In this document: one piece after another, positions 1-64,000 of the stretch | Layout: the number at the start of each line of letters is the position of its first letter | How positions within the stretch are numbered: position 1 is the first letter of the stretch | Origin: an uncultured Actinomycetota bacterium | GTDB lineage: Bacteria; Actinomycetota; Actinomycetes; CAVWCF01 | Direction of reading: 5' to 3' | Assembly: GCA_963753435.1 (NCBI GenBank) | Contig: CAVWCF010000002.1 | Coordinates: 118,410-182,409, forward strand | DNA length: 64,000 nucleotides | Notes under the pieces: generated by a model | The model's database searches: none | Seen by the model: the letters and a program-made list of their open reading frames with translations, nothing else | Told to the model about the DNA's origin: nothing | Translations under genes and position numbers: made by a program

Positions 1-583
1 TGTTGCGCTCATAAGGGGAGCCGTTGATGACCAGCAGCAGGCCGGCCTGGGCCTCTCGTGCCCACTGCTCCGGGCCGCCTCGCTGCCAGAGGTCCTCACA
101 AATGGCCAGGGTCACGTCGACCCCGTGTAGCCGCAGCGTGCAGGGCTCGTTGCCGGCCACGAAGTAGCGGGCCTCGTCGAAGACCCCGTAGTTGGGCAGG
201 TGGTGCTTGGCGTAGTGCATGAGCACCTCGCCGTTGTAGATCACCGCCGCGCAGTTCTGCGGGCTGGACCGGGGCGTGCCCAACGACTCCGCCGCGCCGG
301 AGCGGCGATCCAGGTATCCGACGACGACAACCTGTCGTTCACAGCCTTCCGCCGCCAACTGCACGGCCAAGGCCTCCACGGTCGCCCGGCTGGCGTCCAC
401 GAAGGATGGCCGCAAGGCGAGGTCCTCAACCGGGTAGCCGGTCAGGAACAGTTCAGGGAAGGCAACCAGGTGGGCCCCCTGTGCCGCGGCGTGCTTGGTC
501 CAGCGCACGACCAATTCGGCATTGCCGGAGAGGTCGCCCACCGTGGGGTTGGCCTGGGCCAACGCAACGCGAAGCTGAGGCAC
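1..583 (-). CDS. nadE: glutamine-dependent NAD+ synthetase, N-terminal part (runs off window)
   Basis: Minus-strand translation from GTG 583 gives MPQLRVALAQANPTVGD...FPELFLTGYPVEDL...YAKHHLPNYGVFDEARYF...LAICEDLW, a nitrilase-like glutaminase domain. Lies next to glnA2 as in other actinomycetes. Confidence 0.93.
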   Translation of the reverse strand, partial: MPQLRVALAQANPTVGDLSGNAELVVRWTKHAAAQGAHLVAFPELFLTGYPVEDLALRPSFVDASRATVEALAVQLAAEGCERQVVVVGYLDRRSGAAESLGTPRSSPQNCAAVIYNGEVLMHYAKHHLPNYGVFDEARYFVAGNEPCTLRLHGVDVTLAICEDLWQRGGPEQWAREAQAGLLLVINGSPYERN

Positions 584-630
584 CCGCGCACCCTATGGGT
601 TTAGCCCCGGCGCCGTTTGGCAGGCGTGCC

Positions 631-646
631 GTAACCGCGGTGAAAC
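631..646 (+). promoter_or_regulatory. GlnR box (one a-b unit) upstream of glnA2
   Basis: GTAAC-cgcggt-GAAAC matches the GlnR consensus GTnAC-n6-GAAAC, just upstream of the GS gene start. Confidence 0.7.
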
Positions 647-668
647 ACAACGACGGCACGATGGGCTC

Positions 669-2006
669 GTGGATAAGCAGCAGGAGTTCGTCCTCCGCAC
701 GCTGGAGGAACGCGACATTCGCTTCGTGCGCCTCTGGTTCACCGACGTGCTCGGGTTCTTGAAGTCGGTCGCGGTCGCGCCGGCTGAGCTTGAAGGTGCT
801 TTCGCTGAGGGCATGGGCTTCGACGGCTCGGCGATCCAGGGGTTCGCGCGGACCAATGAGGCCGACATGCTGGCCAAGCCGGACCCGTCGACCTTCGCGG
901 TACTGCCGTGGCGGGCCGAAGCGGCTGGGGCCGCGCGCATGTTCTGCGACATCCTGATGCCGGACGGGTCGCCGTCCTACGCCGACCCGCGACACGTGCT
1001 CAAACGTGCGCTCAACAAGGCGGGCGAGTTGGGCTTCACCTTCTACACGCATCCGGAGATCGAGTTCTTCCTCTTCTCCGACGTCCCGGGCGGAGGAGCC
1101 GAGCCGGTTCCGGTGGACTCCGGCGGCTACTTCGACCACGTACCGCACAGCCAGGGACAGGACTTCCGCCGCGCGGCGATCACCATGCTGGAGTCGATGG
1201 GCATCTCGGTGGAGTTCTCCCATCACGAAGGCGCCCCCGGGCAAAACGAGATTGACCTGCGCTACGCGGACGCGCTCACAACCGCCGACAACATCATGAC
1301 CTTCCGCCACGTGGTCAAAGAGGTGGCTCTGGAGCAGGGCATCTACGCGTCCTTCATGCCCAAGCCGTTCGCGCAGCACCCCGGGTCGGGCATGCACACG
1401 CACGTCTCCTTGTTCAGCGGCGACCAGAACGCGTTCTTCGAAGGTGGGGCTGAGTACCAGCTCAGCAAGGTGGCCAGGTCGTTCATCGCGGGCCTGCTGC
1501 GCCACGCCCCGGAGATCACCGCTGTCACCAACCAGTGGGTCAACTCCTACAAGCGGCTGTACGGCGGCGGCGAAGCCCCCGCTTACGTCTGCTGGGGCCA
1601 CAACAACCGCTCGGCCATGGTGCGCGTGCCCATGTACAAGCCGAGCAAGGGCCAGTCGACACGCATCGAGGTGCGTTCCCTGGATTCTGCGGCCAACCCG
1701 TACCTGGCTTTGGCGCTGATCCTGGCGGCGGGGCTGAAGGGCGTCGAGGAGGGCTATCCGCTGCCGGCGGAAGCCGAGGACGACGTCTGGGCCTTGTCCG
1801 AAGGTGAGCGCCGCGCCCTCGGCATCGAGCCGCTGCCGCAGAATCTGGCGGAGGCGATCGCGGTGATGGAGCAATCGGAGTTGGCCGCGGAGACGCTGGG
1901 CGAGCACGTGTTCGACTTCTTCCTGCGGAACAAGCGGGCGGAGTGGGCCGACTACCGAGCCCAGGTCACGCCGTTTGAGCGGGAGCGGTACCTGCCGGTC
2001 CTGTGA
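669..2006 (+). CDS. glnA2: type I glutamine synthetase-like protein (GlnA2 type)
   Basis: FDGSAI, HHEGAPGQNEI, FMPKPF..GSGMHTH, NRSAMVRVP and EVRSLDSAANPY motifs. No DLY adenylylation motif. Sits between nadE and glnE. Confidence 0.9.
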   Translation: MDKQQEFVLRTLEERDIRFVRLWFTDVLGFLKSVAVAPAELEGAFAEGMGFDGSAIQGFARTNEADMLAKPDPSTFAVLPWRAEAAGAARMFCDILMPDGSPSYADPRHVLKRALNKAGELGFTFYTHPEIEFFLFSDVPGGGAEPVPVDSGGYFDHVPHSQGQDFRRAAITMLESMGISVEFSHHEGAPGQNEIDLRYADALTTADNIMTFRHVVKEVALEQGIYASFMPKPFAQHPGSGMHTHVSLFSGDQNAFFEGGAEYQLSKVARSFIAGLLRHAPEITAVTNQWVNSYKRLYGGGEAPAYVCWGHNNRSAMVRVPMYKPSKGQSTRIEVRSLDSAANPYLALALILAAGLKGVEEGYPLPAEAEDDVWALSEGERRALGIEPLPQNLAEAIAVMEQSELAAETLGEHVFDFFLRNKRAEWADYRAQVTPFERERYLPVL

Positions 2007-2031
2007 CCTGGCACTGACTACCCTCCCGGGG

Positions 2032-4995
2032 GTGGCTGAGGACCGGGCGAAAACACTGCGCGCCCGTTTGATCCGTCTTGGATTCGCCGATGCCGCCGTT
2101 GCCGAGGCCGAACTGCAGGCGGATCCGCTCGACGATGAAGTACTTGTCGCATTGGGTGCCACCGCAGACCCCGACCAGGCATTGGCCGGGCTGCTGCGAT
2201 TGCGGTCCGCCGATGAGCGGGTGGGCGAGTTCCTGGCAGATGAGCAGCAACGAACTCGGTTGCTGGCGGTACTTGGGGTCAGCAGCGCCCTGACCGACTT
2301 CGTGGTTCGCCACCCCGACGAGTTGGCCTGGGTCGGCCGGGGATCCGAATTGCCGGATGCAGCCGGCATGCGCGCCTACCTGTCCGCTTGTGTGGGCTTG
2401 GGTCCCGGCAATGAAGCCACGCCTGGCCTCTCGAATCCCGCCGTCTCGGCGGGTGCCGATCGCTTGGACGCCCTCCGCGTCGGATACCGCGCGCTGGTGC
2501 TCGGTATCGCGGCCCGCGACCTGGTGGGTGAGCTGCAGTTCGACGATGTCGGTGCGGCATTGGCCAACGCCGCCGACGCCGTCTTGGACACCGCGCTGCG
2601 AATTGCTGCGGCGGAGTCCCCCGAGGACGCCGATGCGTGCCGGCTGGCGGTTATCGCCATGGGCAAGACCGGTGGATCGGAGTTGAACTACATCTCCGAC
2701 GTCGATGTCATCTACGTCGCCGAACCGGCTACCGGGGTGGACGAAACGGCCGCACTGGCTGCGGCCACGAGGCTGGCGACGCGACTGCAGCAGATCTGCT
2801 CCGCACCTACCGGTGAGGGGGCCATTTGGGAGGTCGATGCGGCGCTGCGACCGGAGGGCAAGGCCGGCGCGCTGGTGCGGACCCTGGCCAGTCACGCGGC
2901 CTACTACGAGCGGTGGGCCAAGACCTGGGAGTTCCAGGCCCTGCTGAAGGCCCGCCCGGCAGCCGGCGATCAGGCCTTGGGTGTCGCCTACTGCGACGCG
3001 GCCGCCGAACGGGTGTGGACCGCCGCCAATCGGGACGGCTTCGTCGCCGACGTTCAGGCGATGCGACGGCGCGTTGAGGAACACATCCCGGTGCGCGAGG
3101 CGCAGCGTCAACTCAAACTAGGCCGCGGCGGGCTGCGGGACGTGGAGTTCGCGGTGCAGTTGCTGCAACTGGTGCACGGCAAGTCGGATGTCTACGTGCG
3201 TAGCCGAACCACGCTGCAGGCGTTGGAGGCGCTGGCGACGTGGGGGTACGTGGCCCGCGAGGACGCTGCGGGGTTTGCGGCGTCGTACCGGTGGCTGCGG
3301 TCGCTGGAACACCGGATCCAGTTGCAGCGGCTGCGGCGAACGCACCTGTTGCCTACTGACGATGCAGCCCTGCGGCGCCTCGCCCGGTCAATGGGCCTGC
3401 GCGACGCTGCGCAACTGGACGACGAGTTGGCCGGGCACCGGCGTCGGGTCCGGCAGATCCACGAGAAGCTCTTCTACCGTCCCCTGCTGGACGCGGTTGC
3501 CCGGTTGGAGCCCGGGGTAGCCAGGCTGAGCCCGGAGGCGGCCCGGGATCGGCTGGAGGCACTTGGGTATCAGGACCCGCAAGGGGCGTTGCGCCATCTG
3601 GAGGCGCTGACGACGGGACTGAGCCGGCGGGCGCAAATCCAGCGCACGCTCCTGCCGGTCCTGCTTGGCTGGTTCGCCGACTACCCGGACCCGGACGCCG
3701 GGCTGTTGGGTTTTCGGCAGGTATCCGATTCGTTGGGATCGACGCCTTGGTATCTGCGCCTGCTGCGCGACGCCGGCGCGGCCGAGCGTCTCGTCCGGGT
3801 GCTTTCCACCTCTCGCTACGCGACCGATCTGCTACTGCGTGCGCCGGACGCTGTCGCGCTGCTCGACGGTGACGCGGAACTGCAGCCTCGGGATCAGTCC
3901 GTCTTGGTTGCGGAGATGGGCAATGCGGCCAGCCTGCATGAGGACCCGGAGTCCGCGATCGCGTCGGTCCGCGCGATCCGGCGACGAGAGTTGTTTCGCA
4001 TCTCGGTGGCGGACCTGCTGCGACGCCTGACCGCGGAGCAGGTTGGGCAGGCGTTGACCGACGTGGCTACGGCCACGATCCAGGCGGGGCTGACCGTGGC
4101 GACGGCGGCGATCGAATCCAAGCGTGGCTCCGTGCCGACCCGGTTCGCCGTCATCGGCATGGGCCGGTTGGGCGGGGCGGAGATGTCCTACTCATCCGAT
4201 GCCGATGTGCTGTTCGTCCACGACCCGCTTCCCGGCGCAGATGAGCGTGAAGCGAGCGATGCTGCGCACGCAGTCGCAAATGAACTGCGGCGCCTCCTTT
4301 CGCTACCCAGTGAGGACCCACCACTGGGAATCGACGCGGACCTGCGACCGGAAGGCCGACAAGGTCCCCTGGTCAGGTCGCTGGCGTCATACGCCGCCTA
4401 CTACGAGCGGTGGTCGCTGGTCTGGGAGGCGCAGGCTTTGCTTCGGGCAGTACCCATCGCCGGGGACGGGGACCTAGGTGCGCAGTTCGTTGAACTGATC
4501 GATCCGGTTCGTTATCCCGACAACGGTCTAGACGATGCGCACTTGCGTGAGATCCGGCGGATAAAGGCGCGGGTGGAGACCGAACGGATGCCACGGGGGA
4601 CGGACCCGCACCGCAACTTGAAGCTTGGTCCTGGTGGTCTGGCCGACGTGGAGTGGACCGCACAGTTGCTGCAGTTGCGGCACGGCCATGCCGAACCGGG
4701 CCTGCGGACGCCGCGGACGCGGGCGGCACTGCAGGCAGCAGTGGACGCTGGGTTGTTGGCAAGCGCGGACCGGGACACGTTGATCGAGGCGTGGCGCTTC
4801 GCAATGAGTGTGCGCAATGCCACGACCTTGGTGCGTGGCAAAGCCTCCGACACGCTGCCGGGCCCGGGCCGCGACCTCGCCGGAACTGCCCTTGTTGCCG
4901 GTTACGATCCAACGAACGCGGGCCAGTTGGAGGATGACTACCGACGGGCAGCGCGGCACGCACGCTCCGTGGTGGAGAGGGAGTTCTACCGGTGA
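2032..4995 (+). CDS. glnE: bifunctional glutamine synthetase adenylyltransferase/adenylyl-removing enzyme
   Basis: Two nucleotidyltransferase halves (AMGKTGGSELNYISDVD; GMGRLGGAEMSYSSDAD), DxxLRPEG twice, LKLGRGGLRDVEF and LKLGPGGLADVEW. Start moved to GTG 2032 behind a TACCCT -10 box. Confidence 0.95.
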   Translation: MAEDRAKTLRARLIRLGFADAAVAEAELQADPLDDEVLVALGATADPDQALAGLLRLRSADERVGEFLADEQQRTRLLAVLGVSSALTDFVVRHPDELAWVGRGSELPDAAGMRAYLSACVGLGPGNEATPGLSNPAVSAGADRLDALRVGYRALVLGIAARDLVGELQFDDVGAALANAADAVLDTALRIAAAESPEDADACRLAVIAMGKTGGSELNYISDVDVIYVAEPATGVDETAALAAATRLATRLQQICSAPTGEGAIWEVDAALRPEGKAGALVRTLASHAAYYERWAKTWEFQALLKARPAAGDQALGVAYCDAAAERVWTAANRDGFVADVQAMRRRVEEHIPVREAQRQLKLGRGGLRDVEFAVQLLQLVHGKSDVYVRSRTTLQALEALATWGYVAREDAAGFAASYRWLRSLEHRIQLQRLRRTHLLPTDDAALRRLARSMGLRDAAQLDDELAGHRRRVRQIHEKLFYRPLLDAVARLEPGVARLSPEAARDRLEALGYQDPQGALRHLEALTTGLSRRAQIQRTLLPVLLGWFADYPDPDAGLLGFRQVSDSLGSTPWYLRLLRDAGAAERLVRVLSTSRYATDLLLRAPDAVALLDGDAELQPRDQSVLVAEMGNAASLHEDPESAIASVRAIRRRELFRISVADLLRRLTAEQVGQALTDVATATIQAGLTVATAAIESKRGSVPTRFAVIGMGRLGGAEMSYSSDADVLFVHDPLPGADEREASDAAHAVANELRRLLSLPSEDPPLGIDADLRPEGRQGPLVRSLASYAAYYERWSLVWEAQALLRAVPIAGDGDLGAQFVELIDPVRYPDNGLDDAHLREIRRIKARVETERMPRGTDPHRNLKLGPGGLADVEWTAQLLQLRHGHAEPGLRTPRTRAALQAAVDAGLLASADRDTLIEAWRFAMSVRNATTLVRGKASDTLPGPGRDLAGTALVAGYDPTNAGQLEDDYRRAARHARSVVEREFYR

Positions 4996-6866
4996 CAACC
5001 GCGCAGAGTTCTCGTATTCGCGAGGTGTTGTCCAACGGGGAGGCCCGTGCGCTGCTGGTGGCGCAGATGGTCAGCGAAATCGGCGATCAGGTTGCTCGCG
5101 TTGCGGTGGCCTACTTCGTGCTGGACCGAACTGACAGCCTGCTGTACGGCGCGCTGACGCTTGCCATCGCCTACGTGCCGGGCATCTTCGGCACCGCGTT
5201 CCTGGGAACCCTGGCTGATCGGATTCCCCGCCGCGCGCTGATGCTGTGGTGCGATCTCATCCGGGTCTTCCTGGTCGTGCTGCTGGCCTTCGTCATCGCC
5301 AGCGGGCTGCCGCTCATCTTGGTGTTTGCGCTCTTGCTGGTTGGCGAGACGGTCGCGGCACCCTTCGGAATCGCCCGGTCGGCCCTGTGGCCGGACGTGA
5401 TGCCCCAGCGAGACCTGTTCGTCGCCGCGCACGCGCTGTCGCGGGCGATGTTCCTGGCAGCTCAGGTGATCGGCTTCGTGGCCGGCGGCCTGCTGACCCA
5501 AGCCATCGGCGTGGAGTTGGCCCTCCTGCTGGACGGTCTCACCTTTGTCGTCTCGTATGTCTTGATCCGCGCCCGGGTGAGCAGTCGTCCGGTCGCTGCC
5601 GAAGCCGGCACTTCGGCTTCGCGGATGGCCGGGGACGTGGCACAGGGCTGGCGGGAGGTAACGCAGGACCCGTTGCGGCGCTGGCTGATCCTGCTGGGCT
5701 GGTTCTCGGCGTTCGCGCTGATCGCCCCGGAGGCGGTTGCGCTGGGCTGGCGCCCCGACCTGAATGCCGCGATCGGCGGCATGCTCCTGGCCGCAGTACC
5801 GGCGGGGGCCGCCGTCGGATTCCTGCTTATCGCCCGACTGAGTCTGCCCAGGCAAACGGAGATGATCCTGCCGCTGGCGGCACTGTCATGTCTTCCGCTG
5901 TTCGCTGCGTCGATCAATCCGCCACCGGTTACGGCTGCGGCGCTGTTCTTCGTGGCCGGTGTCCTGCAGGCCTGGGTGCTGACGATTATGGCGGCGGCCA
6001 CGGCGTTGACCGAGGCTCCGCTTCGGGGCCGGGTTCTGGGTGTCGCGTCGGCGGGGTTCAGCGCGGCGACGGCTTTGTCGTTTGCGGTCATCGGAGCATT
6101 GGGTGACGCGATCGGCCCGGCCCGAGCGGTGAGCCTCGCCGGGCTGTTCGGACTTCTGGTGGTCGGGATCTTCTGGCGCGCTTCTCCCGGCGGTGCCCTC
6201 ACCGATGCGGTCGCTGACACGGAACTGCTGTCTCTGGACCAGGAGGCCGTCGGTGACCTGATGGAAACCGTCGTGCCGGTCCTGCCGCCGGATGACGCGA
6301 CAGTGGACCTCGAGCACGCGATGGCCGGATTCACCTTGTCCGAACGGAACTCATGGAACCCGGCGACACAAAGCCCGGAGAGCCGCAGCGGTGACGCTCT
6401 TGGTCAGGACCCGGCCGGGGACATTGCCGTGACCCCGGAGACCGTGGCGGCGGCCGCTCCGCCGGCGCATGTCACCGAGCCGATTGGCACCCGAGTACCG
6501 CACTTGGATGACGCGCCGGTCGTGGGTCGGCTCGCGCCGATTCCCCGCACTGAGGTGACCGACCCGGTCTCGGCCCCGTTGCCCGAACCGGATCTGCGAT
6601 TCGCCGAGACCGCGTCCCTGGTGGTGGATGTCCCGGAGCCTGGCATCGAGCCGTCGGCGCCACCCGAAGTTGCCGTCGAGCCGACGGCGCCACCCGAAGT
6701 TGCCGTCGAGCCGTCGGAGCCACCCGAAGTTGCCGTCGAGCCACCTGCCCGGGAGCCAGCGATGGCAGATCCGGCGATTGACATCCTGCCCGGCCGAGCA
6801 GCGCCGCTGCCCGAATGGCCCAGCGTTGACAAGGATGCGACCCAGCCCGTCCCGCGCATCGACTGA
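4992..6866 (+). CDS. MFS transporter with long Pro/Glu/Ala-rich C-terminal extension
   Basis: About 12 hydrophobic segments, GTLADRIPRR motif A, LRGRVLG, then ~200 aa acidic low-complexity tail. Start overlaps the glnE stop (GTGA). Confidence 0.85.
   Translation: MTTAQSSRIREVLSNGEARALLVAQMVSEIGDQVARVAVAYFVLDRTDSLLYGALTLAIAYVPGIFGTAFLGTLADRIPRRALMLWCDLIRVFLVVLLAFVIASGLPLILVFALLLVGETVAAPFGIARSALWPDVMPQRDLFVAAHALSRAMFLAAQVIGFVAGGLLTQAIGVELALLLDGLTFVVSYVLIRARVSSRPVAAEAGTSASRMAGDVAQGWREVTQDPLRRWLILLGWFSAFALIAPEAVALGWRPDLNAAIGGMLLAAVPAGAAVGFLLIARLSLPRQTEMILPLAALSCLPLFAASINPPPVTAAALFFVAGVLQAWVLTIMAAATALTEAPLRGRVLGVASAGFSAATALSFAVIGALGDAIGPARAVSLAGLFGLLVVGIFWRASPGGALTDAVADTELLSLDQEAVGDLMETVVPVLPPDDATVDLEHAMAGFTLSERNSWNPATQSPESRSGDALGQDPAGDIAVTPETVAAAAPPAHVTEPIGTRVPHLDDAPVVGRLAPIPRTEVTDPVSAPLPEPDLRFAETASLVVDVPEPGIEPSAPPEVAVEPTAPPEVAVEPSEPPEVAVEPPAREPAMADPAIDILPGRAAPLPEWPSVDKDATQPVPRID
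6648..6742 (+). repeat. 30-bp tandem repeat, three copies plus a partial, encoding EP(S/T)(A/E)PPEVAV
   Basis: gagccgtcggcgccacccgaagttgccgtc / gagccgacggcgccacccgaagttgccgtc / gagccgtcggagccacccgaagttgccgtc / gagcc. Confidence 0.95.
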
Positions 6867-6901
6867 GGAGGACAGGGGAGCGCCAGCGAGTTGTCTCAGA
6901 T

Positions 6902-6917
6902 ATACCCCTGGGGGTAT
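6902..6917. promoter_or_regulatory. CsoR/RicR/CstR-family operator overlapping a -10 box
   Basis: Near-palindrome ATACCCC-TG-GGGGTAT with C and G tracts. It overlaps TATGCT (6915-6920), which lies 7 nt before ATG 6928. Confidence 0.7.
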
Positions 6918-6927
6918 GCTGGAGGGC

Positions 6928-7314
6928 ATGGAATCAGGCAGTCACGACGGCCACGGTCATGCCGTCCTCAACGAACTCTCGCCGCTGACCCGCGAACTTC
7001 GCCGCAAGATCCCGGACGTCTACGAGGGTTTCCGGGCGTTGCACTCAGCGGCGTTCGCCCCCGGGGCGCTTGACACGAAGACCAAGGAGTTGATGGCGCT
7101 GGCCATCGCGGTGGCGGACGGGTGCGACGGATGCATCGCCAGCCATGCCCGCGCTGCGGTCACCGCCGGCGCCAGCGAGCAGGAGGCCGCCGAGACGATC
7201 GGCGTTGCGATTCTCATGTCGGGCGGCCCCGGCACCATCTACGGACCCCGCGCCATGGCCGCCGTGGCGGAGTTCCGCACCGAGCAGACCCAACGAACTG
7301 GAGCGACCGTATGA
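6928..7314 (+). CDS. carboxymuconolactone decarboxylase / AhpD-like family protein
   Basis: GALDTKTKELMALAIAVADGCDGCIASH (CxxC), EAAETIGVAILMSGGPG. Confidence 0.88.
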   Translation: MESGSHDGHGHAVLNELSPLTRELRRKIPDVYEGFRALHSAAFAPGALDTKTKELMALAIAVADGCDGCIASHARAAVTAGASEQEAAETIGVAILMSGGPGTIYGPRAMAAVAEFRTEQTQRTGATV

Positions 7315-7661
7315 AGCGCCTGCTAGCTGTCCTGTTGTTGTCGGTGTTGGCCGTAGCAGGCTGCTCCACTTCGGAGACGCCATCGGCGGACACCGCGTCA
7401 TACACCGCGATCATCGACGTGCGCACGCCGGCTGAGTTCGCCACCGAGCACGTCGTCGACGCGGTGAACATTGACGTGCAGAGCGCCGATTTCGCCCAAC
7501 AGATCGCCCAGCTGGACCCCAACGGGTCCTACCTCGTCTACTGCCGTAGCGGCAATCGTTCCGCCGCGGCGGCCACGCAGATGTCCGGCGCCGGGCTCAC
7601 CGTCACTGACGGTGGGGGTCTCGGCGACATGAAGGGCGCCGGCTGGACCTTCACCAGTTGA
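7311..7661 (+). CDS. rhodanese-like domain lipoprotein
   Basis: Lipoprotein signal MKRLLAVLLLSVLAVAG-C, IIDVRTPAEF..H..AVNID, active loop YCRSGNRS. ATGA overlap with the CMD gene. Confidence 0.88.
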   Translation: MKRLLAVLLLSVLAVAGCSTSETPSADTASYTAIIDVRTPAEFATEHVVDAVNIDVQSADFAQQIAQLDPNGSYLVYCRSGNRSAAAATQMSGAGLTVTDGGGLGDMKGAGWTFTS

Positions 7662-7689
7662 CACCTGCCGCGGCCCGCGATCGGCGACG

Positions 7690-8511
7690 ATGGCTCACGT
7701 GGACGGCGCGGACATGAGTGCTGTTGCAGCGGGCAGCGCGGCCACCCGCTGGCGAGAGCAACTGGCCGAGTGGGCGATTCCGCCAGCAATCTTGGAGCAG
7801 GCGGCGCAATCGCCGTGGTCCTTGCCGAAGGAGCTCTTCCGCGTAGAGGCCCCGGCTGAGGTGGACAGTCCCGCCACGGCGGCGGCTCGGGCGGCCCTGC
7901 CGGCAGGCGGCAGCGTGCTGGACGTCGGCTGCGGGGGAGGGGCTGCGGGCCTGGCGCTGGCCGACCGGGCCGGCGAGATCGTGGGCGTGGATTCGCGGGC
8001 CGACATGTTGGCTGAGTTCGGTGCCGCCGCCCGTCGGCTCGGAGTGGCCTTCCAGAGCGTCCAAGGGAACTGGCCGGAAGTCGCCGATGAGGTTGCGACC
8101 GCCGATGTAGTCGTGTGCCACCACGTGTTCTACAACGTGGCTGAACTGGTCCCGTTCGTCCAGGCGTTGACGGATCACGCCCGGTTGCGGGTGGTGGTGG
8201 AGTTGCCTAGAACGCACCCGACCAGCCGCATGGCCGCCTTGTGGGAGCACTTCTGGGGGGTGATCCGGCCCTCCGGGCCGACTGCGGACGATGCGGTGAG
8301 CGTCTTGCAGGAGATGGGCATAGCGCCGGAAGTGTCCACGTTCACTGCCCCCGCGCGGCGATTGGCCGACTTCACTGCCGAGGTGGAGCAGGCTCGAATC
8401 CATCTGTGCCTGCCACCGGAGCGAACCGGCGAAGTGGCAGCGTTGTTGGAGCGCATGGGGCCACCGGTGGCCCGGGAGTTGTACGCGCTGTCCTGGCCTG
8501 GCGGCGGCTAG
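7690..8511 (+). CDS. class I SAM-dependent methyltransferase
   Basis: VLDVGCGGG motif I, VGVD motif II, ADVVVCHHVFY. Start could be 7699 or 7714. Confidence 0.82.
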   Translation: MAHVDGADMSAVAAGSAATRWREQLAEWAIPPAILEQAAQSPWSLPKELFRVEAPAEVDSPATAAARAALPAGGSVLDVGCGGGAAGLALADRAGEIVGVDSRADMLAEFGAAARRLGVAFQSVQGNWPEVADEVATADVVVCHHVFYNVAELVPFVQALTDHARLRVVVELPRTHPTSRMAALWEHFWGVIRPSGPTADDAVSVLQEMGIAPEVSTFTAPARRLADFTAEVEQARIHLCLPPERTGEVAALLERMGPPVARELYALSWPGGG

Positions 8512-9365
8512 AAGGGCGAGATGTCCGGCCAGTCCGTGCCCAGGCCGGCGGCCTGGCGTGCGGCGACGATCTGGTCGTGGCCGTAACGGACCTTGAGCAT
8601 CTGGTCGACCCGCTCGTTGCCGATCGCCTTGCGGCTGATCACGTTCATCGGGTCGAGGATGTAGCCGTAGGTGCGGATGCGGTGGTCGCGATCCATCATC
8701 GCCAATCGCTCATCCTGCGGCACCTCGGTCGCGTCGTCCAACCAGCTCAGCCAACGCTCCACGCGCTTGGTGACTGCACCGCGCAGCAACTCGACGGTCT
8801 CCTTGGACCGCTCGGCGGTGTAGGAGTGGGCGACGGGAGAGTTGAACGCGCGCATGTAGGTGCCGTGGGAGACCGACCAGGTGAAATGCGTGTCGCCACG
8901 GAGCTTGAGGAAGTCGGGGTCCTCTTGGGCGTAGTACTTCTGCAAGTACTCCGCGTCCACCATGAGATCGCGACGGGGGACCAAGTCGGAGTAGTAGAAG
9001 ATGTCCGGGATCGTGCCGAAGACGAAGACCAGGTGCGGCACGTCGATGCTCTGATCCAGCCACACCTGCAAGTTCATGTCGAGGATCGAGGCCTTGCGGT
9101 TGCCGATCCAGGAATGCGCCATGTGGTCAACGCCGGGTCCGGTGTAGGTCTGCATCGAGCCCTCGAACGAGTCGTCCTCGGTGGACCAGTACTCCAGGCC
9201 GGCGCAGGAGGCTTGCACCTGCAGGTCCGGGAACCGGGCCACTACCTTTTCTTTGACGTCGGTGAGGATCCCGAAAAGGTCGCGGTGCGTCTCGGTGACG
9301 TCGACGTCCGGGTTCTCCGCGAGGTACTCGTGGATGGTCTTGGTCTGCGGCACGGCTTCAGTCAT
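8508..9365 (-). CDS. red chlorophyll catabolite reductase (RCCR)/ferredoxin-dependent bilin reductase-like protein
   Basis: SW...VPHLVFVF...DLVPRRDLMVDAEYLQKYY...VS..YMRAFNSP...DRDHRIR...LDP aligns by eye with RCCR motifs as I recall them (DLP.RKDLV..PDYL..YY, FVS.S..VRS..SP, ERD...R). Own TAAGGT -10 box before the ATG. Confidence 0.72.
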   Translation of the reverse strand: MTEAVPQTKTIHEYLAENPDVDVTETHRDLFGILTDVKEKVVARFPDLQVQASCAGLEYWSTEDDSFEGSMQTYTGPGVDHMAHSWIGNRKASILDMNLQVWLDQSIDVPHLVFVFGTIPDIFYYSDLVPRRDLMVDAEYLQKYYAQEDPDFLKLRGDTHFTWSVSHGTYMRAFNSPVAHSYTAERSKETVELLRGAVTKRVERWLSWLDDATEVPQDERLAMMDRDHRIRTYGYILDPMNVISRKAIGNERVDQMLKVRYGHDQIVAARQAAGLGTDWPDISPF

Positions 9366-9450
9366 GCGGGGACCTTAGTCGGACCCAATTTCGGCCCACG
9401 ACCGACCTAGGTCCCTTCTTGGCCGACGTAGCCCAGGCCCGCCAACGAAC

Positions 9451-9485
9451 GACGGAGGCCCCTGGGGAACCCAGGGGCCTCCGTC
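9451..9485 (-). terminator. intrinsic terminator of glnA
   Basis: Perfect 16-bp stem gacggaggcccctggg-gaa-cccaggggcctccgtc followed by GTTCGTT on the minus strand. Confidence 0.85.
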
Positions 9486-9520
9486 CCGAACAACTCACTG
9501 GTGAGCCGGTCGGCAATCGA

Positions 9521-10945
9521 TCAGATGTCGTAGTACAGCTCGAACTCGTGCGGGTGCGGACGCAGACGGATCGGGTCGACCTCGTTGGTGCGCTTGTAGT
9601 CGATCCAGGTCTCGATCAGGTCCGGCGTGAACACGTCGCCCTCGGTGAGGAACTCGTGGTCGCCCTCGAGTGCGTCCAGCACCGCAGGCAGCGAGCCCGG
9701 CACGGTGCCGATGGCGTCGTGCTCCTCCGGCGGCAGCTCGTACAGGTCCTTGTCGACGGGCTCCGGCGGCTCGATCTTGTTCTTGATGCCGTCGAGCCCA
9801 GCCATCAGCATCGCCGAGAAGGCCAGGTACGGGTTGCTGGACGGGTCCGGCACCCGGAACTCGATCCGCTTGGCCTTCGGCGAGGTGCCGGTGACCGGGA
9901 TGCGCACGGCTGCGGACCGGTTGCGCTGGCTGTAGACCAGGTTCACCGGGGCCTCGAAGCCTGGCACCAGGCGGTGGTAGGAGTTCACCGTCGGGTTGGT
10001 GAAGGCCAGCAGGCTCGGCGCGTGCTTGAGCAGACCGCCGATGTACCAGCGGGCGGTGTCGGACAGGCCGGCATAGCCGAGCTCGTCGTAGAACAGCGGC
10101 TCGCCGTTCTTCCAGATGCTCTGGTGGGCGTGCATGCCGGAGCCGTTGTCGCCGAATAGCGGCTTCGGCATGAAGGTCGCCGATTTGCCAGCAGCCCAGG
10201 CGACGTTCTTGATGATGTACTTGAACTTCATCAGGTCGTCGGCGGAGTGCAGCAGGCTGTTGAACTGGTAGTTGATCTCGGCCTGTCCGGCGGTGCCGAC
10301 CTCGTGGTGGGCTCGCTCGACCTTCAGGCCGACCTCGATCAGCGTCTTGGACATGACGTCACGCAGGTCGGCGTAGTGGTCGACCGGCGGGACCGGGAAG
10401 TAGCCGCCCTTGTAGCGGGTCTTGTAACCGCGGTTGCCGCCCTCTTCCTCGCGGCCGGTGTTCCACGCGCCCTCGATGGAGTCGATGTAGTAGTACCCGG
10501 CGTTGGTCTTGGTCTCGAAGCGGACGTCGTCGAAGACGTAGAACTCCGCTTCCGGACCGAAGTAGGCGGTGTCACCGATCCCGGTGCTGTTCAGGTAGGC
10601 CTCCGCCTTCGCGGCGATGTTGCGCGGGTCGCGGCTGTAGGCCTCGTCCGTGAACGGGTCCCGGATGGAGAAGTTCAGCGCAAGCGTCTTCTCCGTCCGG
10701 AACGGGTCCACGAACGCGGTGGCCGCATCCGGAACCAGCTTCATGTCGGACTCGTGGATGGCCTGGAAACCACGGATCGACGACCCGTCGAACATCAGAC
10801 CTTCGTTGAACGTGTCCGCGGAGAACGACTCGACCGGAACGTTGAAGTGCTGCATGACACCCGGCAAGTCGCAGAACCGGACGTCGATGAACTGCACTCC
10901 CTCGTCCTTGACGAACTTCAGGAGCTCATCGGCGTTGGAGAACAT
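9521..10945 (-). CDS. glnA: glutamine synthetase I (GSI-beta)
   Basis: [50 protein letters not shown], adenylylation motif [12 protein letters not shown]-terminal [13 protein letters not shown]. Confidence 0.97.
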
Positions 10946-11012
10946 TCACCCTCCCTTTATGCAACGGCCCGGTTGGACCGCTGAGTGAATGCCGTGACCG
11001 TAGGTAGCGGCG

Positions 11013-11050
11013 GTTTCCCGTCGGTGTCCCGTTTGTTTCGCTGGCGTTAC
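11013..11050 (-). promoter_or_regulatory. full GlnR box upstream of glnA
   Basis: Minus strand reads GTAAC-n6-GAAAC-n6-GACAC-n6-GAAAC, the a-b-a-b GlnR consensus. Confidence 0.9.
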
Positions 11051-11107
11051 GCGCCCACCAGCCACCCCCGAAGTGCCACCTTTGCGCGTGGGAGTCAGAC
11101 TGGAGTC

Positions 11108-11659
11108 GTGGCCAATGACCCGGATTCCGGTAACGGCGCCGCTGGCGAATCCGGCCGAGGCCGGGGCTTTAGCCGTGCTGACATCGCGTCGTGGCTGGAG
11201 GGGCCGGGTGCGGCCGCCCGGGCCGCCGGCGTCGAGTTCGGCTACCGCGGCCAGCGACTGGGCCTGCCCGAGACGGGTCCGGGATCGGTTGGCGGCGTGG
11301 GGCGTCGGGTCGGGGCGCTGTTCCTCGACTGGTTCGCGGCGCTGTTCGTGACCCTGCTCGTGGCCTCGCCGCTGCGGTTGGACGCGAACTCAGATACCGC
11401 AACGGCCATCACCCGGGAATGGGCGACGCTGATCGTCTTTGCGGTAACCGTCTGGCTCGGGCTGACCTTGGCGTCCACGACCCTGGGCAAGCGGCTGCTG
11501 CGACTTCAGGTGGTGCGTGTTGACGGCACCCGGATCGGCGCCGGTCGCGCCGCCATCCGAACGCTGTTGCTGTGTCTGGTGATCCCGGCACTGATCTGGG
11601 ACCGCGATGGTCGCGGCCTGCACGACAAGGCCGTGGGCTCCGTCGTTGTGCGTACCTAG
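11108..11659 (+). CDS. RDD family membrane protein
   Basis: GQRLGLPETGPGS..GRRVGALFLDW, TLGKRLLRLQVV, DRDGRGLHDKAVGS. Divergent from glnA as usual. Confidence 0.88.
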   Translation: MANDPDSGNGAAGESGRGRGFSRADIASWLEGPGAAARAAGVEFGYRGQRLGLPETGPGSVGGVGRRVGALFLDWFAALFVTLLVASPLRLDANSDTATAITREWATLIVFAVTVWLGLTLASTTLGKRLLRLQVVRVDGTRIGAGRAAIRTLLLCLVIPALIWDRDGRGLHDKAVGSVVVRT

Positions 11660-11662
11660 CGG

Positions 11663-12343
11663 TCAGCCGCGGGGCGGGCGGGGCATGCGTGCCCCCTTCG
11701 GGAGCGGACCCTTGGGCATGGACACCGGCTGCTGCATGGAAGCCATCGCCTTGAGCCGCTGGTTGACGTCAGTGACCTGACCTGGCCGCAGCGCCTTCGG
11801 CAACTTGATGACGGCGCGGTTCAGTTTGCGCAAGGTCACCTGGCCGTCGGTGTCGCCGACGACGATCTCGTGGATCGGTACCTCGCCGACCACGCGAGCC
11901 GTGCGGCGAGACTCACTGCGCAGCAGGTTGCTGACCCGGCCGGGGGAGCCTTCGGCGATGAGCACCACCCCCGGACGGCCCACCACGCGGTGCACCACGT
12001 CGTACTGCCGTGTCGCCGCTACCGCCGGTGTCACAGTCCAGCCCCGGCGCAGGGTCCCCAGCACCGCAGCTGCGGCTCCGGGCTTGCCTTCGATCTGGCT
12101 CAGCGCCGCCTTCTCCGCCCGGCGCCCGAACACGAAGGTGGCGAGCAGCAGGCCGATTCCCAGCCCGAACAGCCCCCAGAGCACCGGTCCACCGATGAGC
12201 AGGCCGAACCCCACCCCGGCCAGGATCGGCAGGAGCAGGCAGGCCAGCAGGACCCAACCAATGCGTGGGTCGGCCTGACGGGTGAGGGTGTAGGCGGTGC
12301 GGAGTTGCCGAATTCGGCCCGGCTTCTGTTCTGGGGTGCTCAC
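11663..12343 (-). CDS. DUF4191 family membrane protein
   Basis: Two TM segments, FGRRAEKA..QIEGKPGAA, HRVVGRPGVVLIAEG, MPKGPLP. Downstream of lipA. Confidence 0.85.
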   Translation of the reverse strand: MSTPEQKPGRIRQLRTAYTLTRQADPRIGWVLLACLLLPILAGVGFGLLIGGPVLWGLFGLGIGLLLATFVFGRRAEKAALSQIEGKPGAAAAVLGTLRRGWTVTPAVAATRQYDVVHRVVGRPGVVLIAEGSPGRVSNLLRSESRRTARVVGEVPIHEIVVGDTDGQVTLRKLNRAVIKLPKALRPGQVTDVNQRLKAMASMQQPVSMPKGPLPKGARMPRPPRG

Positions 12344-12352
12344 GCGCCCAGA

Positions 12353-13330
12353 CTACGTGGCCGACCGCGCCGGACCGGTTGGGGCAGCGACCCCGTCAGC
12401 GGCCCCGACGCTGGCCGACCGCGCCGCGGCCGCCTCGCGGTAGAGGCGTCCGGCGCGGTAGGAGGAGCGCACCAGCGGCCCGCTCATCACCCCGGCGAAG
12501 CCCAGGTCCGCGGCAACGGCGGCCCAATGGTCGAACTCGGCCGGTTCCACCCAGCGGGAGATCGGGTGGTGCCGAGCCGACGGCCGCAAGTACTGCGTGA
12601 TGGTGATCAGGTCGCAACCGGCCGCCCGCAAGTCCCGCAGCGCCGTTTCCACCTCCGCGGCCTCCTCGCCCATGCCGAGGATCAGGTTGGACTTCGTCAG
12701 CATCCCGGCCGCCCGGGCGAGCGTGATGACGGAAAGGGAAAGGTCGTAGCTGAACGCCGGGCGGATCCTCTTGAAGACCCGCGGCACCGTCTCCAAGTTG
12801 TGTGCGAAGACCTGCGGTGCCGCATCGAAGACCTGCTGCAGCAGTTCCGGTTTGCCGCTGAAGTCCGGGGTCAGAATCTCCACGCCGGTTTCGGGGTTGA
12901 GACCGTGCACGGCGCGCACCGTCTCGGCGTACAGCCAGGCCCCCTCATCGGGAAGGTCATCGCGCGTGACGCCGGTGATGGTCGCGTATCGCAGCCCCAT
13001 TGACCGCACCGATTCGGCGACGCGACGCGGCTCGTCGACGTCCAGCGGCTGCGGTTTGCCGGTGTCGATCTGGCAGAAGTCGCAGCGTCGGGTGCACTGG
13101 TCCCCGCCGATGAGGAACGTCGCCTCCCGGTCCTCCCAGCATTCGTAGATGTTGGGGCAACCAGCCTCCTGGCAGACGGTGTGCAGCCCCTCGGTCTGCA
13201 CCAGTTCCCGGATCGCGGTGTACTCCGGGCCCATGCGCGCCCGGGTCTTGATCCACTCGGGCTTGCGCTCGATCGGGGTCTGCGCGTTGCGGACCTCAAG
13301 TCGCAGCATGCGCCGTGGTTGATCGGTCAT
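12353..13330 (-). CDS. lipA: lipoyl synthase
   Basis: [12 protein letters not shown] (CX4CX5C), CTRRCDFC radical-SAM motif, RSSY motif. Confidence 0.97.
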
Positions 13331-14022
13331 GAGCCGACCGCCTGCGCCGCCACCGGCTCTGGTCGCTGCGACCTGCCAGCGCGTTCGGCCAGGAAGGACT
13401 CCCACCCCTCGTGCAAGTGGGACTCAACTATCGGCAGCGCGTCTGCGACCGCGACGGTTCGCCCCAACTCGGCGGTGAGCGACGTCACGCCGGCATCGGC
13501 GATGCCGCAGGGGACGATCCGTTCGAACGCCGTCAGGTCGCAATCACAGTTCAAGGCGAAGCCATGCATCGTGACCCCACTGGCCACGCGCACGCCGATC
13601 GCGGCCACCTTCCGTGCCGGACCGCGGGAGTCGGCATCTACCCAAACCCCGCTGCGGCCGACCACCCGGACGGTAGGAAGCCCGAAGTCGGCGCAGGATC
13701 GAATCAGCACGTCCTCCAGGAACCGCACGTAGGCGACGACGTCCACCGGGTCGGGCAACCGCACGATGGGGTAGCCGACCAACTGGCCTGGTCCATGCCA
13801 GGTGATCTTGCCGCCGCGGTCCACATCTACCACGGGGGTGCCGTCGGTTGGCCGCTCCAACGGGTGCGTGCGCTTGCCGGCGGTGTAGACGGGCTGGTGC
13901 TCCAGCAGCAGCAGTTGATTCTCCGCACCGTCGGCAACCTCAGCGTGGGTGCGCCGCTGCTGCGCCCACGCCTCCGGATAGGCCACGGCCTCGTGAGCCA
14001 GACCTAGGACGGTGGTGCGCAT
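13327..14022 (-). CDS. lipB: lipoyl(octanoyl) transferase
   Basis: [50 protein letters not shown]. Confidence 0.96.
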
Positions 14023-14031
14023 CACCCCACC

Positions 14032-14769
14032 CTAAGCGCTGTCGCGCACCCGCCCTGGACGCAGCCGGGTCTCCACCACCTGGCCGCCGACCAGGTCCAC
14101 GCGGTAGGCGGCCGGGCCCGTCTCAGGGTCGTATTCCTCGTCGGTGAACACGGCAACCGCCTCGGTGCCTTCGTAGAGCACGCCGACCCGATCGTCGGTG
14201 GCATAACTGGTGGGCAGCGTTCCGTCCGCCACGAGGGAGTGCAGCAGTGGGCGGCGCTGCTTCTCGGAGTCGTAGTGAACCCCGTTGCCGTACGGCAGCA
14301 GCCCTAGACCGTTGGTCACCGGCTGCAACTTCGGTCCGAAGGAGTCGGTCGGACCACCCACATGCCAGCAGATCGACCCGGCGCTCACCCCGCCGAGCAC
14401 GGTGCCTCCTTGCCAGGCCTCGGCCAGCAACTGTGGCAGCCCGTGCACCGACCACACCGCCAACAGGTTCGCGACCGAGCCGCCGCCGACCCAGATGAGG
14501 TCAGCCCCGAGCAGTTGTTCGGCGGGATCGGCGTTCGGCTGGGGGAACAGTTCCAAGTGGGTCACTTCAGCAAGCGGGGCCAACGCGGCATAGCGACGGT
14601 GGTAGGTCGGTCGGTCATCGCCCCCGGCGGTCTCCAGCAGGCACACCCGGGGTCGGTCCTTGCCGGTGAGTCGCAGGGCTTCCAGGACGAGCCCGCCCGG
14701 TCGGGACACGAGCCAGCGCTCGGTGGGCAGGAACCCGCCGGAGGTCGCCAGGATGCGCGGAGTGGGCAT
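14032..14769 (-). CDS. peptidase E (S51) family protein
   Basis: WVGGGSVANLL, GVSAGSICW nucleophile elbow, GVHYDSE. Confidence 0.85.
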   Translation of the reverse strand: MPTPRILATSGGFLPTERWLVSRPGGLVLEALRLTGKDRPRVCLLETAGGDDRPTYHRRYAALAPLAEVTHLELFPQPNADPAEQLLGADLIWVGGGSVANLLAVWSVHGLPQLLAEAWQGGTVLGGVSAGSICWHVGGPTDSFGPKLQPVTNGLGLLPYGNGVHYDSEKQRRPLLHSLVADGTLPTSYATDDRVGVLYEGTEAVAVFTDEEYDPETGPAAYRVDLVGGQVVETRLRPGRVRDSA

Positions 14770-14774
14770 CCGCC

Positions 14775-16073
14775 TCAGCCCTGGACTCGGTGCGGCAGCG
14801 GCTCGGGGTTCGGGAGTCGAATCGGCGCCTGGAGCACCGCTTCGGCGGCCCGGCGGCCCGAAACCATCGCCCCCTGAAGCGAACCGGAGTCGCGGTGGTC
14901 GCCGGCGATGAAGATCCCGTCACCCAACGCCACCGGCAGCTGGAAATCGTGCGGCGGCGGCATCGCGGGTAGGGCGTAGTCGATGGCGTAGGTGCCGACC
15001 AGGTCCCAGGAGGACGCGTCAGCACCCAGCAGGCGGCGCAGGTGCCGCCGCACTGATTCGATCGTGGCGGCATCGGTCTTCGTCCCCAGCAGCGTCGCGG
15101 CGACCAGGCTGCGGCTGCTTGGTGAGTAGCCGGGGGCGGCGTTGCTGATGACCACAGCGTTGATCAAAGGGCCGCGTCGGTGCCCGTCAACTACGAGGAT
15201 CGGCTCGCCGCCGGTCAGGGGGCCGGCAGCGGACAAGAAGTACAGCGTCGTGCAAGCGCGTCCTTCGGGTACAGCGAGCCCGGGCAGCAGCACGGCCGCC
15301 TGCGTGGGATCCGTGGCCACCACCACTGCGGCGGCGCGCACTGAACCGTCGTCGGTGTGGACCGTCGTGCCATCAAGTCGCCGAACCGGACTGTTCAGCC
15401 GCACGTCCGCGCAGCCGGCGGCCAGTTGCTCGGGAATCCGCTGCATGCCGCGTTCGGGCACGCCCGGGGTCGCCCGAAGGAACGTCCTGAGGACGAAGTC
15501 GGCGAAGCGCCTGGACGTATCCAGTTCGGATTCCAGGAACACGCCGGCAAAGAACGGGCGCAGCAGCCGCTCGATCGCGCCTTCGGACACCCCCATTTCC
15601 GCCAAAGCCGCGGCCGTCGAAGCGTCCGGCTCGGCCGCGAGCTGCGACCCCTCCGATTGCAGCGCTCGAGTGGCCCAACGAAGCAGGATGGCAGCGTCCC
15701 GCGGGCCAAGGACCCCGCTGAGCGCGGACTCAAGGAGTCGGCGCTGATCCCGGCGGGGATCAAGGAGCCGATAGCGGCGAGTTCGCCCATTGGCGTCGTC
15801 CAGGGCCACCGCAATGCCGGGCGCCAGCGGCTGCAGCCGGAGAGCGTCCAGGTCCAGCACGCGCCGCCCCTCGGGGTAGGCGGGGTTGTAGACCTGAAAG
15901 CCGCGGTCCAACAACAGCCCGTCGACCTCATCGGTGCGCACGCGTCCGCCCACGGCGTCGCCGGCCTCCAGGACGAGGACTTCGCGGCCGGCACGAGTCA
16001 GATGCCCGGCTGCGGCCAGCCCGGAGATGCCCGCGCCGATCACGACGGTGTCGACGAACGCAGGAAGCGGCAT
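14775..16073 (-). CDS. FAD-dependent oxidoreductase (flavin amine oxidase-like family)
   Basis: GAGISGLAAA..LEA..VGGRVRT..LDRGFQV and C-terminal AGDHRDSGSLQGAMVSGRRAA. Confidence 0.85.
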   Translation of the reverse strand: MPLPAFVDTVVIGAGISGLAAAGHLTRAGREVLVLEAGDAVGGRVRTDEVDGLLLDRGFQVYNPAYPEGRRVLDLDALRLQPLAPGIAVALDDANGRTRRYRLLDPRRDQRRLLESALSGVLGPRDAAILLRWATRALQSEGSQLAAEPDASTAAALAEMGVSEGAIERLLRPFFAGVFLESELDTSRRFADFVLRTFLRATPGVPERGMQRIPEQLAAGCADVRLNSPVRRLDGTTVHTDDGSVRAAAVVVATDPTQAAVLLPGLAVPEGRACTTLYFLSAAGPLTGGEPILVVDGHRRGPLINAVVISNAAPGYSPSSRSLVAATLLGTKTDAATIESVRRHLRRLLGADASSWDLVGTYAIDYALPAMPPPHDFQLPVALGDGIFIAGDHRDSGSLQGAMVSGRRAAEAVLQAPIRLPNPEPLPHRVQG

Positions 16074-16158
16074 GCCGTGACGCTACTGCGGCCACCGACT
16101 GCTCGCCCTGTGGATGGCGTCCCACGGCCTTCACCCGATCGGGGCATGCTCCGCGGCC

Positions 16159-16760
16159 ATGTCCACTCTGACGCGTCCGCAACGCTCGGCCACAACTACT
16201 GGAGGATGGCGGCGCCGAGTTGTGGGTGCGCTGCTGGTCGGTGCCGTGATCAGCGCCGGGGTGGCCGTCGGCGTCGGTTTGTCAGCGTCGCCCGGATCCC
16301 CGGAGGCGCTGCCCGTTGCCGCGCCCGGATCCGATGGGCCGGTTTCGATGCGGGCGGAGCCACCTCCGTCGACTGGGCCGAGGTGGTGGCCGACCTGGAC
16401 CTGGCTCGAGATCTGGCCCTACGCAACGGCAACCCAGCGGCCATCGCCAACTACGCCGCCGCCGGCTCACCTGCCGCGGCCGCGGACGAGGCGCTGCTGC
16501 AGCAGGTCCGGTCCGCATCCTTGCGTCCGTCGCCGGTCCTTCCGGAGTTGAGCGATGTTGAAGCACTGGAAGTCGCTGCCGAGGAAGTGCGATTGCGCGT
16601 GAGTGACCGGCTCCCGGCCGTGTCGTGGATCGGCGCGGATGGAGTGGCGGCGGCAACGCAGGAGGTAAGGGAGCTGAGCACCTGGTTGGTCAGTCTGCGC
16701 TGGGTTGAGGGGCGCTGGCTGCTCTGGGACGTGAGCGCGGAAGCAGCAGGTGCTCGCTAG
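16159..16760 (+). pseudogene. membrane-anchored hypothetical protein split by a frameshift near 16340-16370 (possibly an assembly error)
   Basis: One frame gives MSTLTRP...WRRRVVGALLVGAVISAGVAVG (TM). A second frame continues VDWAEVVADLDLARD...GSPAAAADEALL...RLRVSDRL...WLVSLRWVEGRWLLWDV. Confidence 0.55.
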
Positions 16761-17665
16761 GCGTTGCTGAGTGCCTGGTCTATGACGGCCGTCGCGTCCT
16801 TGTCGGCGAATGCGAACCCGGCGTCGGTGAGCCGCTTCGGAACTACTTCGAATGAACCCAGGACGTCGTCGGCGAAGTCGCCCAGGACGAGCCGAAGCGC
16901 GAACTTCGGTACTGGGGCGATGGTTGGCCTGTGGATCGCTTTCCCCAAAAGGCGCGTGAACTCGCCGTTGGTGGTCGGCTCGGGGGCGGAGACGTTGTAT
17001 GGGCCGTTGGCGTCCTCTTGCTCCAGGAGGAAGCGCAGGGCGCGGACAACGTCGCGGAGGGAGACGACGCTCCAGACAGACTTCCCGCCGGCGAGAGGGC
17101 CCAGGAGGCCGGCCTTGCCCAGCGGCAGTAGGCGCCGACCGAAGGTGCTGCCGGAGGCGTCCATCACCAGTGCAAGGCGGGGGAGTACGACTCGGACCCC
17201 GGCCGCGGCCGCTGCCTGTGCGGCCGCCTCCTTGTCGACGATGATGCCGGCGGCGAAGTCGGAACCGGCGGGTGATTCCTCGGTGAGCTGCCCGCCGCCG
17301 TTGTCGAGTCCGTAGTAGCCCATGGCCCCGACGCTGATGAGGACCGCGGGCCTGGGGTCGGCAGCGACAGCGAGTTCGGCTGTCGCGCGAGCCGCAGCAA
17401 CGTGGCTGTCGTGCAAGGTGCGCTTGTATGAATCGGTCCACCGCTTGTCGCCGATGCCGGCGCCGGCGAGGTTGACGATGGCGTCAACGGGGCCAAGCGA
17501 CTGCGGGTCTACACCTCCGGCCGGCTGGTGCACGTCCCAGGACACCTCGTCCGGTGCGCTTGCGGGTCGGCGCACCAGCCGAACGACTTGATGCCCATCG
17601 GCGGTCAGCGAATCGACCAGCGCCGACCCGACGAAGCCGCTGGAACCAGCGATGGCAATGCGCAT
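16757..17665 (-). CDS. TIGR01777 family NAD-dependent epimerase-like oxidoreductase
   Basis: IAGSSGFVGSAL, NLAGAGIGDKRWT, GPYNVSAPEP, PKRL..GFAF. Downstream of sucB. Confidence 0.88.
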   Translation of the reverse strand: MRIAIAGSSGFVGSALVDSLTADGHQVVRLVRRPASAPDEVSWDVHQPAGGVDPQSLGPVDAIVNLAGAGIGDKRWTDSYKRTLHDSHVAAARATAELAVAADPRPAVLISVGAMGYYGLDNGGGQLTEESPAGSDFAAGIIVDKEAAAQAAAAAGVRVVLPRLALVMDASGSTFGRRLLPLGKAGLLGPLAGGKSVWSVVSLRDVVRALRFLLEQEDANGPYNVSAPEPTTNGEFTRLLGKAIHRPTIAPVPKFALRLVLGDFADDVLGSFEVVPKRLTDAGFAFADKDATAVIDQALSNA

Positions 17666-17711
17666 ACGACGAGTCTTGCGGAAGCGGGCGCTTTCGGCAC
17701 TGCGAAGGTGC

Positions 17712-19601
17712 CTAGTAGCCGAGCTCCGCCTCGAAACGGCCTTCCTCGAGGCGCTTCTGAACAGTTACCAGGAAGCGTGCGGCGTCGGCACCGTCAACGA
17801 GGCGGTGGTCGTACGTCAACGCGAGGAATGCCATCGACCGAATTGCGATCGAGTCGGTTCCGGTGTCGTCGGTGACAACCACCGGACGCTTGACGACGGC
17901 CCCGGTCCCAAGGATGCCGACCTGAGGCTGATTGAGGATGGGGGTGTCGAACAGCGCGCCGCGCGAACCCGTGTTGGTCAGGGTGAACGTGCCGCCGGAC
18001 AGTTCATCCGGGGACACCTGGCCGGTGCGAGTTCGCTCGGCCAGGTCGGCGATACGCCGCGCCAGTCCCGCAATGTTCAGTTCGCCGGCGTTCTGGATGA
18101 CGGGAACCAGCAGTCCGCGCTCGGTGTCGACGGCGATGCCCAGGTGCTCTGCTGCGTGGTACGTCACCGTCCCGTTGTCAGCGTCCAGCGTTGAGTTCAA
18201 CTTCGGATGGGCCTTGAGGGCCTCCGCAGTGGCCTTCGCGAAGAACGGCAGGAAGGAGAGCTTGACGCCTTCCTGCTGCAGGAACTGAGCCTTGACGCGG
18301 TCACGCAACCGCGCGATCTTCGTCACGTCCACTTCGACCACAGTGGTTAGTTGCGCCGAGGTCTGCAGCGACTCGACCATGCGCTGCGCGATGACCTTGC
18401 GCAGACGGCTGACCTGCTCGGTGGTGCCGCGGACCCGGGCCGCTTCGGCCGGAACGGGGATCGCCGCTGCTGGGGCCGCTGCCGGAGCGGCAGCCGGCGT
18501 CGCGGCCGGCGGTGCTGCTGCCTGCAACGCCTTTGCCGCGTCCAGAACGTCCTGCTTGCGAACGCGCCCGCCGACGCCGGTGCCGACGATGGTCGCCAGG
18601 TCCACGCCGTTCTCGGCGGCCAGCTTGCGCACCAACGGTGTCACGTAGGTGCCGCCGTCGACGCCGCCACTGGCGGCCGCAACTGCCGGCGCCGCGGTAA
18701 CCGGGGATGCCGGCGCTGGAGCTGGTGCTGCCGGTGGTGCCGGGGGTGCTGCGGCCGGAGCCGGTGCTGGGGGTGCCGGGGGAGCCGGGGCAGGGGCGGC
18801 CGGCGGGGTCAAGAGCGAGGGAGCCGGTCGCGATGCCGGGGGCTCCACCGGTGGTGCGGGGGCTTCCGGTGCCGGCGGAGCCGCTGGGGCTGCCGCCACT
18901 GCGGGCGCCGCGGATCCGACGGCGATGAGGCCCAACTGACCGCCGACGACGACAACGCCATCGGGCTCAACGGTGATCTCCGCGAGAACCCCCGCAACCG
19001 GCGACGGAATCTCGGTGTCGACCTTGTCGGTGGACACCTCCAGCAGCGGCTCATCGGCAGCGACGGTGTCACCGATCGACTTCAGCCACCGGGTGACGGT
19101 GCCTTCGGTGACCGACTCGCCCAGCGGCGGCAGCAGCACCGGTGTCGACGCGGCCCCGCCGCCAGCGGATGGCGCCGGCGCAGCGACAGGTTCTGCCGCG
19201 GGCGCCACAGCCGGTGGCGCGGCGGGTGCCGGTGGCGACTCGGCCAGAGCCGAGAGCGCAGCCGAGGCGTCCTGAGCCAGGGACTCTGCGGTGGGAGGAG
19301 CGGGCGCGGGCGGCTCCGGTGCGACCGGGGCGGCCGGGGTCGCCGGGGCAGCCCCTGCTTCGCTCGCATCGCCGATCAGGGCCAACTCCTCACCGACCTG
19401 AACCACCTGGTCCTCCGCAGCGACGATGCGCAACAGCACGCCGGCGGCGGGGGACGGGATCTCGGTGTCGACCTTGTCGGTGGACACCTCCAGCAGCGGT
19501 TCGTCCGCGGCGACGGTGTCGCCCTCGGACTTCAGCCACCGGGTCACTGTTCCCTCGGTGACGCTCTCGCCCAGTTGGGGCATGGGCACGGAGATGGCCA
19601 T
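17712..19601 (-). CDS. sucB: 2-oxoacid dehydrogenase E2 dihydrolipoamide acyltransferase with two lipoyl domains (SucB/DlaT)
   Basis: Two [14 protein letters not shown] lipoyl motifs, E3-binding [20 protein letters not shown], catalytic [17 protein letters not shown]. Confidence 0.95.
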
Positions 19602-19627
19602 CAGCGCTGCGCTTCCTTTCGCCTGGG

Positions 19628-21013
19628 TCAGCCGTGGACGTGCAGAGGCTTGCCGGCGAGCGCCAGGTGCGCCTCGCCCATTGCCTCGGACATTGTGGGG
19701 TGGGCGTGCACCAGCGGCGCGACGTCGTCGGCGTGGGCCTCCCAGTTGTAGATGAGCTGCCCTTCGGCGAGCAGCTCGCCGACACGAGCGCCGACCATGT
19801 GCACACCGAGGACCGGCCCATCGGTGCGGGCCACCAGCTTCACGGCTCCGGTCGTCTTGAGGATTTGGCTCTTGCCGTTGCCGGCCAGGTCGTAAGTCAA
19901 CGTGGTGACGTCGCCGTAGCGCTCGCGGGCAGCTGCTTCGGTGAGGCCGACCGACGCCACCTCGGGATCTGAGTAGGTCACCCGCGGCACGCCGTCGTAG
20001 TCGATCGGGCGGGGCGACTGGCCGGCGATTTGCTCGGCCACCAGGATGCCTTCGGCGAACCCAACGTGCGCCAATTGCAGTGTGGGAATGAGGTCGCCCA
20101 CGGCGAACACTCCCGGTACCGAAGTCCGGCAGTACTCGTCGACGACGACGTAGCCGCGATCCATGGCCACGCCCACTTCTTCGTACCCGAGTCCGGCAGA
20201 TACCGGACCACGACCGACCGCGACCAGCAGCAACTCCGCGTCGATCGTCTTGCCGCTCTCCAAGGCCACCTGAACCCCGGTGGCCGTCTGCTGTACCCCG
20301 GCGAACCTGGCGCCCAGTTCGAATGCGATGCCGCGGCGGCGGAATGCCCGCTCCAGGAGCTTGGAGGAGGCCTCATCCTCGGCGGGGACCAGGTGTGGCA
20401 GCGCCTCGACGATGGTCACGTCCGCACCGAAAGAGCGCCACACACTGGCGAACTCGACGCCGATCACGCCGCCACCGAGGACCACGACGCTGGCCGGAAC
20501 ACGGTCCAGTTGCAGCGCCTGGTCAGAGGTGATGACCCGGACGCCGTCGATGTCGAGACCTGGCAGCGAACGCGGTACCGACCCGGTGGCCAGCAGCACG
20601 TTGCGCCCGGTGAAGTCGGAGCCATTGACCCGGACCGTGTTGGCCGAAACCAGCCGGCCCTCACCCTCGACGTAGGTGATCCCGCGGCTCTTGACCAGGC
20701 CCTGCAGGCCCTTGTACAGCTTGCCGACGACGCCGTCCTTGTATTCGTTGACGGTCTTCATGTCGATGCCGAGCAGTGACGCCTGCACACCGAACTGAGC
20801 ACTCTCGCGGGCCGAGTCGGCGACCTCGCCGGCGTGCAGGAGGGCCTTCGTCGGGATACAGCCACGGTGCAGGCACGTGCCGCCCAGTTTGTCCTTCTCG
20901 ATCAGCGCGACCGACAGCCCCAGGTAGGCGCCGCGCAGCGCAGCCGCGTAGCCGCCGCTGCCCCCGCCAAGAATGACCAGGTCAAAGGCAGAGCCGGTGG
21001 GCGCCTCGGTCAC
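19628..21013 (-). CDS. lpdA: dihydrolipoyl dehydrogenase
   Basis: [20 protein letters not shown] redox disulfide, [17 protein letters not shown]. Confidence 0.96.
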
Positions 21014-21099
21014 GTTTCTTCCTCCAGGGTTGGGCGTCTCATCCTGTCACCTCCACCGCACAACGGGTAAGTCAGGTCGTGCTTGCGTACCGTTAGCGC

Positions 21100-21426
21100 A
21101 TGGGCTTGTTCCGTCGGCGCCGCGGGTCCACCCCGACCAAGCCGGGGCGTGAGGACCGAAAGCACCTTGAGGAGTTCGCCGCGACGCGTCGCGGCGTCGA
21201 GGCATACGTGGAACCGCGCACGACCTTGACCGAGACGACCGTGGTGCTAGTGGCCTACGACGGCGAATGGACGCGCCGCCGCGTCCCCAGCCCGCAGGTC
21301 CTGCACGAGTGGGCCAATGAGCGGGGAATCCCCTCGTATGACGCCGGGGTGGTCGGCTATCCGCAGCGCATGCGGGACTACTCGTCCCGCAAGGCGGCCG
21401 AGCGTCGGCGGCTGCTGGGGTCCTGA
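21100..21426 (+). CDS. conserved actinobacterial hypothetical protein
   Basis: GVEAYVEPRT..TVVLVAYDGEWTRRRV..YDAGVVGYPQRMRDY. TACCGT -10 box just upstream. Usual gene between lpdA and pepA. Confidence 0.75.
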   Translation: MGLFRRRRGSTPTKPGREDRKHLEEFAATRRGVEAYVEPRTTLTETTVVLVAYDGEWTRRRVPSPQVLHEWANERGIPSYDAGVVGYPQRMRDYSSRKAAERRRLLGS

Positions 21427-21451
21427 ACTACCGGCGAAGCCGGCGTCTGGA

Positions 21452-22930
21452 TCAGTCGTCGGCCGCCAGCGAACGGGCCGCCTCGACCAGCGTGCGTACC
21501 GCCGCCCCGGTTCCGCCCTTGGGGTTGACCCCGTACGGTTCGCTGCCGTTCCAGGCCGGCCCGGCGATGTCCAGGTGCGCCCAGGCCTGACCGGATGCGA
21601 TGAACTCCTGCAGGAAGATGCCCGCCTGCAGCATGCCGCCGTTGCGATCGCCGATGTTGGCGATGTCAGCCACCTGCGAGTCCAGCCGCTTGCGCAGGTA
21701 GGCCGGCAGATCCATGTGCCACATCGATTCACCGGCGGTCGCCGCAGCCTGACCGAGCCGCTCGGTGAGGTCTGCGTCGTTGCTCATGAGCCCCGCGGTC
21801 CGCGGGCCGAGGGCCACTAGCGCGGCACCGGTCAGGGTCGCCACGTCGACGATGGCGTCGGGCTGCTCCTCCTGAGCCCGGACCAGAGCGTCGGCAAGGA
21901 CCAGGCGACCTTCCGCGTCGGTGTTGAGGACCTCGACGGTGCGCCCGCCGTACGTGGTGAGGACGTCGCCGGGCCGCTGCGCGGTGTCCGACGGCATGTT
22001 CTCCGCCATCGCGGCGAAGGTGGTCACGTTGACTGGCAGCCCTAGTCGCGCAACGGCCAAGGTGGCGGCGATGACCGCGGCGGCGCCGGCCATGTCCGAC
22101 TTCATCTCGTGCATGTTCGCGCCTGGCTTCAGCGAGATCCCGCCGGAGTCGAACGTGATCCCCTTGCCGACCAGGGCCAGGTGGCGCTTTGCGTCGGGGT
22201 GGCGGTAGGCCAGGCGCAGCAACCGAGGCGGCCGACTGGACCCTTGGCCGACGCCGAGGATTCCCCCGTAGCCGCCACCAGCAAGCTTCTTCTCATCGGT
22301 GATCTCCGCGGTCACCCCCGCGTCGACGGCCTGAGCGGCAGCGGAGTCGGCAAAGACCGCTGGCGGCAGATCGTTCGGCGGTGTGTTCACGAAGTCCCTT
22401 GCCGCCATCACGGCTTCGGCTACGACGCGTGCCTCGGCGAGTGCGTGCCGGGCGGCTGCGTCCTTGGCCAGCGACGTCCAGATCGTCACCGCGCCCAGGC
22501 CGGCCTTGTGCGCGCGCGCCGTGGACGACCGGTAGGCGCGAAACGTGTACGCACCAAGGACCGCGCCGGTCGCGATCGCGGCGACCGATTCCGGAGATTC
22601 CGCACCCAGTGCGAAGACGGCCCGTCGCCGCCCGGCCAGGGCCCGCGCAGCAGCAGCAGCGGCCCGGCGAAGAGAGTCGTCATCGGAGTCGGTGCCTACG
22701 CCGACGCAGACAACCACCGGCGCGGTCACCCCGGCACCGGATGGCAACTGCACAACCTCCTCGGCCTTGCCGGTCGCCTTCAGGGCGGCTGCCGCCTCGG
22801 CGATGGCCTTGCCGGTCCGGCCCAGGGCTGCGACCGGTTCGACACCGCCACGGGTGGGGCGCAGTGCGACGACTAGTGCGTCCGCCTTGGCGCGCAGGGG
22901 CGAATCGGCAGACAAGGAGATCGTGGTCAT
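21452..22930 (-). CDS. pepA: leucyl aminopeptidase (M17)
   Basis: VGKGITFDSGG, MKSDMAGAAAV, NTDAEGRLVLAD, DVATLTGA, WAHLDIAG. Confidence 0.95.
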   Translation of the reverse strand: MTTISLSADSPLRAKADALVVALRPTRGGVEPVAALGRTGKAIAEAAAALKATGKAEEVVQLPSGAGVTAPVVVCVGVGTDSDDDSLRRAAAAAARALAGRRRAVFALGAESPESVAAIATGAVLGAYTFRAYRSSTARAHKAGLGAVTIWTSLAKDAAARHALAEARVVAEAVMAARDFVNTPPNDLPPAVFADSAAAQAVDAGVTAEITDEKKLAGGGYGGILGVGQGSSRPPRLLRLAYRHPDAKRHLALVGKGITFDSGGISLKPGANMHEMKSDMAGAAAVIAATLAVARLGLPVNVTTFAAMAENMPSDTAQRPGDVLTTYGGRTVEVLNTDAEGRLVLADALVRAQEEQPDAIVDVATLTGAALVALGPRTAGLMSNDADLTERLGQAAATAGESMWHMDLPAYLRKRLDSQVADIANIGDRNGGMLQAGIFLQEFIASGQAWAHLDIAGPAWNGSEPYGVNPKGGTGAAVRTLVEAARSLAADD

Positions 22931-22971
22931 GATCGTCACCCTAGCCACGGCTGCGGGCTAGCGTCTTGGTC

Positions 22972-24117
22972 ATGACGAGCAGCGGCGATGACACCGGTGC
23001 CCCGGCAACTGAGTCCGGCGGAGCCGCCCTGCGCAGCCCGATCCACCAGCAGCACGTGGACTCCGGGGCCAAGTTCGCGCCCTTCGCCGGTTGGGAGATG
23101 CCGCTTGAGTACGCCGGCGGCGGCGTATTGGCCGAGCACGCGGCTGTTCGCGAGTCGGTCGGCCTGTTCGACGTTTCCCACCTCGGCACCTTGGACGTGC
23201 GCGGAGCCGGCGCGCGGGCCTTCCTGGACACGCAACTGACCAACGACCTGAGCCGGCTGCAGCCGGGAGCCGCGCAGTACACGCTCATCTGCACCGAGGA
23301 CGGTGGGGTTATCGATGACCTGATCGCCTACGTGTCGGCCGACTCCGAGGTGCGACTGGTGCCGAACGCCGCCAACTGCGCGGAGGTGCGGGATCGGCTG
23401 CGGCAGGCGGCGCCGAGCGGTGTGGAGGTGCTCGACCGGCACACCGAAACCGCGATCCTGGCGGTGCAGGGACCGGCATCGGCGCAGGTCCTACTGGCAC
23501 TGGGTCTGGATCCGGACTTGGCCTACATGCGCTTCAACCAGCAGCAGTTCGGCGATGCGACGGTGAGCGTCTGCCGGTCCGGGTACACGGGGGAGCCGGG
23601 GTTCGAACTGATCGCCCCAACTGATGCAGCCGCCGGGCTGTGGGAAGCGCTTCTGCGCGCGGCGGCGAACGTCGGGGGGCGCCCTGCCGGCCTCGGTGCT
23701 CGCGACACCTTGCGCACCGAGATGGGGTACCCGCTGCATGGACAGGACCTGTCGCTGGAAATCTCCCCGGTGCAGGCCGGGTTGTCGTGGGCGGTCGGTT
23801 GGGACAAGCCTGAGTTCGTAGGGCGGGCGGCGCTTGTCGCGGAGCGCGCGGCCGGCCCGCGGCGCCGCTTGCGCGGGATCCGGCTCACCGACTCCGGGGT
23901 TCCGCGGCCGGGAATGGCGGTGCTGGCGGCCGACGGCGGTCGCGAAGTCGGCGTGCTGACCAGTGGCACGTTTTCGCCGACCCTGCGGGCCGGGATCGGG
24001 TTGGCCCTGTGCGACGCGGGAGTGGACGTAGGCGACCAGGTCCTGGTCAGCGCGCGAGGACGACAACTGGCCGCGGCGGTGGTGAAGCCCCCGTTCGTGA
24101 AGACGTCGCCGCGCTGA
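22972..24117 (+). CDS. gcvT: glycine cleavage system aminomethyltransferase T
   Basis: FAGWEMPLEY, GLFDVSHLG, GVIDDL, RSGYTGEPGFEL, GLGARDTLRTEMGYPLHG. Confidence 0.95.
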   Translation: MTSSGDDTGAPATESGGAALRSPIHQQHVDSGAKFAPFAGWEMPLEYAGGGVLAEHAAVRESVGLFDVSHLGTLDVRGAGARAFLDTQLTNDLSRLQPGAAQYTLICTEDGGVIDDLIAYVSADSEVRLVPNAANCAEVRDRLRQAAPSGVEVLDRHTETAILAVQGPASAQVLLALGLDPDLAYMRFNQQQFGDATVSVCRSGYTGEPGFELIAPTDAAAGLWEALLRAAANVGGRPAGLGARDTLRTEMGYPLHGQDLSLEISPVQAGLSWAVGWDKPEFVGRAALVAERAAGPRRRLRGIRLTDSGVPRPGMAVLAADGGREVGVLTSGTFSPTLRAGIGLALCDAGVDVGDQVLVSARGRQLAAAVVKPPFVKTSPR

Positions 24118-24185
24118 GCACTGACTACGGCCGAGCCCCCGAGGCCAGCGGGATCGCGGACGCACCCGCCACCTGGGCCGCCTGA

Positions 24186-25256
24186 TCAGCGGTCACTGAC
24201 CCCCGCCTCGTCGAAGGTCGCCATGTCGGCCAACGTCGCGGCTGCCGCTCGCAGAATCGGCACCGCCAGCAACGCTCCGGTGCCTGCACCCAGGTTCAGG
24301 CGCAGGTCCGTGAGCGGCTCCAGCCGAAGCCGCTGCAGGGCCACGGAGTGCGCGGGTTCGGTCGAACGGTGTCCAGCGGCCCACCAGTGCCTGGCCCGGA
24401 AGGACACTCGGTCCGCGAGCAGAGCAGCGGCACCGGACACGACCCCGTCCAGCAGTACCGGGGTGCGGCGGACAGCGGCCTGCAGCAGGAAGCCGGTCAT
24501 GGCGGCGATATCGGCGCCGCCGACGGTGGCCAGCAGTTGCAGCGGGTCGCCGCGGTGCGGACGGCCCCGACGGGCCGCGTCTCGTACCGCTGCAGCCTTG
24601 CGCATCCAACCCGCGTCGTCGATGCCCGTTCCGCGGCCGATCAGGTCCGGCAACTCGCCCCCACCGAGCAGGAATATGAGTGTGGTGGCCGGGGTGGTGT
24701 TGCCGATGCCCATGTCTCCGATCAGCAGCAGATCTGCGCCCGCGTCGATCAGTTCGTCGGCGATGCTGATGCCGTGGCTGACCGCTAGTTCGGCCTCGGC
24801 CGAGCTCATCGCATCAGTGGACCGGATGTCGCCGCTGCCCTTGCGGACCCGCCATCTGGTCACGTCGTCCGGAACGGACTTGCCGACGTAGTCGGTATCC
24901 ACCGCGAGGTCGCGGACGTTGACATTGACACCGGCTACCGCAGCGAGCACGTTGGCGGCGGCCCCGCCGGCCAGGAAGTTGCCCACCATCTGGGCCGTTA
25001 CCTCCGGCGGATAGGCCGAGACGCCGCCGGCGGCGACCCCGTGATCCCCGGCGAAGATGACGAGTTCGGCCCGCTGCGGGGGCGGCGCCGGGCACTGGCC
25101 GCGAACACCGCACCACCATGCGGCGAGGTCCTCCAAGCGGCCCAGCGCACCGGCGGGCTTGGCCAACTGTTGCTGGCGCACGAGGGCCTGCTCCGCGAAG
25201 CGCTCATCCGGCGCGACTATTGCGTCGAAGGCGTTCAGGTCCAAGGGTGCGCTCAC
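24186..25256 (-). CDS. cobT: nicotinate-nucleotide--dimethylbenzimidazole phosphoribosyltransferase (atypical active site)
   Basis: LAKPAGALGRLE, FAGDHGV, GDMGIGNTT, GRGTGID, LLDGVV. The usual RLGEGTG motif reads NLGAGTG. Confidence 0.9.
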   Translation of the reverse strand: MSAPLDLNAFDAIVAPDERFAEQALVRQQQLAKPAGALGRLEDLAAWWCGVRGQCPAPPPQRAELVIFAGDHGVAAGGVSAYPPEVTAQMVGNFLAGGAAANVLAAVAGVNVNVRDLAVDTDYVGKSVPDDVTRWRVRKGSGDIRSTDAMSSAEAELAVSHGISIADELIDAGADLLLIGDMGIGNTTPATTLIFLLGGGELPDLIGRGTGIDDAGWMRKAAAVRDAARRGRPHRGDPLQLLATVGGADIAAMTGFLLQAAVRRTPVLLDGVVSGAAALLADRVSFRARHWWAAGHRSTEPAHSVALQRLRLEPLTDLRLNLGAGTGALLAVPILRAAAATLADMATFDEAGVSDR

Positions 25257-25293
25257 TGCCCCGATCCTCTCGTCAGATCGCGAGTCTGGGGCA

Positions 25294-26085
25294 TCACCGC
25301 ACCGCGACGAACTCAGGCCGCGCATCGAACGCGGCGCGGCGCGCCGTTCGCCGCAGCGTCCGCAGGACCGGACCGGTCAGGAACGCCAGCAGGATGGCGT
25401 TACCGAGTGCGCGTGGGATGTCGAAGCCGAGGGAGGTGACCAAGCAGAACGCGATGAACCGGGCGAGGTTTTCCGTGACCGGGTCGCCCGCCACGAAACT
25501 GATGCCGGAGTCCGCGCCCGCGATGAACGGCCAGAACCAGAGGTTGAGCAGGAACCCGTAGGCAAGTCCGGCGATGAGCCCGTACGACACCAGCAGCCAC
25601 GTCTCCGTCCGGCCCCGGGCCGGTGGCAGCAGTCCGGCGAACAGGCCGATCCAGGCCGCGCCCAGCATTTGAAACGGCAGCCAAGGGCCGATGCCGCCGG
25701 TGATCAGTGCCGAGGCGAACATGCCGAGCGCGCCGAGCAGGAATCCAAAGCCGGGGCCGAGCGCGCGCCCACCGAGGATGACCACAACGAACATGGGCTG
25801 AAAGCCGGTCGCCCCGCCGCCCAGCGGGCGCAACGCTGCGGCGACGGCCGCGAGGACGCCGAGCAGGGCGACCGCCTTGGCATCCAACGAGCCCTCACTC
25901 AGGTGGGCGATGAGCACGGCAAGCAGCAACGGGAGCAGCAGGGCGAACAGCAAGGGTGCATCGGTCGAGTGCGCGAGGTCACTGCCCGGCTCGGCCAAGA
26001 AGGGCCAGCCGAACGCGAGCAGTCCGATGGAACTGACCAGGATCAGGGTGCCGACGCTGCGCGAGGGCATCCGCAGAGCGTTCAT
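25294..26085 (-). CDS. ECF transporter S component (predicted cobalamin-specific, SCO2325-like)
   Basis: Very hydrophobic, AxxxA motif AAVAAALR, LGPGFGFLLG, GGIGPWLPFQM, FDIPRALGN. Last ECF gene of the riboswitch operon. Confidence 0.85.
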   Translation of the reverse strand: MNALRMPSRSVGTLILVSSIGLLAFGWPFLAEPGSDLAHSTDAPLLFALLLPLLLAVLIAHLSEGSLDAKAVALLGVLAAVAAALRPLGGGATGFQPMFVVVILGGRALGPGFGFLLGALGMFASALITGGIGPWLPFQMLGAAWIGLFAGLLPPARGRTETWLLVSYGLIAGLAYGFLLNLWFWPFIAGADSGISFVAGDPVTENLARFIAFCLVTSLGFDIPRALGNAILLAFLTGPVLRTLRRTARRAAFDARPEFVAVR

Positions 26086-27695
26086 GTCGCCGGCTCCAGC
26101 GCCCGCTGCACCTCAAGCGGAGTCAGCCATCGCCCGGGGTGCAGCACCTTGGCGGTCTGCGGCGCGTACGCGGGGGATGCCAGCACCACGTCGCGGGCCG
26201 CCCCGTCCGTGACCACTTCGCCATCGGCGAGGATCACCACGCGGTCGACTGCTTCGGCTACCAACTCGACGTCATGCGTCGACAACAGCACCGCGGTTCC
26301 CTTGTCAGCCCGTTCGCGCAACACCGACACCAGGCGCGACTTGGTCGAGTAGTCCAACCCACGGGTCGGCTCGTCGAGCAGCAACAGGGATGGCTCGGCG
26401 ACCAGGACCACGGCTAGGGCCACGGCCAGCCGCTGCCCTTCGGAGAGGTCGCGCGGGTGTTGCTGCAGGTCGATGTCCGGCGCCAACTCTTGCAGCAGTC
26501 GCAGCGTGGCACCCGCCGCCACGGCCGCGTCGGAATCGGCGGCGGCACACTCGTTCGCCACCGTTTCGGCCCAGAGCAGCACCGCAGGGTCCTGCGGGAT
26601 CAGCCCAACGTGTGACAACAGCTGACGGCCGCGCAGTTGCCTCGGGTCTTGGTTGTCGACCCGGGCTGAACCCGCTGAAGGCGAGACCAGCCCGGTCAGC
26701 AGATTCAGCAGAGTGGATTTGCCGGCGCCGTTTCTTCCCATCAACGCCACAACCTCGCCGGGGAAGAGCGACAGGTCCACATCGCGCAGTGCGACCAGGT
26801 GCCCGTAGCGGACCGAGGCCCGGTTCAGTTGAGCGGCCGGGGGACCGTCGGCCAACGCCTTGGTCGGTGGATCGACGGTCTGCGTCAGGCGCTGGCGCAG
26901 ATCGGCCGAGAAGCGGCGGGCGTCCCGCACCGAAACCGGGACGGGTGACCAGCCGGCCACCTGAGCCAAGCGCACTACTGGCGGGGCCACTGGGGACTGC
27001 GCCAACACGTCCGCCGTGGCGCCGATGACCGGCGCCAGCCCGGCGCCGGGCAGGAGGATGACGCGGTCGGCGAACTGGGCGACGCGCTCCAGGCGATGCT
27101 CCGCCACCAGGACCGTCAGCCCAAGGTCGCTGACCAGGCGCTGCAGCGCCGCGAGCACCTCTTCGGCCGCACCCGGGTCCAGTGCGCTGGTTGGCTCATC
27201 CAGAACCAGCACGGACGGATGCGCGGCAAGCACGGCAGCGATGGCCACTCGTTGCCGCTGCCCGCCGGACAACCCCCGCAGGGGGCGGGCCCGGAGGTCC
27301 GCCAGGCCGAGTAGGTCGAGGTTCTCCTCAACCCGCCTGCGCATGGTCGCCGGGTCCACGCCGAGCGATTCCATGCCGTAGGCGATCTCGTCTTCGACCG
27401 TGTCCGTGACGAAGGCGGCGGCGGGGTCCTGGGGTACGACGCCGACGACGTCGGCCAGATCCCGCGGCCGGTGCTTGGCCGTGTCCCGTCCGGCGACCAG
27501 GACGCGACCGCTGAGGCGGCCACCGGTGAAGTGCGGCACATGACCGTTCACGGCACCGAGCAGGGTTGACTTGCCGGCCCCGGTAGGACCGATGACCAGG
27601 CACAACTCGCCTTCGGCGATCACGAAGTCGGCGTGGGCCAGGGCCGGCGCCGAACTGTCGGAGTAGGTCACGGAGACGTCTTCGAATCGGATCAC
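26082..27695 (-). CDS. ECF transporter duplicated ATPase
   Basis: Two ABC domains: GPTGAGKST/LSGGQRQR/LDEPT and GRNGAGKST/LSEGQR/LDEPTRGLD. Real start GTG 27695 (VIRFEDVSVTY). Confidence 0.92.
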   Translation of the reverse strand: MIRFEDVSVTYSDSSAPALAHADFVIAEGELCLVIGPTGAGKSTLLGAVNGHVPHFTGGRLSGRVLVAGRDTAKHRPRDLADVVGVVPQDPAAAFVTDTVEDEIAYGMESLGVDPATMRRRVEENLDLLGLADLRARPLRGLSGGQRQRVAIAAVLAAHPSVLVLDEPTSALDPGAAEEVLAALQRLVSDLGLTVLVAEHRLERVAQFADRVILLPGAGLAPVIGATADVLAQSPVAPPVVRLAQVAGWSPVPVSVRDARRFSADLRQRLTQTVDPPTKALADGPPAAQLNRASVRYGHLVALRDVDLSLFPGEVVALMGRNGAGKSTLLNLLTGLVSPSAGSARVDNQDPRQLRGRQLLSHVGLIPQDPAVLLWAETVANECAAADSDAAVAAGATLRLLQELAPDIDLQQHPRDLSEGQRLAVALAVVLVAEPSLLLLDEPTRGLDYSTKSRLVSVLRERADKGTAVLLSTHDVELVAEAVDRVVILADGEVVTDGAARDVVLASPAYAPQTAKVLHPGRWLTPLEVQRALEPAT

Positions 27696-28798
27696 ACCGG
27701 CACCTCCTCTCGGCGTTCCACTGCCAGGGGGAGGTTCTGGGGTCGCGGTGGCGCCAGCCAAACCGGTAGTAGCCCGAGGAGGAGACCGAAAGCTGCGACC
27801 GGCGGCAACGTCGGCCACGTCGGCGGGTCCGTGATCGGCGTCAGCCCGGGGGTCGCAGCCACCGCCAAGGCGGTCATGGTGATGGCGGCGGCGGCTCCGC
27901 TGGCTGTCACACCCCACTCCGGCCACGACCAGGGATCTGGCCGGTACCGGGTCCGCAGTTGCCGCGTCCGGCCAAGGCCGAGCCCGGCTACCGCTGTTGC
28001 GGCCCCGAGCGCGAGCAGCGGGAGTCCGAGCGGGCCGGGGGATCCGGCGTCCAGCAGGCCGTAGATGCCGACCAGAACGCCCACGAGGCCGACCAGTGTC
28101 AGCACTGCCGCCACCCGATTGGCGCGCGGTGAGTCCGCCCTGGTGCGTCCGTACCCGCGGGAGTCCATCGCCGCGGCCAGCGCCAGGGACCGTTCCAGTG
28201 CGGCGGTCAGCACCGGCAATGCCGCCGCGGCGGCACCGCGTAGCCCGCGGTCGTTGCGTCCGCGCAGCCGGCGGGCCTTGCGCACCTCCCCAAGTTCCAT
28301 GATCAGCAGGGGAGTGACGGAGAGAGCGACGACGACAGCAACGCCGACCTCGTACAGCGATGCCGGCAGGCTCTTGAGCAGCCGCCGTGGGTCGGCCAAC
28401 GAATTCGCTGCTCCGACGCATGCCAGGACTGCGAACAGACGCAGACCGTCGTAGACGGCGGCCAGCAACTGTGGGGCGGTTACCGGTCCGCCAAGTCGCA
28501 CACCGGCGGCCCAGTCCGGAAGCGGGATCTCCGGCAATTCCAGGAGCACGGAGCCGACGGCCGACGCCCCGAAGACAACTTCGAAGACCACGCGCAGGAC
28601 GACGACCACCACGCCTAGTCGTAGGAAGGCTCCGAAGGATCGACCCCAGGCGGCTGGGCTGCGGTGTACGGAGACCACGACCGCGACGACTCCTACGGCC
28701 AGCGCCAGCAGCAGCGGGTTCGTCGTTCGGCTAACTGCTGCGGCCATGCCGATGGCCCACAGCCACCAGGCGCCGGCGTGCAGCGGTCGTGGGTTCAC
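27692..28798 (-). CDS. ECF transporter transmembrane T component (CbiQ/EcfT family)
   Basis: LHAGAWWLWA, KARRLRG and AMDSRGYG coupling-helix Arg motifs. Start may extend to 28834. Confidence 0.88.
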   Translation of the reverse strand: MNPRPLHAGAWWLWAIGMAAAVSRTTNPLLLALAVGVVAVVVSVHRSPAAWGRSFGAFLRLGVVVVVLRVVFEVVFGASAVGSVLLELPEIPLPDWAAGVRLGGPVTAPQLLAAVYDGLRLFAVLACVGAANSLADPRRLLKSLPASLYEVGVAVVVALSVTPLLIMELGEVRKARRLRGRNDRGLRGAAAAALPVLTAALERSLALAAAMDSRGYGRTRADSPRANRVAAVLTLVGLVGVLVGIYGLLDAGSPGPLGLPLLALGAATAVAGLGLGRTRQLRTRYRPDPWSWPEWGVTASGAAAAITMTALAVAATPGLTPITDPPTWPTLPPVAAFGLLLGLLPVWLAPPRPQNLPLAVERREEVPV

Positions 28799-28811
28799 CA
28801 GGTGCGTCGCT

Positions 28812-29729
28812 TCATCGGGCGCGCCTGCGCGCATAGGCGGCGCCGCCGAGCAGCGCGGTCAGCAGCGCCACGGTCACCAGCAGTCCGGCCGGGGAGCCGG
28901 TGTCGGCTGGTGCCCGCGATGCCGTTGGGTAGGCACCGAGCGCCTCGGCTGCGTCGACCTGCTCGTCCGTTGCGCGACCGGCGGCGGAATCGGTCGGTGC
29001 GGTCGGCGCCGAAGCGGCGGCACTGCTAGTCGGCGTCCCTGGGGTCGCCGCGCCGGGCTCCTGCACCGCCGGATCGCCGGTGCTCGCGGGCGTGCTCGGC
29101 GAGTTTCGGCCCGAACTGGAATCCGCCGCCTCGCTGTTCGCGGCGGTGCGGTTGTTGGGTTGCGCCCCGGCGGCGGGGGAGGTCGGCTTGGGGGTAGGGC
29201 TGGGTTGCGACTGGACCACGACGTCGCCGCATTCTCTGCTCGGGTAGCCGTTGAGGCCACCGATCAGACCGCTGGAGCAGGCGCGCACCGTGGCGACCTT
29301 GCTGAGGACGTCCAAGCCGGTGGCGCTGGTGGCGGCGGTCACGCAGGCTTTGACCGGGGTGTCTGGGGTGCCCGGGGGAGTCTCTCCCGGTGGCGCGTCA
29401 GAGGTGGAGCCGTAGTCGATGACTACCGCGACCCGCTTCTGGCCCTCGAGGGCCTGTTCACCCCGGCAGATCTGGCTGAACAGCCCGGACGCGGTCAGAC
29501 GCGGCGGGTCATCCCCGCCATTCGTCGAGACTCCGAATCGCCACCCCTCGACGGAACCATCCGCTGGGCGGCTGGACGGTCCCACTGGCGCGAAGGACCA
29601 GCTGTCGGCTCCCGGCGTCACCTTCCAGTACTGCCAGTACCGGTACGCCGTCGCGGCCTCCGCCGCAGGGGTCGCCCATACGGCAACTGCCGTCGCGAAG
29701 GCGGCGGTGGCAGCCAACAGCCGCTTCAC
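28812..29729 (-). CDS. SCO2322-like secreted, C-terminally anchored protein
   Basis: Signal peptide (..PAAEA), YRYWQYW..GPSSRPADGSVEGWRF, KRVAVVIDYG, GLIGGLNGYP, Pro/Ser/Thr/Ala linker, C-terminal TM plus RRRAR. Confidence 0.78.
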   Translation of the reverse strand: MKRLLAATAAFATAVAVWATPAAEAATAYRYWQYWKVTPGADSWSFAPVGPSSRPADGSVEGWRFGVSTNGGDDPPRLTASGLFSQICRGEQALEGQKRVAVVIDYGSTSDAPPGETPPGTPDTPVKACVTAATSATGLDVLSKVATVRACSSGLIGGLNGYPSRECGDVVVQSQPSPTPKPTSPAAGAQPNNRTAANSEAADSSSGRNSPSTPASTGDPAVQEPGAATPGTPTSSAAASAPTAPTDSAAGRATDEQVDAAEALGAYPTASRAPADTGSPAGLLVTVALLTALLGGAAYARRRAR

Positions 29730-30970
29730 TGCCGCGAACTCCAGCGCCGGGAGATCAGCACCAGCGCCACCCCGATGACCAGAAGGGCCAGTGCCACCCA
29801 GATCTGTTCGAGCACGGCCCCCGGCAGACCCGAGTCAGCCAGCTCGGTCGGAGTGGCCGCACCGGCGGTTGGGGTGGCATCCGTTGATGTGTCGGGAGTC
29901 GTCGGTGACGCGCCGGGTGGCGTCGGCGCAGCCGTGTTCAACGTTGCCTGAAGTTGGGCAGTGAGGTCGGCGCCCGCGTCCGGGTCGGACACGCCGAGGG
30001 CGACGCCGGCCAGCAGGTAAAGCGCAGCCGCTCCGGGCCGGACCTGGCCGGAACTGTCGGTGATCGCACCGGGAAGGTCCGCGAGCATTGCCGCGTAGAT
30101 CTCGGTGGCCTTGGTCTTGCCGGCGTTGGCGGCAGCGAAAGACATGACGGCGAAGGCGCGCTGGTCGACAGAACTGAAGTTGGCCAGTGGCTGGTTCTCC
30201 AGCCAGTCCGCGGCGGCGAGCGCCGGGTCGGCGAACGGGCCCGGGCACGTGAGGTCCGCAACAGTGTCCGCAAAGGCGACCGGCGCCGGCACGGGATACC
30301 CGCTGCCAGCCGCGGCCGGCAATGCCTGCACGGTTGCCAGCAGGTCGGCCTGGCCGGAGTACGGGGCGATGAACCCGCCGATGTCCAGCGGGTCCGCTGA
30401 GCAGTCGGCCTGCTGTGCGATCAGACCGGAAGCCGTGTCCTGGCCGCTGAACGAGGTCGGATCGAGTCCCAGCGAGATCAATGCGCTGACAGCGAGACCG
30501 GAGGAGTTGGGGTCGGCACCGAAGCCGGGTTGGTACTGGAAGCCACCGGCCCCGTCCAGGACGGTGGCGAGGAAACCGGCTGCGTCGCTGGCCGCGTCGG
30601 TCTCGCCGACCGCCGCCAATGCCATGGCCGCAAGTGCGGTCAAGTTGGAGTCCTCGGCGGTGAACAGCGCGGGGTCGGGGGTGCACGCCGCGTCCAGCGC
30701 GAATCCCATGAATCCGCCGTCGGGGCACTGCTGCTCCAGCAGCCACGCAACTGCCGCGGGATCAACGCTGCCGCCGACGGCATCCAGCGCCAAGATGGAA
30801 AGGGACTGCCGGAACGTGCCGTCGTAGGTGGGGTCCTGGACCCCGTACATACCCACCTTGGCCGGGTCCTCGGTGGTCGCCGACAGCGCGGGCGCTGCTA
30901 GGGCGAATGCTGCGGTGATGCCGGCGGTGACTCCGATCGCGATTCCTCGCGCGATCACTGGAGCGGACAA
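29726..30970 (-). CDS. prenyltransferase/squalene-cyclase repeat (alpha/alpha barrel) surface protein
   Basis: Signal peptide, repeats WLLEQQCPDGGF / LDGAGGFQY..DPNSSGLAVSAL / LIAQQ..GGF, Thr/Pro linker, LADSG + TM + RR tail resembling a sortase signal. Confidence 0.75.
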   Translation of the reverse strand: MSAPVIARGIAIGVTAGITAAFALAAPALSATTEDPAKVGMYGVQDPTYDGTFRQSLSILALDAVGGSVDPAAVAWLLEQQCPDGGFMGFALDAACTPDPALFTAEDSNLTALAAMALAAVGETDAASDAAGFLATVLDGAGGFQYQPGFGADPNSSGLAVSALISLGLDPTSFSGQDTASGLIAQQADCSADPLDIGGFIAPYSGQADLLATVQALPAAAGSGYPVPAPVAFADTVADLTCPGPFADPALAAADWLENQPLANFSSVDQRAFAVMSFAAANAGKTKATEIYAAMLADLPGAITDSSGQVRPGAAALYLLAGVALGVSDPDAGADLTAQLQATLNTAAPTPPGASPTTPDTSTDATPTAGAATPTELADSGLPGAVLEQIWVALALLVIGVALVLISRRWSSRQ

Positions 30971-31029
30971 ACTTCCCCCTCAAGGAAACGGGCTGCGGTT
31001 TCGCCGAGCGCCCGTTGCCACACGACAAA

Positions 31030-31054
31030 CCCTCGATGCCACAGGCATCGAGGG
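31030..31054 (-). terminator. terminator/attenuator hairpin in the cobalamin riboswitch leader
   Basis: ccctcgatgcc-tgt-ggcatcgaggg followed by TTTG on the minus strand, between the aptamer and the first gene. Confidence 0.65.
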
Positions 31055-31076
31055 CGGGGTGTGGGTCTGTTGACCC

Positions 31077-31223
31077 GGCTCCCCCCGCAGTCCTCGACGG
31101 AATTACAGGAGCCACTGATGCGCTCGGTTGGTATCCCGGCTTGCCGCGTGGCACCCAAGGGTGCGCGGCCTACGGTTGCGGGTCAGCGCCGGATTCCGAC
31201 CGGCTTCCCCAACTCCGAGCATC
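31077..31223 (-). ncRNA. cobalamin riboswitch (compact form)
   Basis: Minus strand GGGGAAGCCGGTCGGAATCCGGCGCTGACCCGCAACCGT...GCAAGCCGGGATACC (B12 box), closing helix gatgctcgg..ttgg/ccaaccgagcgcatc, and a downstream ggctcc..ggagcc stem whose loop (tgcgg) complements ccgca. Confidence 0.9.
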
Positions 31224-31293
31224 TGTAGTTGTGGCGCGAACTGTCCCACACGGGTTGTTGGGGGGTCAAAGCACCGACACCTAGGCTGATGGC

Positions 31294-31503
31294 ATGTCTT
31301 GGTCTTGGCGGTATGAGAAGTCGGACGGCTCGGAAGTGACCGAAGCGGCTTTGGGCCGGTTCACCTTTCCGGCGCAGGCTGATGCCGAGACCTGGATCGG
31401 GGAGAACTGGCAGGACCTCTTGGCTCAAGGCGTGGACGCCGTGGTGCTGCTGGAGGGTGACCGGGTCGTCTACGGGCCGATGAGCCTGCACCCGGCGCAG
31501 TAG
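31294..31503 (+). CDS. conserved small actinobacterial hypothetical protein
   Basis: WSWRYE...FPAQADAETWIGENWQDLL..GV..V.LLE..VYGPMSL. TAGGCT -10 box 6 nt before ATG. Confidence 0.75.
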   Translation: MSWSWRYEKSDGSEVTEAALGRFTFPAQADAETWIGENWQDLLAQGVDAVVLLEGDRVVYGPMSLHPAQ

Positions 31504-31504
31504 C

Positions 31505-32503
31505 TCACCAGCGCGGACTCATCTCCTCGGTCCGGGCCGGGTCGGCCTCGATGACGTCGGCCAGCACCGCGTCGATCTGCGCGCACAACTCATCGGACAA
31601 CTCCACCTCGGTCGCGGCGACGTTGTCGGTCACCTGTTCCGGGCGTGTGGCGCCGATGATCGCCGCGGACACGTTGTCGTTGCGCAACACCCAGGCCAGG
31701 GCCAACTGGGCCATGCTCGCCCCGGCGGCTTCGGCGATAGGTCGGAGGCGGTCCACCGCCACGAGCACCTCGTCGCGCAGCATGCCCCTGATGAAGGTGC
31801 CGCCGGTCTCGTCGGTGGCCCGCGATCCCGGGGGGGCCGGTTCGCCCGGTCGGTATTTGCCGGTGAGGATCCCCTGGGCCAGTGGGCTCCAGACGATCTG
31901 ACCGACGCCCAGTTCGCGGCAAGTCGGGACCACTTCGCCCTCGATGACCCGATACAGCATCGAGTACTGCGGCTGGTTGCTGATGAGCCGGTCGAAACCC
32001 ATCTCGTCGGCGATCCGGTGGGCTTCCCGGATCTGCGCCGCGGTCCATTCGCTCACCCCGATGTACAGGACCTTGCCCGAACGCACCAGGTCTTCGAAGG
32101 CGCGCAGCGTCTCGACCAGCGGGGTGGAATGGTCGAAGCGATGTGCCTGGTAGAGGTCCAGGTAGTCGGTCTGCAGTCGCTTCAGCGAGGCATTGCAGGA
32201 CTCCACGATGTGCTTGCGGCCCAGCCCGCGGTCGTTGGGTCCCGGTCCGGTGGGCCAGAAGACCTTGGTGAAGATCTCCAGCCCTTCGCGGCGCTGACCG
32301 CTCAGCGCTCGGCCCAGCACTTCCTCGGCCTTGGTCGCGGCGTACACGTCGGCGGTGTCGAAGGTGGTGATGCCGGCGTCAAGGGCTGCGTGCACGCAGG
32401 CCTTCGCGGCGTCCTCTTCGACCTGCGAGCCGTGTGTGACCCAGTTGCCGAACGCGATCTCGGATACGGAAAGGCCGCTGCGGCCAAGACGGCGGTGCTT
32501 CAT
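31505..32503 (-). CDS. aldo/keto reductase (Kv-beta/Tas-like)
   Basis: FDTADVY, IFTK, LQTDYLDLYQAHRFD, YIGVSEW, QPQYSML, WSPLAQGILTGKY, IIGATRPEQV. Confidence 0.92.
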   Translation of the reverse strand: MKHRRLGRSGLSVSEIAFGNWVTHGSQVEEDAAKACVHAALDAGITTFDTADVYAATKAEEVLGRALSGQRREGLEIFTKVFWPTGPGPNDRGLGRKHIVESCNASLKRLQTDYLDLYQAHRFDHSTPLVETLRAFEDLVRSGKVLYIGVSEWTAAQIREAHRIADEMGFDRLISNQPQYSMLYRVIEGEVVPTCRELGVGQIVWSPLAQGILTGKYRPGEPAPPGSRATDETGGTFIRGMLRDEVLVAVDRLRPIAEAAGASMAQLALAWVLRNDNVSAAIIGATRPEQVTDNVAATEVELSDELCAQIDAVLADVIEADPARTEEMSPRW

Positions 32504-32571
32504 GCGGCGACGCTAGCGAAGCGCGGTGTCACCCGCGAACCGGCGCTGGCCAACCGCGGAGCGTCGCCGGT

Positions 32572-33156
32572 TCAGTCGGGGCGCTGTCCCCGCTTGACCT
32601 GCGGCTTGGGAACGCGCAGGGAGCGCATCTGCAGTCCACGCAAGACGGCGTAGGTGGTGGCTCCCTTGCGGTCGGCCTTCTCCGGCCAGCGGCGCTTCAG
32701 GTCCGACCGCAGTCGCAAGCCCAGGACGGTGGAGTCGACCACGACCAGCAAGGTCAACAGCAACCAGCCGTTGACGGTGAGAACTCGCAGCGCGGGGTTC
32801 GGGATCAGGCCAAGCAGGATGACGGCGATCGCTGCGGGCAGGAAGAACTCACCCATTGAGAAGCGGGAGTCCACCCAGTCGCGGGTGTAGCGACGTACCG
32901 GGCCCTGGTCTCGTCGCGGCAGGTACTTCTCTTCGCCGGCGAGCATCGCCTCGCGGGCTTTCGCCTGGGCGGCTCGAGCCTTGGCACGCTCGGCCTTACG
33001 GGCCTGCTTGGGGTCAGCGGCCACCTTCGCGCGCGCCTTGCGGGCGGCCTCGGCTTCTTTCCGGCTGGGCGTCGGGCGGCCTTTGCCCTGCGCTGGCCCG
33101 GACTCTTGTACTTCGCCGTTGGACACCGCTGTCGCCTTCTCCTGCGCTTCACTCAT
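32572..33156 (-). CDS. DUF3043 family membrane protein
   Basis: GKGRPTPSRKEAEAAR, YLPRRDQGPVRRYTRDWVDSR, two TM segments, RSLRVPKPQVKRG. Confidence 0.88.
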   Translation of the reverse strand: MSEAQEKATAVSNGEVQESGPAQGKGRPTPSRKEAEAARKARAKVAADPKQARKAERAKARAAQAKAREAMLAGEEKYLPRRDQGPVRRYTRDWVDSRFSMGEFFLPAAIAVILLGLIPNPALRVLTVNGWLLLTLLVVVDSTVLGLRLRSDLKRRWPEKADRKGATTYAVLRGLQMRSLRVPKPQVKRGQRPD

Positions 33157-33256
33157 CGCCGACAGCGTAACCGCGCCCCACCAGCGAGCCGACCGAACGC
33201 ATCCGGATTGACTAGGCTCGGTCTCACATAGTCGACGATGCCGGAAGGGGCCGACG

Positions 33257-34009
33257 ATGGGTCTTTGGCAGCGCTTCAAAATGATCTTCCAGTCGAAGAC
33301 CAGCGCGGCGCTGGACCGCGCCGAGGACCCGCGACAGACCCTCGACTACTCCTATGAGAAGCAACTGGAGTTGTTGCAGCAGGTGCGCCGTGGTGTCGCC
33401 GACGTCGCTACCAGCCGCAAGCGTCTGGAGTTGCAGGTCGATTCGCTGGAGCAGAAGGCGGCCAAGTTGGAGGGCCAAGCGCGGCAGGCGTTGGCCATGG
33501 GACGTGAGGACCTGGCCCGGGAGGCGTTGGCGCGCCGTTCCGGCCTCAACCAGCAGATGACCGACCTGCACACCCAGTTGGCCGGGCTGCAGGCGGAGGA
33601 AGAACGTCTCACCCAGGCCGCGCAGCAACTCCAGGCCCGCGTGGAGCAGTTCCGCACCCGCAAGGAGACGCTGAAGGCGACGTATACGGCGGCCGAGGCG
33701 CAGACGAAGGTGTCCGAGGCGTTCGGCGGCCTGTCCAAAGAGCTTTCCGACGTGGGCATGGCCGTTCAGCGGGCGGAGGACAAGACCGCGCAGATGCAGG
33801 CCCGCGCCGGCGCGCTGGACGAGTTGTTCGCCAGTGGTGCGCTGGAGGATGTCAGCGGATCGAGCAAGGACGACCTGACCCTGGAACTGGAGCGGATGTC
33901 CAGCGCCGGCGAGGTCGAGAACGAGTTGGCACGGCTGCGCGGTGAGCTCCCGGCCGCCGAGGCGCCGAAGGCGGTTGAACCGGGCGAGGCGGATTCGCCG
34001 TCGAACTGA
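33257..34009 (+). CDS. pspA: PspA/IM30 family protein
   Basis: LDRAEDPRQTLDYSYEKQ, REDLAREAL, AEDKTAQMQARAGALDEL, ENELARLR. Coiled-coil composition. Confidence 0.9.
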   Translation: MGLWQRFKMIFQSKTSAALDRAEDPRQTLDYSYEKQLELLQQVRRGVADVATSRKRLELQVDSLEQKAAKLEGQARQALAMGREDLAREALARRSGLNQQMTDLHTQLAGLQAEEERLTQAAQQLQARVEQFRTRKETLKATYTAAEAQTKVSEAFGGLSKELSDVGMAVQRAEDKTAQMQARAGALDELFASGALEDVSGSSKDDLTLELERMSSAGEVENELARLRGELPAAEAPKAVEPGEADSPSN

Positions 34010-34010
34010 G

Positions 34011-34907
34011 GTGAAAACTCGCTTCGCCCCTGATCGGGGCCTCAGTGCCCGGATGGGCTTGACGCTATTCGTCCTCGGCCTGCTGTACGTCGTCGCGATG
34101 GCCGTGCTCATCTGGTTCGGCTTTCCGGCCGTCTTCGTTGTCGGAATCGCCGCGGTGGTGCTGGTCGGCCAGTGGTACTACTCAGACCGCATCGCGCTCT
34201 ATGCCATGCGCGCCCAGGACGTTACGCCGGAGCAGGCCCCGGAGCTGCACGCGGTAATCGACCGGTTGTGCGCGATGGCCGACATGCCTAAGCCACGCGT
34301 GACTATTGCCCAATCGGACGTCCCGAATGCGTTCGCAACCGGTCGCTCACCCGAGAATTCAGCCGTCTGCGTCACCACCGGTCTGCTGCGCCGGCTCAAC
34401 CGGGACGAGGTGGAGGCGGTCTTGTCGCACGAGTTGTCGCACATCGCCCACCGGGACGTGACGGTGATGGCGGTGGCGTCGTTCGTAGGCGTCCTGGCCG
34501 GCGTGATGACCCGCTCGTTCCTCTGGGGTGGCATGTACCGACGCAGCGGCAACCAGAACACCGCGTTCGCGCTGCTAGCGGTGCTGGTTGTCAGCGTCAT
34601 CGTCTACATCGCGAGCTTCCTGCTGATCCGTGCGCTGGGCCGTTACCGGGAGCTGGCCGCCGACCGTGCGGGCGCACTGCTTACAGGCCGGCCCTCGCAT
34701 CTGGCCAGTGCCCTGCAGCGAATCCACGGGGAGATGGGCCAGATCCCCACCGAGGACTTGCGCCGTGCCGAGCCGGTCAACGCGTTCTTCTTCGCCCCCG
34801 CCTTGGCCGGTGGAGTCAGCCTGGCTTCGTTGCTGTCTACGCACCCGCCGTTGGATCGTCGGCTGGAGAACCTGGCCAAGGTGGCCGCGGAGTTGGGCCA
34901 GGCCTGA
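34011..34907 (+). CDS. htpX: zinc metalloprotease HtpX (M48)
   Basis: PNAFATGRSP, LSHELSHI (HExxH), RYRELAADR, STHPPL. Confidence 0.92.
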   Translation: MKTRFAPDRGLSARMGLTLFVLGLLYVVAMAVLIWFGFPAVFVVGIAAVVLVGQWYYSDRIALYAMRAQDVTPEQAPELHAVIDRLCAMADMPKPRVTIAQSDVPNAFATGRSPENSAVCVTTGLLRRLNRDEVEAVLSHELSHIAHRDVTVMAVASFVGVLAGVMTRSFLWGGMYRRSGNQNTAFALLAVLVVSVIVYIASFLLIRALGRYRELAADRAGALLTGRPSHLASALQRIHGEMGQIPTEDLRRAEPVNAFFFAPALAGGVSLASLLSTHPPLDRRLENLAKVAAELGQA

Positions 34908-34911
34908 CTAG

Positions 34912-35484
34912 ATGGGCTTCTGGGACGCGGTTCTGGGTCGACGCGCGCAACCGCGGCCCGACTTGGACGCCCTGTTCGCCCTACCGAGCGCTGCCATCGG
35001 GTTGGAGGTCGCCGGCTATCGGCCCACCGGGGTTGCCGCCGTCGGTTTCCGTGCCCCGACGGGGGAGGCGTTTCGGGCGCTGGAGGCCGAGGTGACCCAG
35101 TTGCTGGACGCCGACGGCGGTCCGGCGACCGAACGCACCAGCGACGAGTTCGGCTACACGTGGTTGCTGTGCCGCACCGAACCGCCGGACTTGGGCACGC
35201 TCGTGAGTGATCTGCACGCGGTGCACACCAGTCTCATCGACGACGGGTTCGGATCGTTCCTGTTGGCCGCAGTCGTCGCCTTCCGAGGCCCGGATGACCA
35301 ACCGCTGCTCCTGATCTATCCGCACAAGTCCGGGCGCTTCTACCCGTTCGCCCCGCGTGCGGATAAACGCCGGGACAACGTGGTGGAACTGCAGGTTCGC
35401 GATCTGCTGCAGCACGAAATGCCGCTCGAGCCGGACCTGACCCGCTGGTTCGCCCTGTGGGGTGCGCCCGGAAGCGCGGCCTAG
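34912..35484 (+). CDS. PspA-associated protein PspAB-like
   Basis: MGFWDAVLGR..PDLDALFALPSAAI, DEFGYTW, GRFYPFAP, RDNVVEL, EPDLTRWFALWGAPG. Directly after pspA-htpX. Confidence 0.72.
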   Translation: MGFWDAVLGRRAQPRPDLDALFALPSAAIGLEVAGYRPTGVAAVGFRAPTGEAFRALEAEVTQLLDADGGPATERTSDEFGYTWLLCRTEPPDLGTLVSDLHAVHTSLIDDGFGSFLLAAVVAFRGPDDQPLLLIYPHKSGRFYPFAPRADKRRDNVVELQVRDLLQHEMPLEPDLTRWFALWGAPGSAA

Positions 35485-35513
35485 AACGGCGCCACCTGGC
35501 CCCCGCAAGCACG

Positions 35514-36710
35514 TCAGTCCTTCGCGGCAGTGTCTCCAGGCAGGGCCAGCATCCGGTCCAGTGCGACCCGGGCCCAGTGCGCGGTGTCTTCGGCAACGGT
35601 GATGCGGTTGACCACTCGACCCTCGGCCAGGGACTCCAGCGCCCAGACCAGGTGCGGCAGGTCGATGCGGTTCATGGTCGAGCAGTAGCAGACGGTGCGG
35701 TCCAGGAACACAACCTGCTTGTCCGGGTTGTCCTGGGCCAGCCGCTTGACGAGGTTCAGTTCGGTGCCGACCGCCCATGCGGTGCCGGGTTCGGACGCCG
35801 ACACCGTCTTGATGATTTTCTCGGTGCTGCCGATGGCATCGGCCTTCAGGACGACCTCGTGACGGCACTCCGGGTGGGCGATGACGCGCACCCCCGGGAT
35901 GCGTTCGCGAACCTCGTCCACCGCGTCCGCAGTGAACCGGCCGTGAACTGAGCAGTGGCCGCGCCAGAGCAGCATCTTCGCCTGCCCCAGTTGATCGGCG
36001 GTTAGGCCGCCGTCCGGCTTGTGCGGGTTGTAGACGACGCAGTCGTCCAAACCCATGCCCAGTTCGAGCACGGCGGTGTTCCGGCCGAGGTGCTCATCGG
36101 GCAGGAACAGGACCCGCTCACCTTGTTCGAACGCCCATTCCAGCGCGCGCTGGGCGTTCGACGACGTGCAGATGGTGCCGCCGTTCCTGCCCGTGAAGGC
36201 TTTGATGTCCGCGGACGAATTCATGTACGTGACCGGAATCGTGGACTGCGCGAGGCCAGCGCGTTCCAGCACGGCCCAGGCGTCTTCGACCTGGTTGATC
36301 GCCGCCATGTCCGCCATGGAGCAGCCAGCCGCCAGGTCGGGCAGCACGACCTGCTGCCGGTCGCTGGTGAGGATGTCTGCGGACTCGGCCATGAAGTGCA
36401 CCCCACAGAAGACGATGAACTCCGCGTCGGGGCGTGCGGCGGCCTGCTGGGCCAATTTGAACGAGTCGCCGGTCACATCGGCGAACGCGATGACCTCGTC
36501 ACGTTGGTAGTGGTGCCCAAGCACGAAGACCCGGTCGCCAAGCGACTCCTTGGCCCGGCGGGCGCGTTCGACCAGATCCGGGTCGGACGGGGCCGGCAGG
36601 TCGCCGGGGCACTCGACGCCACGCTCGCTGTTGGGATCGGATTCTCGACCGAGCAGCAGCAAGGCCAACGGCGTCGCCTGGACACCGTCTGGGAGGTCGG
36701 TCTGGGTCAC
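35514..36710 (-). CDS. nadA: quinolinate synthase
   Basis: LGHHYQRDE, FCGVHFMAESA, AGCSMADM, YMNSSA, GHCSVH, AHPEC, YCSTMNRI (three Fe-S cysteines). Confidence 0.96.
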   Translation of the reverse strand: MTQTDLPDGVQATPLALLLLGRESDPNSERGVECPGDLPAPSDPDLVERARRAKESLGDRVFVLGHHYQRDEVIAFADVTGDSFKLAQQAAARPDAEFIVFCGVHFMAESADILTSDRQQVVLPDLAAGCSMADMAAINQVEDAWAVLERAGLAQSTIPVTYMNSSADIKAFTGRNGGTICTSSNAQRALEWAFEQGERVLFLPDEHLGRNTAVLELGMGLDDCVVYNPHKPDGGLTADQLGQAKMLLWRGHCSVHGRFTADAVDEVRERIPGVRVIAHPECRHEVVLKADAIGSTEKIIKTVSASEPGTAWAVGTELNLVKRLAQDNPDKQVVFLDRTVCYCSTMNRIDLPHLVWALESLAEGRVVNRITVAEDTAHWARVALDRMLALPGDTAAKD

Positions 36711-36731
36711 CAGGCAATCGTTACACAGGGG

Positions 36732-36974
36732 TTAGTGCACGGTCCCCACGTAGGAGAGCACGTAGATCGGGGCCAGGGTCTCCACGATCAGCGATTCGGC
36801 CGCGGTCAAGCCGGCCTTCGGCGTGATCCGGTACAGATGCACGTAACCGTCTGCGTCCGGGAGGCTCACCTCGTGTCCGATACCGCCGTGGGCTGTGACG
36901 TCGAGTTCGAGGGTGTGCCCGTCCATGGGGCCGCCGACGAGGAGCAGCTTCTGGGTACGCCCTTCAGTGAACAT
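36732..36974 (-). CDS. small hypothetical protein with LVGGPMDG motif
   Basis: 80 aa, protein-like, TACAGT -10 box 6 nt before ATG. Confidence 0.6.
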   Translation of the reverse strand: MFTEGRTQKLLLVGGPMDGHTLELDVTAHGGIGHEVSLPDADGYVHLYRITPKAGLTAAESLIVETLAPIYVLSYVGTVH

Positions 36975-37048
36975 ACGTTCACTGTAATGGGATGGCTCGC
37001 GGCTGTCACCGACACGCCGAGGCGATTTGGGTAACTGTCAGTAACCGT

Positions 37049-37303
37049 TCATCCACCGTTTATCGAGCGATCGCGGACGAGCAGGGGGTAGTTGGTGCCG
37101 AAGTAGTCCACGACTGCGTCTGTCAACGCCCATTCGCCCTCGAACTCGGCGTCGGGGTCGTCGCCACGCGCCACGATGTAGCGGACGTCCTGGGGATGCG
37201 ATCCCAGGCGCCGAGCCACTCGCTTGATCACCGCGCGCGAATGGTGCAGGTCGTAGAGGGTGATTACCGGTTCACCTTCGGCAAGTTCCGCTGCTTCGGT
37301 CAT
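37049..37303 (-). CDS. small hypothetical protein
   Basis: 84 aa MTEAAELAEGEPVITLYDLHH...; TAGGTT -10 box 7 nt before ATG 37303. Confidence 0.6.
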   Translation of the reverse strand: MTEAAELAEGEPVITLYDLHHSRAVIKRVARRLGSHPQDVRYIVARGDDPDAEFEGEWALTDAVVDYFGTNYPLLVRDRSINGG

Positions 37304-37380
37304 GACCTTGAACCTACTGACTGACCGCGGGCGCCCGGCCACGGTCCAACGTCCCGAACCGGCGTCCATAGGGTCCGCTT

Positions 37381-38397
37381 GTGGTGGCAACGCGCATCCT
37401 CGTGGCGCCGGACAAGTTCGCCGGCACCCTTACTGCGGCGGCGGCCGCTGCTGCGATCGCGCAGGGCTGGCGGCGCCGGGTCCCGGAAGCGGTGTGCGAC
37501 TTGGCACCGCTGGCAGACGGCGGCCCCGGTTTCGTGCGAACCATGCATGCCGCCTTGGGTGGTGAAGTCCGCCAATGCCCGACGACCGGGCCGACCGGCG
37601 ACCCGGTGACGGCAGAGTGGCTGTGGACGCCCGACACCGCCTATGTAGAGGCGGCAGAGGCCGCGGGCCTGCATCTGACGGCCGAGCCGCGCAATGCCAT
37701 GGCCGCCTCCTCCGCGGGTCTGGCCGCGGTTCTTGCGGCTGCCGCCGGGTCCGGAGTGACCGCGGTGGTGGTTGGGGTCGGCGGCACGGGCAGCACCGAT
37801 GGCGGCAGGGACCTGGTGCTGGCACTACGACCGTGGCCGGAAACAGTTGAGCTGGTCGTCGCCACCGATGTCGACAATCCGCTCCTGGGGCCGGATGGGG
37901 CGGCAGCGGTGTTCGGACCGCAGAAGGGTGCGGATGCGGCTCAGGTACGTGCCCTGGAGGAGCGGCTGCGGTCATGGGCGGCGGAGTGCCGCGTTGATCC
38001 GGAGTTGCCCGGCGCCGGGGCCGGGGGCGGGCTTGGCTACGGCCTGATGGCCCTGGGGGCGCGGCGGGTGTCCGGCGCCCAGGTGGTGCTGGACGCGGTG
38101 CTGTCCGCAGATCGCCTCGCCGCCGCCGACATTGTCGTCACCGGTGAGGGTTCCTTCGACTTTCAGAGCCTGCGGGGCAAACTCATCAGCTCGGTGGCCG
38201 GGAGGGCCCAGGGCGCTGGACTGCCCTGCCTCGTGCTGGCCGGGCAGGTCAGCGTGGGCCGGCGCGAGGCAGCCGCTGCGGGCATCGAGGCCTGCTACTC
38301 GATGGCGGAAAGATTCGGACCCGCGGAAGCGTTGGCCAATGCCGAGGCGCGACTGGCGGACCTGGCTGCGGAGGTCGCAGGGTCCTGGAGTCGCTGA
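37381..38397 (+). CDS. glycerate kinase
   Basis: APDKFAGTL, LADGGPG, GGTGSTDGG, ATDVDNPLLG..GAAAVFGPQKGA, GAGAGGGLGY, TGEGSFDFQSLRGK. Confidence 0.9.
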   Translation: MVATRILVAPDKFAGTLTAAAAAAAIAQGWRRRVPEAVCDLAPLADGGPGFVRTMHAALGGEVRQCPTTGPTGDPVTAEWLWTPDTAYVEAAEAAGLHLTAEPRNAMAASSAGLAAVLAAAAGSGVTAVVVGVGGTGSTDGGRDLVLALRPWPETVELVVATDVDNPLLGPDGAAAVFGPQKGADAAQVRALEERLRSWAAECRVDPELPGAGAGGGLGYGLMALGARRVSGAQVVLDAVLSADRLAAADIVVTGEGSFDFQSLRGKLISSVAGRAQGAGLPCLVLAGQVSVGRREAAAAGIEACYSMAERFGPAEALANAEARLADLAAEVAGSWSR

Positions 38398-38441
38398 GCG
38401 GCGAGTGTCGGGTGTCCGGGTTTGCTGCGGTGTGTCAGTAT

Positions 38442-38467
38442 GGAATACCGCTGCTGGCACCTTGGTT
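38442..38467 (+). promoter_or_regulatory. SigR/SigH-type (thiol stress) promoter for the A-type Fe-S carrier gene
   Basis: GGAAT-N18-GTT, exact spacing, ~50 nt before the start. Confidence 0.7.
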
Positions 38468-38515
38468 GCCGACAGTGACAAGCCCAAGCCAGTGACGATC
38501 GAACAAGGAGTGCAA

Positions 38516-38863
38516 GTGACCGTCACCCCTGACACCACCACCGGCGTGGTGCTGACCGAGACCGCCGCCTCGAAGGTCAAGAACCTCTTGGAGCAGGAAG
38601 GTCGCAGCGACCTGGCTCTTCGAGTGGCCGTTCAGCCGGGTGGTTGCTCGGGCCTGCGATACCAGTTGTTCTTCGACGAGCGCACGCTCGACGGTGACGC
38701 CACCCACGAGTACGACGGTTTCAGCGTGGTCGTGGACCGCATGAGCGTTCCGTACCTCAAGGGCGCATCCATCGATTTCGTGGACACCATTGAGAAGCAG
38801 GGCTTCACCATCGACAACCCCAACGCGACGGGTTCGTGCGCCTGTGGGGACTCCTTCCACTAA
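38516..38863 (+). CDS. erpA: iron-sulfur cluster assembly A-type carrier (HesB/IscA/ErpA)
   Basis: LRVAVQPGGCSGLRY, NPNATGSCACGDSF. SD aaggag upstream. Confidence 0.92.
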   Translation: MTVTPDTTTGVVLTETAASKVKNLLEQEGRSDLALRVAVQPGGCSGLRYQLFFDERTLDGDATHEYDGFSVVVDRMSVPYLKGASIDFVDTIEKQGFTIDNPNATGSCACGDSFH

Positions 38864-38890
38864 GCCAGATCCTTTCCCCTCCTCCAGTAG

Positions 38891-38924
38891 ACGAGGCGGT
38901 ATCCCTTCCGGGATGCCGCCTCGT
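38891..38924 (+). terminator. stem-loop after erpA
   Basis: acgaggcggtatccc-ttcc-gggatgccgcctcgt. Confidence 0.7.
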
Positions 38925-38945
38925 TGCGCGTCCTAGGGTCGACTC

Positions 38946-39596
38946 ATGGCCGCCGACCCGGACGACGAAGTCGTCGCCGTCGGCGGGGACCTCAGCCTCA
39001 CCAGCCTGGAAACGGCTTATACGCATGGGGCGTTCCCGATGCGGCTCGGCGGCCTGTCCGGTCCACTTGGCTGGTGGTCCCCGGACCCCCGCGGGGTTAT
39101 TCCGCTGAGCGGCTTGCGCGTTTCCCGATCGCTGCGCCGGTCCTTGCGCCGATACGAGGTAAGCGTCGACACGGCGTTTGCGGAAGTAATCGAGGCATGT
39201 GCAAGGCGCGCCGAGCCGGACGCCGGCTGGATCGGCCCGGACTTTCGCCGCGCCTACACCCTGGCGCACGAGCGGGGGATCGCCCACAGCGTGGAGGTCT
39301 GGTCCGAATCCGAACTCGTTGGCGGCCTCTATGGCGTCGGTTACGGCGGACTGTTCGCCGGGGAGTCGATGTTCAGTCGGGCGCCGGACGCGTCCAAAGT
39401 CGCCTTGGTAGCCCTGGTCCACCTGCTCAATGCCGACTCGGATGAACGCAGGCTCCTCGATGTCCAGTGGGTGACCCCGCACCTGAGTTCGCTCGGGGCG
39501 GTGGCGATGCCACGTGCCGAATACCTGCTCCGGCTACGTGCGGCGTTGCGGGCGCCAGAGCCGGAATGGGTGCTCCCGCCGACCTACCCGGGCTGA
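38946..39596 (+). CDS. aat: leucyl/phenylalanyl-tRNA--protein transferase
   Basis: GGDLS..AYTHGAFP, WWSPDPRG, AHSVEVW..LVGGLYG, FAGESMF, ASKVAL, LLDVQW.TPHL.SLGA. Confidence 0.93.
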   Translation: MAADPDDEVVAVGGDLSLTSLETAYTHGAFPMRLGGLSGPLGWWSPDPRGVIPLSGLRVSRSLRRSLRRYEVSVDTAFAEVIEACARRAEPDAGWIGPDFRRAYTLAHERGIAHSVEVWSESELVGGLYGVGYGGLFAGESMFSRAPDASKVALVALVHLLNADSDERRLLDVQWVTPHLSSLGAVAMPRAEYLLRLRAALRAPEPEWVLPPTYPG

Positions 39597-39840
39597 TTCG
39601 AACCAGGTAGGCGGGCGCATTGCTGCCGGCCAGGGTCAGCGGCCCACCCAGGAACTCGTGGTGCCGCATCCGGCACCACGCCGCTACGTCAGTGGCCGCG
39701 GCCGGATCCCGCGCCAGGACGGCCAACACCGATCCCGGTGCCGCGGTTGCAGCAGCCCTGGCCAGTTCGATGACTGGTCCCGGGCAGACCAGCCCGCTCG
39801 CGTCTACGACCAGGTCTGGTAGCGGGTGGCCGGAAGTCAC
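39427..39840 (-). CDS. sulfurtransferase TusA family protein (C-terminus extended into aat)
   Basis: VDASGLVCPGPVIEL, DPAAATDVAAWCRMR. The domain ends near 39600 but the ORF continues to 39427. Confidence 0.8.
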   Translation of the reverse strand: MTSGHPLPDLVVDASGLVCPGPVIELARAAATAAPGSVLAVLARDPAAATDVAAWCRMRHHEFLGGPLTLAGSNAPAYLVRISPGRSAGAPIPALAPATPHVAGAGIRHVASPPPRANSGAGSPTGHRGACVHPSRH

Positions 39841-41030
39841 AGGCCCGCCGCGTCGTTGCTGCCGCGCGCGCGTGCGACGGCAGTGGGCAGGTGGGCGAGC
39901 AAACGATCAATATCCGACTCCGGGCAACCCCGCGGTAGGGAGATCCGCAGGTTGCCCTGGGTCAGGGCGCCCATGGCCGCTAGCACGTGGGACGGCCCGA
40001 TGGTCTCGTTGTCGGCGGCACAGGCCGATCCGGAACTGCAGGAGAACCCGGCCCGGTCCAACTCGTCGAGCAGGGCGTCGCCGGCCACGTAGAGGAACGA
40101 CACCGTGAGTACGTGGGGGAGTCGCTCGGTCGGATGACCCAGCACCACCGCGTCCGCGATGCGGGCTGGGATCTCCGCGCGCAGCCGATCGATGAGCGCC
40201 GAGAGCCGGTGGTCTTCTTGCTGGGCATTCGCGGCAATCGCCTCGGCAGCGGCCGCGGCCGCAACGACCAAGGGCACCGGTACCGGCCCCGGCCAGGAAC
40301 CCCGCTCGCTGCGATCCCCGACCAGCGGTGGGTCGAACCCTGTGCGCAGCCCCAGGCAGCCGACCCCGGGCGGTGCGCCCCACAGTCTCGGATCAGCCCA
40401 GAACACCGTCCAATCCGGCGGGAGTGGGAGCCGCCCCGCGGACGTGCTGGCGTCCACCAGGAGTGGGACCCCGAGTGCCTGCGTGCCGGACCCGACGGCC
40501 GCAACCGGTTGGCGGGTACCCACCTCGTGGTTGGCGATCTGCAGGACGGCCGCAGCGGTCCGGGCATTCACCCCCGCCAAGAACTCCTCGGCTGCAACCG
40601 CGCCGTGGCCGTCCACGGGCACCCGGCGCACCGGCAGGCCGGAGGCCGCGAGTCGATCCGCTTCGGCCAGAAGGCCGCTGTGTTCGACGGCGCTGATGAC
40701 CAAGCCGGAACCTGCCGAGTCTCGGCCCAGCCGACGCAGCCGGGCGGACGTGACGCCGCGAATAGCGGCCTGGCCGGCGACCTGCGCGGACGGCAGAAAG
40801 TGCAACTCCTCAGCTCGGCAGCCCAGGAAACCCGCGAGGGACTGCCTCGCGGTGTCCAGCAGCAGCCTCGATCGTCGTCCCAGCGAATACCGGCGACCCG
40901 GGTCGGCCCAGCCCCCGGATTCGATCGCCGCCAACGCCGCTGGGTGGATTGGTTCCGCGGTGGCTGCGTCCAGGTAGCCGGGTGGCGGCGGCGGGGTCCG
41001 CATGAGGTCAGCAGGGGGCGAATCCGGCAC
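39837..41030 (-). CDS. cysteine desulfurase-like (IscS/NifS fold) protein
   Basis: YLDAATAEP, SAVEHS, ANHEVGTRQP, VDAS, SSGSAC, PSHVLAAMG, LRISL. The PLP-Lys motif is atypical. Confidence 0.85.
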   Translation of the reverse strand: MPDSPPADLMRTPPPPPGYLDAATAEPIHPAALAAIESGGWADPGRRYSLGRRSRLLLDTARQSLAGFLGCRAEELHFLPSAQVAGQAAIRGVTSARLRRLGRDSAGSGLVISAVEHSGLLAEADRLAASGLPVRRVPVDGHGAVAAEEFLAGVNARTAAAVLQIANHEVGTRQPVAAVGSGTQALGVPLLVDASTSAGRLPLPPDWTVFWADPRLWGAPPGVGCLGLRTGFDPPLVGDRSERGSWPGPVPVPLVVAAAAAAEAIAANAQQEDHRLSALIDRLRAEIPARIADAVVLGHPTERLPHVLTVSFLYVAGDALLDELDRAGFSCSSGSACAADNETIGPSHVLAAMGALTQGNLRISLPRGCPESDIDRLLAHLPTAVARARGSNDAAGL

Positions 41031-41195
41031 GATCGTGACGCTAGTGCAGTAGGTCCGGGTGCCGGTGTCGGTCGCTGTGGGAGGGGCCTTCGCGCCGCGA
41101 GCGCGCCGAAGTGCCTGACTGCCTCCGTTCCCGATGTGGCCTGCGGTAGATTTTCGGCCGTTCCATCGGCAGTTGCGGTCCGAGAAAGGCGGCTT

Positions 41196-42044
41196 GTGAG
41201 TTCACAACCAACTGAGCGTGTTCCCAGTCGGGGACGGCGCCGGATCGGTCTGCTGTTGACCATGCCCTTGGTCGGGCTCCTGCTCGCGTCCTGCTCGAGC
41301 GAAGAGTTGCCCCGGCTGGGGTTCCCGGAGCCGGCGACGGACGAAGGGCCGACGATCCTCTGGCTTTGGCAGAGCTTCTGGGTGACCGCCTTCGTGGTCG
41401 GCGGCTTGACCCTGGCGCTGATCCTGTTCGCCGCTCTCTACTACCGGCGTCGCGGCGCGGATGCGCCCGAGCAGACCCGGTACAACATCCCGATCGAGAT
41501 CCTGTACACGGTCGTGCCACTGATCATCGTCGCGGTGCTCTTCGTGTTCACCGCTCGCGACGAGTCCCGACTCACGGCTCTGAGCGATGATCCCGACCGC
41601 ACCATCAACGTCGTCGGTTTCCGCTGGAACTGGACCTTCAACTACGTCGACGACAACGTCTACGACACCGGATCGCCCAACGAGTTCCCCACCCTGTACT
41701 TGCCCCAGGGCGAGACGGTCCGGTTCGTGCTGACCTCTCCGGACGTGCTGCACTCCTTCTGGGTGCCGGCCTTCCTGTTCAAGCGTGACGTCATCCCCGG
41801 CCGCAGCAACGAGTTCGACCTGACCCCCAGCAAGGTGGGCACCTATGCCGGCAAGTGCGCGGAGTTGTGCGGTGTGGATCACTCGCGAATGCTCTTCAAC
41901 GTGAAGGTCGTACCGGTGGATGAGTACGAGCAGCACATCGCCGACCTTGAGGACGCCGGTCAGACCGGCCTACTCGAGACCGGTCGGGTGAATACCGATG
42001 CTGACTCCGGCCAGGGCCGGACCGAACTCGGGGGAGACTCGTGA
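41196..42044 (+). CDS. ctaC: cytochrome c oxidase subunit II
   Basis: Lipobox [27 protein letters not shown], CuA motif [12 protein letters not shown]. Confidence 0.95.
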
Positions 42045-43762
42045 CAGTCCTCGATCAGCGCCCGGAAGCCGCAGCCCCCGAACCGGGAGGACAGGCGGCA
42101 ATTGACAAGCCGCTGGGCAAGAAGGTGGTCGGTTGGCTCACGACGACCGACCACAAGGTCATCGGCAACCTGTACTTCGTAACCTCTTTCGCCTTCTTCA
42201 TGATCGCCGGGCTGATGGCCTTGGCCATGCGCGCGGAATTGGCGCAGCCGGAGCTGCAGTTCCTGTCCAACCAGCAGTACAACCAGCTGTTCACCATGCA
42301 CGGCACGATCATGCTGTTCCTCTTTGCGACCCCACTGTTCTCCGGGTTCGCCAACGCGATCATGCCGCTGCAGATCGGCGCGCCGGACGTGGCATTCCCG
42401 CGCTTCAACATGTTCGCCTACTGGTTGTTCCTGTTCGGCGGGATCCTCGTCGTCGTCGGGTTCTTCACTCCAGGTGGAGCGGCAGACTTCGGCTGGTTCG
42501 CCTACACGCCCCTTAGCGGGGCCACCTATTCACCTGGCGTAGGCGGCGACCTCTGGATCATGGGTCTGGCCATGGGTGGCCTCGGGACGATCCTGGGTTC
42601 AGTCAACTTCGTCACCACGATCATCTGCATGCGCGCGCCGGGCATGACGATGTTCCGGATGCCCATCTTCTCCTGGAACATCCTGGTCACGGCGTTGCTG
42701 GTCCTGATGGTGTTCCCGGTCCTGGCAGCCGCGCTGATCACGCTGGAACTCGACCGGCAACTGGGCTCAGTCGCGTTCGATCCGGCAACCGGGGGCGCGA
42801 TCCTCTGGCAGCACCTGTTCTGGTTCTTCGGCCACCCGGAGGTCTACATCATCGCGTTGCCGTTCTTCGGCATCATCTCGGAGATCCTTCCGGTGTTCAG
42901 CCGCAAGCCGATCTTCGGATACAAGGGCCTGGTCCTGGCGACCATCGCAATCGCGGCCCTGTCGATGGCGGTATGGGCGCACCACATGTTCGTCACCGGC
43001 GCGGTGCTGCTGCCCTTCTTCGCGTTGCTGACGATGCTCATCGCGGTGCCTACGGGTGTGAAGTTCTTCAACTGGATCGGCACCATGTGGGGTGGTTCGA
43101 TCACGTACGAGACACCGATGTTGTGGAGCCTCGGCTTCCTGGTGACCTTCCTGTTCGGCGGGCTTACGGGCATTCTCCTGGCGTCGCCGCCGATCGACTT
43201 CGCCGTCTCGGACTCCTACTTCATCGTGGCGCACTTCCACTACACCGTCTTCGGCACCGTCGTGTTCGCCATGTTCGCCGGCTTCTACTTCTGGTGGCCG
43301 AAGCTCACCGGTAAGCGGCTGGATGAGCGGCTCGGCAAGGTCCACTTCTGGATGACCTTCGTGGGCTTCCACACGACCTTCCTCGTGCAGCACTGGTTGG
43401 GCGCTGAAGGCATGCCGCGCCGCTACGCCGACTACCTGGTGGCGGACGGGTTCACCACACTCAACGCCATCTCAACGATCGGTGCGGCCATCCTCGGTGC
43501 CGCGACCATTCCGTACCTCTGGAACTTCTACAAGACGGCGCGATCGGCGCCAATGGTTGGCGTTGACGACCCGTGGGGCTGGGGCAGGTCACTGGAGTGG
43601 GCCACGTCCTGCCCACCGCCGCGGCATAACTTCACCTCCATCCCGCGGATCCGTTCGGAATCGCCTGCTTTCGACCTGCACCACCCGGAGCTGAGCGAGT
43701 CCCCGGAGATCCGCAACGCCGCTACCGCGGCCGTTTCGGCCGGCTCGGAGAGGGACGCCTGA
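42041..43762 (+). CDS. ctaD: cytochrome c oxidase subunit I (aa3)
   Basis: [38 protein letters not shown]. Confidence 0.98.
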
Positions 43763-44166
43763 TGCGGGTAGAGACCAGGATCTTCGGCGGCCTGACGATC
43801 TTCTTTGCCATCGTCGCGGCGGTCTACACGCTGCTGTCGCTCGAACCGGTCGGGTCGGCAGCGCTGATCTTCACCACTTTCCTGGCCATGCTCATCTGGT
43901 TCTTCCTCTGGTACACGGGTCGGCAGATCGACCCGCGGCCTGAGGACGACGAAAGCGGTGAGATCGTCGAGATGGCCGGCGAGTACGGCTTCTTCGGGCC
44001 GCATTCGTGGTGGCCGCTTGTACTCGCCGTCGGCGCGACTTTCACCGCCCTCGGGGTCATCTTCGGCTGGTGGTTGTTCCTGATCGGATTCGGGGTCGTC
44101 CTCGGCGGCACGGTCGGGCTGGTTTTCGAGTACTACCGCGGTCCCTTCGCCGAGGAGCCGCACTAG
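43762..44166 (+). CDS. ctaF: cytochrome c oxidase subunit IV
   Basis: EPVGSAAL, RPED, GEYGFFGPHSWWP, VFEYYRG. Follows ctaD. Confidence 0.9.
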   Translation: MRVETRIFGGLTIFFAIVAAVYTLLSLEPVGSAALIFTTFLAMLIWFFLWYTGRQIDPRPEDDESGEIVEMAGEYGFFGPHSWWPLVLAVGATFTALGVIFGWWLFLIGFGVVLGGTVGLVFEYYRGPFAEEPH

Positions 44167-44294
44167 CCGGGCGCGTCTTCTAGGGCTGCGTTCGCCGGGG
44201 CAGCGCTGTTTACGTCGGCCCAGACAGCCCCGATTGGACCAGCCGGCCAGTGCGGGTGTTTGTCACCTGACCGAAGCTCACGCACAATGACCCG

Positions 44295-45518
44295 GTGTCC
44301 GGATCTTCCGCACCCGTGAGCCCACGTCGTGGCTGGCGTTCGTTGGCCTTGATCGTGGCCCTGGGCGCGTTGCCCCTGTCTGCGTGTTCGACGCTTACGG
44401 GATCGGAACGCAGCACCTCCTCGGCGAGCCCGGACTCGGTGGCCGCCCCGCTACCGGGCTCGGCGGCGCAGCTGTCGGTCACACCGGCGTCAGGCACGGC
44501 CGATGTCCGACCGGACACGCCCATCAAGGTGACCGTCGCTGACGGGTCGCTGAGCCGGGTTTCGGCGGTGCTGGCTGATGGGACGCCCGTCGACGGTCAG
44601 CTGAGCGCGGACGGCACCAGTTGGAACTCGTCTGTGGGGCGCCTGCCGTACGGGGCCCAGGTGCTGGTTCGCGCTGAAGCGGTGGACACGGCGGGCTGGG
44701 GAAAGGTCGCGGAGACGCGGTTCTCCACGCTGCAGCCCACGGATCTAGTGACAACAAGCATTTCGCCTATCCGTGGTTCGACGGTTGGGGTCGGGATGCC
44801 GGTGATCGTTCGGCTTTCCGCCAAGCCGGGGGACCGGGCGGCAGTCGAGGAATCGGTGGCGGTCACCTCGCGTCCGGCGGTCGAGGGCTCCTGGTCCTGG
44901 GTGGGCAGCCGCGAACTGCACTGGCGGCCGCGCGAATACTGGCCGGCCGGCACCGACGTCAAAGTCGCGGTGGACCTCACCGGTAAGGACCTGGGTGAAG
45001 GGGTCTGGGGGGACGAGACGCGAGAGGTGAACTTCTCCGTCGGATCGGCCCGGGTGCACACGGTCGACATCGCCGCGCACACCATGACGGTCACCGAGAA
45101 CGGCAAGGTCTTGCGAGTCATACCGGTAACCACCGGCGAAGACGACAAGTGGCCCACGCGTGAGGGCATCAAGGTGATCATGACCAAGGAGCGCACGCGG
45201 GTCATGGACTCAGACACGGTCGACATCCCCGAGGACAGCGCCGACGGCTACAACCTCGAGGTCGACTACGCCATGCGGCTTACCAACTCCGGTGAGTTCA
45301 TTCATGCTGCCCCCTGGTCGGTGGATTCGCAGGGCAGCGCGAATGTCTCCCACGGCTGCACCGGTATGAGCGACGAGAACGCCGCCTGGCTTTTCGGCAT
45401 CACCCGCGTCGGCGACATCGTTCAGTACGTGAACGGCCGTCGCGGCATGGAGCCCGGCAACGGCTGGACCGCCTGGAACGTGTCGTGGGACAAGTGGGTA
45501 GCCAACTCCGCGCTGTAG
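44295..45518 (+). CDS. L,D-transpeptidase lipoprotein (Ig-like + YkuD)
   Basis: Lipobox LSAC, VGVGMPV, WRPREYW, GEFIHAAPWS..QG..NVSHGC. Confidence 0.92.
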   Translation: MSGSSAPVSPRRGWRSLALIVALGALPLSACSTLTGSERSTSSASPDSVAAPLPGSAAQLSVTPASGTADVRPDTPIKVTVADGSLSRVSAVLADGTPVDGQLSADGTSWNSSVGRLPYGAQVLVRAEAVDTAGWGKVAETRFSTLQPTDLVTTSISPIRGSTVGVGMPVIVRLSAKPGDRAAVEESVAVTSRPAVEGSWSWVGSRELHWRPREYWPAGTDVKVAVDLTGKDLGEGVWGDETREVNFSVGSARVHTVDIAAHTMTVTENGKVLRVIPVTTGEDDKWPTREGIKVIMTKERTRVMDSDTVDIPEDSADGYNLEVDYAMRLTNSGEFIHAAPWSVDSQGSANVSHGCTGMSDENAAWLFGITRVGDIVQYVNGRRGMEPGNGWTAWNVSWDKWVANSAL

Positions 45519-45592
45519 TTCCACGAACCAGCCAGTTCCAACCGCAGTACAGCGGCCATCCCTGCCAGGCCAAACGCGACGCTTCCAGAAAG

Positions 45593-45629
45593 CAGATCGC
45601 CCCAAGCCTTCACTGCTTGGGGCGATCTG
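45593..45629 (-). terminator. terminator of the ctaE-qcrCAB operon (possibly bidirectional)
   Basis: cagatcgccccaagc-cttcact-gcttggggcgatctg, followed by CTTTCT on the minus strand. Confidence 0.75.
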
Positions 45630-45648
45630 GGGTGCCTGTTGGTTGCGG

Positions 45649-47355
45649 TTATGCCTCCGTCTTTGTTGCGACCGGCTCGCCGCTGGGCGCCTCAGTTGCC
45701 TCGACTGCGGCCGGCTCAGTTGCTTCGCCGGCCTCCACCTCGCCGTGGGCGTGGTGTTGGGCTGCCTCGATCTCAGCAGCCGTCGGTGTCGGGATCTGGT
45801 CGCCGTAGTAGAAGCGGGACAACCTGCTGCGCAGGCGCTGGATGCGGCCGTTGGGCAGCGCCACGCCATTGTCGTCGGTCGCCCGGGGTTCGGGCAGCGG
45901 TCGGTACTCGGCCCGGCCCAGGATCACGGCTGCGGTCTCGGCATCCACCGGCTCGTGGACTTCGTAGAACTCGCCGTCCGGGGTCACCCGGATGCGGCCG
46001 GTTTCCCGGCCGTGCAGCAGCAGGTCCCGGTCGCGACGTTGCAGGCTGATGCAGATCCGTTTGGTGACAACGAACGCGAGCGGTGGCGCCACGAACAGCA
46101 GGACACGGGTCGCCCAGGTGATCGTGTTGATCGACAAGTCGAACGTCACGGCGATGATGTCGTTGCCACCGTTGACCCACAGGATGCTGTAGAAGGTCAG
46201 TCCCATGACTCCGAGCGCGGTCCGCGTTGGGTTATCGCGCGGCCGATCGAGCAGATTGTGGGTCTCGGTGTCGCCGGTGGCCAAGCGTTCGATCAGGGGA
46301 TACAGGCCCATCAACGTGAAGATGACTCCGGGGATGATCACAGATGGGATCAGCACGTTCCAGGAGAACGTGAACCCGAAGATCACCGACTCCCAGTTGG
46401 GCATGACCCGCAGAGCGCCCTCAAGCCATCCGATGTACCAGTCCGGTTGCGACCCGGCGGTCACGTTGTCAGGTCGATAGGGGCCGTACGCCCACACGGG
46501 GTTGATCGTGACCAGGCCGCCCAGAAGCGCGATGGCGCCGAAGACGATGAAGAAGAAGCCACCCGCCTTGGCCGTGTAGATCGGGAAGAGGCGGTATCCG
46601 ACCACGTTGTCCTCGGTCCGGCCGGGGCCGGGGAACTGCGTGTGCTTCTGGTACCAGACCATCATCAGGTGGGCGGTCACCAGGCCCAGGATCAGGCCGG
46701 GGACGAGCAGGATGTGCGCCCCGTACAGCCTGGGAATGATGTCCACGCCCGGGAAATCTCCGCCGAAGACGAAGCTGGACGCCCAGGTACCGATGACCGG
46801 GATTGACAACAGGATGCCCTCAATGATGCGCAGCCCGGTTCCGGAGAGCAGGTCGTCCGGCAGCGAGTAACCGGTGAAGCCGGCGCCCAGAGCCAGGGTC
46901 AGCAGCACCACGCCGATGACCCAGTTGAGCTCGCGGGGCTTGCGGAAGGCACCGGTGAAGAAGACGCGCATCAGGTGCACCGAGATCGCAGCGACGAACA
47001 AAAGCGCTGCCCAGTGGTGGATCTGCCGCATGAGCAGACCGCCGCGGATGTCGAAGGAGATGTCCAATGTGGAGGCGTACGCCTCGGACATCGCGATGCC
47101 GTTCAGCGGCTCGTAGGAGCCGTTGTAGATGACCTCTGTGACAGACGGCTTGAAGAACAGCGTGAGGTACACGCCCGTCAGCAGGATCACGATGAAGCTG
47201 TACAAGGCGATCTCGCCGAGCATGAAGGACCAGTGCTCGGGGAAGAGCTTGTTCAAGTTCTTCTTCAGGAACTTGTTGCTGGAGACGCGGGAATCGGCGA
47301 AACCGGCAGTCGTCGCGCCTGCCTTGACGACTACTCCGTTACCAACACTGCTCAT
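45649..47355 (-). CDS. qcrB: cytochrome bc1 complex cytochrome b subunit
   Basis: FPEHWSFMLGEIALYSF, RQIHHWAA, GYSLPDDLLSGTG, GSQPDWY, LLDRPR. Confidence 0.97.
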   Translation of the reverse strand: MSSVGNGVVVKAGATTAGFADSRVSSNKFLKKNLNKLFPEHWSFMLGEIALYSFIVILLTGVYLTLFFKPSVTEVIYNGSYEPLNGIAMSEAYASTLDISFDIRGGLLMRQIHHWAALLFVAAISVHLMRVFFTGAFRKPRELNWVIGVVLLTLALGAGFTGYSLPDDLLSGTGLRIIEGILLSIPVIGTWASSFVFGGDFPGVDIIPRLYGAHILLVPGLILGLVTAHLMMVWYQKHTQFPGPGRTEDNVVGYRLFPIYTAKAGGFFFIVFGAIALLGGLVTINPVWAYGPYRPDNVTAGSQPDWYIGWLEGALRVMPNWESVIFGFTFSWNVLIPSVIIPGVIFTLMGLYPLIERLATGDTETHNLLDRPRDNPTRTALGVMGLTFYSILWVNGGNDIIAVTFDLSINTITWATRVLLFVAPPLAFVVTKRICISLQRRDRDLLLHGRETGRIRVTPDGEFYEVHEPVDAETAAVILGRAEYRPLPEPRATDDNGVALPNGRIQRLRSRLSRFYYGDQIPTPTAAEIEAAQHHAHGEVEAGEATEPAAVEATEAPSGEPVATKTEA

Positions 47356-48368
47356 CGGTCACGCTCCCAGAAGCTCGGGCCTACCGGCTCCGTGAAGTCC
47401 CCACGCGCTACCAAGTAACCCTCATCGTCCACGGTTATCGCAAGTTGGGGCATCCGGCGGGCCGCCGGACCGAAGATCACGTTGCCCTGATCGGCCAGGT
47501 CGAAAGTCGACTGGTGGCATGGGCAGAGCAGGTGGTGGGTCTGCTGCTCGTAGAGCGCGATCGGGCACCCGACGTGGGTGCAGATCTTGGAGAAAGCCAG
47601 GATCCCTTCGTACGAGCCGGGCTCTCCGTCCGGGAAGTCCTGCTCGCGAACGATCTCCTCCGGCAGCATCCGGACCAGGATGATCGGCGCCGAAGCGCGG
47701 GCGTTGAGGTTGCCCTCTTCTTCCTGAACCTCCACGAGGTTCTCAGGTTCGGCAGACACCAGGCCGCCGATGGGAATGTCTTCTGGGCGCAGCTTTCGGT
47801 CGGTGTCGATGCCGACGATGTGCAGTCCCTCTTCCCAGAGCGTGTTGAACCTGGAGTCGCCAGGGGCCGGGCCCAGGCTGCGCAGCAGCACGACCGCCGG
47901 CAGCGGGATCAGGAGCAGGGCTCCCAGGAGAGTGCGGCGGATCAGCGGGCGGTCATTCCACCCGGACGCGGCGACGCCTTCCTCGAACAACTGCGCGGCC
48001 GCGCCGGTCTCGTCGTCGCTGGCCCCCAGGGGCTTGCGCTCTTGAATCTCCTCGACATCCGGCATCAGTTTCTTGGCCCAGTGAATCGCGCCAGCACCGA
48101 TGCAGAACAGCGCTACGCCCAGCGCCAGGCCCATCGCCAGGTTGGACGCACCGACGGTCCCCATCCCGGGAATCCGTACGGTTGCATCGGTCTCGATGAA
48201 GATGAACGCCGCGATCATCGCGATCGCGCCCAGAGCGCCTACCCCAAAGAGCGTGGCGACCTGCCGTTCGGCGCGCTTGGCGGCGCGAACGTCGATGTCG
48301 GCACGGCGTGGCTTGTGCTCCGGCAGCGTGTCGGAGCCTGGGACCAGATCTTTGCCAGTCGTGCTCAT
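47352..48368 (-). CDS. qcrA: cytochrome bc1 complex Rieske Fe-S subunit
   Basis: SKICTHVGCP and CPCHQSTFD Rieske motifs, GPAARR.PQL. Confidence 0.96.
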   Translation of the reverse strand: MSTTGKDLVPGSDTLPEHKPRRADIDVRAAKRAERQVATLFGVGALGAIAMIAAFIFIETDATVRIPGMGTVGASNLAMGLALGVALFCIGAGAIHWAKKLMPDVEEIQERKPLGASDDETGAAAQLFEEGVAASGWNDRPLIRRTLLGALLLIPLPAVVLLRSLGPAPGDSRFNTLWEEGLHIVGIDTDRKLRPEDIPIGGLVSAEPENLVEVQEEEGNLNARASAPIILVRMLPEEIVREQDFPDGEPGSYEGILAFSKICTHVGCPIALYEQQTHHLLCPCHQSTFDLADQGNVIFGPAARRMPQLAITVDDEGYLVARGDFTEPVGPSFWERDR

Positions 48369-49178
48369 GAACTCCTCGCTCCGATCCAGACGGCAACTGC
48401 GGCCAGGACACCGAGGCCCACGACCCAGATCATGAGGCCCTCAGAAACCGGTCCGACCTGCCCCAACGTGAATCCGCCGGGGGCGTCTGCCTCCTGGTCG
48501 GCGACGATGTAGGCGATGATGTCGCGCTTCTCGTCGGGGGTGACCGTGCCGTCGCCGAAGACCGGCATTGACTGCGGCCCGGTCGTCATCGCGTTCCAGA
48601 TCTGCCGGGGCGTGGACTCGTTCAAGTTCGGCGCGTACTTGCCGTCCGTGAGCGCGCCGCCGGCCCCAGAAGAGTTGTGGCACTGGGCGCAGTTGCCGCG
48701 CCAAAGGTCGCCACCTCGGGCCACGTCAGCATCCGACAGGTCCAGGTCCTCCTCGGAGGGCACCGACGGGCCGGGGCCCAGGGAGGCGATGTAGGCAGCC
48801 ATCGCGTCGATCTCGTCCTGGGTGTAGATCACGTCGCCCTGCGGGGCCTGCGCCTGCGGACGCGGCCAGCGGCATCCGTCCGGTACCGACCTGGAAGTCC
48901 ACAGCGGCCGCGCCCACGCCGACCAGCGTCGGGCCAGTGATTCCCTGGGCGTTGTCGGTGCCGCCCTGTGCGTTCAGCCCGTGGCAGGAGGAGCAGCCCT
49001 CCAGGAACAACTGCCGGCCCTCTTCGATCTGGGTGGCGGCCACTGGCGAGGCGGACGCGGCTTCGGCCTGGGTGACGCTACTGGCGGCGGAGTAGACGAG
49101 GCCGATAACGCTCAAGGCCAGTGTCAGCAAGGCCGCCAGCGCCAGTGGATGGCGTCGGCGGGCGGCGACGGTGCTCAC
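48365..49178 (-). CDS. qcrC: cytochrome bc1 complex diheme cytochrome c, frameshifted near 48860 (probable sequence error)
   Basis: First frame has CSSCH...VDFQVGTGRMPLA. Second frame resumes QAPQGDVIYT...CAQCH...GPQSMPVF...GPVSEGL. Confidence 0.9.
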
Positions 49179-49236
49179 GAAGGCCTCACTTCGGGTCGGG
49201 TCACAGCTGATCGGCTGGTCACAGCAGCGGCTCCGG

Positions 49237-49839
49237 TCATTGGATGATGTAGATAACGGTGAACAGGGCGATCCAGACCACGTCCACGAAGTGCCAGTAG
49301 TAGGACGTGACGATTGCGCTGGTGGCATCTCGGTGGCTGAACCTGCGGGATGCGTAGGTGCGGCCCAGCACGAACAGGAAGGCGATCAGCCCGCCGGTCA
49401 CGTGTAGTCCGTGGAAGCCGGTCGTGAGGTAGAAGGCCGTTCCGTAGGTCGTCCCGAGCGTCAGACCCTCGCGCACCAAACTCGTGTACTCGAACACCTG
49501 GCCGCCGATGAAGAAAGCGCCCATCAGGAACGTGATCACGTACCAGGTGCGCAGCCGCTTCACATCGCCGCGCTCAGCGGCGAAGACGCCCAGCTGGCAG
49601 GTCACACTGGAAAGCACCAGGATCGTCGTGTTGAACACGGCGAACGGGATGTTGAAGAGGCTGGTGTTCTCCTCCCAGACTTCCGGACCGGAGACGCCAC
49701 GGAGCGTGAAGTAGATCGCGAACAACGCCGCGAAGAACATCAACTCCGAGGACAGCCAAACGATCGTCCCAATGCTGACCATGTTGGGTCGGTTCACCGC
49801 CGGAGGGGCCGGTACCGCCGCAGTTGTCGCTGTCGCCAC
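49237..49839 (-). CDS. ctaE: cytochrome c oxidase subunit III
   Basis: [40 protein letters not shown]. Confidence 0.96.
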
Positions 49840-49969
49840 GGTCCGGCATTCTGCCAGCCCATCGGCCCCGTTCGTGGCTTGGGTGCGCGATTCGCGTCAA
49901 GTCGTGTCCAGTTCGTTTCGGGACCGCGTCAGGAGATGCGCTCCGGCGCCAGCGCCTAGCCTTACTGTC

Positions 49970-50941
49970 ATGGCTCCTGGGCTCCTCGTCGCGCCGCTTT
50001 CGGCGTGGGCGATGCACAACCCCGACCCGGGCAGCCTGCCGCCGCTGACCTGGTCGGCCCTCTTCTCCTCCTGGACGTTCGATCCGCTTCCAGCGGCCCT
50101 CATCGCCGCCACGACCATCGCCTACCTGGCGGGGGTTCGGTCGCTGCGCCGGCGTGGAGACTCCTGGCACTGGGGCCGGATCCTGGCCTTCGTCGGCGGC
50201 GGCATGGGCACGCTGCTGATCGCGACTCAGTCGGCGCTGGCGACCTACGACTTGACGCTGCTGTCGGCACACATGGTCCAGCACATGCTCCTGTCCATGG
50301 TCGCGCCGATCTTCATGGCTCTTGGCGCGCCCGTGACGCTGGCGTTGCGGACTCTGCCTCCCAGCGGCAGACGTGGACTGCTGGCGGTGCTGAACTCCCG
50401 CGTGGCCAAGGTGCTGACCTTCCCGGTCGTCGCAGGGGTGTTGTTCGTGCTGAACCCGTTCGTCCTCTACTTCACCCCGCTGTACGAAGCCACCCTGAAC
50501 TACCCGTTGCTGCACCAGTGGAACCACCTGCACTTCATCGTGCTCGGGTCCTTGTGGTTCTGGATCATCATCGGGGTCGATCCGATGCCGCACCGCATCA
50601 GTTACCCGATGCGGATGCTGGCCGTCTTCGCCACCATGCCGTTCCACGCATTCCTGGGCATCACCATCATGTCGTCGAGCACGCTCATCGCCGAGGACTG
50701 GTACACGTCGCTGGGTTTCACCGGGCTGTCGCCGCTGGAGGACCAGCGGTTGGCGGGCGGGATCATCTGGGCCTCCGGCGAGTTGGTCTCACTGCTGGTC
50801 CTGGGGGTCCTGTTCGTGCAGTGGGTCCGGCAGTCATCCAGAGAGGCGCGCCGGGAGGACCGCCGACTCGATCGCCTGGCGGAGCAAGCTGCCGCCAAGG
50901 GCCAGGTCGACGACGGCCTGTGGTGGCAGCGCACGCCTTGA
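49970..50941 (+). CDS. cytochrome c oxidase assembly factor (Caa3-type CtaG family)
   Basis: SAHMVQHMLLSMVAP, HLHF, PFHAFLG, DQRLAGGIIWASGE. Confidence 0.85.
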   Translation: MAPGLLVAPLSAWAMHNPDPGSLPPLTWSALFSSWTFDPLPAALIAATTIAYLAGVRSLRRRGDSWHWGRILAFVGGGMGTLLIATQSALATYDLTLLSAHMVQHMLLSMVAPIFMALGAPVTLALRTLPPSGRRGLLAVLNSRVAKVLTFPVVAGVLFVLNPFVLYFTPLYEATLNYPLLHQWNHLHFIVLGSLWFWIIIGVDPMPHRISYPMRMLAVFATMPFHAFLGITIMSSSTLIAEDWYTSLGFTGLSPLEDQRLAGGIIWASGELVSLLVLGVLFVQWVRQSSREARREDRRLDRLAEQAAAKGQVDDGLWWQRTP

Positions 50942-50972
50942 TGGGTGCGGCGGCTTGAGTAGCATCCACGCC

Positions 50973-51380
50973 ATGCCCGATGCCACGTTGACCGTGCTTG
51001 TCTACAGCGATGACCGCGACGTGCGCGGTCAGGTGCGAACCGCCCTCGGTCGCCGAGTGGCTCGGGACCTGCCCGAACTGGAGTTCGTCGAAGTCGCCAC
51101 CGAGCCGGCGGTGTTCCGGGCGCTTCGCGGCGAAGTGGACCTGGCCATCCTGGACGGGGAGGCGGTCCCGGCCGGAGGCATGGGCATCTGCCGGCAGATA
51201 AAGGACGAGGTCTTCAACGCGCCACCCGTGCTCGTGCTCGTGGGCCGGGCCCAGGACGCCTGGCTGGCCACCTGGTCGAGCGCGGATGCGGTCGTGCCGC
51301 ATCCGCTGGATCCGATGCAACTTGCCAGTTCGGTCGCGCAACTGCTGCGGCCGGCGCACGCGTTGACCGCGACGACCTGA
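50973..51380 (+). CDS. stand-alone atypical receiver-domain protein
   Basis: VLVYSDD, DLAILDGEA.P.GG, W..ADAVVPHPLDP (HP where KP is usual). Conserved upstream of trpD. Confidence 0.75.
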   Translation: MPDATLTVLVYSDDRDVRGQVRTALGRRVARDLPELEFVEVATEPAVFRALRGEVDLAILDGEAVPAGGMGICRQIKDEVFNAPPVLVLVGRAQDAWLATWSSADAVVPHPLDPMQLASSVAQLLRPAHALTATT

Positions 51381-51394
51381 GCCGCACGCACATC

Positions 51395-52465
51395 ATGGCG
51401 ACCTGGCCGGAGGTCCTGTCCCGGTTGATCGACGGGGACAACCTCACCGCCGCCGAAACCGAGTGGGCCCTCGCGGAGGTAATGGAGGAGCGGGCCACCC
51501 CCGCCCAACTGGCCGGATTCCTGATCGGCCTGCGGGCCAAGGGCGAGTCGGCCGAGGAGGTAGCGGGCCTGGTGCAGGCCATGCTGGAACATGCCGCGCC
51601 AATCGAGGTTTCCGGTCCGGTTGTGGATGTGGTCGGCACCGGTGGGGACGGTTCGGATTCGGTCAACCTGTCGACCATGGCGGCGCTGGTGGTCGCGGCC
51701 TGTGGCCACCGTGTGGTCAAGCACGGCAACCGGGCCGCTTCCAGCCGCACCGGATCGGCGGATCTGCTCGAGGCGCTCGGGGTGCGGCTTGACCTGGATC
51801 CGGAGCAGGTGGCCGAGGTAGCGGAGGCGGCCGGGATCACCTTCTGCTTCGCTCCGGTGTTCCACCCGGCGATGCGGCACGCGGGGCCGACTAGGCGCGA
51901 ACTCGGCGTGCCTACTGTCTTCAACATCCTCGGGCCGCTGGCAAACCCGTCCCGACCGCAGGCAATGGCCGTGGGGTGTGCCGACGTGCGGCTGGCCCCG
52001 GTGATGGCCGAGGTGCTCGGCAGTCGGGGAGTCACGGCCGTGGTGGTCCGTGGCGATGACGGGATGGATGAACTCAGTACTGCCGCGACCTCCACAGTGT
52101 GGCGCTGGATCGACGGACGGGTGATCACCGAGCAGATCGACGCAGAGCGCCTGGGCCTGCCGCGCAGCGTCGCCGGGGACCTGGCCGGCGGCGACCCGGA
52201 GCACAACGCCGAAATCGCTCGCGCGGTTCTGGGCGGGGAGCCGGGTCCGGTGGCCGACGCGGTGGCTCTGAACGCGGCGGCTGCGGTCGCAGCGGCAGTT
52301 GCTCAGGAGTCGGGCGGCTGGGGGGATCAGTCCTTCCCGGATTGCTTGGCTGCGGCGTTGCCGGTCACGCAAGCGGCCCTGATCTCCGGGGCAGGTGCGG
52401 CGGTATTGCAGCGGTGGGTGGCCGCGACCACCCAGGCCGGGACCGCGGCGGCCCCGACTTCCTGA
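51395..52465 (+). CDS. trpD: anthranilate phosphoribosyltransferase
   Basis: DVVGTGGDG, NLST, KHGNRAASSRTGSAD, FAPVFHPAMRH, TVFNILGPLANP, GMDE. Confidence 0.96.
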   Translation: MATWPEVLSRLIDGDNLTAAETEWALAEVMEERATPAQLAGFLIGLRAKGESAEEVAGLVQAMLEHAAPIEVSGPVVDVVGTGGDGSDSVNLSTMAALVVAACGHRVVKHGNRAASSRTGSADLLEALGVRLDLDPEQVAEVAEAAGITFCFAPVFHPAMRHAGPTRRELGVPTVFNILGPLANPSRPQAMAVGCADVRLAPVMAEVLGSRGVTAVVVRGDDGMDELSTAATSTVWRWIDGRVITEQIDAERLGLPRSVAGDLAGGDPEHNAEIARAVLGGEPGPVADAVALNAAAAVAAAVAQESGGWGDQSFPDCLAAALPVTQAALISGAGAAVLQRWVAATTQAGTAAAPTS

Positions 52466-52477
52466 GTCGGTCGGCGC

Positions 52478-54166
52478 CTAGAGCCGCGCCAGCAGGCGCG
52501 CCGGGGACTCCGAAGGAGATGCCCAGGTACCGGTGAGGTGTACCAGCCGGACTCCCGGCTGATCGAGGTGCCGAAGCAGCAGCTCGGCCTCCTCTACCGC
52601 CGCTGAGCCGAATGCGTCCTCTTTCTCGGTCACGGCTGACCCACCCAGCAGCAGCGCATCCAGGTAGGGGTGCACCGATGCACCTCGGGGTAGCAGCGCG
52701 GACCCGGCGAATCTCCCGCTGCGGATGAGGACCAGTTCCCAGCCGTCAGCCGCGGGGGCGGCTGCTACTAGTTCGTCGGCGGCAATCAGCGAACGCAGTC
52801 GCTCGGCTCGCGCCGCCGCTCGGAGGAAGGCGACGGCCCGGTCGCGCACTTCGGCAGCCTCTTCGTAGCGTTCCTCGTCGGCGAGGCGGTGGATCCGCTC
52901 AAGCCCGGCCTCCCAGACCGGGTCGGCGCGTCCGACCAAGAGTTCGGCGCAGTCGCGAACCACCTCCTCGTATTCGGTTCGCGACTGCGTGCCGTCACAA
53001 GGTGCGCCGCATTTGCCCATCTGCGCCAACGCGCAGGCCTTGCTCGCAGTGGTGACCGAGAGGCGGCTGGTGCACTGCCGAATCGCAACGGCTTCGGTGA
53101 GGGCGGCCGCGGCGGACTCAGCCGCCTTGCGGGATCCGAAGGGGCCGACGGCCACGGTTTCGGCTGTGACTTTGCGGCTTACCGAAAGCCTTGGGAACGC
53201 CTCCTGGGTCAGGCGCAGCCAGAGTGCCCGTTCCGGGAACTTCGACCGCCGGTTGTACGGAGGCTTGTATTCGGCGATGAGTCGCAGTTCGTGAACCCGC
53301 GCTTCCAGGGCGGTTGCGCATTTGATGCTGCGCACCCCGGTCGCGATCTTGACCATCTCCTGGATGCGGCGGCGGGTCTCGGCTGCGGTGAAGTAGGAGC
53401 GGACCCGGGCGCGCAGATTCTGGGTGGTTCCGATGTACAGCACCCGGTCGTCGCGATCGTGGAACAGGTAGACGCCCGGGCTGGCCGGTAGCCCTTCGGC
53501 CAGTCGCCGCTTGGCGCGCACCTCGGCCGGAACCCGGGACGTGTACGACACGAGGTCCTCGATCGTGTCGACGCCGTCGTTGCCGACCCGCTCGATCAGA
53601 CCGTGCAGGACGTCCACCGTCGCCCGGGCATCGGCCAGCGCTCGGTGCACCGGAGTTGTGGGGGAGCGGAACAGCCGGGCAAGAGTGGCGAGTTTGCAGT
53701 TCGGCGCCTCGTCGCGGGTCAGCACCCTTCGCGCCACCCGGGCGGTGTCGAGTGTCCCCGCCGGTGCGAAGGCCAGCCCCTGGCGCGCAGCGGCATTCCT
53801 CAAGAAGCCGATGTCGAATGGGGCGTTGTGTGCCACCAACACCGTGCCTTCAGCGAACTCAAGGAAGGCCGGCAACGCAGCGGTAATCGCCGGCGCCGTG
53901 GCGACCATTGCGTCGGTGATGCCCGTGAGCGACTGGATGAACGCCGGAATCGGGTTGTCGGGGCGGACCAGGGTCTGGAACTCACCGAGCACGTGCCCGC
54001 CACGCACTTTCACCGCCCCGATCTCGGTGATGGAGTCCGACTCGGCGCTGCCGCCGGTCGTCTCCAGGTCCACCACGACGAACGTCACCTGCGACAGCGG
54101 GGTGCCCAGGTCCTCGAAACTGCCCTGTTGTGCGGCGGCGGTGGTCGCGAGGGCGGAGCGGTGCAT
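52478..54166 (-). CDS. DEDD (DnaQ-like) exonuclease fused to UvrC-like GIY-YIG nuclease (Rv2191-like)
   Basis: VDLETTG, VAHNAPFD, HRALADA, then PGVYLF..LYIG..NLRARVRSYF, YNRR, Cys cluster, ERYEEAA. Confidence 0.92.
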   Translation of the reverse strand: MHRSALATTAAAQQGSFEDLGTPLSQVTFVVVDLETTGGSAESDSITEIGAVKVRGGHVLGEFQTLVRPDNPIPAFIQSLTGITDAMVATAPAITAALPAFLEFAEGTVLVAHNAPFDIGFLRNAAARQGLAFAPAGTLDTARVARRVLTRDEAPNCKLATLARLFRSPTTPVHRALADARATVDVLHGLIERVGNDGVDTIEDLVSYTSRVPAEVRAKRRLAEGLPASPGVYLFHDRDDRVLYIGTTQNLRARVRSYFTAAETRRRIQEMVKIATGVRSIKCATALEARVHELRLIAEYKPPYNRRSKFPERALWLRLTQEAFPRLSVSRKVTAETVAVGPFGSRKAAESAAAALTEAVAIRQCTSRLSVTTASKACALAQMGKCGAPCDGTQSRTEYEEVVRDCAELLVGRADPVWEAGLERIHRLADEERYEEAAEVRDRAVAFLRAAARAERLRSLIAADELVAAAPAADGWELVLIRSGRFAGSALLPRGASVHPYLDALLLGGSAVTEKEDAFGSAAVEEAELLLRHLDQPGVRLVHLTGTWASPSESPARLLARL

Positions 54167-54173
54167 GTTCGCG

Positions 54174-54195
54174 ACGCTACGGGCCGCCCCCGACA
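54174..54195 (-). promoter_or_regulatory. PafBC / RecA-NDp DNA-damage promoter
   Basis: Minus strand TGTCGG-N10-TAGCGT, then 7 nt to ATG 54166. Exact match to TGTCGG-N10-TA-N3-T. Confidence 0.85.
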
Positions 54196-54229
54196 CGACC
54201 ACTCAGGCGCGCAGATCTAATGTGCCCCC

Positions 54230-54484
54230 ATGAGCGTCCCTGTGCCGACCGCCGACACCCGGTGGCGGTGTACCCGCTGCGGAAACCTGACCCGCTTCGA
54301 CGTGGTGCGCAGTGAGCGCGTTCGCGAGTACGTCCACCTGGATCTGGCCGGGGATCCCCGGGTCGAGGAAAAGGACACCTTGGCGGCCGAGATCGAATCG
54401 GTCACGTGCCGCTGGTGTCAGGCCGAAAGCGTCGAGCTGGTGCCACGCCCGGACGCCGGCGGCCCCCTGCCCGACGCCAACTGA
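54230..54484 (+). CDS. small zinc-ribbon hypothetical protein
   Basis: WRCTRCGNLTRFDV...TCRWC (two CxxC). TAATGT -10 box before ATG. Confidence 0.75.
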   Translation: MSVPVPTADTRWRCTRCGNLTRFDVVRSERVREYVHLDLAGDPRVEEKDTLAAEIESVTCRWCQAESVELVPRPDAGGPLPDAN

Positions 54485-54594
54485 CGGCTGATCCGGATCC
54501 TGGCCGAGCGTCCCCGCTTCCCGATTCCGGGGAGCGCCAGGATTGTCGGACCCCCTCCCTAGCGTCTGCGATGACCGGGAGATGAGGGGTTGCG

Positions 54595-54813
54595 ATGCTG
54601 ATCGATTGCGACAGTTGCGAGGTCCGCGGCGACGCCTGCGGCGACTGCATGGTGACGGCGTTGCTGGGTATGCCGAAGCCCGTGGATCTGGCCGACGACG
54701 AGGCTTCGGCGCTTGGCGCGTTGTCCGAGGCGGGGCTGCTGCCGCCGCTGCGACTGGTGCCGCGGGGGACGGGCGCGACGCCGGATCGGGCGCCGGGCCG
54801 GGAATCCGCCTGA
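54595..54813 (+). CDS. small Cys-rich hypothetical protein
   Basis: MLIDCDSCEVRGDACGDCMVTALLG...AL..L..AGLLPPLRL, a small actinobacterial family usually found upstream of NlpC/P60 genes. SD gagggg. Confidence 0.72.
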   Translation: MLIDCDSCEVRGDACGDCMVTALLGMPKPVDLADDEASALGALSEAGLLPPLRLVPRGTGATPDRAPGRESA

Positions 54814-54952
54814 ATGTCCGGATCAGTTGTCCGTTTATCGGGTACGTGTCCCACGCGTGTCGCGAGCCTGTTTCGTTCTTACATCACGTTTCGGCTACAG
54901 TCCGGCCAGGCTTCCGCCGTTCCGCCCCCAGACCGGGGGGTGACGGAAGCCT

Positions 54953-55076
54953 CCGCTTAACCGGTCGGCAACGACGCCGACCGGGCCGGGGACCCAAATT
55001 CCCTGGGGTGAATCGGATCCACGGATCCGTAGGGCGCACTTCCCCGCCCGAACCCGACAGCTAACCCGGCAAGCGG
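54953..55076 (+). ncRNA. cyclic di-AMP (ydaO/yuaA) riboswitch
   Basis: ccgct...GCCGGGGACCCA...TGGGGTGAATC...GTAGGG...TTCCCCGCCCGAACCCGACAGCTAACCCGG..agcgg directly upstream of a cell-wall hydrolase. Confidence 0.92.
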
Positions 55077-55101
55077 CCGAGGAAGCGAAGGAGCCGCCCT
55101 C

Positions 55102-56208
55102 GTGGCGACGCCGATCACCAGACTTCTTGCTGCATCGACTGCCGGCATGGCAGTCCTACTTACGACCGTGCTGGTTCCAGGCACGGCTCACGCCGACCCA
55201 GACCGGGTGCGTGAAGTAGCCGCCAAGGTCGAGGCCCTGGAGCACCAGGCCGAGGCTGCGGCTGAGCGTTGGAACGACGCCCGCATCGCGGTGGCGGACG
55301 CGCAGCGTGAACTGGACAAGCTCAACGACCTCGTGGCGCAGCGCGAAGAGCAGTTGGCCGCGGTACAGAAGACGGTCGGTGCGATCGCGGCCACGACGTA
55401 CCAGGCAGGTGGTTTGGACTCCAGCCTGCAGTTGCTGCTGGCCGACCACCCAGACCAGTTCCTGGCCCAGGCGTCCTCCTTGGACAACGTCGCTCGCGGT
55501 CAGGGCGACGTCATGGTCCAGGCCGTTGCCGCCAAGCAGCAGCTGACCAACGACAAGCTTGCGGCTGAGCAGAAGAAGGTCGCGCTCGACGAGGCCAAGG
55601 GTGCCGCCGACGCGGAGAAGAGCGCCGCTGACGGCAAGCTTGCTGAGGCGACCGCCCTGCTGAACACCCTTAAGGCCGAGGAGCGGGCACGGCTGGCTGC
55701 TGAGGAGCAGCGCCGGGCCGACGCGGCTGCGGCCGCTGCGGCGGCAGCTGTGGCTGCTGAGCGCGCCACGCAGACCGCTGCTCCCACGCGGAGCACGCCA
55801 ACTCGGTCCTCGTCGAGCAGCTCGAGCGCACCGTCGACGCCCGCCCCGGCTCCCGCAGCCTCGGGCAAGGCTTCGGTCGCGGTGGCGGCGGCGATGTCTC
55901 GCGTCGGTATGCGTTATGTGTATGGCGCGACCGGTCCCAGCGCGTTCGACTGCTCCGGTCTGACCAGCTGGGCTTGGGCCAAGGCAGGCAAGTCGTTGCC
56001 GCACTCAAGCAAGGCGCAGTACTCCTCTGGCCGCAAGATTTCCAAGAGCCAACTGCAGCCGGGCGACCTTGTCTTCTACTACTCGCCGATCTCGCACGTG
56101 GGCATGTACATCGGCGGCGGCAAGATTGTGCATGCCGCAAACCCGCGTACCGGCGTAAACATCGCCGGGCTGAACTCGATGCCGTACACGGGCGCGGTTC
56201 GACCCTGA
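55102..56208 (+). CDS. secreted NlpC/P60 (C40) peptidoglycan endopeptidase with coiled-coil domain
   Basis: Signal peptide ..AHA-DP, coiled coil, YVYGATGPSAFDCSGL, PGDLVFY, HVGMY, VHA. Confidence 0.94.
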   Translation: MATPITRLLAASTAGMAVLLTTVLVPGTAHADPDRVREVAAKVEALEHQAEAAAERWNDARIAVADAQRELDKLNDLVAQREEQLAAVQKTVGAIAATTYQAGGLDSSLQLLLADHPDQFLAQASSLDNVARGQGDVMVQAVAAKQQLTNDKLAAEQKKVALDEAKGAADAEKSAADGKLAEATALLNTLKAEERARLAAEEQRRADAAAAAAAAAVAAERATQTAAPTRSTPTRSSSSSSSAPSTPAPAPAASGKASVAVAAAMSRVGMRYVYGATGPSAFDCSGLTSWAWAKAGKSLPHSSKAQYSSGRKISKSQLQPGDLVFYYSPISHVGMYIGGGKIVHAANPRTGVNIAGLNSMPYTGAVRP

Positions 56209-56225
56209 TCCCACAGTTCCACGCA

Positions 56226-56262
56226 GAAGCGGGCGCCGGTCCTCAGGACCGGCGCCCGCTTC
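56226..56262 (+). terminator. terminator after the NlpC/P60 gene
   Basis: gaagcgggcgccggtcc-tca-ggaccggcgcccgcttc (17-bp stem). Confidence 0.8.
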
Positions 56263-56300
56263 GCGTCTGCAATGCGCCGGTGTTCCGTACGATCGCTGCA

Positions 56301-57692
56301 GTGAGCCCAGGACCGATATCCAGCCCCGGCCCACTGTCGAGCGCCGGGCAACTGTCGGAGTTGGCGGTGGCCGGGCCGTCGCGCACCGGCATGACCGTGT
56401 CGCTGCTGGGGACCCTCTTCGTGATGGTCCTGCTGGCGACCGCGTTGATCCCTTGGTCGGCGCTTACGGGGGCAATCACGGCGGCTGCTGACCCCGGGAT
56501 GGACTTCACCGATGCTGAAGTCGCCCGAGCCCGCAGCCTGCGGGACCCGCTACGGCTGCTGGCTGTGGTGGGAGCCGTGCTGTCGCTGGTCATCGCCTTG
56601 GTCCTGGGGCTAACACCGCTTGGTGCCGCGATCGTTGAAGGCGTGTCCTTCGGCCGGGGACCGGTCGTCCAGACGATCGTCGGCGTCCCGGCCCTCCTGC
56701 TGGTGGGTGCGGCGTTCGCCCTGCCGCTGGTGGTGCGGGCCGAGCAGCAGTTGCGTGATGCGGGCCTGTCGACGCGCACGTGGGGCGGTTTCGCTTCCGA
56801 CCAGCTCAAGGCCTTCGGATTGCAGGCGGTGTTGGTCACCGCCGCCTTGGGTGGGCTGTTCTGGTTGATCCGACTGACGCCACGATGGTGGCCGTTCGTG
56901 GCGGCTGTCGCAGCCGCGGTCTTGGTGCTCGTGCTTTCGGCGATTTTCCCGTTGGTGGTGGAGCCGCTGTTCAACAAGTTCGAATCGCTGCCGGCGGGGG
57001 ACCAGCGGGACCGGTTGCTTGCGGTCGCGGACGAGGCCGGCGTTCGGGTCAGCGACGTTCTGGTTGCCGATGCGAGCCGCCGTACCAGTGGGCTGAACGC
57101 GTACGTGTCTGGCATCGGGCCGACGCGTCGCATCGTCGTCTACGACACGCTGCTGCAAACCGCGCCACCGGAGCAGGTCGAAGCCGTCGTGGCGCACGAG
57201 CTGGGGCACGCGGCTCGACGTGACGTTCTGGTCGGTTCCGGACTCGGTGCCCTGGGCGCCGGTGCCGTGGTGCTGGTCGTTGGTCTGGTGCTGACGTCCG
57301 GTGGCTGGGTAGCCCGCGCCGGTGCCGACGGGCCGGGTGACCCGCGAGTGGCGGGTTTGGTGTTGGCGGTCGTGGCCGTGGCCACCGCTATCGCGGCACC
57401 GGCGACCGCAGCGATCAGTCGCCAGGTGGAGGCCCGAGCGGATGAATTCGCGCTGCAGACAACCGCTGATCCGGATGCGTTCGTGGCCATGCAGCGCACA
57501 CTGGCGCTGACGAACCTCGCCGACCCCGATCCGCCGCGATGGGTGGTGTGGTGGCGCGGATCGCATCCCACCACGGCCGAGCGGATGGCCTTGGCCCGGC
57601 AGTGGGCGGCGATGAACGGCGTACCCGTACCGCCGGGGAGCGTTTCGGCCAATCCGGGTGACACCGGCGCCGGTGCCGAGGCTTCGCGGTGA
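56301..57692 (+). CDS. M48 family (Ste24-like) membrane metallopeptidase
   Basis: EPLFNKF, DASRRT..NAYVSGIG.TRRIVVYDTL, AHELGH, EARAD, SHP...R. Start set at GTG 56301 behind TACGAT. Confidence 0.9.
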   Translation: MSPGPISSPGPLSSAGQLSELAVAGPSRTGMTVSLLGTLFVMVLLATALIPWSALTGAITAAADPGMDFTDAEVARARSLRDPLRLLAVVGAVLSLVIALVLGLTPLGAAIVEGVSFGRGPVVQTIVGVPALLLVGAAFALPLVVRAEQQLRDAGLSTRTWGGFASDQLKAFGLQAVLVTAALGGLFWLIRLTPRWWPFVAAVAAAVLVLVLSAIFPLVVEPLFNKFESLPAGDQRDRLLAVADEAGVRVSDVLVADASRRTSGLNAYVSGIGPTRRIVVYDTLLQTAPPEQVEAVVAHELGHAARRDVLVGSGLGALGAGAVVLVVGLVLTSGGWVARAGADGPGDPRVAGLVLAVVAVATAIAAPATAAISRQVEARADEFALQTTADPDAFVAMQRTLALTNLADPDPPRWVVWWRGSHPTTAERMALARQWAAMNGVPVPPGSVSANPGDTGAGAEASR

Positions 57693-58816
57693 CCAAGGTC
57701 TTGGTCGTCACCAACGACTTCCCGCCTCGTCCCGGCGGGATCCAGACCTTCGTCTACGAGTTGATCCGGCGGCTGCCGGCTGAGGACGTGACCGTCTACT
57801 GCTCGAAGTTCCGCGGCTGGGAGGAGTTCGACGCCGCGCAGCCGTTTCGGGTGGTCCGCGAGGACACTTCGGTGCTGCTGCCCACGCGTTCGGTGCGACG
57901 TCGCGCGGCTGAACTGCTCCGCGAAACCGACAGCACGGCTGTCTTGTTCGGCGCCGCGGCACCACTCGGCTTGATGGGCGACGACCTGCGGGCCGCCGGA
58001 GCCAGGCGCATCGTCGCCCTCACCCACGGGCATGAAGCGGGTTGGGCGCTGTTCCCGGGGCCGCGGCAGGTCTTGCGACGCATCGGCGACCGCGTTGACG
58101 TCATGACGTACCTGGGCGAGTACACCCGGTCCCGGATAGCGCGCGCGCTGTCGCCGGCGGCTGCGTCGCGAATGGTGCGGTTGACGCCCGGGGTCGACAC
58201 CGAACGGTTCAGCCCGGACGTGGACGGCGGCCCCGTGCGCGACCGGTACGGGCTGGGGGAGCGGCCGGTGGTGGTGTGCGTGTCACGGCTGATGCCGCGC
58301 AAGGGGCAGGACACGCTGATCGAGGCGCTGGCGGAGATCAGGCGCCAGGTGCCGGACACGGCCCTGCTCCTGGTCGGGGGCGGGCCGTATCGGAAGAAAC
58401 TGCAGCAGCTGGCGCAGCGGTTGGGCGTGGCCGAGCACGTCTTCTTCACCGGCTCGGTCCCATACGAGGAACTACCGATGCACTACGCGGCCGGCGACGT
58501 CTTCGCGATGCCATGTCGCACGCGCAACGCCGGGCTGGACGTCGAGGGCTTGGGAATCGTCTTCTTGGAGGCGTCGGCGACCGGTCTGCCCGTCATCGCC
58601 GGGGACTCCGGTGGGGCGCCGGACGCGGTGCTGGACGGGGAGACCGGCTATGTCGTCGACGGGCGCGGCAAGTCAGGAGTCGCCGGGCGGGTGGGGGCCT
58701 GTCTCGCCGACCGCGACGTCATCAGCAGTCTGGGCTCCCGAGGCCGCTCCTGGGTGTTGTCCGACTGGGGCTGGGACCGGCAGGTCGCCACCCTGCGGAA
58801 GATGCTCGACGAGTGA
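57689..58816 (+). CDS. GT4 family glycosyltransferase (PimB'-like)
   Basis: VTNDFPPRPGGIQ, THGHE, VSRLMPRKGQD, EGLGIVFLEA, GDSGGAPD. Confidence 0.9.
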   Translation: MTKVLVVTNDFPPRPGGIQTFVYELIRRLPAEDVTVYCSKFRGWEEFDAAQPFRVVREDTSVLLPTRSVRRRAAELLRETDSTAVLFGAAAPLGLMGDDLRAAGARRIVALTHGHEAGWALFPGPRQVLRRIGDRVDVMTYLGEYTRSRIARALSPAAASRMVRLTPGVDTERFSPDVDGGPVRDRYGLGERPVVVCVSRLMPRKGQDTLIEALAEIRRQVPDTALLLVGGGPYRKKLQQLAQRLGVAEHVFFTGSVPYEELPMHYAAGDVFAMPCRTRNAGLDVEGLGIVFLEASATGLPVIAGDSGGAPDAVLDGETGYVVDGRGKSGVAGRVGACLADRDVISSLGSRGRSWVLSDWGWDRQVATLRKMLDE

Positions 58817-60076
58817 CGGTCCACGCCACGCCCGCGCTCCCGCCCATGCCGTTAGCCCCACTCCGACGACCAGACTCGGCACGACCACCCAGGTGTTGGC
58901 CTCGGCGATGAGTTCGCCCTGAAGCCAGGTCCGCCACGGGTCGCGCGCGTCCAGCGGGATGTAGTTGCTGACCGCTGCCAGCGCGTGGAAGGTGATCGAG
59001 TAGCCGGCCAGCACAGCGAAGAGCAGGCGTCGCGGCGCAGTGCGCGAAGCCCACGCGTAGTACGCCAGGAGGCCGAGGGGGGCGGCCAACACCAACGGTT
59101 CGATCATGAGCCGGTTGCCGAAGAAGCCGTCCCCGCCGCTGAATCGGTTGAGGGCCAACTGGGTGAGCGCATAGGCCAGGCCGCTGGCTGCGGCGGCCCG
59201 CGCCCAGGCCGGCGCCGCACGCCACCCGCCGCGCAGCCCTGGAAGCAGGAGCAGGAGCCAGGGGCTGAGAAGGAGGACGCCCCGTTCCGGCGACACCAAG
59301 GTGCCGGCGACATTGCCCAGTACATCGCCGATCGAATCCGGTCGCACGAGGTTGTCCGGGTCCGCGTAGCCACCGAGCAGTGACCAACCGCCGAAGGCGA
59401 TCCTGTTGTAGACAAGCAGACCCACCACCCCGGCTGCTGAGCCGAGCCCGACGAGTAGCGCTGGGCGCCACTTCCGGAGCGCGACCGAAGCCCAAAGCCC
59501 CTGAACCAGCGCCACGACGGCCAGGTGGGGGCGCGTCATGATGGCCGCAGCGAAGGCGATCCCACCCCCGAACCACCAACCCGTAGCGACCGCGAGAGTG
59601 CCCAGGAGCAAGAACAAGGAGGCGGGGCCATGCGTCCAAAGGCCGTCGGCTGCCACCGGCCAGAAGGCGGTTCCGGCCAGGACCAGGCCGGTCGCCATGA
59701 GCGCCGGGCGCGACGAGGCCAGCCGCCGCAGCAGGATCCAGAGCACGATGGCGGCAGCGGTTGCTGCGGCCGCTGCCGCGGCAGCGGCCGGTAGGACGCT
59801 TTGGTTGCCTTCGCCGAAGAGGAAGTAGAAGGGGGCGCCCCAGATCACCGCCCCGGGCAGGCGATTGCTGACTGCTTGGTCACCTACCGCACTGATCCAG
59901 CCGTAGTCCTCAAAGCCGGACAGGTCCAGGTCGCCGAACTGGCCCAGGCGCCAACTTGCCAGCGCAGCAGCCGCCACGTCGTTGACGTGGCGGCTGGTCA
60001 GATTGGCGGTAGCAAGAAACGCGACGAAGAGCAGGACAGCCAGCGAAGTGAATCGCGGCCGGGCGGCGGCGCGCAC
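58673..60076 (-). CDS. polytopic membrane protein, probable GT-C-fold glycosyltransferase
   Basis: About 11-12 TM segments, acidic residue after TM1 (VNDV), SNRLPG..APFY, LWTHG, RPHLA, GGDGFFGNRLM. Start GTG 60076 lies 7 nt after the pilin stop. Confidence 0.55.
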   Translation of the reverse strand: MRAAARPRFTSLAVLLFVAFLATANLTSRHVNDVAAAALASWRLGQFGDLDLSGFEDYGWISAVGDQAVSNRLPGAVIWGAPFYFLFGEGNQSVLPAAAAAAAAATAAAIVLWILLRRLASSRPALMATGLVLAGTAFWPVAADGLWTHGPASLFLLLGTLAVATGWWFGGGIAFAAAIMTRPHLAVVALVQGLWASVALRKWRPALLVGLGSAAGVVGLLVYNRIAFGGWSLLGGYADPDNLVRPDSIGDVLGNVAGTLVSPERGVLLLSPWLLLLLPGLRGGWRAAPAWARAAAASGLAYALTQLALNRFSGGDGFFGNRLMIEPLVLAAPLGLLAYYAWASRTAPRRLLFAVLAGYSITFHALAAVSNYIPLDARDPWRTWLQGELIAEANTWVVVPSLVVGVGLTAWAGARAWRGPSLVEHLPQGGDLPVPAPVGQHPGAASGAQTADDVAVGETGPHPPGDS

Positions 60077-60083
60077 CGTTCGC

Positions 60084-60284
60084 CTACGGGCAGGTGGCGG
60101 AAGCGGCGATCGTGGATTGGGGGGCGTTGGCGAGACCATCGCAGGTGACGTCGTACTCGGCCTGCACGAACTTACCGATCGCGAATACCACCAAGATGAT
60201 GAGCGCGGCGATGCTGGACACGAGGAGCGCGTACTCGACGGCGGAGGCGCCAGCGTCCTTCCGGTGCAGTTCCTGGTTGCTCAT
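60084..60284 (-). CDS. Flp family type IVb pilin (copy 2)
   Basis: G|ASAVEYALL with E+5/Y+6, hydrophobic helix, C-terminal C...CP. Confidence 0.88.
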   Translation of the reverse strand: MSNQELHRKDAGASAVEYALLVSSIAALIILVVFAIGKFVQAEYDVTCDGLANAPQSTIAASATCP

Positions 60285-60316
60285 GTGGACTCCCGATTCG
60301 GCCCGGAATGGTGGGA

Positions 60317-60354
60317 CTGGAGGGGCGGCACGCAGTGGCGTGCCGCCCCTCCAG
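60317..60354. terminator. strong stem-loop between the two pilin genes
   Basis: ctggaggggcggcacgc-agtg-gcgtgccgcccctccag (17-bp stem), no U tract on the minus strand. Confidence 0.7.
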
Positions 60355-60362
60355 CTACGGCA

Positions 60363-60569
60363 TCACGGGCAGGTCGCTGCCGCGGCGATCGTGCTGTTCG
60401 AGGAGCCGGTGAAGCCCTCACAGGTCTCGTCGAACGCGGTCTTGACGAACTGGCCAATCGCGAACACGACCAGGATGATCAGGGCGGCGATGGCGGCGAC
60501 CAGCAGGCCGTACTCCACGGCCGAGGCGCCTTCTTCGCGGTGCTTCAGGTTGCGGATCATGGCGAGCAT
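60363..60569 (-). CDS. Flp family type IVb pilin (copy 1)
   Basis: MLAMIRNLKHREEG|ASAVEYGLLVAAIA, strong SD GGAGGA upstream. Confidence 0.92.
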   Translation of the reverse strand: MLAMIRNLKHREEGASAVEYGLLVAAIAALIILVVFAIGQFVKTAFDETCEGFTGSSNSTIAAAATCP

Positions 60570-60705
60570 GTCTTTCCTCCGGAGTTCCCCCGCACCCCTA
60601 TGGCGCGGCTTATGTGAATAGGGTGCCTGAGGTTCCTGCTGAGGTGAATCCGCAGACCGGGCGGAAGTCATGGACCGAATGGACGAGTCCGAACGGGTGA
60701 GGGCC

Positions 60706-61342
60706 CTAGGGCGAGGCATCCGCCCGCACCAGGCCGGCCCGAATCGCCGCCATGACCGCCGAGGCCCTGTTGTTCACGCCGAGTTTTTCGTAAACGCTGG
60801 ATACGTGCGACTTCGTTGTTGATTCGCTGATGAAGAGCCGCTTTGAGATGGCCGCAACGCTGAGCCCTTCGGCAAGCAGGGTCAGGACCTCGGCCTCGCG
60901 CGGTGACAATCGCGGGCCGGACGGCTCGGTGCGACGTTGCAAGCGCTTCGGCGAGGTCGGCGGCGCTGAACGAGTGCGGGGCGGCGAACGCGTGGCGGGC
61001 CGCGGCAATCACCTCTTCAGTCGGTGCGTCCTTGGAGACGAAAGCGGAGGCGCCGGCCTCCAAGGCCGCGAACAACTGCTCATCCCCGGCGTACATGGTC
61101 AGGACGACGATGCCCATGTCCGGTCTAGCCGCGCGCGCTGCCCGCACCAGGTCTAGGCCGTTTCCGTCGCCGATGCGAAGATCAATGATCGCAACGTTAG
61201 GCGCGTTGCTCAGGAGGGCTTGTGCCTCATCGATCGTGCCTACGTCTGCCACGACTTCGAAGTCCTTCTGGCGCTCAAACGCACGCCGCAGACCCTGGCG
61301 GATGAGTTCGTGGTCATCAACCAGCAGAACGGACGCAGTCAC
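60706..61342 (-). CDS. NarL/LuxR family response regulator, frameshifted near 60942
   Basis: Receiver LLVDDH..IIDL..VLTMY..VSK, then in another frame LSPREAEVL.LLAEG....ISESTTKSHVSSVYEKLG. Confidence 0.85.
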
Positions 61343-61363
61343 AACTCCTCCTCGCCTTTCAGG

Positions 61364-62975
61364 CTAGTCGACTGCGCTGGTAGTTGGTGGGTGCGCCGCG
61401 TCAACTTGCCGCTTGGTTGTGGTACCGAGTGCCACCTCAACGACCGTGCCGCCGCCCTTGCGGGGGCGGAGTGCGAGGGTGGCGTTGATCCTGCTCGCTC
61501 GCTCCCTCATGATCCCGATCCCGAACGAGTCGTTGCGGCCCTTCTGCAATCCGAGTCCGTCGTCAGAGATGCGCAGAATCGCGTCTGGCGGTTCCACCGC
61601 CAGTTCCACCCACAGGGTCGTAGCTTGCGCGTGCCGTCGGGCGTTGGTGATCGCCTCCTGCGCTATTCGAAGCAGTTCCGATTCGGCGGCTACGGGCAGA
61701 CGGCCGTTCTCATCCAGAACCAGTTGCACGCGAAGGTTGGCCGCAGTCCCCACTGAACGGGCGTAATCGGACAGGGCAGAACCCAGGCTTACCCGGCCGG
61801 ACACGTCGCTGCGAAGGTCGAACAGGGACAAGCGCAGTTCTCCGATGAGTCGGCTTGTGTCTTGCCTCAGTCCACGCAACGCCGCGATCGTCTTGGCATC
61901 CCCGGCGTCAGCGAGCACCTCGTCGATCGCGTAGCCCAACGAGGCGAGTTCCTGCGCGATGCCGTCATGGATCTCCCGGGCGATCCGGCGTCGTTCCTCC
62001 GTCGCGGCCACAGTCTGCACGTCGGCGAACAGTGCGGCCGTCTCCAGCGCCGCAGCCAGCGGATCGACCGCAGCCTGCGCCTCCGCAAGCGACTGACGGG
62101 AGAAGGCTGCCTCATCTCGCTCCAGCCCGAGCAGCGCAACCGTGCGGGTATCGCTGTGCACCGGAATGACGGCCCAGTAGCCGAAATCCTCGCCGTGCAG
62201 AGTGCCGGTAGCCGCTGCCCGCCGCGGATCCGGGCTTGGCGAATCCTCGCTGCGACGGGACTGCGCTCGGACTCCAGTGCAGGCGACTGGGTCCGACTTC
62301 GACCAGGGGCGTCTCGATTTCGTCTCGAACCAGAACCAGCGAACCCCGCCGAAATGGCGTGACTACGCGGACGGCATCCAGGATCTGCTCGCCGATCGCC
62401 GGGGCGTCCAGTCCGGCGGACAGCTGCCGGGCTACCGGGCGCAGTTGGGTCAGGAGGCGGTAGGCGGCGGCGTAGGCCTCCGCGTCGGCGGTCTCCCGGG
62501 CGCGCTCCAGTCGGGTCACCCACGCCCCGACGACGCCGGCGCCCAACGCCAGCAGCGGCCAAGGCACTACGGCGCTCACGTAGTCGTCTGAGGCTTCACC
62601 CGGATCGCAGCAACGGGCGAGCCCAGGAGCACCATTGCGGCCAGACCCGAGGCCAGCACGGCGCCGCGCAACCCGACCGTGACTCCGGCGGCGAAACCCG
62701 GGGCGAGCAGGTACGGCAGGAGCGCTTCGTCCAGTGGGTTGGTGGCCGAGATAACGACCGCAGCAGCGACCGACTCGACGATCGGGATCCATCGAGCGAT
62801 GGCGGGCGGATAGGGCACGCTCGCAAGGACCATTATCAGCGCGAGCGCCGCGATTGACGGGTGCGTTCTCCAGGGCGGTGCTCGACAGGGACGCCAGGAC
62901 AATTGTCAGCAGGTACAGGGCAACCCGGATCCCTACGACAGCCGTGCGCGTCGGTGTTGAGCCGGCAATGTCCAC
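61364..62975 (-). pseudogene. membrane sensor histidine kinase (HisKA_3) with at least three frameshifts
   Basis: C-terminal ERRRIAREIHDGIAQ, QEAITNARRHA, DDGLG, GIGIMRERA, GGTVV. N-terminal TM and GAF-like parts are spread over three frames, with shifts near 62860, 62610 and 62200-62270. Confidence 0.75.
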
Positions 62976-63050
62976 GGGGGAACGGTGGCACGAGAGACGC
63001 GTCGGCGCGAGGACCGACGAAACGGCCCGTCGTTCTGGTGCAATGGACTC

Positions 63051-64000
63051 ATGAGCGATCAGGTGATGTCCATACGACAGGTACTCGACGGCGCCGACAC
63101 GGCTCTGCGTCAAGGTCGCAGTGCCGCTGCGCAGGTCACTCCGACTGGCTTCGAGCCGCTCGACACCTATTTGTCCGGGGGCCTGCGAAGCGGGGAGTTG
63201 ACTCTGCTGGGCGGTCCGCAGGGGCTCGGGAAGACCGCGTTGGTCCTGCAGATGCTGCGAAATGTCGTCTCGACCGGAGGTTCGGGCATCTACATCTCCT
63301 ACGAACACGACGCTCCGACGATCTTGGAGCGTTTGATCGCCGCCGAGGCTGGCGAGCACATGGGGGTCGACGCGATACCCCTGCGCCGCGTTCGGGAAGC
63401 GCTGGAGGCGGTTGATGGTCGACTCGGCTCGCTGGCGGAGCGATTGACAGCGGTGCCGGGCGCGGCGGAGGCAGTCCAGGCGGTCGAGTCCTACGGGGAC
63501 CGCCTCTTCATGATGCGCGCTAGTGGCGCTGGCACCTCGGTCAAGGAGATTAGAGACTACGCGTCCACGGTTGCCACCCAGATGGGTGTGCGGCCCGTCC
63601 TGGTTGTCGACTATCTGCAGAAGGTGGCAGTGCCGGATGGGCCGGATCGGGAGGATGAGCGGGTCACCCTTGTCGTTGAGGCCCTCAAAGACCTGGCACT
63701 GGAACTCGACATCCCGGTGTTGGCCGTGGTCGCCGCCGACAAGGAGGGGATCGGCGAGGGCAAGCGCTTGCGGATCAACAACCTGCGTGGCTCGTCCGCA
63801 CTTGCTTACGAGGCTGATGTCGTCCTGATCCTGAACGACAAGTACAACGTGGTGGCTCGCCACCACCTCGTGTATGACGTGACGAATGCCGAGCGCTTCC
63901 GCGACTACGCGGTCCTGACGCTCGCCAAGAACAGGTCGGGGCTAGCGGGTCTCGACCTGGAGTTCCGCAAGCGCTTCGAACACGGGCGCTTTGACCCCGA
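63051..64000 (+). CDS. DnaB-like (SF4) helicase C-terminal ATPase domain protein, runs off window
   Basis: Not in the ORF track. My translation gives PTGFEPLDTYLSGGLRSGELTLLGGPQGLGKT, ISYE, LVVDYLQ, LRGSSALAYEADVVLIL and LAKNRSG in one open frame. No DnaB N-terminal domain. Confidence 0.85.
   Translation, partial: MSDQVMSIRQVLDGADTALRQGRSAAAQVTPTGFEPLDTYLSGGLRSGELTLLGGPQGLGKTALVLQMLRNVVSTGGSGIYISYEHDAPTILERLIAAEAGEHMGVDAIPLRRVREALEAVDGRLGSLAERLTAVPGAAEAVQAVESYGDRLFMMRASGAGTSVKEIRDYASTVATQMGVRPVLVVDYLQKVAVPDGPDREDERVTLVVEALKDLALELDIPVLAVVAADKEGIGEGKRLRINNLRGSSALAYEADVVLILNDKYNVVARHHLVYDVTNAERFRDYAVLTLAKNRSGLAGLDLEFRKRFEHGRFDP

Follow-up and report, generated by a model that had tools for sequence, protein, structure and literature searches.

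The window is a 64,000-nt stretch of DNA from an uncultured Actinomycetota bacterium whose 2.17-Mb genome (G000) is 98% complete. The gene considered here, which we call type A, lies in it with the following features:

8508..9365, minus strand: type-A gene of the RCCR/bilin-reductase fold (P0002), an ORF of 285 aa, assigned by Pfam, predicted model, and fold comparison
9372..9377, minus strand: predicted -10 box TAAGGT (TANNNT) of a leaderless promoter, 6 nt before the ATG
9358..9426, no strand assigned: imperfect inverted repeat spanning the promoter, with 25-nt arms (72%) and the -10 box inside one arm
9451..9485, no strand assigned: perfect 16-bp hairpin after glnA, likely the glnA terminator, separating glnA from type A

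Type A is a real gene of the known RCCR/bilin-reductase family and a distinct variant within it. The 285-aa ORF contains all of the sequence blocks quoted in the first-pass annotation, with the gap in VS...YMRAFNSP being three residues rather than two. The protein matches Pfam RCC_reductase (PF06405) at 51.8 bits (E value, 8.3e-14; gathering cutoff, 24.9), while the Pfam search returned no match to Fe_bilin_red (PF05996) at an E value of ≤0.1. NCBIfam returned no family for it. The closest PDB sequence is that of Arabidopsis RCCR, ahead of tomato HY2 and PebB (E values of 1e-14 for RCCR and 5e-5 for HY2). An AlphaFold (AF2) model of the protein (pLDDT, 92.2) retrieved RCCR (3aga) as its top Foldseek match (E value, 1.3e-12), and VIA scores against HY2, PebB, and RCCR were tied (Z of 24.6, 24.4, and 24.3, within a range of 23.7 to 24.6), the best alignment (Z of 24.6) having an rmsd of 2.9 over 245 residues. 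In both comparisons, the model has the alpha/beta/alpha sandwich of the RCCR/FDBR superfamily, so the structural comparison with RCCR and PcyA that had been suggested recovered the bilin reductase fold (Z of about 24). Together with the PF06405 match, this bears out the initial identification of the gene as an RCCR/bilin reductase homologue. The solved families sharing the fold at a VIA Z of ≥11.7 are tetrapyrrole enzymes (PMC10151467), save one chloroplast import motor subunit. A homologue search returned 411 matches, the best 120 of which are 47 to 96% identical; the genera named among the matches listed are Nocardioides, Aeromicrobium, Mumia, Parahaliea, and Litorivivens.

In the window, type A is surrounded by methyltransferase, glnA, RDD, DUF4191, and lipoate genes. 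A functional link to the glnA, methyltransferase, or lipoate neighbors was rejected, as none recurs in 48 related loci and the hairpin (which a T-tract terminator scan did not call) separates glnA. Positions 669 to 4995 hold an ordinary actinobacterial glnA2-glnE region (named from translations), and positions 9521 to 21013 hold an equally ordinary glnA1-RDD-DUF4191-lipA-lipB-dlaT-lpd region, where RDD and DUF4191 were named by Pfam and the others from translations. The first-pass annotation had found no adjacent heme oxygenase or phytochrome gene; indeed, no heme oxygenase, phytochrome PHY domain, or photosynthetic reaction center was found anywhere in G000 by searches whose controls were detected. 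A rhodopsin search of G000 gave no match, and its control likewise gave none.

The proposal that the gene has its own leaderless promoter and codon usage like that of glnA is also supported by the sequence. A TANNNT box lies 5 to 8 nt before the start in 41/46 type-A orthologues, and, genome-wide, TANNNT occupies the leaderless position in 247/2041 genes versus 13 to 24 at shifted control positions. The codon adaptation index (CAI) of the window gene (0.702) falls in the 96th percentile of 1664 genes, compared with 0.802 for glnA and 0.478 for the neighboring methyltransferase. This bias matches that of a core operon located elsewhere in the genome (described below), in which five of six genes have a CAI of 0.71 to 0.81. 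Short contigs on the type-A gene, 97 to 100% alike, occur in three estuary metatranscriptome samples, from which strand, start, and level are not readable and in which DNA may be present; they are not taken as evidence of expression. Half or more of the gene's sequence words were found in two DNA runs only, from sediment and runoff.

The candidate pocket residues of type A, with counts among 113 type-A homologues, are encoded at the following codons:

9078..9080, minus strand: Asp96 (113/113), candidate proton donor two residues before the position of PcyA His88
9072..9074, minus strand: Asn98 (111/113), putative equivalent of PcyA His88 and AtHY2 Asp116
9021..9023, minus strand: Val115, in place of RCCR Glu154 and PcyA Asp105
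8865..8867, minus strand: His167, invariant in type A (113 sequences)
8652..8654, minus strand: Asp238 (113/113), equivalent of RCCR Asp291 and HY2 Asp256

Positions 96 and 98 were placed by alignment to HY2 and with Table 2 of PMC13446030. RCCR numbering carries an offset of 43, confirmed by the F218V entry and by the residue range of the chain (56 to 319). Judging from strand alternation, Asp96 probably faces the pocket, and Asp96, His167, and Asp238, being invariant, look like catalytic residues. We presume catalytic roles for RCCR Glu154, on the central sheet, and Asp291, on the distal helix; our literature search did not find these roles. The first-pass annotation had described the Glu154 position as hydrophobic and the C-terminal Asp as kept, and both observations are correct: position 115 is Val in 106, Ile in 6, and Asp in 1 of the 113 homologues (Val/Ile in 112/113), and Asp238 aligns with Asp291 in all of them. 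The Glu154-Val115 alignment was counted from an invariant Pro, and the HMMER alignment puts a two-residue gap there; the register is fixed because relatives carry Glu in an otherwise near-identical strand. Glu occupies this position in 6/6 plant-clade rows and in 5 other rows. A supposed conserved basic ferredoxin-binding pair after Asp238 was ruled out, column 245 being mixed Glu/Lys; the HY2 residue roles behind that idea are likewise our assumption, and the literature search did not find them. According to Table 2 of PMC13446030 and 10.1101/2022.08.22.504806, PcyA His88 corresponds to AtHY2 Asp116 and PcyA Asp105 to AtHY2 Asn133; for HY2, PebB, and PebS, these sources also attribute reduction of the A ring to a distal Asp, and they report that land-plant HY2 has no central Asp and is still active. 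Type A resembles land-plant HY2 in that the central acid is missing and the distal acid is kept. Within the bilin reductase family, product is described as poorly predictable from sequence (10.1101/2022.08.22.504806).

The source genome contains five RCCR-fold genes (A, B, C, F, and G), with the window gene standing apart from types B and C:

G000 C1:1570329: type B, RCCR-fold paralogue
G000 C1:1567172: type C, RCCR-fold paralogue
G000 C1:1302701-1305215 (L116:2701-5215): gene F, a fusion of an atypical SDR with a type-C domain
G000 C1:809496: gene G, a weak, type-C-like match beside an oxygenase-like gene without a Rieske domain

A sixth candidate at C1:1360621 was ruled out as SDR only. An apparent tandem RCCR pair in Nocardioidaceae was also discarded; its second gene is an atypical SDR that had clustered via the SDR-type-C fusions. 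The gene after fusion F has no Pfam match, and the pair recurs in L025, L029, and G434. The oxygenase paralogue directly before gene G (C1:808567-809499; L115:2567-3499) is 46% identical to the Rieske oxygenase of the core operon, keeps the VanA_C domain, has no Rieske domain, and is possibly a second subunit; shorter second oxygenase matches of this kind occur in G402, G405, G406, and G407. In a quick tree (72 rows, midpoint root, 18 fragmentary or frameshifted rows left out), type A, type C, and plant RCCR form separate clades (SH-aLRT of 100, 98, and 100, respectively), so that type A falls outside the plant RCCR clade; type B does not group tightly, and support for the deep forks is low. 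Type B carries Asn-x-His at positions 96 to 98 (His in 25/28 at position 98) and mostly Ala at 115, and it scores 28 with PF05996 against a cutoff of 31. Type C has Asp at position 115 in 12/12 sequences.

The core operon (C1:1550-1586 kb) carries types B and C along with genes for an alpha/beta hydrolase, a Rieske oxygenase, a double-barrel protein, an SDR, a membrane protein, and a racemase-family protein. On its flanks lie genes for an ABC importer and surface proteins, for a regulator, and for a set of enzymes: a nitrilase-family protein, an HMG-CoA-lyase-like protein, aldehyde dehydrogenases, a CoA transferase, and a flavin monooxygenase pair. A lower block at C1:66-87 kb encodes MaoC hydratases, an LLM oxidoreductase, PrpD-like proteins, a thiolase, an acyl-CoA dehydrogenase, a CitE-like lyase, a cyclase, a cyclic amidohydrolase, and a CoA ligase. 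Type A, the operon, and the lower block are in pieces in G000 and lie in a single ∼55-kb island in Nocardioides caricicola and Mumia quercus; in the closest relative, G001, which is the sole further genome of this order, type A occupies the island's left end. Overall, the island contains an importer, hydrolases, amidases, CoA transferases, hydratases, and lyases. Literature searches found no description of this putative catabolic system, to which the window gene points.

Two metagenome contigs that are likely proteobacterial (L094 and L095; type A is 71 to 73% identical to a Parahaliea protein) place type A among homologues of the island nitrilase and both SDRs, and L095 adds a PrpB-like lyase, an aldehyde dehydrogenase, two racemase-family genes, a flavin monooxygenase, and an isochorismatase-family gene. 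A TonB receptor is added at the type-A locus in L087 and L089; gene calling with a G000 codon model did not pick up type A itself in these two contigs or in L006. In a second lineage (L005-L009, L036, L041, L098, and L100-L103), type A likewise stands by itself, and its site is constant, with a FemAB/racemase-like pair on one side and a membrane-protein gene on the other (labels by sequence resemblance); thus, type A left the island at least twice. A plasmid search gave no match for type A or B, and no viral contig was confirmed as a carrier among 69 pattern matches. The double-barrel protein (L051:6205-7176, 323 aa) has no Pfam family and a predicted DUF3598/BFA1-like fold (Foldseek E value, 1.6e-9). 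A 1417-aa frame at C1:1555571-1559824 (L114:7571-11824) combines a binding-protein-like part, an MFS domain, and an ABC ATPase domain, with WxL and WxL-interacting surface proteins upstream.

Lower-pathway proteins resemble RipB/Ich, RipC, PrpB, PrpD, and class III CoA transferases, with all names except HMG-CoA lyase below NCBIfam cutoffs. Three Asp/Glu-racemase-family proteins (L051:3862-4608, L051:18269-19012, and L111:4997-5776) were also found. In alignments to 4fq7 and 2xec, both catalytic cysteines of maleate isomerase are missing, and the three G000 copies show the same motifs; the label maleate cis-trans isomerase was therefore ruled out.

Shared operators also mark the island. In Nocardioidaceae, a TAGATCATATA-type palindrome overlaps the promoter of type A and recurs at further promoters of the island. 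The motif TGGAAC-N3-GTTCCA precedes type A in G001 and in loci L007-L009, and in relatives it also precedes type B, the importer, and the regulator. G000 retains this operator upstream of its importer, type-B, and regulator genes, and the window gene lacks it (best score there, -6.1 bits, in a scan that is noisy because several in-gene matches score equally high). We take the TAGATCATATA-type and TGGAAC-N3-GTTCCA motifs to belong to GntR- and IclR-type regulators. As it has no operator, the window gene may be constitutive. An operator-like palindrome at C1:1194477, with a score within noise, lies 76 nt before a hemL-like gene of a heme synthesis operon.

Co-occurrence was assessed in 47/48 type-A genomes, L003 being left out as a G001 contig. 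Because most carriers are closely related, the counts indicate tight linkage rather than independent events: the Rieske oxygenase (best E value of ≤6.5e-55), a type-C match, and at least two matches to the type-A profile are each present in 47/47 genomes, the double-barrel protein is present in 45/47, and heme oxygenase is present in 27/47. The distance from type A to the oxygenase is ≤30 kb in 34/47; in another 2 the genes share a contig but are far apart, and in 11 they lie on different contigs. Scans of 400 other Actinomycetota, in which 4 to 6 candidates per genome were scored, yielded an RCCR-like match in 2 genomes and an oxygenase at an E value of ≤1e-30 in 14 (one being G002); at <1e-50, the oxygenase occurred only in the same 2 genomes as the RCCR-like match. 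G434 has types A, B, and C, no barrel protein, and an oxygenase located away from them.

We assign a probability of roughly one-half to the reading that type A performs a reductive step in the bacterial breakdown of chlorophyll-type tetrapyrroles, as one of three conserved RCCR-fold types. The observed fold, residue pattern, co-occurrence, and gene content support this reading as the best explanation, and from them we infer an order of steps. The ABC importer would take up pigment derivatives, alpha/beta hydrolases would strip ester groups, the Rieske oxygenase would open the ring, and the linear product would be handled in turn by types B, C, and A. Type A would likely reduce a double bond of the ring-opened, chlorophyll-derived tetrapyrrole. 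It would act at a terminal ring, because the central acid is absent and the distal Asp238 is kept, as in land-plant HY2, with Asp96 as a second proton donor. The pyrrole fragments would then become alkyl-substituted C4 dicarboxylates, which amidases, CoA transferases, hydratases, and C-C lyases would feed into central metabolism. In G000, the island would have been broken up and type A moved beside glnA, with its leaderless promoter kept and the operator of its relatives lost. Several observations weigh against this reading: the oxygenase gives no PaO domain match, the hydrolase stays under the Chlorophyllase cutoff, the catalytic cysteines are missing from the isomerase-like proteins, every lower-pathway name but HMG-CoA lyase falls short of its cutoff, the island has no ferredoxin gene, the basic pair after Asp238 varies, and G434 departs from the usual gene arrangement.

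A role in degrading tetrapyrrole catabolites, as the first-pass annotation had suggested from sequence, is likely, and the gene set would allow nonphotosynthetic bacteria to feed on chlorophyll-type pigments. Elsewhere in the genome are genes for an oxygenase, an importer, two further paralogue types, and a lower pathway, and these genes adjoin the type-A orthologue in most relatives. The annotation's further proposals of an algal substrate source and of ferredoxin dependence gained no support. More tentatively, and short of even odds, the gene set may constitute a complete, cross-phylum pathway that mineralizes chlorophyll-type tetrapyrroles by import, non-PAO Rieske opening, three RCCR-fold types, and alkyl-dicarboxylate CoA chemistry. 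Proton donors would then be Asp96/Asp238 in type A, a His in type B, and the central Asp in type C, and the type-A active site would have no described counterpart among bilin reductases, with NAD(P)H delivered through the SDR, rather than ferredoxin, as its possible electron source.

It is rather unlikely that type A is not a ferredoxin-fed reductase at all and instead binds, channels, or isomerizes a linear tetrapyrrole with an NAD(P)H-type SDR or serves as a subunit beside types B and C. An atypical SDR gene directly follows type A in 33/46 loci, with a 4-nt overlap in 30, and in G000 and its relatives a type-C domain is fused to an SDR of this family; an NAD(P)H-fed or nonredox role is therefore conceivable. 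An SDR of the gene set may resemble NYC1/NOL-type chlorophyll b reductase; the best 120 homologues listed carry generic SDR names or none. The loss of the central acid and the acidic character of type A (pI 4.98) point in the same direction, as does the ferredoxin complement. No stand-alone plant-type ferredoxin was found in G000, where PF00111 matches are confined to long frames, and no ferredoxin gene lies within the island; small ferredoxins in G000 are of the Rieske and 4Fe-4S types only and lie elsewhere. Of the partners that the first-pass annotation had proposed, an oxygenase is thus encoded elsewhere in the genome (the Rieske enzyme), and a stand-alone plant-type ferredoxin was not found. 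However, the invariant Asp96, His167, and Asp238 look catalytic, land-plant HY2 is reported to be active with no central acid, and the SDR is not adjacent to type A in 13/46 loci, including the window. An apparent A-SDR fusion in L047 was ruled out as a frameshift.

The preferred reading, breakdown of chlorophyll-type tetrapyrroles, must also be weighed against a pathway that consumes heme-type pigments (biliverdin, phycobilins, bilirubin, or porphyrins) or tetrapyrroles broadly, with type A as an A-ring bilin reductase like HY2 and PebB. The model indeed fits HY2 and PebB as well as RCCR, and its residue pattern is HY2-like. Matches to the PAO and chlorophyllase families fell short: the island oxygenase has Rieske and VanA_C domains, two of its orthologues gave no PaO domain match at an E value of ≤10 and were not assigned to the PAO/phyllobilin enzymes, and the island alpha/beta hydrolase scored 10.9 and 18.9 bits with Chlorophyllase, under the cutoff of 26. 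A search for Staygreen (SGR Mg-dechelatase) gave no match, as did its control. Such a pathway is nevertheless quite unlikely, with the type-A sequence being far closer to RCCR than to HY2 and heme oxygenase being absent from G000 and from 20/47 carriers, whereas the Rieske oxygenase is present in 47/47. An ABM protein considered as an IsdG-type heme oxygenase gave only weak anthrone-oxygenase matches and no IsdG or MhuD entry.

Finally, degradation of a non-tetrapyrrole nitrogen heterocycle or aromatic by an RCCR fold recruited to a new substrate is improbable: the closest solved relatives of the oxygenase are SxtT/GxtA-type (saxitoxin) and methylxanthine demethylases, the flavin monooxygenases, amidohydrolases, and steroid-type thiolase/ChsH2-like genes are common to many catabolic routes, and the three pocket designs diverge, but the known enzymes of this fold act on tetrapyrroles, the oxygenase-RCCR pairing repeats plant PAO-RCCR logic, and a Shewanella acanthi cluster with an RCCR homologue is linked to chlorophyll discoloration, the mutant tested being a hydrolase double mutant only (10.64898/2026.03.19.712979).

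About 1.15 billion tonnes of chlorophyll are made yearly, and its microbial breakdown beyond the first steps has been called unknown (10.64898/2026.03.19.712979). Under the chlorophyll reading, the gene set supplies named candidates for every step in soil bacteria that are culturable and harmless (Nocardioides and Mumia), so that microbial chlorophyll breakdown becomes directly testable; the single window gene is less remarkable than the system to which it points. Routes for maleamate (nicotinate) and itaconate/mesaconate invite comparison with the island through its isochorismatase-family, nitrilase-family, RipB-, RipC-, PrpB-, and PrpD-like genes and class III CoA transferases. The route logic behind this comparison is our assumption, and because scores fall below family cutoffs and the isomerase-like proteins lack both cysteines, the likenesses are analogies only.

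The first-pass annotation had treated a nonphototrophic host as a surprise, which is unsupported because such homologues have been reported: a preprint (10.64898/2026.03.19.712979) lists 1,193 prokaryotic structural homologues of RCCR ("SH-RCCR"), with Actinomycetota the largest group and Nocardioidaceae named, and describes a "complete pathway RCCR" and an 11-kb cluster in S. acanthi. In that species, chlorophyll discoloration was slower in a hydrolase double mutant, and the mutant set includes no RCCR gene. Thus, bacterial, largely actinobacterial RCCR homologues are already known; the preprint appears to treat SH-RCCR as one class, and the three-type division, active-site residue pattern, lower pathway, and regulon were not found in it. 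The pre-PcyA reductases of heterotrophic bacteria (PMC10151467 and PMC13446030) share with type A a bilin-reductase fold in nonphototrophs; they are described as keeping an acid at the Asp105 position and accompanying heme oxygenases and globins, and RCCR-like proteins form the outgroup there.

HY2 and PebB (PDB entries 6kme and 6qx6) share with type A an equal structural fit and the distal Asp, and land-plant HY2, like type A, is reported to have no acid at the PcyA Asp105 position. Unlike them, type A is only 14 to 16% identical, does not match PF05996, and has Asn at the HY2 Asp116 position with an Asp two residues earlier; G000 has no heme oxygenase or phytochrome, so chromophore synthesis is not its role. 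Plant RCCR/ACD2 (PF06405; PDB entries 2zxk and 3aga), which reduces RCC to pFCC and so detoxifies ring-opened chlorophyll, shares the fold, the best sequence match, the equivalent of Asp291, and the link to a Rieske oxygenase. In contrast to plant RCCR, type A is ∼20% identical, forms a separate clade, and has Val for Glu154, with Asp96 and His167 as new invariants; the island oxygenase lacks a PaO domain, and three paralogue types occur in one organism, their different pocket residues offering a natural test of double-bond choice by the bilin-reductase fold.

Follow-up and report, generated by a model that had tools for sequence, protein, structure and literature searches.

According to current descriptions, ECF importers do without a binding protein outside the cell. 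For one of them, ECF-CbrT of Lactobacillus delbrueckii, transport of cobalamin and cobinamide has been reported, and according to the accessible text its cluster has an extra gene, cbrS (Santos et al. 2018, PMC5997447). In the available parts of their paper, Burroughs et al. (2007, PMC1796856) describe a transcobalamin-like clade of SLBB (beta-grasp) domains, DUF4430, whose members are secreted or anchored, often fused to an alpha/alpha toroid and encoded in operons that also hold CbiO-like and CbiQ-like genes; the hosts are usually without B12 synthesis, and B12 scavenging was predicted. In Latilactobacillus (Lactobacillus) sakei, lsa1836-1840 encodes an S component, a double ATPase, a T component, the beta-like Lsa1839 and the alpha-like Lsa1840. 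The consulted sections of that preprint present Lsa1839 and Lsa1840 as extracellular transcobalamin-like proteins, proposed to form a heterodimer feeding S, and assign the system to heme through deletion and overexpression (Verplaetse et al., bioRxiv 10.1101/864751). For human transcobalamin, the accessible portion of Bloch et al. (2017, PMC5599065) reports that separately expressed domains assemble only with cobalamin and that the beta domain binds alone.

Here, we analysed a window of 64,000 nucleotides from an uncultured Actinomycetota bacterium, in which all parts of a B12 operon are encoded on the minus strand (24186..31234) in the order cobalamin riboswitch, gene A, gene B, ECF T, double ATPase, S and cobT. 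With moderate confidence we read it as a riboswitch-led ECF operon that imports complete B12, in which the surface protein B and then the lid A would catch the vitamin first. Its features are:
31109..31234, minus strand, cobalamin riboswitch aptamer (RF00174, full model length, scoring 45.1 bits where the gathering threshold is 31.5)
31030..31054, minus strand, hairpin of 11 bp followed by TTTG in the MFE and centroid folds, a candidate expression-platform element
29726..30970, minus strand, gene A, SCO2321-like, 414 aa (NF053823, E 3e-37, below cut-off)
29842-29828, minus strand, LADSG in the tail of A, followed in the sequence by a TM at about 29806-29750 and then RR
28812..29729, minus strand, gene B, SCO2322 family, 305 aa (NF040672, 137.2 against a cut-off of 85 bits)
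29657-29214, minus strand, domain of B, about 148 aa, likely derived from a DUF4430/transcobalamin beta domain by circular permutation
about 28889-28833, minus strand, C-terminal TM of B, followed in the sequence by the basic tail RRRAR
27692..28798, minus strand, ECF T component (PF02361 CbiQ, E 1.1e-6; the start at GTG 28798 is the probable one, with ATG 28834 as an alternative)
26082..27695, minus strand, fused double ECF ATPase (A-A'), two ABC_tran stretches
25294..26085, minus strand, ECF S component, 263 aa (PF12822, E 4.9e-12)
24186..25256, minus strand, cobT, nicotinate-nucleotide:DMB phosphoribosyltransferase (TIGR03160 and PRK00105 over cut-off; DBI_PRT, E 1.5e-123)

The original prediction, made from the letters alone, had the operon span 24186..31223, which covers the genes, but the riboswitch runs slightly past that, to 31234. 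Its riboswitch is borne out by the score above the gathering threshold, and the compact packing it described is seen in overlaps of 4 nt between start and stop at the A/B, T/ATPase and ATPase/S junctions and a spacing of 37 nt from S to cobT. A scan of the locus for promoters and terminators found none, and the U-tail terminator scan made no call for the leader hairpin. The aptamer is the only RF00174 match in the genome and lies upstream of A (31234-31109). The proposed co-occurrence with cobalamin riboswitches extends to relatives: the riboswitch core precedes 143 of 159 related loci and occurs in none of the control stretches (0/159 and 0/111, that is 0/270).

The link to B12 in the original prediction agrees with the gene content of the host as well as with the riboswitch at the head of the operon. 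The host genome is 98% complete and encodes MetH, methylmalonyl-CoA mutase (three subunits) and NrdJ as B12-linked enzymes. NrdJ is the only ribonucleotide reductase found, with neither a class I small subunit nor NrdD detected in this 98% complete genome. Two PF01717 (MetE-type) matches are also present, so methionine synthesis may not need B12. Searches of the same genome found no CobN, CobU or CobS and no BtuF-type (Peripla_BP_2), BacA-type (SbmA_BacA) or ABC_membrane_2 match; since no CobN, CobU, CobS, BtuF-type or BacA-type gene was found, this operon is likely the organism's B12 importer, and import of a corrinoid by it is very probable. A role in transporting heme, the function reported for L. 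sakei lsa1836-1840, or some other tetrapyrrole would draw on the identical five-part layout and on the 5- to 8-fold drop in iron uptake from labelled hemin after deletion in L. sakei (bioRxiv 10.1101/864751). We consider it very unlikely here, given that a cobalamin riboswitch leads this operon, most of its relatives and the detached A genes, that the genome has B12 enzymes and that no other importer was found; moreover, the L. sakei preprint, in the sections available, leaves heme-versus-cobalamin specificity open and reports no B12 test (bioRxiv 10.1101/864751).

The identities given to T, the double ATPase and S in the original prediction are upheld by PF02361, the two ABC_tran stretches and PF12822, and that of cobT by TIGR03160 and PRK00105. 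The dedicated ECF module is complete, with S, T and two ATPase domains in adjacent genes. The best NCBIfam matches of the double ATPase, TIGR04521 and TIGR04520, are both under cut-off, and a 24-sequence profile of the S family matched no solved S component by sequence in the PDB (E up to 10). In relatives a metallo-beta-lactamase-CobU fusion sits between S and cobT, and the cobT of this operon is likely all that remains of a salvage block with cobU and cobT. If the transporter mainly imported a precursor (cobalt, cobinamide or a lower-ligand base) with cobT acting downstream, this would suit the position of cobT directly after S, the cobU in the cobT block of relatives and the match of T to the CbiQ family. 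However, without CobN, CobU and CobS such precursors could not be completed by known routes; with all three missing from the genome search we rejected precursor import, which is extremely improbable.

B was predicted to be secreted and anchored at its C-terminus, and it indeed has a signal at the N-terminus, an Ala/Pro/Ser/Thr-rich stalk of ~108 aa, the TM and the RRRAR tail, as well as an NF040672 score over cut-off. Its predicted model has a pLDDT of 94.8. The DUF4430-like beta domain proposed for B was recovered as ancestry through its unpermuted relatives, but neither as a direct PF14478 (DUF4430) match, of which there is none for B or in the genome, nor as a strong structural match. A profile of B in window order matches that of the unpermuted relatives along one half only, at 98.9% (profile-profile), and these relatives in turn match DUF4430 at 94.6% in hhalign (E 7e-8, 93 columns), although none of 19 does so in Pfam; B's own profile reaches DUF4430 at 48%, over one half. 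The ancestry of B becomes visible only when the order of its two halves is exchanged. The two best PDB matches of the DUF4430 profile are 3u7z (E 0.0095) and the haptocorrin beta domain (E 0.067).

Sequential structure aligners cannot span a circular permutation, and a match over the second half of B only is what a permutation predicts. Four of the 11 VIA rows for B belong to beta domains of transcobalamin, haptocorrin or intrinsic factor. Their matches are confined to that half and weak, with Z 2.5-2.6 and rmsd 2.6-3.0 over 57-63 residues, while unrelated Cmr2 chains reach Z 3.9, above or level with the transcobalamin-type beta domains. Foldseek with the B model gave no match, nor did PDB sequence searches with the profile of B or with unpermuted B, and an Atlas search with B returned SCO2322 clusters only, with scores under 0.9. 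Judged from an indirect chain of sequence profiles and a weak direct structural match, B probably carries a circularly permuted form of the DUF4430/transcobalamin beta domain.

The alpha/alpha-barrel claim for A is supported by its predicted model (pLDDT 96, 12 helices), an alpha6/alpha6 barrel at residues ~31-345 (about 30880-29935) that aligns with the best-matching barrel of the fold search at Z 21.2 and rmsd 4.0 over 242 residues. The transcobalamin-type assignment is supported as regards this fold. Transcobalamin itself is absent among the 50 best matches in both fold searches, where terpene cyclases, AprG and GH76 hydrolases lead, but such an absence does not rule out a transcobalamin-like alpha domain. 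The N-terminus of A is hydrophobic and was assigned as a signal. All elements of the predicted LADSG-TM-RR anchor are present, but the LAVTG model scores the tail at 14.9, below its cut-off of 27 bits; the genome has two sortases, and among relatives a sortase-like motif occurs in 46 of 98 anchored A and in 0 of 119 anchored B proteins. The long stalks claimed for both proteins apply to B, but A has only a short Pro/Thr/Ala linker (33 aa) between barrel and LADSG.

Squalene-cyclase models match 102 of 120 A relatives and PF01122 matches 3 of the 120, and an Atlas search with an A relative returned cyclase/prenyltransferase-repeat clusters. PF01122 also matches 4 of 19 scanned A relatives, every one in the same register, and 0 of 31 unpermuted A relatives at E 0.01; one of its matches to relatives lies at the cut-off. 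Its failure to match in any of 301 genomes is uninformative, as the controls were equally blank. Relatives of A show two block orders, and the A of this locus is swapped relative to some of them; a PDB sequence search with the A junction block found no match. DxDD is the catalytic motif of class II terpene cyclases (squalene-hopene cyclase type). It was not found in the A sequence and occurs anywhere in the sequence in 1 of 120 and 3 of 31 A relatives; a terpene cyclase was ruled out for A by its export and the lack of DxDD.

A and B fall into the same domain-order class at all 140 classifiable loci. Fusions of A and B make up 3 of 59 longer matches, one of them ordered alpha-linker-beta-anchor, and 5 of 5 detached A genes are preceded by a riboswitch of the cobalamin clan. 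Where there is enough DNA to tell, B is followed by T, ATPase and S in 95 of 98 loci. At 35 of 140 loci a C-terminal TM is present in B but missing from A. Two complete genomes have B together with the ECF genes but no A, so the obligatory two-part clamp of the original prediction is too strong; binding by a lone beta domain (PMC5599065, in the text accessible) fits a B that is always kept and an A that is optional. A single origin of the permuted form finds no support on the S-component tree (four changes, at least two of them forced), for which 57 of 104 rows were kept after thinning and changes were counted without direction. Synteny, matching domain order and fusions support a functional coupling of A and B.

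Alternatively, the ECF module imports B12 and B binds it, while A acts separately, for instance as an enzyme or a scaffold in the release or processing of extracellular corrinoids. This would agree with closest folds that, among the 50 best matches, are enzymes, with a conserved acidic motif of A's own (D46-P-T-Y-D50, R54 and Q55) and with a gene that may be absent or at a separate locus. We regard it as unlikely, however, considering the missing DxDD, the single register of the PF01122 matches, the natural A-B fusions and the constant agreement in domain order.

For the favoured import of complete B12 through B and A, low B12 would make the riboswitch permit expression of the operon, as its RNA family suggests. 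B on its long stalk would serve as the main binding protein, using its permuted transcobalamin-beta-type domain, and by this homology binding of a corrinoid by B is quite probable. The A barrel, without the cyclase motif, would shut over the vitamin held by B, acting as a dispensable lid that tightens binding, and by analogy with the separately expressed human transcobalamin halves A and B may associate only when B12 is present; on balance we expect A to cooperate with B. B12 would then be handed to S, the weakest step, for which a direct transfer is possible but somewhat doubtful, and T and the double ATPase would drive it inward by the general ECF mechanism. A and B could instead form a surface reservoir or buffer that releases B12 near the cell, with S capturing it alone and without direct hand-off. 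As far as the accessible texts go, this would be in line with an ECF-CbrT that binds B12 with nanomolar Kd and transports it without an extra protein (PMC5997447) and with a transcobalamin-type sub-picomolar affinity that would hinder transfer (PMC5599065). It is nonetheless quite unlikely, given that A-B and T-ATPase-S are packed as one unit and that B and the ECF genes are neighbours in 95 of 98 loci.

A more far-reaching version of the capture by B and A would give Streptomyces and many related actinobacteria a two-protein transcobalamin with both halves permuted together, in which the anchored beta protein catches B12, the secreted or wall-bound alpha protein snaps on only with the vitamin and the clamp loads S directly, and which here would be the sole cofactor entry route for the only ribonucleotide reductase. 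We hold this version to be rather doubtful. If capture by the two proteins is true, it would provide a testable function for the uncharacterised Streptomyces SCO2321/SCO2322 and a bacterial model for the transcobalamin clamp. A dedicated B12-regulated capture pair would revise the picture of ECF importers without a binding protein and help to explain competition for trace B12 among soil and freshwater actinobacteria.

The idea is less new than the original prediction implied, as the accessible parts of two reports already contain it (PMC1796856; bioRxiv 10.1101/864751). The layout is already known in other bacteria, and B12 capture by such proteins is a prediction; our literature search, with subscription journals and bioRxiv supplements outside it, found no report that these bacterial proteins bind B12 and none that describes their permutation. 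New here are the matched permutation of both halves, the detached A genes under their own B12 riboswitch, the natural A-B fusions and a genome for which we predict this system to be essential.

Compared by description, L. sakei lsa1836-1840 shares the five-gene layout; the word riboswitch does not occur in the available text of that preprint, whereas here a cobalamin riboswitch comes first, both surface proteins are C-terminally anchored and the blocks are swapped. Unlike the DUF4430 clade, B has no direct DUF4430 match and its halves are swapped. According to the portions consulted, ECF-CbrT uses a shared ECF module and works in vitro without a surface protein, while the module here is dedicated. 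Animal transcobalamin, intrinsic factor and haptocorrin likewise combine an alpha6/alpha6 barrel with a beta-grasp-type domain, but in the sources as available they are a single soluble chain that enters cells through a receptor, in contrast to two tethered proteins beside an ECF module. By the 50 best matches of the fold searches, A does not appear nearer to transcobalamin than to other barrels. Unlike the family definition for Streptomyces coelicolor SCO2321 (NF053823, an equivalog), A scores 128.3 against 300 bits and is homologous but outside the equivalog. The S. coelicolor genes SCO2321-SCO2325 are presumably those labelled 'predicted cobalamin ECF CbrTUV'; the one paper found to mention any of these locus tags deals with a cell-penetrating peptide. 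Streptomyces loci of this type agree with the operon described here in gene order and in the block order of A and B, and T, ATPase and S are 52-67% identical to their Streptomyces counterparts.

The window carries a cobalamin-riboswitch operon that is real and widespread, in which gene A encodes an exported barrel protein and gene B an exported, probably beta-type protein:

31234-31109, minus strand: cobalamin riboswitch, 45.1 bits against a gathering score of 31.5 (Rfam)
30970-29726, minus strand: gene A, SCO2321-related, below the SCO2321 cut-off
29729-28812, minus strand: gene B, SCO2322 family member

The riboswitch is followed by A, B, ECF T, a fused double ATPase, the S component and cobT, with 4-nt overlaps at A/B, T/ATPase and ATPase/S in the window sequence and cobT starting 37 nt past S. 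Riboswitch score, gene matches and coordinates thus bear out the layout of the original prediction, which had also placed long stalks on both surface proteins; only B has one, because the linker is 33 residues in A and approximately 108 in B. The window also holds a c-di-AMP (ydaO) riboswitch (54944-55090, plus strand, 84.9 bits).

The cobalamin riboswitch is the sole match in its 2.17-Mb, 98% complete actinobacterial genome. We collected 180 related loci (20 hand-picked from homologue matches, 160 from further searches), a set that includes near-duplicates and kin that are not independent. Its 40-nt core occurs upstream with at most 8 edits in 143 of the 159 loci with sufficient upstream DNA, against 0/159 reverse-complement and 0/111 ATPase-internal controls, which supports the proposed link to B12; nine of the 20 hand-picked loci have a cobalamin-clan element at the Rfam gathering score. 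Of 98 loci whose DNA extends far enough, 95 have T, ATPase and S downstream of B. Individual loci vary: L050 (G317:C1:669000-685000) has two tandem A-B pairs ahead of a single ECF and four cobalamin riboswitch matches inside 16 kb, an RNase P RNA gene directly follows the operon in one family of relatives (L040, L043, L044, L049), and in L053 and L080 A and B are present with cobT next, ECF genes not being detected in the locus.

The genome around the window has genes for MetH, three subunits of methylmalonyl-CoA mutase and NrdJ, and two MetE-type matches. Searches of this genome (98% complete) did not find the class I small subunit or NrdD, nor a BtuF-type binding protein, SbmA/BacA or an ABC_membrane_2 protein, and a genome-wide search yielded not a single Peripla_BP_2 protein. 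We infer that the organism requires complete cobamide for DNA synthesis and that the operon is the sole candidate B12 importer found, absence from an incomplete genome not being proof. CobN, CobU and CobS were likewise not found in the 98% complete genome, although cobT is kept. Among related loci, cobT lies 0.5-1.5 kb downstream of S in 27, and 6 of 10 scanned intervening ORFs are metallo-beta-lactamase-CobU fusions, three of them being:

L051:12452-13912, metallo-beta-lactamase-CobU fusion
L079:12255-13673, metallo-beta-lactamase-CobU fusion
L083:12483-13865, metallo-beta-lactamase-CobU fusion

One speculation is that the metallo-beta-lactamase-fold domain performs a phosphatase-like step during cobamide salvage. 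Since the window operon has no such fusion gene between S and cobT and CobS was not found, its cobT probably survives as a remnant and does not argue for precursor import.

The original prediction saw A and B as separate halves of a transcobalamin-like clamp. For B, the putative beta half, linked profile comparisons support the assignment. Its two blocks appear in swapped order in relatives that mainly belong to other actinobacterial classes. Over one block these relatives are matched by the window-order profile at 98.9%, and they match a 27-sequence DUF4430 profile at 94.6% (E 7e-8, 93 columns), whose top PDB matches, both weak, are 3u7z and the haptocorrin beta domain. B's own profile reaches DUF4430 at 48%, over its second half only. 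However, Pfam gave no direct DUF4430 match in B or in 19 unpermuted relatives, and a PDB sequence search with the latter gave none. The confident B model (pLDDT 94.8) had no Foldseek match; a broad structural comparison gave 11 rows, of which four were beta domains of transcobalamin, haptocorrin or intrinsic factor, covering model residues 70-147 at a Z of only 2.5-2.6, with unrelated Cmr2 chains scoring above or level with them. We read B, from this chain of profiles, as a putative circularly permuted DUF4430/transcobalamin beta domain.

The predicted model of A (12 helices, pLDDT 96.2) is an alpha6/alpha6 barrel whose best fold matches are terpene cyclases, AprG and GH76 hydrolases (top match Z 21.2, rmsd 4.0, 242 aligned). 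Squalene-cyclase models match 102 of 120 A relatives and the transcobalamin alpha profile PF01122 three, but A is exported and lacks the DxDD motif, and a terpene cyclase is therefore unlikely. The alpha-half assignment gains from the modelled barrel and from PF01122 matches, weak (E 1e-5 to 0.12) and in a single register in four of the 19 relatives that were selected for a more permissive scan, whereas transcobalamin is absent from the best 50 rows of either of two fold searches. Both block orders occur in A too. In the relatives with PF01122 matches, the window-order C-terminal block corresponds to profile positions 65-121 and the N-terminal block to 137-257, and unpermuted relatives are collinear with PF01122. 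A permuted transcobalamin-alpha relative fits these sequence matches, but weakly. In L038, L065, L094 and L242-L245, A lacks a TM; its Pro/Thr-rich C-terminus closes with a short motif whose last residues are YAG, YTG or FTG, which may be a further sorting signal.

Block orders of A and B agree in all 140 classed loci (121 window-order and 19 unpermuted pairs; L038 reassigned by eye from match order, 10 loci classed by a motif rule, and 40 truncated, single-gene or ambiguous loci left out). The block-order label switches four times on the S-component tree, so A and B may have been exchanged jointly among ECF modules. An A-type barrel is fused to the B domain in three of 59 longer B homologues. 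P0187, a single sequence, runs from signal through barrel, linker and B domain to anchor; in P0205 and P0209 two barrels come after the B domain. A is missing from 4 of the 20 hand-picked operons; in two of those genomes it sits at a separate locus, and it was not found in the remaining two genomes, each 100% complete. Detached A genes in those two genomes and three kin have their own cobalamin-clan riboswitch in 5/5 (E 3e-5 to 6e-4, one above gathering score). In L243-L246, divergent tandem glycine riboswitches lie approximately 1 kb from the cobalamin riboswitch of the detached A gene. In 35 of the 140 loci, of which approximately three are artefacts, B has a C-terminal TM and A has none; 10 B tails scored without TM were near-threshold or frameshifted on inspection. 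Given the A-less operons and genomes and these TM counts, B is the constant and anchored component, with A being optional.

Beyond the observed riboswitch, gene set and conservation, and the folds of the predicted models, the operon probably imports B12, with import of complete cobalamin a step that we rate as highly likely. Expression would be B12-controlled, with an 11-bp leader hairpin (31054-31030, minus strand) as candidate control element. B, which likely binds cobalamin, would capture it complete at the surface; A would cooperate in capture, a step we favour slightly; and cobalamin would be handed directly to S for import by the ECF, a tentative step. A and B as a predicted split capture pair are plausible but unproven.

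ECF-CbrT has been shown to import B12 without the help of a surface protein (PMC5997447), and a B12-scavenging role was predicted for transcobalamin-like domains of bacteria that are fused to toroids and encoded in operons alongside CbiO/CbiQ-like genes (Burroughs et al. 2007, PMC1796856). The same five parts as in the window, with separate alpha-like and beta-like proteins, form an L. sakei system that has been tied to heme uptake (Verplaetse et al., bioRxiv 10.1101/864751). The constant B and optional A parallel human transcobalamin, of which PMC5599065 states that the beta domain alone binds cobalamin and that alpha and beta assemble only with it.
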